This document shows, in pieces, positions 1 to 64,000 of a stretch of DNA of 64,000 bases. Each line of letters opens with the position of its first letter. Position 1 is the first letter of the stretch. The position numbers and the translations under genes were made by a program. The notes beneath the pieces were generated by a model. It saw only the letters and a program-made list of their open reading frames with translations, was not told the DNA's origin and did no database searches. This DNA is from Squalus acanthias (Eukaryota): NCBI GenBank assembly GCA_030390025.1, contig CM059432.1, positions 3,720,001 through 3,784,000 on the forward strand, written 5' to 3'.

Positions 1-126
1 TTCGGAGAGAGAGAGAGAGAGACTTCTACATTGACTCAACGCTTTGTGAGGTAGTTTTGCCTAGTTCATCCTAACTTTGCTGCTACTTTCGTTGCTGTAC
101 CTCATTACTTTTCTGGCAAAGAGATT

Positions 127-1286
127 ATGGGGGCTGCAATGATTGGGGGCGTCGTCCTGCTCCAGCTCAATTGGAGGATAGTGAGACGCAGACAGAGAGT
201 GGCAATGATGGCCAGACGGAGGAGGCCATCAGGCGCATGTACAGGAGAGCTTACCCTCCCAGGGTATATCGTGAACAGCTCTCCTACATCCACATGTCCG
301 AGGAGCTGTGTTTGCGAAGGCTGCGATTCAGCAAGGAGGTGGTCACTGAGCTCTGCCACCTGCTGCAGCCAGATCTGCAGCCTCAGCTGAGGTCCAGGAC
401 GTCTCTGTCGGTGGCAGTGAAGGTCACAGTGGCTTTGAACTTCTACGCCACTGGCTCATTCCAAGCTGCTGTTGGGGACCTCGCCAATATCTCCCAGTTT
501 GCGGTGCATCGCTGCATCCGGCAGGTCACCAATGCCCTCTTCACAAGGAGACGAGACTTCATCTCCTTCCCTATGACCCCAGACAAGCAGCATGACCGTG
601 CTATGGGCTTTGCGAGGGTAGCGGGCTTCCCCATGGTGCAGGGCGCCATTGACTGCACGCATGTGGCTTTGCGTGCTCCGCGAGAGAATGCAGAGGAGTT
701 CCGGAACAGAAAGGGGTTCCATTCCTTGAATGTGCAGTTGGTCTGTGACCACAGACAGGTGATTCTCGCTGTCAATGCCCACTATCCGGGCAGCTGCCAC
801 GATGCTTTCATCCTGCGCCAGAGTACTGTGGCAGAAATTTTCGAGGCACCGCATCAGCCAGTTGGTTGGCTTCTGGGGGACAAGGGGTACGCATTGAGCA
901 CCTGGCTGATGACACCGCTCCGTGCGCCAAACACCCCTGCTGAGCTGCGGTACCAGGAAAGCCAACAAGCAACCAGGAACATTATTGAGCGCACAATCGG
1001 CGTGCTCAAACAACGATTCCGCTGTCTGGACCATTCCGGAGGAGCCCTGCAGTACTCGCCTGAGCAAGTTTCCAAATTCGTAGTGGTGTGCTGCATGTTG
1101 CACAACATGGCAATCCTCAGGACGCAGCCAATGCCACCAGGCCTTGCAGCACCACAAGAGGAGGAGGAGGAAGAGGAGGAACAGGCCGAGGACGATGATC
1201 AGCAGCAGCACCAAGGCAGGAGGGCGGCCCACAATGGTCAAACTGCAAGGGCCGTCCGTCAACGACTAATAGCAAGCCGCTTCTAG
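127..1286 (+). CDS. Harbinger DDE transposase (HARBI1-like family); probable 1-nt frameshift near 225, or start at ATG 237
   Basis: Motifs [55 protein letters not shown] and CCMLHN, plus an acidic tail. D-D-E triad intact. ATG127 (MGAA...) is out of frame with 171-1286. Confidence 0.92.
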
Positions 1287-1580
1287 GGCCCCTGCCATTG
1301 CTACAAACACGAATCAACCCAGCACGCAACCCCTAAGCCGGCCAAGGCACCAATAATTCCAACCACCAGCCATGTATATTTTGAATACAGAAACTTATTT
1401 ATTGTACAAACTCTGTGTGTGTCAATTCCTCATGACAAACTCATAGAAATAAACACAAAAAAACAGTCAATAACATAACTGGTTCTCACAACCTGGAGAT
1501 AATGTCCAAAACACTAAACAAAAGTTGGGCCATGAACCTCGGCCTTTAATAAAAAAATGACCAGCATTTTGGCACACCTC

Positions 1581-3706
1581 CTACTTTTTGCCCTTCGAGG
1601 GTGATCTCCTTCCCTTGCGCACTTCCCCCCTTCTAACCCTACTGCTCCTCCGTAATGGGACCTCAGTGGCTGCAGCAAGGCTGGTGGAAGGCTGCTGCTT
1701 GTCAGACCCTGACACTGCAGATGCCCCTGAAGGACGGCCTCGACCACTTCTGGGCCTGGAGGGCCCGGCTGCAGACTGCACCAACTCTGCATGGGCGGCA
1801 GCAGTCTGTCCTACAGGCGGTGGCAAGTGCAGTGGAGAAGTGACAGTGTTGGCAGCAGGAATGCTGTCATCGTGAGAGAGGACAGCAACTCCCTGCTCAC
1901 CCGACACACTGGCACTCCCACGGGGCAGCACTTCAGCATCCGGAGCAATTTGCCGGAGAACAGATTGCTGGCCTGCTGCGGCGCGGTGACAGCCCCGGGG
2001 ACATGTGCACGAACCATCGAGGATGGCAGCAGTCAGTGCTCGCGTGGCCTCAATCTGAGTCTGCATGAGAGCAGTCTCAGATGGGTTCCTGGCAGCCAGT
2101 GACTGAATTGCAGCACTAAGCTTTAGTGTGGCATCCGCCTGTGCTACAGCGAAGTGCTCCACACTCCTTGCCAGTGCCTCAATGCATTCGGGCACCCTTC
2201 CCACTGCACCCATGAGCTCAGTGTGCATGCCCACCGCCTGGCTGTTCATTTCTGCAATCAGCCGCTCCTCCTCTGCGTCCATTGCAGTAGGAGTGTCTGG
2301 CATACTCTCCCTCTGGGGAGAAGGCTCCCGTTCTTCCCTCCCCCCCCCATGGCGTTGCTGCAGCCCGCTGGGTTCTGGAGCTTCACCATCATCAGCCCCT
2401 TCCCCCCTGCTCCCCCGTTCTTCCCTCCCCCCCCAATGGCGTTGCTGCAGCCCGCTGGGTCCTGGAACTTCACCATCATCAGCCCCTTCCCCCCTGCTCC
2501 CCTCCGGGGAAGGCGTGTTCCCAGTGTGGCCATGGGCTTCCTTGGGAGAGGGTGGCACTGATGCTCCGGCTTCCTCTTCCTCCTCAGCTGCAGCATCACT
2601 CCCAGTGGCAGCTTCAGGGACCATCTCCTCAGCTGGTGAATCACCATCTGAAAGCAGGGAGGTACAAGAGTGGCTTTAGCGTGAGGACAGGGTGGCAGTA
2701 AGGGAGGAATAAGTGCAGCGAGTTAGCAAGTTGGATTGAAAGTGTCAAAGGCTGGTATTGTGAGGGACAAGTGGAAGGACAGAGGACAAAAAGGTGATGA
2801 CCTTACCATTGCTGTCCACAACGGGGTCGGCGTCCCCAGTGGCGACGGGACCGATCACCCGGCTTGCCACAATCCTGTGGACGCGCTCCTCCAGATCGCT
2901 GAGGGGTTGCAGCTGAAGCCGCCCTCCACCCGTCCGTTGCTGCTGTCTCCGATTATGAGCCAGCTTAGCCTGCAAGAAAAAGGACAGCATCTGAGTCAAT
3001 ATACAGCCATGGTCTTGCCTGATGTGCCTCCCATAGGTGAATAGCCCTTACAATATGCAGCCATGGTCTTGCCTGATGTGCCTCCCATAGGTGAATAGCC
3101 CTTACAATATGCAGCCATGGTCTTGCCTGATGTGCCTCCCATAGGTGAATAGCCCTTACAATATGCAGCCATGGTCTTGCCTGATGTGCCTCCCATAGGT
3201 GAATAGCCCTTACAATATGCAGCCATGGTCTTGCCTGATGTGCCTCCCATAGGTGAATAGCCCTTACAATATGCAGCCATGGTCTTGCCTGATGTACCTC
3301 CCATAGATGAATAGCCCTTACTGTATGCAAAGTGTGGAATGTGTGTGTGTGTTTGATGAAAGGGCCATAGGTGTTGCATGAGTGTTGTGCATTGGGGTTT
3401 TAAGACCCTCTGGCCATAGAGTGAGGTTGAGATGGAGGGATGGAGAGGTATTGAGAAAAAGCCACTCACCCTGACGACCCGAGTGAGGTCGTTGAACTTT
3501 TTGCGGCACTGAACATGGGTCCTGGGCACCATGCTCCTGGAGGAGACGCTCTGAGCCACCTCCCTCCACACTCTTCTGAACTCGCGTGGCAAAGGCCTCC
3601 TGCCACTCTCCGGGAACAGCATGCATCGTCTGCGCTCCACTGCGTCAACCAGAGCATCCAAGGCCCGCTCGGTGAAGCGATGAGCGCGTTCTCTCACCCT
3701 CTCCAT
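1581..3706 (-). CDS. Harbinger Myb/SANT-like DNA-binding protein, 3 exons (3706-3470, 2969-2807, 2647-1581), 488 aa
   Basis: Exon 1 reads RFTERALDALV...WREVA...RTHVQCRKKFNDL. Splice sites GTGAGT / TTGCAG and GTAAGG / TTTCAG, with phases 0 and 1, join into one open frame of 1467 nt. Confidence 0.85.
2324..2500. repeat. 87-bp in-frame tandem duplication in Myb gene exon 3
   Basis: GSRGEGADDGE.P.PSGLQQRH.GGREER occurs twice; TTCTTCCCTC recurs at 2331 and 2418. Confidence 0.9.
2999..3322. repeat. 54-bp minisatellite, 6 copies, in Myb gene intron 1
   Basis: Unit ATATGCAGCCATGGTCTTGCCTGATGTGCCTCCCATAGGTGAATAGCCCTTACA; inner copies are identical. Confidence 0.95.
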
Positions 3707-4064
3707 GCTTGGCAGCAAAATGGATTACAGGTCTCTCCAGGCTGAGATTCAAGGCTGCAATGAGCAGGGTGTGGCTGGGGAGCAAGTGGCCCCCCCCCGC
3801 TTTAAGAAGTGTCCGGCGCCAGTGTGTCTGTGTTCCCTCGCTAACTGGCAGCAGCTGCGCTGCGCTCGTGCGCTGAGGTAGCGCCTCACTGCTCGGCCTT
3901 TGCGCCTTAAGACAGGTGTGCAGCGCCTAATTTAGCGCTCCACTCACCTCCCGGGGCGGTAAAAGTGAAGTTTCCTGTCAGTGCCGATAATTAGCGCCAG
4001 GCGCTAATATTTGCGCGCGGACGATATTTGCGCCCCAAATGGGGCGCGACCTAATTTCTACCCC

Positions 4065-4655
4065 TAGGTATTCTGCGGCGAGTGTCTCACCTCCTGGTTC
4101 CCCAAAGCCTTTCCACCATCTACAAGGCACAAGTCAGGAGTGTGATGGAATACTCTCCACTTGCCTGGATGAGTGCAGCTCCAACAACACTCAAGAAGCT
4201 CGACACCATCCAGGACAAAGCAGCCCGCTTGATTGTACCCCATGCACCACCTTAAACATTCACTCCCTCCACCACCGGCGTACCGTGGCTGCAGTGTGTA
4301 CCATCTACAAGATGCACTGCAGCAACTCGCCAAGGCTCCTTTGACAGCACCTCCCAAACCCTCGACTTCTTCCACCGAGAAGGACAACGGCAGCAGGCGC
4401 ATGGGAACACTGTTAACTGCAAATTCTCCTCCAAGTCACATACCATCCTGACTTGGAAATATATCGCCATTCCTTCATAGTCGCTGGGTCAAAATCCTGG
4501 AACTCCCTCCCTAACAGCACTGTGGGAGCACCTTCACCACACGGACTGCAGCGGTTCAAGATGGCAGCTCACCACCACCTTCTCAAGGGCAATTAGGGAG
4601 GGGCAATAAATGCTGGCCTTGCCAGCGACACCCACATTCCAGGAACGAATAAAAA
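4065..4655 (+). mobile_element. 3' fragment of a CR1-group LINE ('family B'; exact clade uncertain)
   Basis: Encodes GILRRVSHLL...STIYKAQVRSVMEYSPLAW; same sequence recurs at 27236, 29398, 31710, 39205 and 45625; A-rich tail. Confidence 0.8.
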
Positions 4656-4737
4656 AAAACCCTTTATTCCATTTGAGGATCTCTGTGCCACATTCATCAT
4701 TGTTTGGAAAAAAGAGAAGACTTGCATTTTTATTATG

Positions 4738-4978
4738 GCTTTTACGCAGTGAGTGGTTAGGATCTGGAATGCACTGCCTGAGAGGGTGGTGGAGGCAGAT
4801 TCAATTGTGGCTTTCAAAAGGGAATTGGATAAGTACCTGAAGGAAAAAAAATTGCAGGGCTACGGGGAAAGGGCGGGGGAGTGGGACTAGCTGAAATGCT
4901 CTTGCAGAGAGCCGGCACGGGCTCGACGGACCGAATGGCCTCTTTCTGTGCCGTAACCACTCTATGATTGTATGATTT
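4738..4978 (+). mobile_element. CR1 LINE 3' end
   Basis: FTQ.VVRIWNALPERVVEA..FKRELDKYL, followed by the GGCCGAATGGCCT-type 3' motif and a short-repeat tail. Confidence 0.85.
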
Positions 4979-5012
4979 GTGAGTGGCTGGCCTATGCAAA
5001 TTAATATTATTT

Positions 5013-5256
5013 ATCTTCTTCTTCTTAGGCAGTCGCTCGGAACCGAGGATGACTTGTTTCCACACTAAAAATGAGTTCTCAGGTGACTGATGAGTCCAAT
5101 GCGGGACCTACAGTCTCTGTCACAGGTGGGGCAGACGGTGGTTGAAGTGGCGGGTGGGTGGGGTGCTTGGGTTGACGTGCGCTCCTTGCGCTGTTTGCGC
5201 TTGGCTTCCGCTTGCTCCCGGCGAAGAGACTCGAGGTGTTCGGCGCCTTCCCGGAT
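5013..5256 (-). mobile_element. RTE-clade LINE 3' end
   Basis: C-terminal CPTCDRDCRSRIGLISHLRTH zinc finger and (AAG)n tail. Confidence 0.88.
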
Positions 5257-5464
5257 GTGGGTTGGTGACTTAATACAAGGTATAATGTAAGCCACATTTT
5301 GATGAGGAAGGATTGTATATTCTGATCAAGGAACATAAAACTGAAAGGTGCGCTTTATGATGCCTAATTAAGCATGAGCAGAGGAGCGAGTTGTTGAATG
5401 TCCGAGGTTACTTTAGTGAAAAATATACCAACAATCAAAAGTATTGGGTGATTTAAAAAAAAAA

Positions 5465-5908
5465 GGAAGACTTGCATTGCTATAGCGCCTTTCACGACCT
5501 CAGGACATCCCAAAGCGCTTTACAGCCAATGAAGTGTAGTCACTCTTGTAATGTATGAAACGCGGCAGCCAATTTGTGCACAGCAAGCTCCCACAAACAG
5601 CAATGTGACAATGACCAAATAATCTGTTTTTGTAATGTTGGTTGAGAGATAACTATTGGGCCAGGACACCGGGGAGAACTCCCCTGCTCTTCTATTGATG
5701 TAATCCCATCGGATCTTTTGCATCCACTTGAGCGGGCCCCGGTTTAACATCTCACCTGAAAAACGACCCCTTCCACAGTGCAGCGCTCCCTCGGTATTGC
5801 ACTGGGAGCGTCAGCCTAGATTTTGTACTCAAGTCTGTGCAATGGGAGTTGAACCCGCAACCTTCTGACTCAAGAGACAAGAGCAGTACCCACTGAGTCA
5901 CAGCTGAC
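5465..5908 (-). mobile_element. tRNA-derived Deu-domain SINE (SacSINE1-like), full length
   Basis: tRNA-like head with A/B boxes, conserved core and L2-like tail ending GCAAGTCTT; more than 10 copies in the window. Confidence 0.8.
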
Positions 5909-6859
5909 GCATGCATTGAAGGAACTGTACTGTGATCTGAAACCCGTGGTTATAGAATAGCAGCAGAGGTGTCACTGTGAGATACTTAAAAAAAAACGTC
6001 ATTAATTATTTGACTTCCGATGTCTCTCGCAGCCATTCCTTGCTCACTGAAGGGCTGAGGTCACCTCCCCAGGAATTACCCCTGTCCAAGCCTTATTACA
6101 TTGCAACCACGCGCTGGGCACAGCAAGCCACCACTTGGTGGGATACACGCACATTGCAGAGCCCCGTTCAGCTCTTATCAAGGCATTTGAAAACAGCGCT
6201 CTCAGATTGCTTTCTCGATTACAAGTCTTGTGGAAGCATCTGTCAGGTTGTGGTGCTCCTCAGCGGCTGGTCTTGAAACTCACAGAGGGGGTCAAGATCC
6301 GTGGCAGCAGAGGGCACGTCTTGTTTCCCCACCCGCCATCTGGTCACTTCTGAAAATTCCCTGAAGCGAACAGGGAAGGCAGAATTGCTGAGAATGAATG
6401 GCATTGGTAACTCTCAGCAGACCTGGCACTGGAAGGCAGAATTCTTAGCGTCTGTTCACACACAATCAGCGAGTGGATGCCCCCTTCTCTTCAGAAACTT
6501 GGGGGGGGGGTGGGGAGTTTACCTGTAGGAGATCGCCGTGCCTCTGCGAGTGCCACCCATTTCACCTTGCACTTTGAATAGACTGCATGGCTCTATCATG
6601 CTGCTGTCTCTGACCCTGTGGCCGGAATCTTTAGCTGGAGTCGGGGCGGGTGTGTGCGGGCTGCGTATTGGGCCTCCATCCCGAAGATTTCAACACTGCG
6701 TTCTGCACTGTGCGTTTACCTCAATGGCACCAGTTGAAAGAGTCATGCCGGTTTCCCAGCCCAACTCAATGGAGCGGGTCTAATGACGTCACCGATGACT
6801 CGTTTTCAGCTCGGATATTTAAAGCAGCCTTGCACGCACCTCATTTGAAGGTTGCTGTA

Positions 6860-6965
6860 GGAGTGGAGTTGAGGCCAAGATCAGATCAGCCATGATCTTA
6901 TTGAATGGCGGAGCAGGCTCGAGGGGCCGAATGACCGACTCTGCTCCTACGTCTTATGTTCTTAT
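6860..6965 (+). mobile_element. Short CR1 3' tail inserted in Harbinger-2
   Basis: GATCAGCCATGATCTTATTGAATGGCGGAGCAGGCTCGAGGGGCCGAATG plus TCTTATGT tail repeats; also seen at 12204 and 23558. Confidence 0.8.
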
Positions 6966-7032
6966 ATTATATATGTTCAAGGTGCTTTTAAGAGCTACAA
7001 ATTGCTCAATAAGATTGACAATTCTGTGGGTC

Positions 7033-8921
7033 GTGGAGACACAAAGACAGAGGGCAGCGCCAAGATTCCCAGATGCCTCCCTGGAAGTGCTGGTCCAGGG
7101 CGTAAGAGCACACGGGGAGGTCCTATTCCCTGGGGATGGCCGAAAAAGCCCAGCCAGAGACACAAACAGGGCATGGCTAGAGATCGCAGAGGAGGTCAGC
7201 AGCAGGGATGTGGTGAGGCGGACCTGGATCCAGTGCCGCAAAAGATTCAATGATCTCATGAGGTCAGGAAAGGTGAGTGCAATGCCACACTCACCTATAT
7301 CCTGAGGTGCCTGTCACCACAACCCCATCACTCTGACTTCCCAAGCCTACTCCTGCACATCATTCCTCACACCAACCTACCTTGCAGGTGCACCCATCCC
7401 TTTCTGTCTATGCACCTACTCACATCCCCATCTGACTAAACACCCCTGACACTCACCCTCATCCTAATGCAATCATAGCAAGTGACACCACAGAAGGAGG
7501 CCATTTGGAAATGTCACGCCACTCCCTCATAGTCACCCTCTGCAGATATAATCCATCCATACCTTACACTCATTCCATCACTCTCACTCAAAGTTCTCTT
7601 CTTTCCCTCCTTGCAGGAGAAGAGATCCCAGAACAATAGGGAGAGGCAGAGAACCGGAGGTGGCCCTCCAATCTTCACTCAATTGACACCAGCAGAGGAG
7701 GAGGCCCTGGAGATCTCTGGAGTTGCACAGCTGCTGGCCGTGGGAGACGGAGAGAGGGGGACATCCCAGCAACTGGTGACAGAATTAAATATCATACAGC
7801 CACATGGCATACAGCAGTCACTCATCTGGGGACTGATGTCAGCAGCCAGTGAAATGTCATCACGTGCATAATGGTAACTTTACCCATTCTTATCATAAGA
7901 CTTCTTACTCTCCCACCGGTCCATCAAGTGCCCCCCCCTCCCGGCCCCACTGTCCAGCCGGAGGAGGAAGACAACTCTTCAGAGGAAGCTCCAGCCTCTG
8001 AGGGTGCACCGTCAGCAGACCCAAACACTGCCAGCACCAGCGCAGATACGCACACCTGGGTGGGTCCCACGCGAGACAGAGTTGTCACCCAGTGTCTCAC
8101 ACATTACAAGTGAGAAAGGGCAGCTGGTGTTGACAGGGACAGCAGTGGAGACTCCTCGCCAGAGGGCACAGGACGCTCCAAGCTCTGCTGAGCAGCATGC
8201 AGATGCTGAGCCTCGGGGGCCATTGAGAAAGAGGGTGGTCTTGGAGGGGCATCGACAATTGCGTGAGGCTCTGGCAGCTTTTGCAGCCGCGATGGCTGCA
8301 AATGTACAGAGAATGGAAGAGTTCATCTCCAACATGAGCACCACCATGTCGCAGGCGATGGCGACGATGTGCTCTTCCATGGAAAGGATGGCCACCCGCA
8401 TGGAGCAGCAAATGGGCCAGTCCAACGAGAACATGGTTGCTGTGGACAACAGATGGCAGACACTCGTTGACGTCATCTCGAGGAGGGATGCTAATGTCGA
8501 CTTGGGCCTTCATCGCCCCACTGCTGTGCAGCAGGGTGCTCTCCAGCTCCTTGCTAGCAGGGAAGTGAGGGTGGCCGATGAGAGGGATGATGCTGAGAGG
8601 GGACATGGAAGTGGCGGGTCTGCTCAAAGTGCTCCCACTTTTCCCCCGTTGCCTCCCCCTCAATCAGAGCCCCACATGCTTCCTCGGATCCCGATGCCGG
8701 AGTCTGCCCCTGCACAGTCACCGGAGGAGCAGTCTTTGGCGGGGCCTTCACAGGCTCCAAAACCCAGAGGACATCCGCCAAAAGTGTCAAAGCAGTCACA
8801 GCAGGGAAGTGAGCAGCCTGCCTCTACCTCTGCTGAAGCCACAGGGGTTGCACCCCATAGAAGCACGCGTAAACACCATCCTAGATACACAAGGGTATGC
8901 ACATGGGAGTTCTATTTATGA
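7033..8921 (+). pseudogene. Harbinger Myb/SANT gene, degraded 3-exon structure
   Basis: Exon 1 7033-7272 (RFPDASLEVLV...WLEIA...RTWIQCRKRFNDL, GTGAGT donor). Exon 2 from 7617 (EKRSQNNRERQRTGGG). Start codon reads GTG, exon-3 acceptor is lost and frameshifts are present. Confidence 0.8.
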
Positions 8922-9161
8922 TGCACATCAATTTATTTCTTTGCACCACTTTCCGGTCTTGTCCATTTTTGCCAGCCACCTGGGAAGTGGCTTTGTCACT
9001 TGGAGTGAATGGTGAGACATTACTTCACCTCGAGCACTGGGGGTTTGGGTGACAGGAATGGCTTGGTCATTGTAGGGATGCTTTGTGGTTTTGTTGGGGG
9101 TGGGGGATGGGCGGGGAAGTTGATACAGCCTCTGGTGGCTATGTGGGCGCACTAGTGCAAG

Positions 9162-10726
9162 TTAAGTAAATCGGGCCATGATGAGGCCGTCCCAGGCCTC
9201 CCGGGCAGCAATATGCACCGCTGCTGCTGTCATCTCCACCTCAGGTTCCTCCTCCTCCTCATCCTCGTGTACCACCTGTTCCTCCTCTACCTCCTCCTCC
9301 TCCTCTGAAGAGGCTGTGCGCTCTGTGCCTTGCTTCTCCTGCAGCTCCAATCCTCGCTGCTGCGCTATGTTGTGCAGCGCGCAGCAGACGACGATGTTTC
9401 TGGAGATCCTGGCTGGTGCGTATTGAAGGGCTCCTCCAGATCTGTCAAGGCATCTGAAGCGCATCTTCATCAGGCTGATTGCTTGCTCTATGACACATCT
9501 GGTGGACATGTGGCTCTTATTATAATGCTCCTCGGCCTCATTATTTGGCCTCCTCAAGGGTGTCATGATCCATGTCTTCAGTGGATAGCCCTTGTCTCCA
9601 AGCAGGCAGCCGGTAAGTCTGTTCGGAGGTGCGAAGAGCTAAGGGAGAGTGGACTGGCGCAGGACGAAAGAGTCATGACAGCTGCCAGGGAATCTGGCGC
9701 ACACATGCATGATGATCTTTTTTATGGTTGCAGACGAGCTGCACATTGAGGGAGTGGAAGCCCTTGTGGTTCACAAACACTCCTGGGTGATGATGGGGTG
9801 CCCTGATGGCCACATGTGAGCAGTCGATGACACCCTGCACCTGTGGGAAGCCAGCCAGAGCCTCAAAGCTGAGCGCCCGCTCAGTAACTCTGGCCTCATC
9901 AGTGGCAAAGTTTACATAAGTGGCTGACTTGTGAAACTTGGCATCGGTCACCTGGGAGATGCATCTGTGGGTGGCCGATTGCGAGTTCCTGCAAATGTCG
10001 GCTGCAGATCCCTGGAAGGAGCCTGAGGCGAAGAAGTTGAGGGCGGTGGTGACTTTGACAGCCACTGGTAAGGAGTGTCCACCAGGTCCTCTGGGCAGCA
10101 GATCTTGTTCCAGCAAGCTGCAAACGTCTGCGACAAGCTGGCGTGATAGCCTGAGCCTCACAGAATCACAGAATCCCCACAGTATAGATAGAGGCCATTT
10201 CGGCCCATCGAGCCTGCACCGACACATATCCCACCCTATCCCCGTAACCCCATGTATTTAATCCCCCCTAACACTAAGGGTCAATTTATCACAGCCAAAT
10301 CAACCTAACCCGCACATCTTTGGACTGTGGGAGGAAACCGGAGCACCCGGAGGAAACCCACGCAGACACGGGGAGAATGTGCAAACTCCACACAGACAGT
10401 CATCCGAGGCCGGATTCGAACCCGGGTCCCTGGCGCTGTGAGGCAACAGTGCTAACCACTATGCCACCGTGTTGCCTCCTTTGGCAGTGGTGCTCAGTCA
10501 TGTCCAGGAAGCTCATCCTCTGCCTGTATACCCTGTGTTGGGGGTATCACCTCCGGTGCGGTGCAGCCCTGTGCTGATCCCTTCTCTCCTGTGGAGCATC
10601 AGGTCATTGAGGAGAAGGCTGCTGGTGTTGTTGCTGCTGCTGCTGGTGTGGCTGGTGTTGGTGGTGCTGGGGCTCATCTTGGTCCGATTCTGAGGTCCAA
10701 TGTGTGACAGCATAAGCGGCACCCAT
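9162..10726 (-). pseudogene. Harbinger transposase pseudogene
   Basis: MGAA start, [54 protein letters not shown]; in-frame stops, frameshifts and a SINE insertion. Confidence 0.9.
10159..10476 (-). mobile_element. V-SINE (HE1-like), full length, inserted in the transposase
   Basis: tRNA head GGTGGCATAGTGGTTAGCAC...GGTTCGAATCC, V-domain GTGGAGTTTGCACATTCTCCCCGTG, CR1-like tail; GCCT at both junctions. Confidence 0.88.
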
Positions 10727-11270
10727 GCTGATGTAATAGATGGCAGGTAAAGTGGAGATCAGAGGCCCAATCCCTCAATATTCTGATAGTGAATAGCAAT
10801 GTGGTGAGAGTGGCTTCTGATGTTGCAGAAATGATCTGCAAACTCCTGATCGCTAAATCGCTGCAGAAAATGGTGTCAGTAAGAGCCTTTCCATTCGACA
10901 AGGAAGCCGGTGTATGGTGTGAATGTTTATGTGTTTTTTCCAGCTGTCACTTAGTGGACTGGCACAATGGCCACTGAGCTCCCGCCTCCCCTTCACAGGC
11001 GAGCTTCCCGAGGTGCGTGAATCCCGTGCGCAACAAGTTAAAGCCAAAACCTGACGTTAAAAAGGCAGTTAAGGATCTGTAAACGAGCAGAACCTCAATG
11101 AGGTCGCCCGCCTCTCCCGAGTGGGTCCGTGGCACGCCTCAAAACGCGCCCGAGATGAAGGCGGAAGTTGGTGGGATGACGGTGGGTTCCCGACGCGCTG
11201 TCAATTTAAGCGCTTTTAACGACCAAACTGCCCCAAACCCGCACGCTTGGCAACGGGAAAATTCCGGCCT

Positions 11271-11935
11271 ATATCCTCTCCATCACCAAGACCGCCTACT
11301 TCCACCTCCGTAACATCGCTCACCTCCGCAACCTGCCTCAGCTCATCTGCTGCTGAAACCCTCATCCACGCTTTTGTTACCTCCCGACGTGACTATTCCA
11401 ACGCTCTCCTGGCTGGCTTCCCACTTCCCACCCTCCCTAAACTTTAGCTCATCTGAAGCTCTGCTGCCCCGTGCCCTAACTCGCACCAAGTGCCATTCAC
11501 CCATCACTCCCGGTGCTCTCTGATCTACATTGGCTCCTGGTCCAGCAACACCTCAACTTTAAAATCCTTATCCTTGTTTTCAAATCCCTCCATGGCCTCG
11601 TTCCCTCCCTATCTCTGTAATCTCCTCCAGTCCTACAACCCTCTGAGATTTCAGCACTCGTCCAACTTTGACCTCTGGTTAATCCCCGATCACCCCACCA
11701 TTGGCGGCTGTGCCTTCAGCTGCCTGGGCCCCAAGCTCTGGAATTCCCTCCCTAAACCTCTCCGCCTCCCTCTCCTCCTTGAAGACGCTCCTTGAAACAT
11801 ACCTCTTCGACCAAGCTTTTGGTCACCTGCCCTAATATCTCCTTATGTGGCTCGGTGTCAAATTGTGTCTGATAATCGCTCCTGTGAAGCACCTTGGGAC
11901 ATTTTACTATGTTAAGGTGCAAGTTGTTGTTGTTG
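11271..11935 (+). mobile_element. L2-clade LINE 3' fragment
   Basis: AETLIHAFVTSRRDYSNALLAG, GCAFSCLGPKLWNSLP, (TTG)n tail. Confidence 0.85.
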
Positions 11936-12359
11936 CTTAACAGTCATGCCAAACTGAATGAAATCCCCTGCTCACCTAAAATTAGTATCAGTGACCTGAT
12001 CAATTCATGCGCCGGTGACATCCTCAGTGATATTAAACAGCTCCCCATGGCTGCTTCAAATAAGCCAGTAGTATTGAAGTTGAGTGCTGGGGTAGTTTTT
12101 ACTGCTACTGGCAGAACTGTCCAGGTTGATGAGCTTAGGTGCAGGTCTTCATGCAGAAGATGACATAGTTTTCCTATAGCCTCCTTGGTGAAACACACTC
12201 TTCTTGAATATTAAGGGAATCAAGGGATATGGGGATAGTTCAGGAAAGTGGAGTTGAGGTCGAAGATCAGCCATGATCTTATTGAATGGCGGAGCAGGCT
12301 CGAGGGGCCGTATGGCCGACTCCTGCTCCTATTTCCTATGTCCTTCTCACATTCTCTCT

Positions 12360-12677
12360 CTTTCAGATGAGACATTACACTGAGGTCCCGTCTGCTCTCT
12401 CAGGTGGACGTAAAAGATCCCATGGCACTATTTCGAAGAAAAGCAGGTGAGTTCTCCCCGCTGTCCTGGCCACGAGTTATCCCTCAACCAACATCATTCT
12501 GACGAAGGGTCCCCCGACTTGAAACATTGACTCTGTTTCTCTCTCCTCGATGCTGCCTGACCTGCTGAGTGTTTCCAGCATTTTCTGTTGTTATTTCATT
12601 TAAAAAAAAACAGGTTATTTGGTCATTTATCACATTGATGTTTGTGGGACATTGCTGTGTGCAAGTTGATTGCCATG
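12360..12677 (+). mobile_element. Deu-SINE / Penelope-tail chimera, copy 1
   Basis: SINE core runs to CAACCAACATCA, then TTCTGACGAAGGGTC...GAAAC...GATGCTGCCTGACCTGCTGAG, then the SINE resumes. Confidence 0.75.
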
Positions 12678-13174
12678 TGAGTTCCTCACTGAGGCCTTCA
12701 TAAGCAACGGGCTTGGAATGAGATGGGTGAGAATGTCAATGCCAGAAGCATTGTCCCCAGGACATGGGTGCAGTGCTAGAAGAAGTTCAACGACCTTACC
12801 AACGCAGCAAAGGTAAGAATGATGTCCTTTTATCTCTTTTTCCTGGGACACTACCTTGCCACAGCACTTTGTCACTCCCTCACCACCCCTCCCCCCAGCA
12901 CTCGTAAAGACTTCCCACCCACCATTCCGCACGCTTCTCCCCCTCATCCTAATGGGACTCTGCACCAACCCTCCTTCTCACTTTAATCACACACTCACCT
13001 GCATAAACAACAATATGCTTTTACCTGTTAACACCGAGATAACATGTCACTTTTCTGCTAACTGCTTTCACCTTTGGCACTGGAGCCACTTTCTTCTAGG
13101 TCACTACCTCCACCATCCTGCTCACACCTTTCTGCCTTTCCCTCTCAGCTTGCACACTATACGAAGTTACCTCA

Positions 13175-13246
13175 TGCATGGTGGTCTAGTGATTAGGATT
13201 CGGTGCTCTCATTGCTGAAACCCGGGTTCGATTCCCTGTCAGGGAA
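13175..13246 (+). pseudogene. tRNA-Glu(CTC) pseudogene
   Basis: 72 nt colinear with vertebrate tRNA-Glu-CTC as recalled (about 11 substitutions, broken acceptor and anticodon stems). B box GGTTCGATTCC intact, no CCA, T8 run at 13251-13258. Confidence 0.85.
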
Positions 13247-13264
13247 TTGATTTTTTTTGAAGTA

Positions 13265-15255
13265 TAGATTGAACAGGCTGAGGCTCTTTTCTCTAGAAAT
13301 AGAGAAGACTCAGGTTTGACCTGAAAGAGGTCTTTAAGAATATGAAAGGGTTTGATAGAGAAGATGTTCCCACTTGTGGGCGAGACCAGAACTAGGGGCC
13401 ATAAATATAAGATAGTCACTAATAAATCCAACGGGGAATTCAGGAGAAACTTCTTTTCGAAGAGAGTGCTTAGAATGAGGAACTCGATACTACAGGGAGT
13501 AGTTAAGGTGAATAGCAGAGACGCATTTAAGGGGAAGATAGATAAGTGCATGAGGGAGAAAGGAATAGAAGGATCTGCTGGTGGGGTGAGATGAGAGGGG
13601 TGGGAGGAGACTCGTGTGGAGCAGAAACACCGGCACGGAGCAGGTGGACTGAATGGACTGTTTCTGTGCTGTAAATTCGATGTAAATCTGTACAACCCTT
13701 CACAAAACTCACGTCCACTCTTCCTGTAGGACAAGCTGGCTCACAACACAAGGGAGAGCACCAGATCTGGGGGACAGGGCCAGCTTTCATACAAGTCCTC
13801 GCTCAGATGGAAGAGGAAGCTGTAGAGATCAAACCTGTATCAAACCTTGGTTAGATCACACTTGGTGTATTACATACAGTTCTGGTCGCCATATTATAAA
13901 AAGGATATAGAGACACCGGAGAGGGTGCAGAGAAGATTTACAAGGATGATACCAGAAATGCGAGGGTATACATATCAGGAAAGGATGCACAGGCTGGGTC
14001 TCTTTTTTCTAACTCGCAACAAGCCCTGCAAGTTTATTTCCCTCAAGTGCCGCTCCAGTCTCCCCTTGAAAACATTGAGTGTCTCCGCTTCCACCACTTC
14101 CGTCAGCAGCGAGTTCCAGGTCCTCACCACTCGCTGCATAAGAAAGTTATTCCTCACATCCTCCCTGTATCTCTTGCCCAAAACCGTAAATCTGTGCCCC
14201 CTAGTCCTTGTACCATCAACTAGTGGGAACAGCCTTTCCCGTCTAGCCTATCCAAACTCGTCATAATCTTGTACACCTCTATCAAATCACCCCTCAACCT
14301 CCTTTGCTCTAATGGAAACAAATCCAGCTTCTCCAACCTGTCCTTGTAGCTCAGATCCCCCATCCCCGGAACCATTTTGGTAGAGCACGTTCGATAATTC
14401 GTATTGTTACATGGGGACAAGTTGTTCTGATTGAAATAAGTGAAACCAATCCAAACTGCTGTAGTTTGAATTGCTGTGAAATAAAGCAGCTTAATGATTT
14501 GTATCCGGCTTCATCTCCCCAAATGCTTCCTCAGTCTGTCTTCAGAGAGCATGTGTATTCAGTTCAGATCAGAAGGGATTACTCTAGTTGCGCTCCTGGT
14601 TAAAGCTCTATTGATCGAGGCTGTGAACAGCCAAGGTAGTTCCTAAACGACTTGAACTAATCTGTAGCCATCTAAAGTATGCTATGATTCCAGTTACAGA
14701 GGCTGTGCCTGTGCCCTCTTGAATCACTGTAGACAGCTGCCTTGATGCGAAGTCAATAGAAAGGATGTCAAGGCCTTGGAGAGAGGGTGCAGAGGAGATT
14801 TACCGGGGATGAGGGACTTCAGTTAGGTGGAGAGGCTGGAGAAGCTGGGATTGTTCTCCTTTGAGCAGAGAAGGTTAAGGGGAGATTTAATAGAGGCGTT
14901 CAAAATTATGAGGGGTTTTGATGGAGTAAGTAAGGAGAAACTGTTTTCCAGTGGCAGGAGGGTCGGTAACCAGAGGACACAGATTGAAGATAATTGGCAA
15001 AAGAACCAGAGAGGGAGATGAGGAAACATTTTTTTACTCAGAGAATTGTGATGATCTGGAATGCGCTGCCTGAAAGGGCGGTGGAGGCAAATTCAACAGT
15101 CACTTTCAAAAAGGAATTGGATAAATATTTGAAAAGGAAAAATTTGCAGGGCTATGGGGTAAGAGCGGAGGGGGAGTGGGACTAATTGGAGAGCTCTTTC
15201 AAAGAGCCGGCACAGGCACGATGGGCCGAATGGCCTCCTCCTGTGCTGTATGGGT
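13265..15255. mobile_element. Cluster of CR1 fragments (13265-13690 +, 13830-14005 +, 14015-14385 -, 14757-15255 +)
   Basis: LEKLGLFS.EQRRLRGDLIE and RTRGH..K CR1 ORF2 C-terminal motifs. Confidence 0.82.
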
Positions 15256-15539
15256 TTATAAGCGCTGCTAGTGCAATTCTGAACTTACTAAATCACGCTG
15301 TAACAGTAAAGTCATCCACCTTGGGGTATATATTTTTTGGATAGCTTTGCGCCTTCATTCTGGTACCGTCCTGTCAAGGTTTGTGTTCGGTGAGTGGTGA
15401 GAATCTAATCACTCTTCTGGCTTGAGCCTTGTCGATGGTCGAGGCTTTGAGGGAGGAGGAGGCGAGCCACTCGTCACAGTTACCCAGCCTCTGCCAAGCC
15501 TCTTGTCACCATGGTGTTGAAATAGCTGGTCCAGTTGCT

Positions 15540-17260
15540 GCAACAACAACAACTTACATTTATATAGCACCTTTAACATTATAAAACATCCCAAGGCGCT
15601 TCACAGGAGTGTTATCAACAAAATTTGTCAATGAGCCACATAAGGACATATATGGGGAGGTGACCAAAAGCCTCGTCAAAGAGGTTGGTTTTCCCTCAAT
15701 GCAGCACTGCACAATCGGAGGTGCCGTCTTTCGGATGAGACGTTAAACCGAGGCCCCGTCTGTTCTCTCAGGTGGATGCAAAAGATCACATGGCACTTTT
15801 TCGAAGAAGAGCAGGGGAGTTCTCCCCGATGTCCTGGGCCAAATATTTATCCCTCAATCAACATCACAAAAAAAAAAGATTATCTGTTCATGATCACATT
15901 GCTGTTTGTGGGAGCTTGCTGTGCGCAAATTGACTGCATTACAACAGTGATTACACTCCAAAAAGTACTTCATTGGCTGTAAAGCACTTTGGGACATCCT
16001 GAGGTCATGAAAAAGGTGCTATAGAAATGCAAGTCTTTCTTTCTTCTTTCTTCTTAAGGAGATATTAGGACAGATGACCAACAGCTTGGTCAAAGATGTA
16101 GGTTTTAAACAGCGTCTTAATGGAGGAGAGAGAGCTGGAGAGGTTTAGGGAGGGAATTCCAGAGCTTAGGCCCAGGCAGCTGAAGGCACGGCCGCCAATG
16201 ATGCAAATCGGGGATGCGCAAGAGGCCAGAATTGGAGGATCGCAGAGATCTTGGAGGGTTGTGGGGCTGGAGGGGATTACAGAGATAGCGAAGGGCGAGG
16301 CCATGGAGGGGATTTGAAAACAAGGATGAAAATGTTAAAATTGAGGCGTTGCCAGACTGGGAGCCAATGTAGGTCAGCGAGCACAGGGGGTGATGGGTGA
16401 ACGGGACTTGTTGCGAGTTAGGACACGGGGCAGCCGAGTTTTGTATGGACTGAAGTTTACGGAGGGTGGAAAATGGGAGCTCGGCCAGGAGAGCATTGGA
16501 ATAGTTGAGTCTGGAGGTAACGAAGACATGGTTCAGGGCTTCAGCACCAGATGAGCGGAGGCAGGGGCGGAGATAGGCGATGTCACGGAGGCGGAAGTAG
16601 CTCAGAAAACACTCCAGAACATTGCTGTTAACCTGCAAGTTGGACATCCAGAGCACCAGGAACTGTCTTGCTGGTGAGTGGTTCCTGTTTGAGGTTGCTT
16701 ACGTACTGAAACATTGGATTCCGAAAAGGAAAACTAAATTTGAAAGGCAACCTTGTCTGATATTCAGATTTAGATTTCATAGAGCAGCAGATTTGATGGT
16801 TTGAGCCAAACACTCCAGAGGAGAAAGGGTTAGCTGATTGCGCGATGGTTCTCCTTCTACATTGTTCAGGTCCAACAATGAGTGTCACGGCAAGTGCCCA
16901 TTACGATATAACTAGACTGGATCATTCATCTCTCTAGACTGAGGAGAATAGCATTGATAGAGGAAAGTAGACAGCCGTCCAATTCTGGCCTCTTGCGCAT
17001 TCCCGATTTCCATCGCCCCTCCATTGGCGGCCGTGCCTTCAGCTGCCTGGGCCCTAAGCTCTGAAATTCCCTCGCTAAACCTCTCCTTCTCTCTCTCCTT
17101 CTTTGACGCTCCTTAAAACCTACCTCTTTGACCAAGCCTTTAGTCACTTGTCCTAATGTCTCCTTATGTGGTTCGGCATCAATTATGCTTTTGTGATACA
17201 CGGTGGGAGGGGGTCCGCTTTACTATGTCAAAGGCGCTATATAAATGCAAGTTGTGGTTA
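15540..17260. mobile_element. L2 fragments (15540-15690 -, 16056-16600 -, 16980-17260 +) and a Deu-SINE (15700-16045 +)
   Basis: Same L2 and SINE sequences as elsewhere in the window. Confidence 0.78.
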
Positions 17261-17297
17261 GATAGTTTGAGCTAGCAGTAAATGAACCTTAGCTCTG

Positions 17298-19704
17298 AAG
17301 CCTGTGCTTTATCTCCTTACTCCCCCATCTCAATGAATTTAGAGCTCGGCACGACGCTGAGCTCTTTTCCGGTCGCCTTTCTCTCTATGCTCACTTCTTT
17401 GGCCAGGAGTCTTCCCACCCCCCCACTGCACAGCTGACCCTTTCTCCCGTTTTTAGAATACCTGGACCCCTCCCTCTGGCCTCTTACCTGCTCTAGATCT
17501 TTTCATTGCAAACTGCCGGCGTGACATTGGCCGTCTCAATTTCTCTGTTCCCCTTACCCACTCCAACCTACCTCCCTCTGAACTTGCAGCACTCCATTCT
17601 CTCAGATCTAACCCCGACATTGTCATTAAACCTGCTGACAAGGGTGGTGCTGTTGTTGTTTGGCGAACCGACCTCTACCTAGTGGAGGCTGAACGCCAAC
17701 TCTCTGACACCTCCTCCTACCTCCCCCTGGACCATGACCCCACTACCGAACATCAAGCCACCATTTCCAAGACTGTCACTGACCTCATCTCCTCTGGAGA
17801 TCTTCTCTCCACAGTCGCCAACCTCATAGTTCCCCAACCCTGCACAGCCCGCTTCTACCTCCTTCCCAAGATCCACAAACAGGACTGCCCTGGTAGACCC
17901 ATTGTTTCAGCCTGTTCTTGCCCCACGGAACTTATCTCTTCCTATCTTGACTCTCTTTTCTCCCCTTGTCCAGTCTCTTCCCACCTACATCCGCGACTCT
18001 TCCGATGCCCTCCGCCACTTTAACGGTTTCCAGTTTCCTGGCCCCAACCGCCTCCTTTTCACTATGGACGTCCAATCCCTCTACACCTCCATCCCCCACC
18101 AGGATGGCCTGAGGGCGCTCCGCTTCTTCCTTGAACAGAGGCCCAACCAGTCCCCATCCACCACCACCCTCCTCCGCTTGACTGAACTTGGTCTCACTTT
18201 GAACAACTGCTCCTTTGACTCCACTCATTTCCTCCAAATCAAAGGTGTTGCTATGGGAACCTGCATTGATCCTAGCTATGCCTGCCTTTTTGTGGGATAT
18301 GTGGAACATTCCTTGTTCCAGTCCTACTCAGGTCCCCTCCCTCACCTCTTTTTCCAGTACATTGATGACTGTATCTGTGCCGTTTCCTGCTCTCGCCCTG
18401 AACTAGAAAATTTCATTCACTTTGCTTCCAATTTCCACCCTTCCCTCACCTTCACATGGTCCATCTCCGACTCTTCCCTCCCCTTCCTCGACTTCTCTGT
18501 CTCCATCTCTGGCGATAGGCTATTTGCAAACATTCACTATAAGCCCACTGACTCCCACAACTACCTGGACTACACTATCTCCCACCCCGCTTCCTGTAAG
18601 GACTCTATTCCATTCTCCAAGTTTTTCCGTCTCTGCCGCATCTGCTCTGACGATGCCACCTTCCATACTAGTGCTTCTGACATATCTTCCTTTTTCCTCA
18701 ACCGAGGATTCCCCTCTACCGTGGTTGATGGGGCCCTCGACCGTGTCCGTTCTATTTCCTGCACTTCTGCTCTCAACCCTTCCCCTCCCTCCCAGAACCA
18801 CGATAGGGTTCCCCTTGTCCTCACCTTTCACCCCACCAGCCTCCACATTCAATGGATCATCCTCTGCCATTTCCGCCACCTCCAGCATGATCCCACCACC
18901 AAACACATCTTCCCCTCACCTCCCCTTTCAGCATTCCGAAGGAACCGCTCCCTCCCCGACACCTTGGTCCACTCCTCTATCACCCCCAACACCCCTTCCC
19001 CTTCGCCCGGCACCTTCCCGTGCAAGCGCAGGAGATGCAACACCTGCCCTTTTACCTCCTCCCTTCCCACTGTCCAGGGCCCCAAACACTCCTTCCAGGT
19101 GAAACAGCGATTTACTTGTACTTCTTGCAATTTAGTATACTGTATTCGCTGCTGACGATGCGGTCTCCTCTACATTGGGGAGACCAAATGCAGCTTGGGT
19201 AACCGCTTTGCGGAACACCTCCATTCAGTCCATAAGGGTGACCCCGAGCTTCCGGTCACCTGTCACTTTAATTCACCGCTCCACTCCCACTCAGACCTCT
19301 CCATCCTCGGCCTCCTACACTGTTCCAATGAAGCTCAACGTAAGCTCGAGGAACAGCACCTCATCTTTCGATTAGGCACTTTACAGCCTTCTGGACTCAA
19401 CATCGAGTTCAACAATTTCAGACCATAACCTCTGCCCCTATCATTTTTCTCTCTCTCACATGGCAGCTGTCGATCATTCTGCCAGTGCCATTTACACTTC
19501 ATCTAGAGCCATCTTTTGTTTCTTAACTTGTCCCATTACCATCTCCTTTTGCCTCGCACCATCATCCCTTTTGTCTCTTAATCTCTCCGGCCTTCCACCC
19601 TATCACAGACCTTCCCTTTTGTTCTTTCCTCCCCTCCCCCCGTCCCTACACTTGCTTAAAAACCTGTTCCATCTCCAACTTTTGCCAGTTCTGACGGAGG
19701 GTCA
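17298..19704 (+). mobile_element. Penelope-like element (probably Neptune-type), 5'-truncated, RT + GIY-YIG pseudogene
   Basis: IKPADKGGAVV, FYLLPKIHK..PGRPIVS, MDVQSLYTSIP, GVAMGT, YIDD, Cys linker (PCKRRRCNTC), VYCIRC..CGLLYIGET, HFN, GLN. Frameshift near 17960 and stop at 19153. Confidence 0.93.
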
Positions 19705-19836
19705 TAGAAAAATAGGTGCAGGAGTCGGCCATTCGAGCCTGCTCCGCCATTCAATATGATCATGAGTGATCCTCTATCTCAATACCATATTCCCGCTCTC
19801 TCCCCATACCCCTTGATGTCTTGATGTCATCATCCC

Positions 19837-20110
19837 TTTCAGATGAGACAGTACACCAAGGCCCGGTCTGCCCTCGCAGGTGGACGTAAAAGATCCCATG
19901 GCACTATTTCAAAGAAAAAGTAGGGGAGTTCTCCCTGCTGTCCTGGCCATGAGCTATCCCTCAACCAACATCATTGTGAGGAAGGGACCCCCGACTCGAA
20001 ACGTTGACTCTGTTTCTCTCTCCACGGATGCTGCCTGACCTGCTGAGTGTCTCCAGCATTTGCTGTTTTTATTTCAGATTTCCAGCATCCGCAATATTTT
20101 GCTTTTTGTG
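19837..20110 (+). mobile_element. Deu-SINE / Penelope-tail chimera, copy 2
   Basis: Same start (TTTCAGATGAGAC), same junction (CAACCAACATCA then TT.TGA.GAAGGG) and shared variants with 12360-12600. Confidence 0.75.
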
Positions 20111-21684
20111 TTGTTGGGATTGGAGCCTGCTGCGATATCGAAGGCTGGGAAACGGATCACACGGACACCAGCCTTCGCTGACTGGAGCCTGGTTCCACCG
20201 GCTGCAGTAAGCCCGCGGTACTCCAAGTGTTATTTCTGTTGCTGGAGTTTTTGCGGGCTCAGTTTGCATATGTGTGTGTGTTTGTTTCGAATTCCTGAGG
20301 CTGCGACACATTTCTCAACGGAGACGCCACTCCATGAGCTTGCTAACAGCACGGATGTGGAGCTGAATGCAAATTACATTCTCAGCGATAAATTCTTCAT
20401 CTGCTTGCGAAGATTATATTACGGCTATGCAAGGCATTCCTAACACTCAAGAAAACCTATTTGGTGCATCGCCTCCACTTGTTAAAATCTGTAATGGGTT
20501 CGGGCAGACGAGTGAGCGTCAACCTGGTGGAAATCGAGGACTGGATCTCTCTATAAATTACAGTAGAACTAAGTAAACAATGCCTACATTTATTGGCCAA
20601 CGGCATGCTACTTACAGCTTTATAATTGAGGGTGATTATGGTTAATGACACCAATAATGTGCACTTTCTTTCCAGCAGGACAGCGTAATTTGTATAAAGC
20701 CAATTCAGTATCTCTGCAGGCACTTTGCCCATTACACTCGGTGCTGTGTTAGTTCTGTGCAGGAAGCAATCGGAAGCAAATGCTTGCAGCTGGCTTAACT
20801 GATTTCATGCCTGTTATATATCGGGAAACAAAACCCCTACAGTATTCATCGGATCTTGATTGTCCCTGGCTTACCCTATTTGGCGAATTACTCGTTCAAT
20901 ATATTTGACACAGTAAGCATGAGTCGGGCTTTAAGCAATAAAAACTTGCTGGTTTAGACTTCCTTATTTGCGTTCAAAGCAACATATTGTGCATCTGCAT
21001 CTGTAGAAGAATCCCCCGAGCTCCTTTTAATATATCTCGGGTATCTCGTACAGCCCTTAATAATTAGGACGATTTGTTAGCCGGCTTAATTAAGATTTTA
21101 ATTGCCTCCTCATTCAACATTCAGCCACTGAGAGCCTGACAGAGGCAACAGCTCAAGGTTGAAGGGAAACGGACAGTAAGCAGACGAGAGAATGAAGTCA
21201 GAAGCGAACTGGGAAAGCATATGCTCTGGGAAGCTGTTTATACCAGACCTGCCTCCAGTAGAATGTCTCTGTCCTTTCTATATTTATGCAAATTCTTTGG
21301 GTAATAGAAGGCTGAATGTCACAGGGCATTCCGGTAACAGTTGTGGTGTTGTTCTTACCGATGTACACAGGCTCTTATTGAAAGATGGCACTGGACAATG
21401 CATTTTTTTGTTTTGCACCACTTCGGTTCCCAGCAAGGGGCTAAAATCATCCTAGGTCAGCGAGTGCATAGGTCAACTGCAATTTAAAGCTTCGCATACA
21501 CGGGGCAAGCGCATTGGGGGGGAAATTACTATCTGAAGAACGGACCACAACATCATTATGGACAGGAACTGAAGGAAGCCCTTTCGCTATTTTTCTTTGG
21601 GGCTTTTCTTCTGAAAGTATTTGCAAAATATTTCAAGGGTCAGCATTGCCTTATTAGGAGTTATTAAACAAGTTGTATTGATGT

Positions 21685-21873
21685 GGGGGGGGGGAAACCC
21701 CACTGGACTCTACCACAAGGGTATCATGCCGGGGGGGGGGAAACCCCACTGGACTCTACCACAAGGGTATCATGCCGGGGGGGGGGGAAACCCCACTGGA
21801 CTCTACCACAAGGGTATCATGCCGGGGGGGGGGGGGGAAACCCCACTGGACTCTACCACAAGGGTATCATGCC
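21685..21873. repeat. G-run minisatellite, 4 copies of about 45-50 bp
   Basis: (G9-G14)AAACCCCACTGGACTCTACCACAAGGGTATCATGCC. Confidence 0.95.
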
Positions 21874-22238
21874 GGCTGCCCAGGATATTTTGTGCTGTAA
21901 AGAAAAACAGACTTGCATTTCTATAGCGCCTTTCACAACCTCAGGACGTCCCAAAGCACTTTACAGCCAATGAAGCACTTTGGAAGTGTGGTGGATGCTG
22001 TAATGCAGGAAATGTGGCAGCCAATCTGCTCACAGCAAGCTCCCACAAACCACGGAGTGATAATGACCGGATCATCTGTTTTTAGTGATGTTGGTTGAGG
22101 GATAAATATTGGCCAATATATTATTCCCGCAATGAGAGACCACAGAAGCAGCGAGTGAAGTAATATTTCAATCGTTTTGGACGCAGAAGATGTGTGTTGG
22201 AGGGACCATGTCTTTTTTGAATGCTGTGTTTATGGAGA

Positions 22239-22683
22239 AGTCGCACAACACCAGGTTATAGTCCAACAGTTTTATTTGAAATCACAAGCTTTCGGAGCTG
22301 CTGCCCCTTCGTCAGGTGAAGTGAAGGAATACGAATCGGCAAAGCATATATAGACAGAGAACAATGCATGTGCAGCGTACAATGTCAGACGACTACAGTT
22401 AATCTTTCTGACTGCCTTTTATCACACCTCGGCAGAGAGACAATCATGTCAGTCAGGAAGACATTATATCAAAAGATTAACTGTAGTCGTCTGACATTGT
22501 ACGCTGCACAGGCATTGTTCTCTGTCTATATATGCTTTGCCGATTCGTATTCCTTCACTTCACCTGACGAAGGGGCAGCAGCTCCGAAAGCTTGTGATTT
22601 CAAATAAAACTGTTGGACTATAACCTGGTGTTGTGCGACTTCTCACTTTTGTCCACCCCAGTCCAACACCGGCATCTCCGCAT
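22239..22683. mobile_element. Fold-back Penelope-derived element, copy 1
   Basis: 173-bp inverted arms (22235-22407 / 22472-22644, one mismatch seen); 14-bp TSD TGTGTTTATGGAGA (22225-22238, 22684-22697). Confidence 0.88.
22560..22597 (+). ncRNA. Minimal type I hammerhead ribozyme (mirror copy on - strand near 22282-22319)
   Basis: TCAC-CTGACGA-A-GGGGC agca GCTCC-GAAA-GC-TT-GTGA; stem I TCAC/GTGA; palindrome AAGCTT. Confidence 0.72.
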
Positions 22684-22719
22684 TGTGTTTATGGAGAGCA
22701 GTGACTCAGTAATCCTGCT

Positions 22720-23310
22720 CAATATTTATCCCTCAATCAACATCACCAAAAAAAAATGATTATCTGGTCATTATCACATTGTTATTTGTGGGAGCTTGCT
22801 GTGCGTAAATTGGCTGCCGCGTTTCCTACATTAAAACAGTGACTACACTTCAAAAAGTACTTCATTGGCTGTGAAGCACTTTGGGATGGTCCCGAGGCCG
22901 TGAAAGGCACTGGAGAAATGCAAGTCGTTCGAATCTGACCTCGGGTGACTGTCTGTGTGGAGTTTGCACATTCTCCCCGTGTCTGCGTGGGTTTCCTCCG
23001 GGTGCTCCGGTTTCCTCCCACTGTCCAAAAATGTGCGGGTTAGGTTGATTTGGCTATGATAAATTGACCCTTAGTGTTAGGGGGGGATTAAATATGTGGG
23101 GTTATGGGGATAGGATGGGATATGTTAGGGGGAATTAAATACGTGGGGTTACGGGGCTCGGGTGGGATATGTGTACTGTGGGGATTAAAGCAGGGACAGG
23201 GTACTGGATTTTGAATGATCAGCCATGATCATATTGAATGGTGGTGCAGGCTCGACGGGCCGAATGGCCTACTCCTGCTCCTAGATTCTATGTTTCTATG
23301 TTTCTATGTT
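22720..23310 (+). mobile_element. Deu-SINE 3' half followed by a 5'-truncated V-SINE and a CR1 tail
   Basis: V-domain from 22927; TTCTATGT tail repeats. Confidence 0.8.
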
Positions 23311-24279
23311 TTTTTAAAATCCCAGCACTAACACTTAACCACCCTTAGTTAATTGTTCTAAATAACCTGCCCCATAAGTATTCCAATTTGTGGACCTGCT
23401 CTGCAGGAAGATTTACTGCTGCCTGCTTATCATTATTGAGACCAAATGCAATGTCTAACTGATGAGAATAGAACACTTGATTTCTTGTTAAGTTATCTCA
23501 TTAATACCGTTGCCTAACCCAGGTATGTCATGGCTATAAATGGTAAGTGTCTTTACGTTGAGTATATTCAAGACAGAGATCGATAGATTTTTGAATATTA
23601 AGGGAATCGAGGGATATGGGGATAGTGCAGGAAAGTGGAGTTGAGGTAGAAGATCAGCCATGATCTTATTGAATGGCGGAGCAGGCTCGAGGGGCCGAAT
23701 GGCCGACTCCTGCTCCTAATTCTTATGTTATGTTCTTTACAGATAACACTTGGTCCATGTGATCTCCTGGCTGGGCTTTTTTCTATTTATATTTTGCTTC
23801 TCGCAGATTACGTGGCTGCGCTGATGGTGGGGCACGGTTACTTTGCTCACATCCTTTCATCTCCCCGACACATTTGCTTCCTCTCTCCCACTGAAAAAAA
23901 AATTCAATTTTCTCCACCCCCGGAGTTGCCCACGTTGCACGATGGAAGTGGCTATTATTAGCGATCGACAACTCTGAATAATGACATTGTATCTTTCTCT
24001 GGGTTACCATTTCCTCCATTTGCTAAATTTAATGAATAAATAGATGTTAGTACAAAGCAAAGGTTCCTCTGGATACTCACGACTGCCTCATTCACTAAAA
24101 TAAGCAAATAAAAGAAAGTATAGCCTTGCCTCTCCTTGCAAAAACATTCCGTTCCCTGAAAACATTCTGTTATCTCTTTCTCTCTCTTCCTGTCTCCCTA
24201 TATATCAAATACCAGACCAGCTCATTCATGTCATCAACAGGCTGACTAACTTTGATAGTTTATCGTACTATTTTCTTTC

Positions 24280-25908
24280 AACAACAACAATCTGCATTTA
24301 TACAACACCCTTAACGTAGTAAAACCTCCCAAGGTGCTTCACAGGAGCGATTATCAGACAAAATTTGACACCGAGCCACATAAGGAGATATTAGGACAGA
24401 GGTCATAGAGGTAGGTTTTAAGGAGCATCTTAATGGAGGTGAGAGAGGTAGAGAGGCGGAGAGGTTTAGGGAGGGAATTCCAGAGCTTGGGGCCCAGGCA
24501 GCTGAAGGCACGACTGCCAATGGTGAAGCGATTATAATCGGGGATGTGCAAGAGGCCAGAATTGGAAGATCACAGATACATCATAGGGTTGTTGGGCTGG
24601 AGGAGATTGCAGAGATAGGGAGGGCCAAGGCCATGGAGGGATTTGAAAACAAGGATGAGAATTTTAAAATCGAGGTGTTGGTGGACCAGGTAAGTGAGCA
24701 CAGAGGTGGTGGCTGAGCATCCACAGCCCTCTGGGGTAGAAAATTCCAACGATTCACAACCGTCTGAGTGAAGAAATTTCTCCTCATCTCAGTCCCAAAT
24801 GGCCGACTCCTTATCCTGACACTATGACCTCTAGTTCTAGACTCTCCAGCCAAGGGAAACTTCCTCCCAGCATCTACCCTGTCAAGCCCTCTAAGACGTT
24901 TCAATGAGATCACCTCTCATTCTTCTAAACTCCAGAGAATATAGACCCATTCTACTCAATCTCTCCTCATAGGACAGCCCTCTCATCCCAGGGATCAATC
25001 TAGTGAACCTTCGTTGCAACGCCTCTAAGGCAAGTATATCCTTCCTTCGGCAAGGAGACCAAACTGTGCACAGTACTCCAGGTGTGGTCTCACCAAAGCT
25101 CTATAAAATTGTAGCAAGATTTCCTTACTCCAACCTCCTTGCAATAAAGGCCAACATACCATTTGCCTTCCTAATTGCTTGCTGTACCTGCATGTTAATT
25201 TTCTGTGATTCATGTACGAGGACCCCCAAATCCCTCTGAATCCCAACATTTACTAGTCTCTCAGCTTTTAAAAAATATTCTGCTTTTCAATTCTTCCTAC
25301 CAAAGTGGATAATTTCACACTTCCCCACAATGATGAAAGGCCCACCAACCACCTTCTCAGGGCAACTAGGGATGGGCAATAAATGCCAGCCTTGCTCGTG
25401 TCGATGACATCCGATGTACAAATAAAACAAATTGAAAAATGATCACTTTGGTAAAGTATCAGAATGCTTCAACTCTGGCTCAGTGGGTCGTGGGTTCAAG
25501 TCCCACTCCAGAGACTTGAACACAAAATCCAGGCTGACCCTCGCATGCAGTGCTGAGGGAGCGCCGCACTGTCGGAGGTGCCGTCTTTCGGATGAGACGT
25601 TAAACCGAGGCCCTGTCTGCCCTCTCAGGTGGTCGTAAAGGAACCCATGGCACTATTTTGAAGAAGAGCAGGGGAGTTCTCCCCGGTGTCCTGGCCAATA
25701 TTCATCCCTCAACCAGCACCTGAAAAATAAAATTAGTTGGCAATTATCACGTTGCTGTTTGTGGGACCTTGCTGTTTGTAAATTGGCTGCCGCGTTTCCT
25801 ACATTACAACAGTGACTACACTTCAAAAAGTACTTCATTGATTGTAAAGCGCTTTATGACATCCTGAGGTCATGAAAGGTGCTATAGAAAAGCAAGTCTT
25901 TCTTTCTT
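24280..25908. mobile_element. L2 (24280-24700 -), CR1 (24712-25330 -) and Deu-SINE (25478-25908 +) fragments
   Basis: Family motifs as above (ALVRPHLEYCAQF in CR1). Confidence 0.8.
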
Positions 25909-25927
25909 TTACTGGTGTAGAGCAGGG

Positions 25928-26750
25928 CCTTGGAAACATGGACCACTTTCCATACCTCGGGAGCCTACTGTCAACAAGGGCAGATGTCGATGACGAAGTC
26001 CAACACCGTCTTCAGTGTGCCAGTGCAGCCTTCGGTCGTCTGAGGAAGAGAGCGTTTGAAGACCAGGATCTCAAACCCGGCACCAAGCTCATGGTCTACA
26101 GAGCAGTAGTGATACCCGCCCTCCTGTATGCTTCAGAGACATGGACCATGTACAGCAGGCACCTCAAAGCACTGGAGAGGTACCACCAATGCTGCCTCTA
26201 CAAGATCCTGCAAATCCATTGGCAGGATAGGCGCACCAACGCCAGTGTTCTCGCTCAGGCCAACATCCCCAGCATCGAAGCTCTGACCACGCTCGATCAG
26301 CTCCGATGGACGGGCCACATTGTCCGCATGCCCGATACGAGACTCCCAAAACAAGCGCTCTACTCGGAGCTCCGACATGACAGGAGAGCCCCAGGTGGGC
26401 AGAGGATGCGCTTCAAGGACACCCTCAAAGCCTCCTTGAAAAAGTGCAACATCCCCACTGACACCTGGGAATCCCTGGCCCAAGACCGCACAAAGTGGAG
26501 GAGAAGCATCCGGGAAGGCGCCGAACACCTCGAGTCTCTTCGCCGGGAGCAAACAGAAGCCAAGCGCAAACAGCGCAAGGAGCGCACGTCAACCCAAGCA
26601 CCCCACCCACCCGCCCCTTCAACCACCGTCTGCCCCACCTGCGACAGAGACTGTAGGTCCCACATTGGACTCATCAGTCACCTGAGAACTCATTTTTAGT
26701 GCGGAAGCAAGTCATCTTCGGTTCCGAGGGACTGCCTAAGAAGAAGAAAA
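25928..26750 (+). mobile_element. RTE LINE, 5'-truncated
   Basis: FPYLGS, VYRAVVIPALLYASETW, QLRWTGHIVRM..RLPK, zinc finger and (AAG)n tail. Confidence 0.92.
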
Positions 26751-26952
26751 AGTTGTAGAGATGTGGAATGCACCATAGTCTGGATCAGCGTCTGAAGGGA
26801 AGAACACTGGGGGGAAAAAAGCATTTGTAATAGTGTATAATAAACTTTCAGAGTAAAATGATCAGAATACAATAACCATGTAGAATAAATTTTACAGGTA
26901 AATGATCAGAATATTTGTGTACATTCAAATTGGGAATTAAATACAGTTCCTG

Positions 26953-28433
26953 CCCTGGAGTTTCCGCTTGATTGCTCTGTTTCTTTTAAGTGCAAGTTTC
27001 CCGATATCAGCGTAACCGACGCAAAAGATCATGGAATTTTAAGCGCAAATTGCGTCCAGCACCACTCGAGCTTCCGCCATCTTTTGCGGCGGTTTTAAAA
27101 ACATCGTGCTGGAAGCCGGCCCCGCCCACAAAGCTGGCCACGCCCCCAGCGTGAATTAATCACCACGGCGAGTTTCCGCTAATTGCGATCGTTTGCGGGC
27201 CTTCGAGGAGACTCCAAAAATTAAGCTGGTACTTTTTTAAATTCGTTCCTGGGATGTGGGCATCGCTGGCAAGGCCAGCATTTATTGCCCATCACTAATT
27301 GCCCTTGAGAAGGTGGTGGTGAGCTGCCTTCTTGAACCGCTGCAGTCCGTGTGGTGAAGGTGCTCCCACAGTGCTGTTAGGGAGGGAGTTCCAGGATTTT
27401 GACCCAGTGACAATGAAGGATTGGCGATATACTTCCAAGTCAGGATGGTGTGTGACTTGGAGGGGAACTTGGATGTGATGGTGTTCCCTTGCGCCTGCTG
27501 CCTTTCTTCTAGGTGGAAGAAGTCGCGGGTTTGGGAGGTGCTGCTGAAGAAGCCTTGGTGAGTTGCTGCAGTGCAGCTTGTAGATGGTACACACTGCAGC
27601 CACAGTACGCCAGTGGTGGAGGGAGTGAATGTTTAAGGTGATGGATGGGGTGTCAATCAAGTGGGCTGCTTTGTCTTGGATGAGCTTCTTGAGTGTTGAT
27701 GGAGCTGCACTCATCCAGGCAAATGGAGAGTATTCCATCACACTCCTGACTTGTGCCTTGTAGATGGTGGAAAGGCTTTGGGGAGTCAGGAGGTGAGACA
27801 CTCGCCGCAGAATACCCAGCCTCTGACCTGCTCTTGTTGCCACAGTATTTATGTGGCTGGTCCAGTAAGTTTCTGGCCAATGGTGATCCCCAGGATGTTG
27901 ATGGTGGGGGATTCGGTGATGGTAATGCTGTTGAATGTCAAGGGGCGGTGTTTAGACTCTCCCTTGTTGGGTGCAAGGACACTGATAGATACGTTTTGAA
28001 AAGTTTTGAATTAATTTTTTTTAAGGAATTGACTACTGCACCCCAATCTAATGAGAAAATAGTTTTGTATACTTTTTAAAAGTGATTTTTAGTCATTTAA
28101 AATCGAGTTACTCACAGGTGGTGGATTGCCACTGTGCTTATTTAAAGTGCTTATTTTTGGTGATAAACCCATTTTCAGCTGCGTTAAGCAAACTGCACCA
28201 GGCTACCACTCTTAAACACATCAAAGAACATTTTTTAAAGCCAGTTTTTAAAAACAAATTACGTTGGAAAACGTTGCGCTGGTTCATGGCAGAATTTGCG
28301 CTTGGCGGTGTGAGAATGGGGTTGAGCAGATACTCGGGGTTAGAGAAAAAAAAACACTTTTCAAAACGGGCACAATTTTGGGAGCGATTTGCGGTGGAAC
28401 CGCCGATTGCGCCCAGAGCAGAAACTCTACCCC
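26953..28433. mobile_element. Non-autonomous DNA transposon (Harbinger-type MITE) interrupted by a LINE
   Basis: Imperfect termini GCCCTGGAGTTTCCGCT / AGCAGAAACTCTACCCC; CpG-rich ends and AT-rich core. Confidence 0.5.
27236..27970 (-). mobile_element. CR1-group LINE family B 3' fragment
   Basis: ORF 27295-27843 RAGQRLGILRRVSHLLTPQSLSTIYKAQVRSVMEY. Confidence 0.85.
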
Positions 28434-28446
28434 TTGTGTTTATATT

Positions 28447-28902
28447 TTGACCACGCTCGATGAGCTCCGATGGACGGGTCACATCATCCGCATGCCCGAT
28501 ACGAGACTCCCAAAACAAGCGCTCTACTCGGAGCTCCGACACGGCAAGAGAGCCCCAGGTGGGCAGAGGAAGCGCTTCAAGGACACCCTCAAAGCCTCCT
28601 TGGAAAAAGTGCAACATCTCCACCGACACCTGGGAATCCCTGGCCCAAGACCACACAAAGTGGAGGAGAAGCATCCGGGAAGGCGCCGAACACCTCGAGT
28701 CTCTTCGCTGGGAGCAAGCGGAAGCCAAGCGCAAGGAGCGCACGTCAACCCAAGCACCCCACCCACCCGCCCCTTCAACCACCGTCTGCCCCACCTGTGA
28801 CAGAGACTGCAGGTCCCGCATTGGACTCATCAGACACCTGCAAACTCATTTTTAATGTGGAAGCAAGTCATCCTCGGTTCTGAGGGACTGCCTAAGAAGA
28901 AG
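28447..28902 (+). mobile_element. RTE LINE 3' fragment
   Basis: Near-identical to 26285-26750. Confidence 0.9.
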
Positions 28903-29397
28903 ATTTTGTTGCGGTGTTGAAGAGCGGCGGATAGTTGGATGGAAGACAAGCGTCAGAGACTTTTAACAAATTACTGCTGCACTATTGAATAACGCTGACT
29001 CTCTTGATGCTTCATTCTCCCTAATAATGATTTTACCCTGAAGAAATACATTGTAATTTCTTTGCTCTGCAAATTGAACCACTAATTACGAAATAACATT
29101 TCTTATTGAAACATGTTACCATTATCTTAATACAGTAATTATCCCATGTTAGGTTTGTTATTGACACATCTTCATGTTCAAACTCGAGAATGTGTTAACC
29201 ACCAGCTAATGTGCACTTTCCCATCCATTAGAGCTTGACTTTAGCCTACTGAAGAAAATGATTTTATGTATAAACAACAGTCAAGGATCTGATATGCTTG
29301 TGAAATATGTACAGTGAATTCCCTGTTCCAGGCAGTGAAATCCAAACTGATACCACTTCAGTTCAAAATACAAAGTACTGTGGTACTTTAGTTTAAA

Positions 29398-29965
29398 TAT
29401 TCTGCGACGAGTGTCTCAGCTCCTGAGTCCACAAAGCCTTTCCACCATCTACAAGGCACAAGTCAGGAGTGTGATGGAATACTCTCCACTTGCCTGGATG
29501 AGTGCAGCTCTAACAACACTCAAGAAGCTCGACACCTTCCAGGACAAAACAGCCCGCTTGATTGGCACCCCATCCACCACCTTAAACATTCACTCCCTCC
29601 ACCGTGGCTGCAGAGTGTACCATCTACAAGATGCACTGCAGCAACTCGCCAAGGCTTCTTCGGCAGCACCTCCCAAACCCGCGACCTCTTCCACCTAGAA
29701 GGACAAGGGCAGCAGGCGCATGGGAACACCACCACCTCCAGGTTCCCCTCCAAGTCACACACCATCCTGACTTAGAAGTGTATCGCTGATCCTTCATCGT
29801 CGCTGGGTCAAAATCCTGGAACTCCCTCCCTAACAGCACTGTGGGAGCATCTTCACCACACGGACTGCAGCGGTTCAAGAAGGCAGCTCACCACCACCTT
29901 CTCAAGGGCAAGTAGGGATGGGCAATAAATGCTGGCCTTGCCAGCGATGCCCACATCCCATAAGA
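29398..29965 (+). mobile_element. CR1-group LINE family B 3' fragment
   Basis: Matches 4065-4655. Confidence 0.85.
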
Positions 29966-30786
29966 AAATAATTTTAAAAAAGATACTTGAAGAAAACATT
30001 TTTCGATACCTGAAGGCACACCTGGCAGAAGATCCTGGAGTACAGCTTCTACCAGTTTGCCCTGGTTTTGCAGCACAATTCACCCAAAATCGGCCAAACC
30101 AGCGTAAAGGATCACGGAACTTCAAGCGCAAGTTACATCCAGCGCAAGTTGACTTTCCGTGATGTTTGACCCCAATTTAAAGAAATGTCGACCTGGAATT
30201 TGCGGTCAGCAACGAAGCGAAGGCGTTCCCCGTCGGCCCCGAAGTACGCTGCGCACAAGGACCTCGCGATTCTTGTGTCGAGGACTTCGGGTTTTCCAAC
30301 CTTCGGTTCAAATCAGCGGACTGTAGTGGGGGATCCCCATGCGCGAGCTGCTGCTGTGACGTCAACAGGCTCTCTAAGCAGCCAATCAAAAGGCAGAATT
30401 CTCACAGACAGCGAACAAGGAAGTGGGAAAGCTCTTAAAATTCTAATTTTTTTAAATAGTTAGAGAGAGCAAAAGAAAAGATTGGGGCTCTCACATGGGG
30501 AAAAGGGGGCACAGATTTAAGGTTTTGGGCAAGAGATACAGGGGGGGATGTGAGGAAATTTTTTTAAACAGTGAGTGGTGAGGACCTGGAACTCGCTGCC
30601 GACGGAAGTGGTGGAAGTGGAGACACTCAATGTTTTCAAGGGGAGACTGGATCGGCACTTGGGGGAGGTAAACTTGCAGGGCTCAGGGGATAGAGCGGGG
30701 GAATGGAACTGACTGCATTGCTCTACAGAGAACCGGCTCGGATTCAATGGGCCGAATGGCCTCATTCTGTGCCGTTATGACTCTTT

Positions 30787-31470
30787 GAGGTCAAAATTGG
30801 GTAGCGCCCCCTTTGGGGCCGATTTTAGCGCCCCGAAAAAGTTAGCGCCCCTGCAGCCAATTTTCCCAGGTAGTGCCCCGAGAGGGAGGAAGGGTGCTAC
30901 TGGAAGCACCCCACATCCCGCTTGGGGCGCTGCGAGCCAATATTGCGGCACGTCGCGCCATGGTACTGCAGGCCTTCCTCCCCTTATTAAAGGGGAGGGG
31001 CCACGCGGAGCGCGTTCCGGCGCCCAGCTGGGCCACCAGGGATCGGGAGTGCCGGCAAATGAGCGTGGCACTCAAGAAGAGTGCCGGGCTCACGGAGAGC
31101 AGCCGGCACTCCGCGGGGGGGCGGGCTTCACGGGGGCCGGGGACAGCAACGGGGGCAGGTGCTGGCAGACGGCCAGCAACAAAAATGGCCGCCCACCACC
31201 TCCCCTTTAACTACCGCCGCCCTGGCCGCAGGAAGGCCCCCCTGACCCCGGTGGACATGGCGTCCGATGGTAAGTCGGGTGGCGCTACCCAATATTACAG
31301 CCGGGGTGCAAGTGGGGCACTGCCCACGGCAATGACGTAATCGCTGGTGGCGCAGGGTCCCGCGGTGCTAACGGTTAGCGCCGCCGCTAACCTCCCGCTG
31401 AATTTCGCGGGAGGCGTTAGCGGCGCTGCGCCCAGGCGCTAGTTGATTTGCGCCCTGTTAGCGCCCTCCT
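30787..31470. mobile_element. GC-rich Harbinger-type non-autonomous element; right TIR not found
   Basis: Begins GAGGTCAAAATT (compare GGGGTAGAAATT); many TAGCGCC/GGCGCTA motifs at both ends. Confidence 0.55.
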
Positions 31471-31709
31471 TGTAACTACTGCATTCCAGAACAATGAAGA
31501 ATTTAACAGCGGTATTACTGCGGAAGAGCTGAAGCTTTCGTCTGATTCGGCTGATTACACAGATTTCCGGCTCTGTGGTGGTGGGTGGGGGCCACAGCGC
31601 AGCCTGTGTCGGAGCCATCATTGACAGACCGCAACTTCAGGATTTCCGCACGCGCCTGCGTCAAATCCCGAAGGTGCGGTCAGTTTCCAAGGCGGAATGA
31701 TGGCGGACG

Positions 31710-33200
31710 ATGTGGTGAAGGTACTACCACAGTGCTGTTAGGGAGGGAGTCCCAGGATTTTGGCCCAGCGACGATGAAGGAACGGCCGATATATTTCCAA
31801 GTCAGGATGGTGTGTGACTTGGAGGGGAACTTGGAGGTGGTGGTGTTCCCATGCGCCTGCTGCCCTTGTCCTTCTAGGTGGAAGAGGTCGCGGGTTTGGA
31901 AGGTGCTGCCGAAGAAGCCTTGGCGAGTTGCTGCAGTGCGTCTTGTAGATGGTACACACTGCAGCCACGGTGCGCCGGTGGTGGAGGGAGTGAATGTTTA
32001 AGGTGGTGGATGGGGTGCCGATCAAGCATGAACCGTAACTCATTTTCGGAAAACCAGCAACATTTTGAGCACAATTTGTGATCAGATTTCCGATCGCGTC
32101 CAAAGCAGAAAACCTACCCTCCTACCTTTGCTCAGTGAGCTGCTTCTCAAACCCATTCTTAGAGGGATTGACGGGGTAGATGCTGAGAGGTTGTTTCCCG
32201 TGGCTGGAGAGTCTAGAACTTCGGGTCATAGTCTCAGGATAAGGGGTCGGCCATTTAAGACTGAGATGAGGAGGAATCTCTTCACTCAGAGGGTTGTGAA
32301 TCTTTGGATTTCTCTGCCCCAGAGGGCTGTGGATGCTGAGTCGTTGAGTATATTCAAGGCTGAGATAGATAGATTTTTGGACTCTAGGGGAATCGAGGGA
32401 TATGGAGACAGGGCGGGAAAGTGGAGTTGAGGTCGAAAATCTGCCATGATCTTATTTTTATGGTGGAGCAGGCTCGAGGGGCCGAATGGCCGACTCCTGC
32501 TCCTAATTCTTATGATCTTATGTTCAGCAGATACCAAACCGTTGAGTTATCTGACTGTTATCTGTTACAGTTCTTGGACTGTAAAATCATAGAACAGCAG
32601 CCTCAGACTACACGATACCAGCGTTATCATCTAATGATTACATTATTGCCTACTCTCGCCCCACTCTATCTCTGTTACACTGGAATTGCTCAGAGAAAAT
32701 TATGCTTCGGGGGGGAAGCTAATGTTGAGTTCGAATAGCCTATAAAATAAAATTTCATTAAAAGAAAAGCTAGTCCTCTTTAAAATGAAAACACAACATG
32801 CTGGAAACACTGTTCTGTGAGCTCTCTAGGCTGACACTGCAGTGCAGTGCTGAGGGAGTGCTGCACTGTCGGAGGTGCCGTCTTTTGGATGAAACGTTAA
32901 ACCGAGGCCCCGTCTGCTCTCTCAGGTGGATGTAAAAAGATCCCACAGCCTCTATTTTGAAGAAGAGCAGGGGAGTTATCCCCGGTGTCCTGGCCAATAT
33001 TTATCCTCAATCAACATCACTAAAACAGATTATCTGGTCATTATCACATTGCTGTTTGTGGGAGCTTGCTGTGCACAAATTGGCTGCTGCGTTTCCCACA
33101 TTACAACAGTGACCACACTTCAAAAAGTACTTCATTGGCTGTAAAGCGCTTTGAGATATCCAGTGGTCATAAAAGGCGCTACAGGAATGTTAGTCTTTCT
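31710..33200. mobile_element. LINE family B (31710-32026 -), CR1 (32155-32522 +) and Deu-SINE (32825-33200 +)
   Basis: Family motifs as above. Confidence 0.8.
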
Positions 33201-33228
33201 TTTTCTTTCTTTCTCTGATTTTTTCAAT

Positions 33229-35194
33229 GGCAGTAGAAATATCGGCGAGGCTATCAGCGCTCACTATTGACACAAAACTTGGAAGTATAGTGAACAGTGA
33301 GGAGGATAGTGATAGACTTCAGGAACACATAGACAGGCTGGTGGAATGGGCGGACACGTGGCAGATAAAATTTAACGCAGAAAAGTGTGAAGTGGTACAT
33401 TTTGGTAGAAAGAATGAAGAAAGGCAATATAAACTAAAATGTACAACCCTAAAGGGGGTGTGTGAACAGAGAGACCTGGGGGTATATGTGCACAAATCAT
33501 TGAAGGTGGCAGGGCAGGTTGAGAAAGCGGTTAAAAAAGCTTACGGGATCCTGGGCTTCATAAATAGAAGCATAGAGTATAAAAGCAAGGAAGTTATGAT
33601 GAACCTTTATAAAACACTGGTTCGGCCTCAGTTGGAGTATTGTGTCCAATTCTGGACACTGCACTTTAGGAAGGATGTGAAGGCCTTAGAGAGGGTGCAG
33701 AAAAGATTTACAAGAATGATTCCAGGGATGAGGGACTTCAGTTACGTGGATAGACCAGAGAAGCTGGGGTTGTTCTCCTTGGAGCAGAGAAGGTTGAGAG
33801 GAGATTTGATCGAGGTGCTCAAAATCATGAGGGGTCTGGACAGAGTAGATAGAGAGAAACTGTTCCCATTGGCGGAAAGGTCAAGAACCAGAGGACACAG
33901 GTTTGAGGTGATTGGCAGAAGAACCAAAGGCGACATGAGGAAAGACTTTTTTACTCAGCGAGTGGTTAGGATTTGGAATACACTGCCGGAAAGGGTGGTG
34001 GAGGCAGACTCAATCGTGGCTTTCAAAAGGGAATTGGATAAGTACCTGAAGGAAAAACATTTGCAGGGCTACGGGGAAAGGGCGGGGGAGTGGGAGTAGC
34101 TGAAGTGCTCTTGCAGAGAGCCGGCACGGGCTCGACGGGTCGAATGGCCTCCTTCTGTGCTGTAACCATTCTATGATTCTATGATTCTACCGTTATTATG
34201 GAATAAATCGGACTGCAACTTCTGGAGTCCGTACATGCGCAGTTAAACACGGAAATCAGGAAGTTGCTGTCCCAGTTGCCCTGCTCCTCCACAAGCTTCA
34301 CTACACTGATAAGTCGCTGAAAGACTCGGCATTGAAACACATGAAGGGTGTGAGTTTGTGGTACTTACCCACGAGATATTCACTAAACACACTAGAAAAT
34401 GTTCCAGCTTGTCCATTCAAGTGTAAGTGAAATTTTAACGCCCTGCTAAGTCTTAATTGCTGCCAAACAACCTCTCTGGCACTGAAAATTAATTTTTACA
34501 AGTGTGGAGTCTCATTCCTTTAGAATTTAATTATTGTTGGAGATTTTAAAAAAATTAAAAATTAAAATAATTTATTTTTACTTTTTCTATCTGTTTCTTT
34601 TCTCTCTCCCTCTTAATCCCATATTTCTTTCCCTCTCTTTCTTTTGTTTTCTGTACATGATTTTGCATTCAATTAAATCTAATTTATACTTCCTCGTTCA
34701 GACTCGGGGGGTGATTTTACCCCTACTCGCTCAGCAGAAACCATGCGGGTGGGCAGTTAATGTCACCCTGACTTACCTGTCCGAAAACTGCCATGATCGC
34801 AACATCTGCGATTTTAACCTGCTCTCCTGAGCAGGTGGCAAGGACAGGCGCCCAGAGCCAACGGGGTCCTTCTTTACATATACATGCGGCGGCCCGATGA
34901 CATCATTGAGACCCGACTGTAATTTTAACTCAGGCCTGAGAGGGGAATCCACCTGGAGTTAAAATCAGGACCACAAGGCTCAGTGAGGATTCTTCAAGCT
35001 GATTGGTTGAAGAGCCACCCTGTTGCTTGACCTGCTCACACACGCCACAGATACCCTGTAGAGGGCGCCGCGCTGGATCAGACGCCTGATGACAGCAAGT
35101 TGCCGCTCAAAAGCCCGCGTAAAGTCCGTGGGCAGCTGTAAGCGTGACGAACGGCGAGCGCCTTTCCTTCGCCGCTGACCGCAATATACGGGCC
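33229..35194. mobile_element. Putative MITE containing a CR1 insertion and a smaller MITE-like piece (about 34706-34972)
   Basis: GGC...GCC ends flanked by AAT on both sides; subterminal CGGCGA...GCGCTC inverted similarity. Confidence 0.45.
33269..34188 (+). mobile_element. CR1 LINE 3' 0.9 kb with open ORF2 C-terminus
   Basis: DTKLG, W...WQIKFNAEKC, RDLGV, YKTLVRPQLEYCVQFW; ATTCTATG tail repeats. Confidence 0.93.
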
Positions 35195-35350
35195 AATTGC
35201 GTATTTTTTTTGCACTGTTGCCCCAGTTACACTGTTACGTTTAACAATCTTCTTTACTGCAACAATGCTAAAGCTACCCAATTCAACAACTAACTTGGCC
35301 TTGGCATCACGGTAACTTTGCTGTAGGACTGCAGGTGGTACAGAGACAAT

Positions 35351-36119
35351 GGGCCGGATATTCCGATCCCTACGGGTGGCTACGCGCTGTGCACACACAT
35401 GTAGGGACATCGCAAATGCCGGTTTCAGGCAAGCACAGTGCATGCGCTAAAAACCGGCATTTCTGATCTGTGAAGAATGCTCTTGACAGATCGGACGCCT
35501 GCCCGGGAGAAGGGCCTCTGCGGGCGGATAGTTCCGCTTTCTGGAGAACCTCCGCCCGCAGAAAACCCTTAGAATTCTTACGCATGGTAAAAGCAAGCGC
35601 AAGGCGCAAGGCCTGCTTTTACCAGGATAAGAGTTGAAAAAAAGTAAAAAAAAATAAAACATTTTTTCGCTCCTTTATCATTTAAAAATACTTTAAAAAA
35701 GGTAAGTTTATTTTTAGCCCCGTAAAAAACTTTAATTATTTTTTTCAAAAAATTAAATTTTTGTTTAAAATATTTAATTTATTGTAATTTCAACTAATTT
35801 TAAAAATGTGATTTAAAAAAAATGTATTTAAAGTTTTACAGTGTTTTTTCATTGATCTCCATTCATATATTTGACAGGTCTGTCTGTCAAGTGTATGAAG
35901 GGAGATTCCCTTCTCCTATTGGCTCCCCATGGCCCACGTGATCCCAGGGATGCTGCAAACCACCTGCGCCCCTGGGATACCTGGGCCCTGCACACTTGGA
36001 GTCGGAGAGGCCCAGGAGCGGAAGTGTCCGGACCTCGGGAGCCCTCAGGTAAGGGCGTAGATTTTTTCCAGATTGGAGGCCTCCGCACGCGGGAAGCCTC
36101 CGATCGGAAAATACGGCCC
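35351..36119. mobile_element. Harbinger-type MITE, about 770 bp
   Basis: TIR GGGCCGGATATTCCGATC / GATCGGAAAATACGGCCC (16/18); flanks AAT/ATT; AT-rich core. Confidence 0.8.
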
Positions 36120-36658
36120 ATTATTTCACACTTTAAGGCTTAAAGAGACTTTATAGGAAAATAGGAATTACTGGATGACAAAACAGCCAATGAAGTACTT
36201 TTTGAAGTGTAGTCACTGTTGTAATGTAGGAAATGCGGCAGCCAAATTGCGCACAGCAAGCTCCCACAAACAACAATGTGATAATGACCAGATAATCTGT
36301 TATAGTGATGTTGATTGAGGGATAAATATTGGCCCCAGGACACCGGGGAGAACTCCCCTGGGAAAGCTCTGGGCAACGCGATGGCTTACCATCCCGCTGA
36401 GACCAGGCAAAGTATTCTGCAGAGCGTAGCAGGTTAAAGTTGAATAATATAAATTGTAGCGGAGTTTTGCCTGATTACCTTTGGGAGTCAGAGAGCAATT
36501 TCATACGGCTATATCTGCCTGTGGTTATTGAAACTTTCCCAGGAGATACCTAAAATGGGCAGTGCTCCCGACAGTTGACATTGTACATGGACTGATGATG
36601 GGCAAATTATATTTTGTCATCCTGTTCTTTCTCATGTTCTTATATAATCCCAGTTGGC

Positions 36659-39368
36659 ATCTCCGTAACATCGCCCGTCTCTGTCCCTGCCTCAGCTCAT
36701 CCGCTGCTGAAACCCTCATCCGTTTGTTACCTCTAGACTTGACTATTCCAACACACTCCTGGCTGGTCTCCCACATTCTACCCTACGTAAACTTGAGGTC
36801 ATCCAAAACTCGGCTGCCCGTGTCCTAACTCGCACCAAGTCCCGTTCGCCCGTCACCTCTGTGCTCGCTGACCTACACCGGCTCCCAGTTAAGCGACGCC
36901 TCGATTTCAAAATTCTCCTTGTTTTCAAATCCCTCCATGGCCTCGCCCCTTCCTATCTCTGTAATCTCCTCCAGCCCCACAACCCCCTGAGATACCTGCG
37001 CTCCTCTAATTCTGCCCTCTTGAGCATCCCCGATTATAATCACTCAACCACTGGTGGCCGTGCCTTCAGCTGCCAAGGCCCTAAGCTCTGGAATTCCCTC
37101 CCTGAACCTCTCCGCCTCTCTACCTCTCTCTCCTCCTTTAAGACGTCCCTTAAAACCTACCTGTTTGACTAAGCTTTTGGTCACCTGCCCTAATATCTCC
37201 TTATGTGGCTCGGCGCCTTGGGAAGTTTTACTATGTTAAAGACGCTATATAAAGACAAGTTGTTGTTGCTGTAGGCAAGGGCCTGACTTCCATTTGTTCA
37301 TTTGCAGAATTTTTTCCCCAATGCAACCCCTTTACTAAAGTCATTTGATCATAAAATCATAGAATCATAGAATCTTACAGGACAGAAGGCCATTCGGCCT
37401 GTCGTGCCTGTGCTGGCTCTTTGAAAGATCAGCCGTGCTCAGTCCCACATCCCCGCTTTTTGTCCGTAACCCTGTGAGCTCCTCATCCCCAAGAACCCGT
37501 CCAACTCCCGTTTAACATTATTGATGGAATCAGCTTCCACCACCTTTTCAGGTCGAGCGTTCCAGATCTCAACAACTCTCCGAGTGAATTACATAGAAAC
37601 ATAGAAACATAGAAGATAGGAGCAGGAGTAGGCCATTCAGCCCCTCGAGCCTGCTCCGCCATTTAATGAGATCATGGCTGATCATCCAAATTCAGTACCC
37701 TGTCCCTGCCTTCTCCCCATATCCCTTGATCCCTTTAGCCTTAAGAAATATATCTAACTCCTTCTTGAATATATTTAATGAATTGGCCTCTACTGCCTTC
37801 TGTGGTAGAGAATTCCACAGGTTCACCACTCTCTGGGTGAAGAAATTCCTCCTCATCTCAGTCCTAATGGCTTACCCCTTATCCTTAGACTGTGACCCCT
37901 GGTTCTGGACTCCCCCGGCCATTGGGAACATCCTTCCTGCATCTAGTCTGTCTAGTCCTGTTAGAATTTTATAAGTTTTAATGAGATCCCCTCTCATTCT
38001 TCTAAACTCCAGCGAGTATAAGCCCAATTAATTTCTCCTCATCTCCCCTTGAGATCTTTTGCCAATAATTTTGAATCTATGACCTCTGGTTATTGACCCA
38101 CTCGCCAGAGGGAATAATTTTTCCCCATTTACTCTAGCAAAACCTCTCATCGTCTTGAAAACCTCTATTATGTCACCGCTTAACCTTCTCTGTTCCAGGG
38201 AGAACAGTCCGAACTTTTCCCACTTCTCCTCGTAACTGTAGAGATGGGAGACAAAAAAGCAATTCACACCAAAGTTTTATCTCATTTTGATTGTAATTGT
38301 CCTCAGGGCGGCTCCTGCTCGGCCCGAAGTTTCCGGGCAGCGTTTGTGGGGCTGCAATGCTTCAGGTGGGGGAAGGAGTACAATCGTGGCGGCTCTTACA
38401 GCAGCGTAAAGTGGCCAATGGTGCCGTCTGAGGAAAAGATTCATCGTTTTTACATCTGCAATTGACTGCACTAAGCAAGGCGACCCTTAAGCTTTAAAAT
38501 CCCCCTTCAGGCTCCTGAGCAACACCAGATGCCAGAAATGCAACAGTATGGCCAAGGTGTTAATGATAGCAGGAAATCCAGGATCTGTTAGTGGTGAGCG
38601 GGGAGCTAGCTGAAAAAGAAAGTTTTGCATTTCTATAGCGCCTTTCTCGACCTCAGGATGTCCCAAAGCGCTTTACAGCCAATGAAGTACTTTTTGAAGT
38701 GTGGTCACTGTTGTAATGCATGAAACACGGCAGCCAATTTTCACACAGCAAGCTCCCACAAACAGCAATGTGATAACTGACCAGATAATCTGTTTTTAGT
38801 GCTGTTGGTTGAGGGGGTAACTATTTGCCAGGACACCGGAGATAACTCCCCTGCTCTTCTTCGAAATAGTGGCCATGGGATCTTTTACGTCCACCCGAGA
38901 GAGCAGACGGGGCCTCGGTTTAACATCAAGTCCAAAAGACGGCACCTCCGACAGTGCAGGGCTCCCTCAGCACTGCGCTGGAGTGTCAGCTTAGATTATG
39001 CGCTCAAGTCTCTGGAGTGGGACTCGAACCCACAACCTTCTGACTCGAGAGGCGAGAAGATGGGAATGAAATACTTTCACAAACCCTCTCCTTAACTATC
39101 CATTGCTTACATCTGTGACAGGATGATTATGTTGTCACTGACTAGGCTGGGAGACAGGTGTTTACTTTCCCTCTGGCTTATTGGTTCACCATATCGCATT
39201 CATTTTTTTTTTATTCGTTCCTGGGATGTGAGCGTCGCTGGCAAGGCACAGCATTTATTGCCCATCGCTAATCGCCCTTGAGAAGGTGGTGGCGAGCCGC
39301 CTTCTTGAACCGCTGCGGTCTGTGTGTTGAAGGTGCTCCCACAGTGCTGTTAGGGAGGGGGTTCCAGG
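36659..39368. mobile_element. L2 (36659-37270 +), stacked CR1 pieces (37354-38245 -), Deu-SINE (38619-39058 -), family B tail (39205-39368 -)
   Basis: Family motifs as above. Confidence 0.8.
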
Positions 39369-40589
39369 TTATTCTCAAGGGGCCCGTGTTAAGTGAAATC
39401 GTTTTATTTAGAATGCGGCGCTGTTTCTAGGGAGTAAGTAGCAGACTTCAATTAACCATTACCAACTTAGTGAAAAAGAATGCCATTGAACTGAAATTAA
39501 GTGGACCCTTTACGAATGAGTGAACAGTTCACATCTGACTTACTCCAGTATGCACCAAGCCCTTTGATGTGGCTACTTTAATGTTCTCGCTATTGTGAGG
39601 CCTTTTCACTTCATATTTTCTTTATCTTCACATGACGAAGATGTTAAAGTATGTTGGAGAGGAAAAAGAAAACCACAAGGCCGTCAAAGAGCAATTTGGG
39701 AAAAGGAATCACGTCCCTGAAATCCTCTCGTGAGTCCGCTCCTGCTCAGTGATGGTATGTACGCTGGCCGATAACACAAACACTGCTGCACGCAGATGCC
39801 TTTATGCTTCTGATTTACGATATTACTTCTGCCTCGTGTCATCTGCAGTCCAACGAGCTGCAGAGAAGCCTGCAGGAGTTGACACTGTTTCTGCAGAATG
39901 CCTCCACAGGAATTAATCATTGTACGAAAATAACGGCCCGTCGAAAGCTGACAACTCGGTTCCTAAATCCAAACTGATTGGGCTTTGCATAATAGGCATG
40001 TATTTACATAATGTATTTTGCCAGGAGCTAACTGTTGTAGAACTGAAACGAAAATCGTAGAGTGTGTACCCAAAAGAAAATGGGTTGCATGCAAATGATT
40101 CACTTGTAAAATAGGATTTCTTTCGTTTAGCCATCCAGACAGCTTTAAGCTTTTTGACGATCATTGCCCTTGATTGACTGTTGTGTTGGACAAAGATTCT
40201 TCATTCAACTGAACACAAATGGCAGGACATTTTTAGTTATGAAGGACAAAATAAAATCTCGTGTCTGCTTCAATATGCCGCAGATATCCTTCTGAGGCAG
40301 AGTTTAATGGGGAGCATTGTGTCCAATCACTCAGGCATGTGTCGTGCCATCTGAGGGCCTTTCCATTCAATTGACGTTTTCCAGATTCTGCCTCATGAAT
40401 CCGCAAGTATGTATCTCACTCCATCGCTAACAAAGGAGCCGTGCAGATTTGATCTGAGTGCTCGATTCATATTATTTCCGTTACCAATAGGGATTGTGAT
40501 CTGTAGAAAAAAAAACTATAAATAAGAGAAAATGAAAATGGTGTTGAGATACATCAATAAAATGGGCCTCCGATCCTTCGTCCCACAGA

Positions 40590-41433
40590 GGGCTGGATTT
40601 TCATTGACCTGTGGAGGCGGGTTTGGAGGCGTGTGGGGGGATAAAGCTGCAGATTCGGGGGTCCCGAACCCATCCCGCCCCTAACCCGCCTCCATGCCAG
40701 TTTTGCTGGAGGCGGGTACCCGACCTGTGCTGGGACCCGCCTCCCCGAGGCGGGAAGGGGATTAGTGGCAATAAACTGCCTGTTAACAGGTAGTTAACAG
40801 GCAGGTTTTTGCCTATTTCCTATTTTGAAAGCTGAAATGTGGGCTTCCCGACAGGTCCCAACCACGCCAAGTTAGCGAGGCGGACTGTGGGTCTGCAGGG
40901 GTTGGAGGGGTCGATATGTCCGGTGGGCAGGTGAGTGATGGGTGCATGTGGGCAGAGGTAAGTGTGTAAGGTAAGTGTAATGTGTGGGAAAACGTTTTAC
41001 TTACCTTAACTTCCTCCTGCAGGTGTCAGCCCTTCAGGTCTCGGGAGTCAGAAATCTCACCGGCACAGAAAGCAGAAAGGCCGTGGTGCTGTCAAAAACT
41101 GCAGCCTCTGTTTTCTGTGCTGGAATGATTTCTAACTCAGCCTGAGAGGAAGGACTCAAGTTAGAAGACAGATTGTCAGTGTTTGACAGCTTCACAGAGC
41201 TGTCAAACGCTGATATTTCATCTGTCAAAAGCTCTTGACAGATGAAATGTCAATCTGTGACATCACCTGTTGCCGGATGGCCCTTGATTGGCCTGCTAAA
41301 CCCGCTGGGCGGGCTCAACAAGGTCAATCAAGTGAAAATGCAGTGGGTTGACCACAAGTCGATGGAAGCGGGACTACAACCCAAAAAGTGTGAGTCCCGC
41401 CTCCATCACGTCCCCAGTATCAAAATCCAGCCC
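40590..41433. mobile_element. Harbinger-type MITE, 844 bp
   Basis: Perfect 12-bp TIR GGGCTGGATTTT / AAAATCCAGCCC and 3-bp TSD AGA. Confidence 0.88.
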
Positions 41434-43202
41434 AGAGAGTTTGAACTCAGGTGGCTGCCACATTCTCGGCTCCGAGTCAGAAGGTCGTGGGCTCAAGTCC
41501 CACTCCAGAGACTTGAGCACAAAAAAAATCTAGGCTGACGCTTCACTGCAGTGCTGAGGGAGTGCCGCACTGTCGGATAATGACCAGGTCATCTGTTTTT
41601 TTAGTGATGTTGGTTGAGGGATAAATATTGGGCCCCAGGACACCGGGGAGAACTCCCCCTGCTCTTCTTCGAAATAGTGGCCATGGGACGTTTTACGTCC
41701 AGCTCAGAGGGCAGACGGGGCCTCGGTTTAACGTCTCATCCGAAAGAATCGACATTTGGCTAAGGTACTGGAGAACTATCAGAACCCAAGGAACCATAAT
41801 CTAGCGAGAAATTCGGCCTCAGCAGAGGATACATGCGGAAGACTGCGCACGATGAGGAGATTAAGAGAAAAAAAACTGCAGGTGCTGAAAAATCTGAAAT
41901 ACAAACAGAAGACTCTGGAAAGACACAACAGGTCCACCAGCATCTGAAAAAGGAACAGTTAACATTACAAGGGTCGACATTAAAGAACGCCATGATGAGC
42001 AGAAAGGTCAACCACCCAGTTGAAAGGTCAGAGAAGCAATGCTTACTCACCTGCACCAACCAACTTTCTGAATATCCAGTGTAGGACAGACAACTTCTCT
42101 CACTGAGATTGGGGGATGGTCACAAGCATTTTTACATAGAATTACACAGACATTTACTGCACAGTAACAGGCCCTTCGGCCCAACCGGTCCGTGCCGGTG
42201 TTTCTGCTCCACACGAGCCCCCTCCCACCCCTCTTCATCTCACCCCATCAGCATAACCTTCGATTCCTTTCACTCTCATGTGTTTATCTAGCTTCCCCTT
42301 AAATGTATCTGTGCTATTCGCCTCAATCACTCCCTGTGGTAGCGAGTTCCACATTCTCACCACTCTCTGGGTAAAGATGTTTCTCCTGAGTTCTTTAATT
42401 GGATTTATTTTAAAACTAGCATTCTCTATTTTTACTCCAAGTATTGCTTAGAAAGTAATCCTTTCACGCATTAAGCAACAAGTAAGGAAGGGTAGAAAAA
42501 TAGATAATACTTGGGCCAGAGAAAATATTTCAGTGACGTGCTATCAAGCATGCAGTGATGAAGGGACACAGTTTCTTGCAGTGTGCGTTAACAATGTCCC
42601 CTTCTCTTTTAAGTAGCATGGGGGGTAACTTTCAACTTCAGCGGGATTAACTGGTGGGATTGAAGCAGCCCTCCGTTATACACCCCGCCCAATTTTAGGA
42701 ACATAGGCACAGGAGTAGCCAATTCAGCCCCTCGAGCCTGTTCCTCCATTCAATGAGATCATGGCTGATTTTCAAAATGGCAGCCGGGATCTTCTGTGAG
42801 TCATAGGACCCCAAATTTTCATATTAAATAGGGCCACCTTAGGCAGCATAGCACCAGTAGCCCCCTGGGGAAGATAGGGACAGCCATACCGCCAACGGGA
42901 GCAGGGTGACAAGTCATTTCCCGCTACTTTTGGGGTGCTACCACCCCACTTCTACCAAGCAGGAGGCTTCAAATTCTCCCCCACGGTATTAAAGGGAATG
43001 AATCAAAGAAGAGATTTGATAGAGGTGTTCAAAATCGTGAAGGGTTTAGACAGAGTAAATAAAGAGAAACAGTTTCCAATGGCTGAAGGGTCGAGAACCA
43101 GAGGGCACAGATTTAAGGTGATCGGCAAAAGAACCAGAGGGACATGAGGAAAAACCTTTTGTTACGCAACGAGTGGTTGGGATTTGGAATGCGCGGCCTG
43201 AT

Positions 43203-45245
43203 CTTCTTCTTAGGCAGACCCTCGGAGCCGAGGATGACTTGCTTCCACATTAAAAAATGAGTTCTCAGGTGACTGATGAGTCCAATGTGGGACCTACAGT
43301 CTCTGTCACAGGTGGCGCAGACAGTGGTTGAAGGGGCAGGTGGGTGGGGTGCTTGGGTTGACGTGCGCTCTTTGCGCTGCCTGCGCTTGGCTTCCGCTTG
43401 CTCCCGGCAAAGAGACTCGAGGTGTTCGGCGCCTTCCCGGATGCTTCTCCTCCACTTTGTGCGGTCTTGGGCTAAGGATTCCCAGGTGTCGGTGGGGATG
43501 TTGTACTTTTTCAAGGAGGCTTTGAGGGTGTCCTTGAAGCGTTTCCTCTGCCCAACTGGGGCTCTCTTGCCGTGTCGGAGCTCCGAGTAGAGCGCTTGTT
43601 TTGGGAGTCTTGTATCGGGCATTCAGACAATGTGTCCCGTCCATCGGAGCTGATCGAGTGTGGTCAAAGCTTCGATGCTGGGGGTGTTGGCCTGATCGAG
43701 AACACTGACATTGGTGCGCCTATCTTGCCAATGGATTTGCAGGATCTTGTGGAGGCAGCATTGGTGGTACCTCTCCAGTGCTTTGAGGTGCCTGCTGTAC
43801 ATGGTCCATGTCTCTGAGGCATACAGCAGGGCGGGTATCACTGCTCCTCTGTAGACCATGAGCTTAGTGCTGGGTTTGAGGTCCTGGTCTTCAAACACTC
43901 TCTTACTCAGGCGATCGAAGGCTGCACTGGCATACTGAAGGCGGTGTTGGATTTCGTCATCGACGTCTGCCCTTGTTGACAGTAGGCTCCCGAGGTATGG
44001 AAAGTGGTTCACGTTGTCCAAGGCCTTATCGTGGATTTTGATAATCAGGGGGCAGTACTGTGTGGCGGGGGCAGGTTGGTAGAGGACCTTTGTCTTACGG
44101 ATGTTTAGTGTAAGGCCCATGCTCTCGTACGCTTTGGTGAAGGTGTTGACAATGGTTTGGAGTTCGACCTCCGAGTGAGCGCAGACGCAAGCGTCGTCTG
44201 CATACTGTAATTCGACGACAGAGGAAGGGACGACCTTGAATCTGGACTGGAGGCGACGGAGGTTGAACAGTTTCCCGTTTGTTCTGTAAATTAGCTCCAC
44301 TCCAGTGGGGAGCTTACTGAGGGTGAGATGGAGCATTGCAGCAAGGAAGATCGAGAAGAGCGTTGGTGCGATGACACAGCCTTGGTTGACCCCAGTTCGT
44401 ACGTGAATTGGGTCTGTGGTGGAACTGTTGGTCAGGATCACGGCTTGCATGTCGTCGTGAAGCAGGCGGAGGATGGTGACAAACCTTTGAGGGCAGCCGA
44501 ATTTGAGGAGGACACTCCATAATCCCTCACGGTTGACAGTGTCGAAGGCCTTTGTGAGATCAAAGAAGGCCATGTACAGCGGTTGGTGCTGTTCCCTGCA
44601 TTTCTCTTGTAATTGATGTGCAGTGAAGATCATGTCCATTGTGCCCCTTAGTGGGCAGAATCCACATTGCGACTCTGGGAGGAGCTCTTCGGCCACTGGG
44701 AGAAGGCGATTGAGGAGGATTCTTGTGATGACTTTCCCTGTGGCAGAAAGCAGGGAAACTCCTCTGTAATTACTGCAATTGGACTTGTCACCTTTCTTGA
44801 AGATGGTCACAATTACGGCGTCTCTGAGATCCCCTGGCATGCTCTCCTCCTTCCAGATAAGAGAAATGAGTTCATGAATTCGCAGCAGTAGTGCTTCTCC
44901 GCCATGCTTTAGTGCCTCGGCGGGGATTCCATCTGCTCCTGAGGCCTTGTTGTTCTTCAGTTGTCGGATGGCCTTTTCAACCTCATGCCGGGCTAGGGTT
45001 GTGCTGAGATGGTGGCGGGTAGCATGCTGTGGGATGGAGTTGAGGACACTCGCGTCGAAGACAGAGTCGCGATTAAGGAGATCTTCGAAGTGTTCCTTCC
45101 AGCGGGCACTGACTGCCTCTCTGTCCTTGATGAGTACCTCTCCGTTCTTGGCCCGCAGTGGGGTAGGGCCTTGGGTGCTTGGGCCGTAGATGGTCTTGAC
45201 TGCGCTAAAGAATCCATGCACGTCGTGGTTGTCGGCTAGCTGTTG
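43203..45245 (-). mobile_element. RTE LINE, 5'-truncated, complete RT domain, inserted in a CR1 fragment
   Basis: KASGADGI, NYRGVSLLS, ESQCGF, FFDLTKAFDTV, GVNQGCVIAPTLF, YADD, YLGS. A single TGA at 43623 where another copy has Arg; (AAG)n tail. Confidence 0.95.
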
Positions 45246-45624
45246 GATAGGGTGGTGGATACAGAGTCAATAGTAGCCTTCAAAAGGGAATTGGATAAAT
45301 ACTTGGAAGAGAAAAATTGCTGGGATATGGGGAAAGAGTGGGAGAGTAGGACTAACTGGATTGCTCTTCGAAAGAGCCGGCACAGACTCGATGGGCCGAA
45401 TGGCCTCCTTCTGCGCTGTATTATTCTATGATTCTATTAAAGGGATGGCTCGGCGACAGAAAGTAGAGAGTAGGGGGTCCTCCTCGAAATTTTCCCATCT
45501 TTACACCAAATTGCCGGCCCCACTTGTATAAAAGGGGGGGTGCTAATGTGGCCAGTGCAGTTACCTAGCAACAGGACAGGATCATGAAGGGCAGAGGTCA
45601 GCGAAGGAAATATTTTAATTTTCT

Positions 45625-47023
45625 TATTCATTCCTGGGATGTGGGCGTTACTGGCAAGGCCAGCATTTATTGCCCATCTCTAATTGCCCTTGAGAAGGTG
45701 GTGGTGAGCCGCCTTCTTGAACCGCTGCAGTCCGTGTGGTGAAGGTGCTCCCACAGCGCTGTTAGGGAGGGAGTTCCAGGATTTTGACCCAGCGACGATG
45801 AAGGATCGACGATATACTTCCAAGTCAGGATGGTGTGTGACTTGGAGGGGAACTTGCAGGTGATGGTGTTCCCATTGTCCTTCTAGGTGGTAGAGGTCGC
45901 GGGTTTGGGAGGGGCTGCCGAAGAAGCTTTGGTGAGTTGCTTCTTGTAGATGGTACACACTGCAGCTACGGTGCACCGGTGGTGGAGGGAGTGAATGTTT
46001 AAGGTGGTGGATGGGATGCCAATCAAGCGGGCTGCTTTGTCCTGGATGATGTTGAGCTTCTTGAGTGTTGTTGCAGCTGCACTCATCCAGGCAAGTGGAG
46101 AGTATTCCATCACACTCCTGACTTGTGCTTTGTAGATGGTGGAAAGGCTTTGGGGAGTCAGGAGGTGAGACACTCGCCACAGAATACCCAGCCTCTGACC
46201 CACTCTTGTTGCCACAGTATTTATGTGGCTGGTCCAGTTAAGTTTCTGGTCAATGGTGACCCCCAGGATGTTGATAGAGGGGGATTCGGTGATAGTAATG
46301 CCGTTGAATGTCAAGGGGAGGTGGTTAGACTCTCTCTTGTTGGAGATAGTCATTGCCTGGCACTTGTGTGGCGCGAATGTTACCTGCCACTTATCAGCCC
46401 AAGCCTGGATGTCGTCCAGGTCTTACTGCATGCGGGCACGGACTGCTTCATAAGAACATAAGAACATAAGAAATAGGAGCAGGATTAGGCCATTCGGCCC
46501 CTTGAGCCTACACCGCCATTCAATGAGATCATGGCTGATCTTCTGCCTCAACTCCATTCACCGGCCCTATCGCCATATCCCTTGACGCCCTTACTAGTCA
46601 GAAATCTATCGACTTCTGTTTTGAATATACCCAATGACTGAGCCTCCACAGCCCTCTGGGGTAGAGAATTCCAAAGATTCTCCACCCTCTGTGTGAAGAA
46701 ATTTCTTCTCATCTCAGTCCTGAATGGCCTACTCTTTATCATGAGGCTGTGGCCCCTGGTTCTAGATTCCCCAGCCAAGGGAAACAACCTCTCAGCATCT
46801 ACCTCAGTCAATCCCCCTCAGAATCTTATATGTTTCAATGAGATCACCTCTCATTCTTCTAAACTCCAGAGAGTACAGGCCCAATCTGCACAATCTCTCC
46901 TCATAGGACAACCCTCTCACCCCAGGGATCAATCTACTGAACCTTCGTTGCACCGCCTCCAAGGCAAGTATATCCTTCCTCAGATAAGGAGACCAAAACT
47001 GTGCACAGTACTCCAGGTGTGGT
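45625..47023 (-). mobile_element. LINE family B (45625-46450) and CR1 (46449-47023) fragments
   Basis: ILGVTIDQKLNWTSHI; CR1 with CATAAGAA tail repeats. Confidence 0.85.
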
Positions 47024-47037
47024 CAACAATAAAGTTG

Positions 47038-47539
47038 TGATGTGGAGATGCCGGTGTTGGACTGGAGTGGACAAATGTGAGAAGTCGCACAACACCAGGT
47101 TATAGTCCAGCAGCTTTATTTGAAATCACAAGCTTTCGGAGCGCTGCTCCTTCGTCAGGTGAAGTGAAGAGATGCATATGGGCACAGCATATATAGTCAG
47201 AGAACACTGCCAGATGATTACAGTTAATCTTTCTAACTGCCCTTTATCACACCTCGGCAGAGAGATAATCACGGCAATCAAAGGTGTGGATGGTGTCCAA
47301 ACAGGTCAGTCAGGAAAACATTACATCAAAGACAATGAGGTGGGGTCACAAGGGGTCAATTGTGGCAGATGCTGGGGTCTGTATGGAAAACAAATTTTTT
47401 TTTTTACTGGTAATATATGCTGACTATATATGCTGTGCCTATATGCATCTCTTCACTTCACCTGACGAAGGAGCAGCGCTCCGAAAGCTTGTGATTTCAA
47501 ATAAAGCTGTTGGACTATAACCTGGTGTTGGGCGACTTC
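47038..47539. mobile_element. Fold-back Penelope-derived element, copy 2
   Basis: 120-bp inverted arms (47081-47200 / 47420-47539); 14-bp TSD CAACAATAAAGTTG (47024-47037, 47540-47553); hammerhead core at 47462-47490. Confidence 0.88.
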
Positions 47540-47849
47540 CAACAATAAAGTTGAGAGGTACTCAAAAATGGAACATTTATTTTATATCTCTATTGAGATT
47601 AATAAACCGATATTCCTTATCAGAAAAATATACAATATAACCTTTGGACACTTTAAATCGATCCTGGGGCACTGGCAGAGTGCTGTTGAAGTGGTGAGCT
47701 GAAAATTCTGAGCATTGTTCTCACCTTTTACTGGACCAGTGTGCCATCTGTCTCTGTGTTCGACACAATTGGAAGCAAGCTTTGTTTTCTGCGTCTCTTG
47801 CAGATTACAAATATAAAGGTGCTTTATGTCTGAACAAATCTCATTAACC

Positions 47850-49255
47850 ACACACTTTAGGAAGGATGTCAAGGCCTCGGAGAGGGTGCAGCAGAGATTT
47901 ACTCAACGGTCCCAGGGAATGAGGGACTTCAGCTACGTGGATAGACTGGAGAAGCCGGGATTGTTCTCCTTGGAGCAGAGAAGATTAAGGGGAGATTTGA
48001 TCGAGGTGTTCAAAATCATGAGGAGTGTGGATAGAGTAAATAAGGAGAAACTGTTTCCACTGGCAGAAGGGTCGGTAACCAGAGGACACAGATTTAAGAT
48101 AATTGGCTAAAGAACCAGAGGGGGAGATGAGAAGAATTTTTTTTATGCAGTGACTTGTTATGATCTGGAATGCGCTGCCTGAAAGGGCAGTGGGAGCAGA
48201 TTCAATAGTAACTTTCAAAAGGGGAATTGGATAAATACTTGAAGGGGAAAATTTTGCAGGGCTGTGGGGAAAGAGCAGGGGGTGTGTGGGACTTATGGGA
48301 TAGCTCTACCAAAGTGCCGGCACAGACTCGATCGGCCAAATGGCCTCCTTCTGTGCTGTATCATTCCATGATTCTAAGGCTATTAATGGGACACTGGACC
48401 ATGCTTGTTCCCAGCTTCACTCCTTTAGGAATTTTAAGTTGTGTACAATCTGTAAATGATGCAGAGAGGCGGAGAGGTTTAGGGAGGGAATTCCAGAGCT
48501 TGGGGCCCAGGCAGCTGAAGGCACGGCCGCCAATGGTGGAGCGATGAAAATCGGGGATGCTCAAGAGGTCAGAATTGGAGGAGCGCAGAGATTTGGGAGG
48601 GTTGTAGGGCTGGAGGAGGTTAACAGAGACTCATTGTGGAGTCAAATATAGGCTGAAATGCTGATAAAAAAAACCTAAAAGCGATTGGTTATGCTTTCAG
48701 CAGATATTTCACGAGCATGAAAATTTTAAAGGGTCACTGTCGCATGTCAGAATGTCCAGCATTACACTTTACAAGGTTCATTGCCATGCTTTATATAGTT
48801 TTGGGGTGGGCACACAATTAGATAATTTTCCCATCAGTCATTCCCGGAACATAGGAACAGGAGTAGGCATCTCAGCCCCTTCGAGCCTGTTCCTCCATTC
48901 AAATTAGATCATGGCTGATCTGTATTTTAACTCCATCTACCCGCTTTGGTTCCACATCCCTTGGCATCTTTATCCAACAGAAATCTATTAATCTCAGTCC
49001 TGAAAGTTTCAATTGACCCCCATCATCCACAGCCTTTTGGGGGAGAGAGTTGCAATTGCACTACCCTTTGTGTGAAGAAGTGCTTCCTGAGTTCACTCCT
49101 AAATGGCCTGGCTCTAACTTTAAGGTTATGCCCCCTTCTTCTGGACTCCCCCCACCAGATAAATAGTTTCTCTGCATCTATCCTATCGAATCTTTTTATA
49201 ATTTTAAGTACCTCGATTAGATCACCCCTTAACCTTCTAAACTCAAGGGAATGCA
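47850..49255. mobile_element. CR1 (47850-48375 +, 48848-49255 -) and L2 (48462-48625 -) fragments
   Basis: Family motifs as above. Confidence 0.8.
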
Positions 49256-49444
49256 AGTCATGTTTATGAGCAACCTGTTTATGGGCAATAAATTTTTTTT
49301 TGAAGGATATGAGGCGTTTTAGCAATTTTTTCCCTAGTTTTTCATGGCCGGCACCCCTGGGGTCTACCCCATTTCTCCATCATACCCCCCAGGGCCACAG
49401 TAACCCTCTCCACTTTGGCAGATTGTCTATGCCTCCCTCCCTCC

Positions 49445-49762
49445 TCTGCTATTCTGCTGTAACAATTCACAGCTCCTCTGGACCCATCCTTTGTTTCTTT
49501 ACTTGTCCCATTACCATCTCCTTTTGCCTCGCACCATCATCCCTTTTGTCATTTAATCACTGCTGCCCTCCACCCTATCACAGACCTTTCCCCGTTGTTC
49601 TTTCCCTGCCCACCTTTCCCCTGGCTCTGTACTTGCTTACAAACTGTTAAATCGTGAACATTTTCCAGTTCTGATGAAAGGTCATCGACCTGAAACGTTA
49701 ACTCTGTTTCTCTCTCCGCAGATGCTGCCTGACCTGCTGAGTATTTCCAGAATTTTCTGTTT
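49445..49762 (+). mobile_element. Penelope-like element 3' end containing a minimal hammerhead
   Basis: Matches 19485-19704; AGTT-CTGATGA-A-AGGTC atc GACCT-GAAA-CG-TT-AACT at 49667-49703. Confidence 0.82.
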
Positions 49763-50079
49763 AAGCTGTGCTTTACATTTATAGTCATAGTTTTATTATT
49801 GATTTTAACGGCATTTGAAAAAGACGCATTGTTAAATACATTTTGAGATCGTGTTTCACCTACCAGTATGTAATATTTATGTGGAACTGAATATAGCCCA
49901 ACCATCCGCTAACTTTTTGGAAAGCTGACTGCAGTTGAAGCATTTATGAGACGTCAACGTAATAAGTGGCATTGAAATATAAATGGGGCATGAAAAATGG
50001 AGCTCCTGCAATATTAATCCTCCATGGTGTCAGAGACAGAAAAAGCATCTAAGCAAAGTGTTAAAATTAATGGTGAGTT

Positions 50080-50633
50080 TTGTTACCCATAGACTCTAAA
50101 TTCGACTGTTCCAAGGCTCTCCTGGCTGACCTCCCACCTTGCACCCTCTGTAAACTCATCCAAATCTCTGCTGCCTCGTATCGAGTCCCGTTCACCCATC
50201 ACCCCCCCGTGCTCGCTGACCTACATTGGCTCCCGGTTTGGCAAAATTCTCATCCTTGTTTTCAAATCCCTCCATGGCCTCATCCGCTCCCTATCTCTGT
50301 AATCTTCTCCAACCCTACAACCCCGGAGATCTCTGCGCTCCTCCAATTCTGGCCTCTTGCACATCACCGATTTCCATCGCTCCACCATTGGCGGCCGTGC
50401 CTTCAGCTGCCTGAGCCCTAAGCTTTGGAATTCCCTCCCTAAACCTCTCCACCTCTCTCTCCTCCTTTAAGATGCTCCTTAAGACCTCCCTCTTTGACCA
50501 AGCTTTTGGTCACCTGTTCTAATATGTCCTTATCTGGCTTGGTGTCAAATTTTGTTTGATAATCGTTCCTGTGAAGCGCCTTGGGACGTTTTACTACATT
50601 AACTGTGCTATATAAATACAAGTTGTTGTTGTT
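50080..50633 (+). mobile_element. L2 3' fragment
   Basis: PVLADLHWLPV; (TTG)n tail. Confidence 0.85.
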
Positions 50634-51311
50634 AAAAGAGCAGACCCAGGAATGCCGTATAACTGTGTTCAGTAATTTATTGGTTAACTTAACATATAAA
50701 TATCAGAAGGTAAATTCTTTACTTCAGTTCACTTTATTCCTTTTTTCCATCTATTCTCTCTTCTTGCGCATCTCTACTCCTATGTCAGCTGTGGCTCAGT
50801 GGGCAGCACACTCTAGGTGGGCGGGGCTAGGAGTGAGCAGGTGCTGCTGGGTACTTGATTACTGCAGGGAGTTGGAGTGAGTTTGTAAAAAGTTGGTGGT
50901 GTTTTTTTTTTCAGGTTTTAGGGCCTTTTTGCTCCTCAAACAACAGCCAGATGGCTGCTGAGGAGCCCGGAGTGCCGGGTCCCTCAGAGGACAATGTTCC
51001 CAGGATGAATTTAATCAGGGGAGAAAAGGGAGAAAAAAAGGCCCAAAGATTTGGGCCGGGACCCCAGTAGGTTTGGAAAAGGAAACACGGTGGTGGTTCA
51101 GTGCGAGGATAAGGAGATACGAGCTTGGGATATTATCCAGGCGGTACATGAGGACTGCGGCGAGGGAAGCTGCTTTGCCTGCCCACCAAAGCCAAATGTT
51201 GGGTTCAAGGTGACGGTCAGTGGCCGAGAGGAGGCAAAAAGACTTTTACTGAGTTTGAAGGTTGGAGATAACTTCTTGGAGGTATCTTGCTATATTCTGA
51301 AAAGGTGGTGG

Positions 51312-51548
51312 TGTTGAGGCTGCCGTGAAACACGAATTAAGGCTGAATCCATTTGTGTTAAACAAGAGACTTTTTAATCACAGCATGGCACAAAATGGCA
51401 GACTCAAAGCTCCCAGAATTCTCTGGGTAAAACCTGAGGCCCCGCCCCCTTCTGCCTTAAAGGTAAGGTGCCTTAAAGGGAAGGTGCTGGAAATTTGTCC
51501 ACAGACGGAAGAGTGGATTATACCCGTTTTAGGTGGCGATCCGCCACA
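51312..51548 (-). repeat. 3' LTR
   Basis: Four transitions relative to 55410-55646; preceded on the - strand by PPT GGGGGGAG (51552-51559). Confidence 0.95.
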
Positions 51549-51559
51549 CAGCTCCCCCC

Positions 51560-54500
51560 AGAATCCGCTTAGGAGGTGTGGACGAGACGGTGCGGCGGTC
51601 TGATGGGCCGGCCGGAGCGGCTCTTGTTGGACGCCGGTGGACGTGGAACGGCCGGGCGTGGAGCAGCCGGGTGAACCGGCTTGAGGGCAGGTCAGCCGCG
51701 TGGAGGTGGACGAGCTACAGGGACCTGCTCACCGGGCTCCGAGTGTGCTGGCTTGAGTCGGTCAACCGACACTTTTTCGGTCCTGTCGCCCACTTGCAGG
51801 GTGAAAAATTTGTCCCCCGCCTGTAGCACCTTGTAGGGCCCGTCGTACGGGGGTTGAAGGGGTCCGCGGTGGGCGTTGTGCCGGACGAAAACAAACCGTG
51901 CCTGGTGCAGGCTTAGTGGGACGTGTGAACTGGATTCGCCGTGTCAGGCAATGGGCACCGGGGCGAACTGCAGTGCCGGTGAGGCGAAGTCGTGGCGTTG
52001 CTGGTCGGCTGACCAGGGTGTCGTGGCGGTGGGCAGGAACTCGCCGGGTACGCGCAGCGGCTGACCGTACATGAGCTCTGCTGCCGATGCATGGCGGTCT
52101 TCTTTAACCGTGGTGCGCAGGCTGAGGAGGACCCACAGAAGTCGGTCGGTCCAGGCGCCGTCTTGGAGGCTGGCTCGAAGAGATGCCTTCAAGGATCTGT
52201 GGAACCGCTCACACAGTCCATTGGCTTGGGGGTGGTACGCTGTGGTGCGGTGAATGGTCACCCCGAGATTTTGTGCGACGGCGGTCCAGATTTCAGAGGT
52301 AAATTGCGGACCTCTGTCCGACGTCATGTCGGAGGGGACACTGAACCGTGCGACCCAGGTGCTGACGAAGGCTCTGGCGATGTCGGCGGTGGTGGTAGAG
52401 GTCAGTGGAATTGCCTCGGGCCAGCGTGTGGTGCGGTCAACGATGGTCAGCAAGTGCGTGTGGCCTTGCGACGGCGGCAGGGGCCCGACGATGTCCACGT
52501 GGATGTGGTCGAATCTCCGTGAGGGGACGGTAAACTCCTCGAGGGGTGCTTTCGTGTGTTGCTGTACCTTGGCCCGTTGGCAGGCTAGGCAGGAGTTGGC
52601 CCAAGTACGCACATCCTTGCGAAGGCCGCGCCAGACAAAGCGGTTGGCTACCAATTTGATGGATGCGCGGGCGCCGGGGTGGGAGAGGTTGTGGAGAATC
52701 TCGAATACCCGGCAGCGCCAGGACGCTGGGACGACGGGCCGAGGTTGACATAGGGATATGTCGCACTTGACCGTGACTGCGGTCGGGCCACAGGCGACGT
52801 TGGCCAGGCGTAGCCCTGGTAGGTTGGTGGGTGCGGAGAGCAGATCAGGGTCGGTGATCTGGTCTGCTGCGAGTTGAGCGTAGTCGGCTGCTAGGTATGC
52901 GGCATGGATGGCGGGGCGGGAGAGGCAGTCGGCTACCACATTGTCTCGGCCGGAGACGTGTTGGATGTCCGTGGTGAACTCGGACACTGCTGCGAGCTGG
53001 CGCTGCTGCCTGGCGGACCAGGGGTCGGTTGTCTTTGCCATTGCGAATGTCAGGGGCTTGTGGTCGACAAACGCAGTGAAGGGGTGGCCCTCAAGCAAAA
53101 ACCGGAAATGGCGGACCGCCAGGAACAGCGCGAGGAGCTCGCGGTCGAAGGTGCTGTACTTGACCTCCGGGGGCGTAGTTGGCGGCTGAAGAAGGCAAGT
53201 GGTTGCCAGGCGCCGTTGACCCACTGCTCATACACGGCACCGACCGCGTGGTCGGAGGCGTCCGTGGTGAGCGCTACCCTGGCATTGGGCCGTGGGTGCG
53301 CGAGCAGGGTGGCGTTGGCGAGCGCGGTCTTGGTGGAATCAAAGGCGGTGGACGCATCTGCCGTCCATTCGACCGCCATCTTGCCGCTCCTGCCCCGGAG
53401 GGCTTCATACAGGGGCCTCATGAGGGACGCTGCTTTGGGGATGAAGCGGTTATAGAAATTCACCATCCCGAGGAACTCCTGGAGGCCTTTGATGGTGGTG
53501 GGGTGGGGAAATTGTTGGACGGCCTGCACCTTGGTGGGCAGGGGAATGGCCCCAGCATGGGTGATGTGGTGGCCGAGGAAGTCGATCTTGTCCAGGCCGA
53601 ACTGGCATTTGGCTGGGCTGAGGATGAGCCCGTGGTCGCTGAGGCGCCCAAAAAGGATGCGAAGGTGTTCGAGGTGTTCCTGCTTGGAGGAACTGGCTAC
53701 CAGGATGTCATCCAGGTAGACGAACAGGAACTTCAGGTCCCGAAGGACCGAGTCCATGAGCCGTTGGAATGCCTGGGCCGCGTTTTTGAGGCCGAAGGGC
53801 ATCCGCAGGAACTCGAACAGGCCGAAGGGGGTGATTACGGCTGTCTTGGGGACGTCCGCGGGGTGGACGGGGACTTGGTGGTAGCCGCGCACCAGGTCGA
53901 CCTTGGAAAAGACTGAGCGGCCGGCCAGTCTAGCCGAGAAGTCCTGAATGTGCGGCACGGGGTACCGATCGGGGTGGTGGCGTCATTGAGGCGGCGGTAA
54001 TCCCCGCAGGGGCGCCAACCTCCGCCTGGTTTGGGGGCGATGTGGAGTGGGGAGGCCCAGGGACTGTTGGAGCGGCGGATGATGCCGAGCTGTTCCATGG
54101 TGGCAAACTCGGTCCGCGTGATCTCCAGTTTGGCCGGGTCCAGCCTGCGGGCGTGGGCGTACACTGGGGGGCCTGTGGTGGGGATGAAGTGTTCCACCCC
54201 GTGTTTGGCGGCCTCCGCGGAGAAGGTCGGATTGGTAAGGGACGGGAATTCGGCCAGGAGTGCCGAGTAGTCATCCGTGGCCCGGGCGTGGCACTGTGAC
54301 GCCATGTCGGCGGGTTGACGGGGGGCCATGGCGCCCAGGATGGGGGACACGGTGTTCATGTCCATGAGGCGGTGACGAGGGATGTCTACCAGTAGGCCGT
54401 GGGCGCACAGGAAATCTGCGCCGATGAGGGGGGAGAGCACCTTAGCAGTGATGAACTCCCATCGGTAGCGGTGACCAGCGAGGTCAAGGGTGACTGTCCG

Positions 54501-55369
54501 CGTGCCATACGTCCGGATTTCCGAGCCGTTAGCAGCAGCCAGCGCCGGTCCTCGTTCGCCCTTTTGGATGTCGAGGGAGGAGGCCGGGATGATGCTGTGC
54601 TGAGCCCCAGTGTCGCACAGGAACCGGCGGCTGGTTTTGTCATCCGTGACGAACAGCAGGGAGCCGTGGGCCACGTGGGGGCTGGAACGGGGGCGGACTT
54701 GAAAGAGCAGGGAGGTGTGCACCGTTGTGCCCTGGCGCCGAACCATGCGTGGTAGTAACAGTGGCCCGGGTTAGTGGGGCGTGAAGGCCCCGTGGGCCTG
54801 ATGACAGGCCCTTGTGGCCGCGTGCTGGATGGTGAGGGGCGCGCCCAGGCATTGGCTGCCAGGTCCGGAGTGACGTCGTGGCTGGAGTGAGCGGACAGCA
54901 GCTTGTCGGACTCATCGGCCAGGGCTTCCAGGTTCGTGAGGCCGGACGCCACGATCGCTGGGCGGATGCTGAGAGGGAGCTGGCGGATGAACAGCGTGCG
55001 GAAGAGGGATCCGGGTGGGCTCTCGTCGGTGAGGGAGAGCATGTGGGAGAGGAGGTCTGATGGTGAGGCATCACCGAGGCCTGGAAGGTCGAGGAGGTGG
55101 CAGTTTCGCTGATATGCCGAGGCCGTAAATTTTTTAAGGAGCGCTGTCCTGAGATGTGCGTACTTGCCTTCCTCTGGTGGGTTCTGCAGCGTTGTCCAAA
55201 CCTTGGAAACTGCGGCGCTACCGAGTGATGTGACGAGATAGTCGTACTTCGTCCCATCTGTGGTGATATTTCGCAGCCGGAAGCGAGATTCAGCTTGGAG
55301 AAACCAGGCTTCGTGCTGGTTTTCCCAAAACTCTGGCAGTTTCACAGAAACTGCGTTCGTGTCCGCCAT
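51560..55369 (-). pseudogene. Gypsy gag-pol, three frame breaks plus late TGA stops
   Basis: Gag KLPEFW and C-X2-H-X9-C-X3-C; protease LCDTGA; RT RPCGDYRRLN, MPFGLKNA, YLDD; RNase H TDAS; integrase HHCC, HVDIVGP, SDRG, GLCERFH; GPY domain. Confidence 0.93.
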
Positions 55370-55394
55370 TGCTGTGCTCGGAATACGTTCTGAG

Positions 55395-55408
55395 CGTCGG
55401 GGTCACCA
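55395..55408 (-). promoter_or_regulatory. Primer-binding site, tRNA-Trp
   Basis: TGGTGACCCCGACG, 1 nt inside the 5' LTR, complementary to the tRNA-Trp 3' end (...CGTCGGGGTCACCA). Confidence 0.85.
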
Positions 55409-55409
55409 A

Positions 55410-55646
55410 TGTTGAGGCTGCCGCGAAACACGAATTAAGGCTGAATCCATTTGTGTTAAACAAGAGACTTTTTAATCACAGCATGGCACAAAATGGCAGA
55501 CTCAAAGCTCCCAGAATTCTCTGGGTAAAACCTGAGGCCCCACCCCCTTCTGCCTTAAAGGTAAGGTGCCTTAAAGGGAAGGTGCTGGAAATTTGTCCAC
55601 AGACGGAAGAGTGGATTATGCCCGTTTTAGGTGGCAATCCGCCACA
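55410..55646 (-). repeat. 5' LTR
   Basis: Direct repeat of 51312-51548. Confidence 0.95.
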
Positions 55647-57789
55647 GTGGTCTCATTCTTAAACCTGCCAGTTTATATTGAGGACGATGTGCTAATAAAA
55701 AAGTTGGAGTCATGGGCCATTAAAATTTGCTCGGCAATAAAGAGGAGATACTATCCAGGCACGCGGGTAGCAGATGGAACTCGTTACGTAAAGGTACGGT
55801 TCCCAGAGGGGGTGAAGTCATTGCCGTATAGCATGAAATTCGAGACAATGGAAGGAGTGCAGTACTTCCGGGTACTGCATGATAACCAGGTGAAGGTTTG
55901 TTATTATTGTCTTGGACACGACCATCTTGTAAGAAGCTGACCAGACTTATACTGTTATAACTGCGGCGAGTCTGGACACATCGCTCAGAGCTGCAAGGCG
56001 GAGAGCTGTGGGGTGTGTCACAAAGGCCCCACCCGCTGTGAATGTGAGGCAGAAGGAAGCCCCTTGAGTGACAAGGAGATGGGAGAAGGAGCAGGAGGTG
56101 TGAGTGGAACGGCCGGAGGAGTGGAGCAGGTGGAGGACACAGCTGGTGAATGGAAGGAGAAAAGAGCGCAGGAAGAGGCAGAAAATTGCGGAGCAGAGAA
56201 CAGGATGGAGATGGTGGAAAACACACCAAGTACAGTGGAAAAGGACAAAGACAGCAGAGGGCAGCACGGGTCAAGGGCAGAGTCGAGCCATAATACGGCT
56301 CAGATCTCCCTAAAGAATCTGGTGTCCGCGGGGGGAGAGGAGGCGGGAGCGGGGTGCGGGGTAACTGTAAGTATTCCAAAGAAAGATGGGGATTTGGAGA
56401 TCTCGGGGAGCAGGAGGGGGCATGAGAAGGAGAGGGTTGCAATAGGCAGGAGCCTTAAAGGGGCAGCAGGACGAGAGCGGGGAGACAAAGACGCCAGAAG
56501 GGAGCAAGATAGGTGCAGATGCGCCATTGTCCCAGAGAGAGAAGAAACGGAGAGCAACGGTCAATGGTGGAGATGAGGCCGAAGTGAGTGGCACTGTTGG
56601 AGAAACCGTGATAGCAGGAAGACTCTCTAAGGGAGATTATGTATCTGACGGGGAGCAGGGATGGGAGGTTACAGAAGAGCTCGAGAGTGAGGAGTCAGAG
56701 GGGGACAGAGACAGGGAAGTGGGGGGTGGGGTGGCATCGTGTGAAAAGCGAAAGGTTAGTGAGGGGCAGAAGGAGGGAGAAGGGGCAGCTCCTCGGCCCA
56801 AACCTAATGTAAGGAAGAGGCTGAAACTGCAGGGAAGGTTCAAACAGGAGGTGAAAAAGAGCCGGAGGCTGCAGTAGAAAGCAACAGCTGCCCGAAAATT
56901 TGGGAAGGAGCATGAGAGAAGGGAAGGGCCGGAGATTAAATGATGGGGGATTATCAGGCACACTTCCCTTATTCGGAGCCATGATTACTGATCAATTTTT
57001 AAAGTACAATAGATTAGTATATGTTATGGGAGACAAATTAAACTTCGGGTTTTGATGTTAATATGTGGTGGAGGAATGGCTGTGCAGAGCGGCGGAATGG
57101 ATTTGTATGATACAATGGAATGATCACAATGTTGTAAATGTTTTTAATGCTCAATAAATAATATATATAAAAAAACTTCTCGCCTCTGAGTCAGAAGGTT
57201 GTGGGTTCAAGTCCCACTCCAGAGACTTGAGCACATCAATCTAGGCCGACACTCCCAGTCTTTTGGATGAGACGTTGAACTGAGGCCCCGTCTGCTCTCT
57301 CAGGTGGATGTAAAAGATCCCATGGCCACTATTTCGAAGAAGAGCAGGGAAGTTCTCCCTGGTGTCCTGGGGCCAATATTTATCCCTCAATCAACATCAT
57401 TAAAAAACAGATTATCTGGTCATTAGCGGACAGTGCAGCACTCCCTCAGTACTGGCACTGGGAGTGTCAGATGATCTGGTCATTATCACATTGCTGTTTG
57501 TGGGAGCTTGCTGTGTGCAAATTGGCTGCCGCGTTTCCTACGTTGTGTCGAATGGCCTCCTTCTGTGCAGTATGATGCTATCATTCTATGATAATGGGCG
57601 GCTGAATTGATATCGTCCTTTTGCACTATCATCCAAAGTCAAAATGACCGCCCATAGGTTGGAGCTTTCAGCAATAGTTTTCTCACCACTAATTCTTTTT
57701 GTTCGCATGTTGGCTGAAAAATATTGAGATGCTATATTTCAAAAATACAATGCTGCAGAGTTTACATCACCACAGTGTAAAAGCAAGCA

Positions 57790-58660
57790 AGACTTGCATT
57801 TATATAGCGCCTCTCAGGATGTTCGAAAGCGCTTTACAGCCAATGAAGTACTCCTGAAGTGTAGTCACTGTTGTAATGTAGGAAATGCGGCAACCAATTT
57901 GAGCACAGCAAGGTCCCACAAACAGCAATGTGATAATGACCAGATCATCTGTTTTTTAGTGATGTTGATTGAGGGATAAATATTGACCCAGGACACCAGG
58001 AGAACTCCCCTGCTCTTCTTCGAAATAGTGGCCATGAGATCTTTTACATCCACCTGAGAGAGCAGACGGGGCCTCAGTTCAACATCTCATCTGAAAGACG
58101 GCACCTCCGACAGTGCAGCACTCCCTCAGTACTGCAATGGGAGTGTCAGCCTAGATTTTTGTGCTCAAGTCTCTGGAGTGGGAATTGAACCCATAACCTT
58201 CCGACTCAGAGGTGAGGGTGCTGCTCACTGAGCCACGGCTGACACGCTAAACTAGGGGTTCCTGAAAACCCTCTTTGCCGTGCTAATCTCCTGCTCATTT
58301 TAACCTCATTGCTGATCTCCCTCTCCACTTTGTCCAAACTTTGATATCTCGCTCTGCTATATACTTACGTTTAAGGCCGCACCCCTACTTTAAACTCCAA
58401 ACAGTGGGATACATTTCTTGCAGGGAAGTTATCCCCCGGTGTCCTGGGCCAATATTTATAACTCAACCAACATCACTAAAAATACAGATTATCTGGTCAT
58501 TTATCACATTGCTGTTTGTGGGAGCTTGCTGTGCGCAAATTGGCTGCCCCGTTTCCCACATTACAACAGTGACTCCACTTCAAAAAGTACTTCATTGGCT
58601 GTAAAGCGCTTTGAGACGTCCGGTGGTCGTGAAAGGCGCTATATAAATGCAAGTCTTTCT
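57790..58660. mobile_element. Deu-SINE full length (57790-58246 -) and 3' half (58422-58660 +)
   Basis: A box TGGCTCAGTGAG, B box GGTTCAATTCC, conserved core. Confidence 0.85.
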
Positions 58661-58865
58661 TTTTTCCTACACAAGGAAATATGGTAATTAAGTGTTGTCA
58701 CAATCAGGTTAAAAAATAAAGGAAGCAGTTAAGAAAACGTCAGAAGTTTGGGATAAAACTCTTTCAAACTATGAATGAATTATGTTTTGGGTATTTTTGC
58801 ATTCTGCCCCAGTTTCATTCAATCTCTAGCACAATGTATTTTTACAGTAAATTCTCAGGTGCTGA

Positions 58866-59570
58866 TAGAATCATAGAATGATACAGCACAGGAGGAGGCC
58901 ATTCGGCCCATCGTGTCTGTGCCGGCTCTTTGAAAGAGCTCTCCAATTAGTCTCACTCCCTCCTGCTCTTTCCCCATAGTCCTGCAAATTTATCCTTTTC
59001 AAGTATTTATCCAATTCCCCTTTTGAAAGTTACTATTGAATCTGCTTCCACCGCCCTTTCAGGCAGCGCGTTCCAGATCACAACAACTCGCTGCGTAAAT
59101 TAATTTCTCCTCATCTGCCCTCTGGTTCTTTTGCCAATTATCATAAATCTGTGTCCTCTGGTTAACAACCCTGCTGCCAGTGGAAACAGTTTCTCCTTAT
59201 TTACTCCATCAAAACCCCTCATAATTTTGAACACATCTATTAAATTTCCCCATAATATTCTCTGCTCTAAGGGGAACAATCCCAGCTTTCAATAATGGCC
59301 ATTTGCCTTCTTATTGCTTGCTGTACCTGCACGCTAACTTTCTGAGTTTCCAGTACGAGGACACCTAAATCTCTCTGAACACCAACGGAATTTCGTCTCC
59401 ACAATGACTGTGCGGTCGGGTCACCGCTGCCAATGCTGTCATGGGCAGATGCATCTGCGACAGGTAGATTGGTGAGGATGAGGTCAAGTAGGTTTTTCCC
59501 CTCGTGTTGGTTCTCTCACCACCTGCCGTAGTCCTAGTCTGGCAGTTATGTCCTTCAGGACTTGGCCAGC
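58866..59570 (-). mobile_element. Composite LINE derivative (endonuclease piece + two CR1 pieces), copy 1
   Basis: Inverted homolog of 61403-62084 with the same internal junctions. Confidence 0.75.
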
Positions 59571-60967
59571 TTGGCCATTCAGCCCATCGTGCCTGTGCCG
59601 GCTCTTTGAAAGAGCTCTCCCAATTAGTCCCCCTTCCCCCCCCCCCCTGCTCTTTCCCCATAGCCCTGCAAATTTATCCTTTTCAAATATTTATCCAATT
59701 CCCTTTTGAAAGTTATTATTGAATCTGCTTCCCCCACCCTTCCAGGCAGCGAATATCTGACCATCATAACTCGCTGCGTAAAAAAAAATTCTCCTCATCT
59801 CCCTCTCTGGTTCTTTTGATAATTTTCTTAAATCTGTGCCCTCTGGTTACCGACCCTCCGGCCACTGGAAACTGTTTCTCCTTATCTACTCTATCAAAAC
59901 CCTTTATATTTCCACTTGTATCTTCCGTAAGTTACAGACAGTCCGTCGGGGGAGGGGCTGGTTTCTTTACTTTTGAAAATAAAGCATTTACAGGCCTGAA
60001 AAAAATCCAAGGTTAACATTGCAGCCATCAATCAGCATCTGAGAACGCAGGAGGATAATTTTGAACATCTCTATTTAATCTCCCCTTAACCTTCTCTGCT
60101 CTAAGAAGAACAACCCCAGCTTTGAATCATAGAATAATAGAATCATAAAATCAGAGAAGTTTACGGCACGGAAGGAGGTCATTCGGCCCATCGTGTCTGT
60201 GCCGGCCGACAAAGAGCTCTCCAGCCTAATCCCACTTCCCAGCTCTTGGTCCGTAGCCCTGTAGGTTACGGCACTTCAAGTGCATATCCAAGTATTTTTT
60301 AAATGTGATGAGGGTTTCTGCCTCTCCCACCCTTTCAGGCAGTGAGTTCCAGACCCCCACCACCCTCTGGGTGAAAAAAGTTCTCCTCAACTCCCCTCTA
60401 ATCCTTCCACCAATTACCTTAAATCTCTGCCCCCTGGTTATTGACCTCTCTGCTAAGGGAAATCGGTCCTTCTCTAGTCTTGCCACATAACTGAAGTCCC
60501 GCATCCCTCATCCCACATTCTCAGATGCTGATGGCTGCAGTGTTAACCTTAGGGTTTTTTTCAGGCGTGTGAATGCTTTATTTTGAAAAGCAAAAAAAAC
60601 AGCCCTCCCCCGACGGACTGTATGTAACTTAATAGACTATCCAAGTGGAATTCCTCTGGAGATTCCAGTCTCAAACATCAAAGAAGTGTAACAGTCTACA
60701 AATCAGCCAACAGTGTTTCTGTAAGGACTCCCTCACTGACTTGGATTTTATCGGTCCAATTAGTCAGTTAGATTATTAACATTTCATTCAAACTACGCTG
60801 AGGATGTTGGCATCCAGATCACAGGACAGTGGGGTTCTCTCTCAGCACTAACAGTTTCAAAATCATGAGGGGTCCAGGCAGAGCGGATAGAGAGAAACTG
60901 TTCCCTTTGGCGGAAGGGTCGAGAACCAGAGGACACAGATTTAAGGTGATTGGCAGAAGAACCAAAC

Positions 60968-62084
60968 ATCTGGGGATTTGGAGAGCTGTCCCACAGACTA
61001 GTCAAGCAACAGCCTGACATAGTCATACTCACAGAATCACACCTTTCAGCCAATGTCCCAAACTCCTCCATCACCATCCCTGGGTATGTCCTGTCCCACC
61101 GGCAGGACAGACCCACCAGGGGTGGTGGCACAGTGGTATACAGTCAGGAAGGAGTGGCCCTGGGAGTGCTCAACATTGACTCCGGACCCCATGAAGTCTC
61201 ATGGCTTCAGGTCAAGCATGGGCAAGGAAACCTCCTGCTGACTGCCACCTACCGCCCTCCCTCAGCTGATGAATCAGTACTCCTCCATGTTGAACACCAC
61301 TTGGAAGAAGCACTGAGGGTAGCTAGGGCACAGAATGTACTCTGGCTGGGGGACTTCAATGTTCATCACCAAGAGTGGCTTGGTAGCACCACTACTGACT
61401 GAACTGGCCAAGTCCTGAAGGACATAGCTGCCAGACTAGTACTACAGCAGGTGGTGAGAGAACCAACACGAGGGAAAAACCTACTTGACCTCATCCTCAC
61501 CAATCTACTTATCGCAGATGCATCTGTCCATGACAGTATTGGTCATTGTGGAGACGAAATCCCGTTGGTGTTCAGAGAGATTTAGGTGTCCTGTACAGGA
61601 AACTCAGAAAGTTAGCGTGCAGGTACAGCAAGCAATAAGGAAGGCAAATGGCCATTATCGAAAGCTGGGATTGTTCCCCTTAGAGCAGAGAATATTAAGG
61701 GGAAATTTAATAGAGGTGTTCAAAATTATGAGGGGTTTTGATAGAGTAAATAAGGAGAAACTGTTTCCACTGGCAGCAGGGTCGTTAACCAGAGGACACA
61801 GATTTATGATAATTGGCAAAAGAACCAGAGGGAAGATAAGGAGAATTGTTTTTACGCAGTGAGTTGTTGTGATCTGGAACGCGCTGCCTGAAAGGGCGGT
61901 GGAAGCAGATTCAATAATAACTTTCAAAAGGGAATTGGATAAATACTTGAAAAGGATAAATTTGCAGGGACTATGGGGGAAAGAGCAGGGGGAGTGGGAC
62001 TAATTGGAGAGCTCTTTCAAAGGGCCGGCACAGGCACGATGGGCCGAATGGCCTCCTCCTGGGCTGTATCATTCTATGATTCTA
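60968..62084 (+). mobile_element. Composite LINE derivative, copy 2, with a longer APE endonuclease segment
   Basis: PDIVILTESHL, RQDR..RGGG, YRPP, GDFN.HH..W, PTRGKN.LDL, fused to CR1 RDLGV and LGLFPLEQR pieces and a CR1 tail. Confidence 0.8.
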
Positions 62085-62689
62085 AGTAGTTTGTTAGCTG
62101 CTAAGAAGTGCTAAAAGATCATCATTTGATGTGATTAGTTGCTTTTTTTTCTTGAACAGTAATAAATTCATTCTCAGGAATCAAACATTTCAAAACCGCA
62201 TGTCTCAGAATTTCATTAACGGGTCAGAAATTATGAAGAAAAGCAGGTATTTTATGCAGAGAAAAATGTGACACGGTGTCAGTATAGAAAACGATTGAAA
62301 TACCAAGGGGCATAAATTAGAAAGGATGAAATTGGGAATAAGAGGAACATTCACACAGCAGGATTCCACCTAAAGGGTAGCAGACCTGTGCCGGAAATTA
62401 AAATGGAAGATCATTGAAGTAGATAGCATGAACGGATTAAGGAGGTAATTAGATATGTTTCTGGAGAGAGAAGTGACTGAAGGATACACTGAGGCCATGG
62501 GTGGGATTAAGAACTTTTAAACAGCTTTAAATCCCAACTAACAGCTGATGTACGTATTTAAGTGGGGGTGGAAGGGTTTGGGGGGGGGTGGAGATTTGGC
62601 TTTCGTGGTAAAGGGGAACTGAGAGTCAGCAGTAGGTGCAGCTGAATGGATGGTATCTCTACATTGGTGACAAAGAGGTCTATGAGCTC

Positions 62690-62852
62690 CTCTATCCTTG
62701 GATCCCCCTCCTATTTCTCATCTACATGCTGCCCCTCGACGACATCATCCGAAAACACAGCATCAGGTTCCACATGTACGCTGACGACACCCAGCTCTAC
62801 CTCACCATCGCCTCTCTTGACCCCTCCACCGCCTCTGATTTGTCACACTGCT
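62690..62852 (+). mobile_element. L2 RT fragment
   Basis: PLLFLIYMLPL.DII...FHMYADDTQLY. Confidence 0.85.
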
Positions 62853-64000
62853 TAGAATAGAATCATAGAATGGTTACAGCAGGAAGAAGGCCATTCGGCC
62901 CGTCGAGCCCTTGCCGACTCTCAGCTAGTCCCACTCCCCCCCACTTTCCCCGTAGCCCTGCAAATTTTTTTCTTTCAGATACTTATCCAACTCCCTTTTG
63001 AAAGATAAGATTGAGTCTGCCTCCACCACCCTTTCAGACAGTGCATTCCAGATCCTAACCACTCGCTGAGTAAAAAGGTTTTTCCTTATGTCGCCTTTGG
63101 ATCTTCTGCCAATCACCTTAAATCTGTGTCCTCTGGTTCTCGACCCATCCGCCAATGGGAACAGTTTCTCTCTCTCTCTGCTCTGTCCAGACCCCTCATG
63201 ATTTTGAACACCTCAAATCTCCTCTCAATCTTCCCTGCTCCAAGGAGAACAACCCCAGCTTCCCCAGTCTATCAACGTAACTGAAGTCCCTCATTCCTGG
63301 AATCATTCTCATAAATCTTTTCTGCACCCTCTCTAAGGCCTTCACATCCTTCCTGAAGTACAGTGCCCAGAATTGGACACAATACTCCAGTTGGGGCCGA
63401 ACCAGTGTTTTATACAGGTTCATCATAATTTCCACACTTTTGTACTCTATACCTCTATTCATGAAGCCCAGGATCCCGTAAGCCTTTTTTAACTGCTTTC
63501 TCAACCTGCCCTGCCAGCTTCAACGATTTGTGCACATATACCCCCAGGTCTCTCTGTTCGTGCACCCCCTTTAGGATTGTACCCTTTAGATTATATTGCC
63601 TCTCCTCATTCTTTCTACCAAAATGTATCACTTCACACTTTTCTGCGTTAAATTTAATCTGCCATGTGTCCGCCCATTTTATGTCTTCCTGAAGTCTATC
63701 ACTATCCTCCTCGCTGTTCACTATCTTCCAAGTTTTGTGTCAACTGAAAATTTTGAAATTGTGGCCTGTACACCCGAGTCCAAGTCATTAATATATATCA
63801 AGAAAAGCAGTGGTCCTAGAACCGACCCCTGGGGAACACCACTGTATACCTTCCTCCAGTCCGAAAAACAACCGTTCACCACTACTCTCTGTTACCTGTC
63901 ACTTAGCTAATTTCGTATCCATGCTGCCACTGTCCCTTTTATTCCATGGGCTTCAACTTTGCTGGTAAGCCTATTATGTGGCACTTTGTCGAACGCCTTT
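62853..64000 (-). mobile_element. CR1 LINE running off the window edge
   Basis: [44 protein letters not shown]; frameshifts; ATTCT-type tail. Confidence 0.92.

Follow-up and report, generated by a model that had tools for sequence, protein, structure and literature searches.

The window analysed here is a 64-kb stretch of shark DNA, of which repeats make up more than half. When a Gypsy insert (51312-55646) is set aside, 50815-51311 and 55651-57175 join into a 2,022-nt element consisting, in order, of a 5' UTR, a broken Tx1-type ORF1, AATAAA and an A tail, in agreement with the element of about 2.0 kb and the same composition that the preliminary description had outlined. The features of the locus are as follows.

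50783..50814, + strand: 5' part of the host tRNA-headed SINE, with the presumed A box at 50792-50802; 90% identical to the head of an intact copy at 58244-58214
50805-50813, at the left junction within 50783..50814: 9-letter motif like the 5S site of related elements
50815..50950, + strand: 5' UTR of 136 nt, its first base uncertain by 1; putative internal Pol II promoter
50951..51311, + strand: 5' piece of ORF1 from the ATG at 50951, with two frameshifts (~51030-51070 and ~51290); blastx match to protein P0028, E 1.2e-10
51312..55646, - strand: Gypsy LTR retrotransposon, a later insert in ORF1 and no part of the family, recognised from its LTRs, GTGG duplication and Pfam matches
55651..56051, + strand: conserved core of ORF1 with CCHC knuckles, from protein matches; stop at 55938-40 in the window copy only
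56052..56943, + strand: variable acidic/basic C-terminal region of ORF1; extra base at ~56437, stops at 56443-45 and 56875-77 in the window copy only, family stop TGA at 56941-43
56940..56989, + strand: probable ORF2 start: one ATG shares letters with the ORF1 stop and another lies at 56981, an arrangement like that of the autonomous relative L007
56990..57055, + strand: probable last ~21 codons of ORF2, stop at 57053-55 (rank 1 of 1,879 segments); putative deletion point at ~56989/56990
57056..57175, + strand: 3' UTR (97 nt), AATAAA at 57153-58, TA-rich stretch and A7 tail, from the sequence and from record 24 (57018-57167)
57176..57543, + strand: 3' part of the host SINE, with the presumed B box at 57204-57214; nhmmer matches at 57180-57427 and 57443-57543, rearranged further down, tail missing

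The element splits the head of the SINE, leaving the presumed A box on its left and the presumed B box on its right, and both halves align with the intact copy at 58244; the insertion had been placed 3' of the A box, parting it from the B box, and that placement stands. The SINE is presumably of the SacSINE1/Deu type. As described in the accessible parts of PMC5499810 and PMC3747384, SacSINE1 and Deu-type SINEs of cartilaginous fishes share with the host SINE a tRNA-type head, a length of ~450 nt and very high abundance, a likeness by description rather than by comparison of consensus sequences. Rfam gave no match at gathering score in the 64-kb window, ARAGORN run on the window did not call the SINE head as a tRNA, and no second copy of the element lies within the 64 kb. 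The junction letters ACTCT and ACTTCT, taken at first as an imperfect duplication, are as written, but they are ragged: if the common SINE form had been duplicated cleanly, there would be two letters fewer on the left and one fewer on the right, so that the target duplication at the element ends is given as 3-6 nt. The two LTRs of the Gypsy insert (51312-51548 and 55410-55646) are 237 nt long and have 4 differences between them. The insert is flanked by a target duplication of 4 nt, GTGG (51308-11 / 55647-50), gives Pfam matches to RT, RNase H and integrase together with a weak protease match below the cut-off, and has broken gag-like and pol frames. The Gypsy-free site is represented by loose ends before 55647 in three contigs of another sequencing run, X13. 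As the nesting shows, the order of events at the locus is SINE, then ORF1-only element, then Gypsy.

That the coding sequence is a Tx1-type ORF1 with CCHC knuckles, as proposed from the window alone, was confirmed by a zf-CCHC Pfam match (E 1.1e-5) and by Tx1-type ORF1 proteins that match both halves (5' half, E 1e-10; 3' half, E ~1e-52). A first protein search returned 28 proteins at 49-64% identity to the core and a second 660 that match it at E<=0.001; these relatives are CCHC-knuckle proteins from fish- and bivalve-labelled records, and the nearest in either search reach 64% (97-aa piece) and 56% (263-aa piece). Homologous ORF1s with CCHC knuckles occur in two-ORF elements that encode AP endonuclease and RT and have targets of the Tx1 type. 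At all seven confirmed metagenome loci ORF2 directly follows the related ORF1, with matches to PF03372/PF14529 and PF00078 in the ORF2 of L002, and in six of these seven autonomous relatives the left flank consists of 5' sequence from a 5S rRNA gene, ending at a common 9-letter motif. Loci L001, L002 and L004-L007 look like Mutsu, a type of element assigned to the Tx1 clade in the preliminary description; L008 and L009 were left out as weak matches (36 residues, E 3e-4). ORF1 relatives on contigs of 2.1-2.8 kb were first taken as ORF1-only elements, a reading that was dropped. Among viral contigs none of eight pattern matches was confirmed, and the two loci in genome contigs, read as animal DNA in bacterial bins, are not ORF1-only as far as visible. 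A weak search for an autonomous partner, with the tail peptide as query, gave two candidates, none at E<=10, and did not find the partner. A quick tree, built from the 83 of 102 sequences that have 100 or more residues ahead of the core motif, placed the window ORF1 on a long branch within a set of 19 rows (SH-aLRT 98) that contains bivalve-labelled proteins but no 5S-flanked row; such a tree cannot show the target.

Copies of the element were sought in other sequencing runs, where 55651-57175 is partly present in 20 of the 24 listed runs (8 organisms, 8 studies), in 19 at a word share of 0.31-0.58; no RNA run is listed among these, X17 being RNA by guess only. Four runs from as many organisms (X1, X13, X15 and X17) were compared with this stretch and gave 29,720, 2,933, 729 and 2,447 contigs, SINE contigs included, with all 30 bins covered in each. 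In X1, most of the listed variant sites are each covered by 30-96 distinct contigs, where a single locus would give one or two. Position 56877 is bridged by records 7 (X1), 23 (X15) and 31 (X17), the putative deletion point by records 8 (X1) and 15 (X13; depth 65.2, 2 differences, 1 gap), and record 24 (X15) covers 57018-57167. None of the 32 listed pieces (of 35,900) spans the whole of 55651-57175, and no listed record bridges the stop at 56941-43 with 31 letters on each side, records 8 and 15 having 21 on the left. With the junction region bridged in two organisms and many contigs across the stretch in four, the ORF2-less form has probably been amplified as a family. The preliminary description had raised the possibility of a non-autonomous 'half-Tx1' family and had asked whether other copies share the ORF1-to-3'UTR junction; records 8 and 15 answer the latter, and the family is supported by many diverged copies in four organisms, which have in common ORF1, the passage from ORF1 into the 3' sequence, and the 3' end itself. 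Of the refuting findings named in that description, neither ORF2 in all other copies nor a match to a spliced host gene turned up.

The same comparison, which covered 55651-57175, the part of the element 3' of the Gypsy insert, also separates the state of the window copy from that of the family. The window-copy ORF1 is dead: besides the Gypsy insert it carries three in-frame stops, along with frameshifts at ~51030-51070, ~51290 and ~56437. In X1 a sense codon stands at each of the three stop positions in 99.6% of depth or more. The stop at 55938-40 replaces a knuckle cysteine codon in the window copy only; at 56875-77 the X1 depth that carries a sense codon is 188,637 of 188,724, and the remaining three runs reach or approach 100%. 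As the latter stop is private to the window copy, ORF1 reaches the TGA at 56941-43, and the ~300 bp of 3' sequence at first counted after ORF1 from a stop at 56877 has to be corrected to ~215 nt after an ORF1 end at 56943. Of seven near-fixed differences in the core, five are synonymous, where neutrality predicts a share of 0.21-0.29 (P 0.006-0.023); in the variable part the count is one of 19 (core vs variable, Fisher P 0.002). This test drew on 40 of 250 variant rows and seven core sites, and the synonymous excess hints at selection on the core, which could instead act in an autonomous parent.

Neither Pfam nor four related ORF2 proteins compared with the window revealed any endonuclease or RT sequence inside the element; the four proteins match the window at 44064-45068 only. 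To that extent the initial statement that ORF2 is missing holds, but both of its ends have probably been kept. The stop-ended peptide at 56990-57055 ranks first among 1,879 stop-ended segments against 16 ORF2 C-termini (score 5.7; mean -17.5, SD 5.0), in an anchored test that was picked after the likeness had been seen and in which true ORF2 ends score 16-35 for 14 of 16 and below 0 for two. At the other end, the ORF1 stop overlaps an ATG, likewise in L007. Record 16 of X13 matches 56989-57123 at 90% and then has 178 unlike letters upstream of exactly 56989; it may be an ordinary 5'-truncated copy. An extra G that aligns both ORF2 ends in one frame accounts for 100% of depth in X17 and 77% in X15, but only 2% in X1 and 5% in X13. 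The rank of the peptide, the stop/start overlap and record 16 suggest that ORF2 was probably deleted internally, with its start and last ~21 codons retained.

We therefore favour, with a probability of about 0.8, the reading that the element is a dead copy of a multi-copy non-autonomous ORF1-present LINE family that arose from a Tx1-type LINE by internal deletion of ORF2. The deletion would have removed ~3.8 kb of ORF2, with endonuclease and RT, and left the first ~17 and last ~21 codons. An intact source copy would be transcribed by Pol II from its own 5' UTR and polyadenylated at AATAAA, of which the signal and the tail are seen, and its ORF1 protein may serve as a zinc-knuckle RNA chaperone that coats its own RNA, consistent with a frame that is open elsewhere and the synonymous excess in the core. 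By analogy with HAL1 and HeT-A, the ORF2 protein would be borrowed from an autonomous Tx1-type partner, to nick DNA and carry out target-primed reverse transcription from the A tail. On the rough measure of summed depth, ORF1 and the 3' end are of similar abundance, as would follow if the 2-kb element is copied mostly full length; in two small runs, however, the 3' end is much thinner than ORF1 (ratios 0.11 and 0.17). The choice of target would be set by the partner's endonuclease.

As to that choice, we consider a chance or loosely motif-guided insertion the probable explanation of the SINE-head site, and doubt that the site is a preferred target. A target-specific family is a tentative addition to the main reading, in which the partner's endonuclease, related to that of Mutsu, would recognise a look-alike 3' of the A box, where most copies would lie. 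The motif at 50805-50813, one base from the junction, matches the 9-letter 5S-flank motif shared by six of the seven autonomous relatives at 7 of 9 letters, a level reached by 153 of 115,260 host positions (0.13%, three registers tried), although the comparison was post hoc; this likeness would suggest a preference for a short DNA motif and not for tRNA-like sequence as such, which the preliminary description had raised as a possible target. SINE heads account for ~0.8% of the host window, 57138 is joined to 57182 in one X1 contig, and transposon-targeting Tx1 families are known from the accessible text of PMC4494074. Against such a preference, the 3' end is joined to SINE in one of 12 listed joints and in none of ten rows with letters between, though 57150 is covered by 88 contigs in X1 and 18 in X13; a single joint is, on a rough estimate, about what chance would give for several hundred copies, or may represent the orthologous locus. 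This joint test is weak both ways, because junction contigs with small tail differences are hidden under SINE depth. Furthermore, the window ORF1 stands apart from every 5S-flanked row in the tree, the clean 8-nt duplication of L004 is absent at the element, and in a window with so many repeats random insertion would often land in one. A match at 6 of 7 letters between the right flank and the 3' flank of L007 was dropped, its register being incompatible with that of the left-flank match. The fullest version, a half-Tx1 with ORF1 under selection, moved by a Mutsu-related endonuclease that has switched from 5S rRNA to a similar motif and so inserts between the two promoter boxes of the commonest tRNA-headed SINE, is rather unlikely.

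It is improbable that the family is ORF1-only with a 3' end that owes nothing to ORF2, through premature polyadenylation after ORF1 or capture of a 3' end, and that the ORF2-like peptide is a matter of chance. Two local HMM searches with the ORF2 C-terminus did miss the 56990-57055 peptide, the tail had no blastx match below E 1 to any of four ORF2 proteins, and the leaders of L002, L004 and L007 are more hydrophobic than the putative ORF2 leader of the element; set against these are the first rank in the anchored test, the stop/start overlap shared with L007 and the departure of record 16 at 56989. The prospect that an ordinary Tx1 family with two ORFs gave rise to the element as a single or minor deletion product, with the matching contigs derived mostly from full elements, appears slimmer still. 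Full elements would also give summed depth on either side of the deletion (median over ORF1 vs three bins past the junction: X1, 116,291 vs 150,029; X13, 1,665 vs 2,023; not copy numbers), the junction bin falls below the ORF1 median in three of the four runs (~0.5, 0.3 and 0.3 times, with other bins dipping as far), and 355 further loose-end rows exist beyond those listed. However, contigs from two other organisms bridge the junction, one of them collapsed and about ten times as deep as low-depth contigs of X13 (65.2 vs ~6); no loose end near 56989 is found in the six best-supported rows of any run, those of X13 including rows of 1-3 contigs; and summed depth has no strong 3' excess of the long-LINE kind. 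A processed pseudogene of a host gene, or of a domesticated ORF1 gene, would account for the single frame, AATAAA, A tail and synonymous excess, but is close to refuted by the very many copies in every run compared, by confirmed relatives that are all two-ORF retrotransposons and by the lack, in two protein searches, of any protein closer than the 64% and 56% given above.

The class to which we assign the element is already known from HAL1, HeT-A and Ag-Sponge, and a Tx1 case in sharks would be a fourth independent origin after Jockey, L1 and CR1 (accessible text of PMC5786205). In the literature as far as accessible, no ORF1-only Tx1 element was found: the visible main text of PMC5786205 contains no occurrence of 'Tx1', and PMC13343379, from what is available of it, concerns the CR1 group; Repbase/Dfam entries and the supplements of PMC4494074 and PMC5786205 could hold such a family. 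A high-copy Tx1 case would back the idea that the ORF1 protein is needed in cis whereas RT can be borrowed, and, as a young family that several species have in common, it would allow selection on an ORF1 lacking ORF2 to be measured directly. The retained ends of ORF2 would define the minimal 3' part required for trans-mobilisation. If the fullest version of the targeting reading is true, a coding LINE parasite lands in another parasite and disables the latter's promoter; if SINE heads are targeted, a sequence-specific endonuclease would have shifted from an rRNA gene to a SINE promoter, with one mobile element suppressing another.

Among the known systems, HeT-A is confined to telomeres, and the primary paper on HAL1 is reportedly that of Bao and Jurka (2010). 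HAL1 (L1), HeT-A (Jockey) and Ag-Sponge (CR1) are listed as ORF1-present bipartite non-autonomous LINEs in the accessible part of PMC5786205, and the shark element, with an ORF1 but no endonuclease or RT, is of this kind. Like HAL1 of mammals, as portrayed in the available portions of PMC5753468, PMC5786205, PMC8535693 and PMC11260458, it is non-autonomous and ORF1-only, with a probable internal deletion and with its 5' end and poly(A) 3' end kept; HAL1, however, is of the L1 clade, whereas the shark ORF1 is a Tx1-type CCHC-knuckle protein and not a mammalian L1-derived one, which makes the element HAL1-like in design rather than HAL1 proper. L1 ORF2p mobilises ORF1-only RNA in trans if that RNA yields a working ORF1p, according to the accessible text of PMC11260458. 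HeT-A and Ag-Sponge likewise kept ORF1, lost RT and are proposed to rely on the proteins of an autonomous counterpart, but they belong to other clades and to insect hosts (PMC5786205, accessible text). Mutsu elements, two-ORF LINEs of ~5.5 kb that target 5S rRNA genes (PMC5340908, in the part available), resemble the element through the Mutsu-like loci: ORF1 is homologous (55-59% over the 97-aa core), the ORF1 stop lies next to the (in the element, probable) ORF2 start, the 3' UTR is short with AATAAA and an A tail, and the left junction motif agrees at 7 of 9 letters. Unlike Mutsu, which inserts ~20-30 nt into the 5S rRNA gene, the element lacks endonuclease and RT, is flanked by a SINE in whose head it lies, and has an ORF1 that stands apart from the 5S-flanked rows. 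In Tx1-Mar/SINEU of crocodilians, as presented in the accessible text of PMC4494074, Tx1-clade machinery moves a non-autonomous partner and prefers a site in another abundant transposon; SINEU is non-coding with an snRNA head, whereas the shark passenger keeps ORF1 and its site preference is only a candidate.

The interval 50815-57175 comprises three nested elements, with a SINE outermost, a LINE-type element within it and a Gypsy element innermost, and this layout and nesting order are directly visible in the following features.

50792-50802 and 57204-57214: A box and B box (placed by the box consensus) of the tRNA-headed host SINE, which is split between them
50815-51311 and 55651-57175: LINE-type element, 497 + 1,525 = 2,022 nt, flanking the Gypsy element on both sides
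136 nt ending at the ORF1 ATG: leader of the LINE-type element
50951: ATG, start of ORF1
Within ORF1: zinc knuckle (Pfam zf-CCHC, E 1.1e-5)
51312-55646, minus strand: Gypsy LTR retrotransposon with 237-nt LTRs (4 site differences), target duplication GTGG and broken pol frames
57153-58: polyadenylation signal AATAAA
Reaching 57175: TA/A tail of the element

Both SINE halves align with an intact copy at 58244, confirming the preliminary description in which the element separates A box from B box; the imperfect junction duplication it reported is present, in a short and ragged form. Repeat content suggests a shark-type host genome. Two further SINE copies, at 39059 (minus strand) and 41463 (plus strand), share their starting point in the head with the right half of the split SINE, and the 39059 copy also shares its first nine letters; this may be a point where the SINE is preferentially truncated or broken. 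The chimera at 41463-41747 joins a plus-strand head to a minus-strand body via a SINE-internal inverted stretch. The Gypsy LTRs diverge by 1.7%, a tRNA-primer-like site follows the 5' LTR, a purine-rich stretch precedes the 3' LTR, and the window holds no second copy. In X1 and X13, the two large runs among four sequencing runs of four organisms (with X15 and X17), depth over Gypsy is far below that of its host element, and three X13 contigs display the empty Gypsy site as loose ends before 55647. Elsewhere in the window, ARAGORN calls a tRNA-Glu(CTC) at 13175-13246, followed by a T run, which is probably a decayed copy because the Rfam gathering score is not reached; an RT fragment of another, distant LINE (44064-45068, minus strand) is 24-26% identical to Tx1-type ORF2 proteins.

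Many copies of the LINE-type element are seen directly. The half at 55651-57175 is partly present in 20 of 24 listed runs (8 coded organisms, 8 studies; best share 0.58). Alignment of contigs from the four runs to 55610-57215 at 85% likeness gave 29,720, 2,933, 729 and 2,447 contigs per run, with 5,956, 623, 291 and 558 overrunning the ends (mostly SINE); 30/30 bins were covered in every run, and most listed X1 variant sites carry 30-96 different contigs each. Summed depth, which is no copy number, is of one order along and past ORF1 in X1 (medians 116,291 vs 150,029) and X13 (1,665 vs 2,023); at the 3' end depth falls off in both small runs (ratios 0.11 and 0.17). Position 56877 is bridged by listed contigs of X1, X15 and X17, and 56989 by those of X1 and X13, while a listed X15 contig extends to 57167. 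Bridging was read from 32 listed pieces of 35,900, for the 55651-57175 half; none of the 32 spans the whole stretch, and the two records crossing the family stop at 56941-43 have just 21 letters on its left side. From the many contigs in four runs and the bridging of 56877 and 56989 elsewhere, we take the ORF2-less form to be an amplified family, in agreement with the non-autonomous half-Tx1 family proposed earlier.

ORF1 of the window copy is dead: its frame shifts three times and carries three in-frame stops, and the Gypsy element interrupts it. Of 250 differences, 40 are listed, and 30 of these reach 90% of X1 depth; at least 99.6% of X1 depth reads a sense codon at each of the three stops (55938-40, 56443-45 and 56875-77), and five X1 contigs plus one X17 contig have a one-base gap at 56437. 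The frame is open at these stops, and the family ORF1 therefore ends at TGA 56941-43, which makes it some 550 codons long. Synonymous changes account for 5 of 7 near-fixed differences in the conserved core (neutral share 0.21-0.29, P 0.006-0.023), in contrast to 1 of 19 in the variable part; in this small sample they suggest that the core was under purifying selection between source lineages, perhaps at a time before ORF2 was lost. Loose ends at 56318, 56356 and 56659 reveal copies that differ in the variable part, and one X1 contig (record 2) departs from the reference at 55968, where 529 different letters take over; these are subfamilies or an older relative.

The earlier statement that ORF2 is missing holds for the endonuclease/RT part, but the start and end of ORF2 are probably kept. 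The family ORF1 stop overlaps two ATGs (ATGATG, 56940-45). The same kind of overlap between ORF1 stop and ORF2 ATG occurs in L007, a metagenome locus with a matching ORF1, where a second Met lies 14 codons further; in the window element the distance to the second ATG is 41 nt, rising to 42 nt in contigs with an extra G behind 56944 (15 contigs and 2% of depth in X1; 2 and 5% in X13; 2 and 100% in X17; 4 and 77% in X15). In a post hoc test against 16 ORF2 C-termini, a stop-ended peptide at 56990-57052 ranks top of 1,879 stop-ended window segments (4.6 SD above the mean); true ORF2 ends outscore it, and two local HMMs of the ORF2 C-terminus missed it. One X13 contig (record 16) matches 56989-57123 at 90% with 178 unlike letters upstream, a placement whose orientation rule was checked against records 13 and 29; it could stem from a relative that is longer or from a copy truncated at its 5' end. 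Together, these three lines favour an internal deletion that would have joined the ORF2 start to its end. Searching with the tail peptide did not turn up an autonomous partner. Just before the second ORF2 Met lies a 3' splice-site-like pyrimidine tract ending in AG (56955-56983; ~1345-1370 in locus L001, ~1670-1700 in L003), a possible sign that these elements express ORF2 from a spliced RNA; a similar T tract with CAG occurs in the 5' UTR near 50903-50914.

The 97-aa ORF1 core matched 28 proteins among 51 candidates (identity 49-64%), those named being mostly from bony fish and bivalves; a 263-aa piece matched 660 representatives at E<=0.001 (identity <=56% among the 150 matches listed), and the 5' piece matched the same protein family as the core. 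A metagenome scan with ORF1 confirmed 9 of 181 pattern matches, 7 of them strong. ORF2 directly follows ORF1 in all seven (with endonuclease and RT domains in L002), and the left flank is the 5' part of a 5S rRNA gene in six, Rfam confirming the 3' part in L004; passages of PMC5340908 describe this 5S-flanked two-ORF layout for Mutsu. A quick tree places the window ORF1 on a long branch within a set of 19 rows that includes bivalve-labelled proteins, separate from the 5S-flanked rows. Judged by its relatives' layout and this position, ORF1 is classed as Tx1-type, but not as Mutsu itself. Among metagenome and genome-bin contigs, L001, L002, L004-L007 and L011 hold Mutsu-like insertions in 5S rRNA (8-nt duplication in L004, none in L007); L003 and L011 resemble tandem elements, and L010, L011 and protein P0014 represent animal retrotransposon DNA assigned to bacterial genome bins, a probable contamination.

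Whether the SINE head is a preferred insertion target, as the idea of tRNA-like targeting would have it, is doubtful. SINE heads make up about 0.8% of the host window (whole SINE 7.7%), 57138 and 57182 are joined in one X1 contig, and Tx1 families targeting other transposons appear in passages of PMC4494074; in a post hoc test, 7 of the nine letters adjoining the element on its left agree with the shared 5S junction motif, a likeness reached at 153 of 115,260 host positions. However, the SINE joint is 1 of 12 listed joints, for which chance or an orthologue is conceivable, and the link is absent in 10 listed rows with letters between (57150 is covered by 88 X1 and 18 X13 contigs); nor does the tree group ORF1 with 5S-flanked rows. 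Flanks that run on unbroken into the SINE escape this kind of contig alignment.

For the amplified ORF2-less family, a source copy would be transcribed by Pol II from its own 5' UTR, the ORF1 protein would act on its own RNA, and a partner's ORF2 protein would reverse-transcribe that RNA at a nick. The latter two steps are proposed by analogy with passages of PMC11260458, where L1 ORF2p moves ORF1-only RNA in trans if that RNA yields working ORF1p, and of PMC5786205, where the ORF1 protein of such an element is suggested to form multimers with that of its autonomous partner.

The open literature searched yielded no ORF1-only Tx1 element, and a Repbase/Dfam entry for this family quite possibly exists already; PMC5786205 lists HAL1, HeT-A and Ag-Sponge, with Tx1 unmentioned in its main text. 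The element differs from Mutsu by target. As an ORF1-present non-autonomous LINE it works like HAL1 (L1 clade), though without sharing HAL1's descent, and like HeT-A (Jockey clade) and Ag-Sponge (CR1 clade). It is a real, multi-copy half-LINE, probably made by internal ORF2 deletion, and a Tx1-type example of the known ORF1-only class that these three represent.
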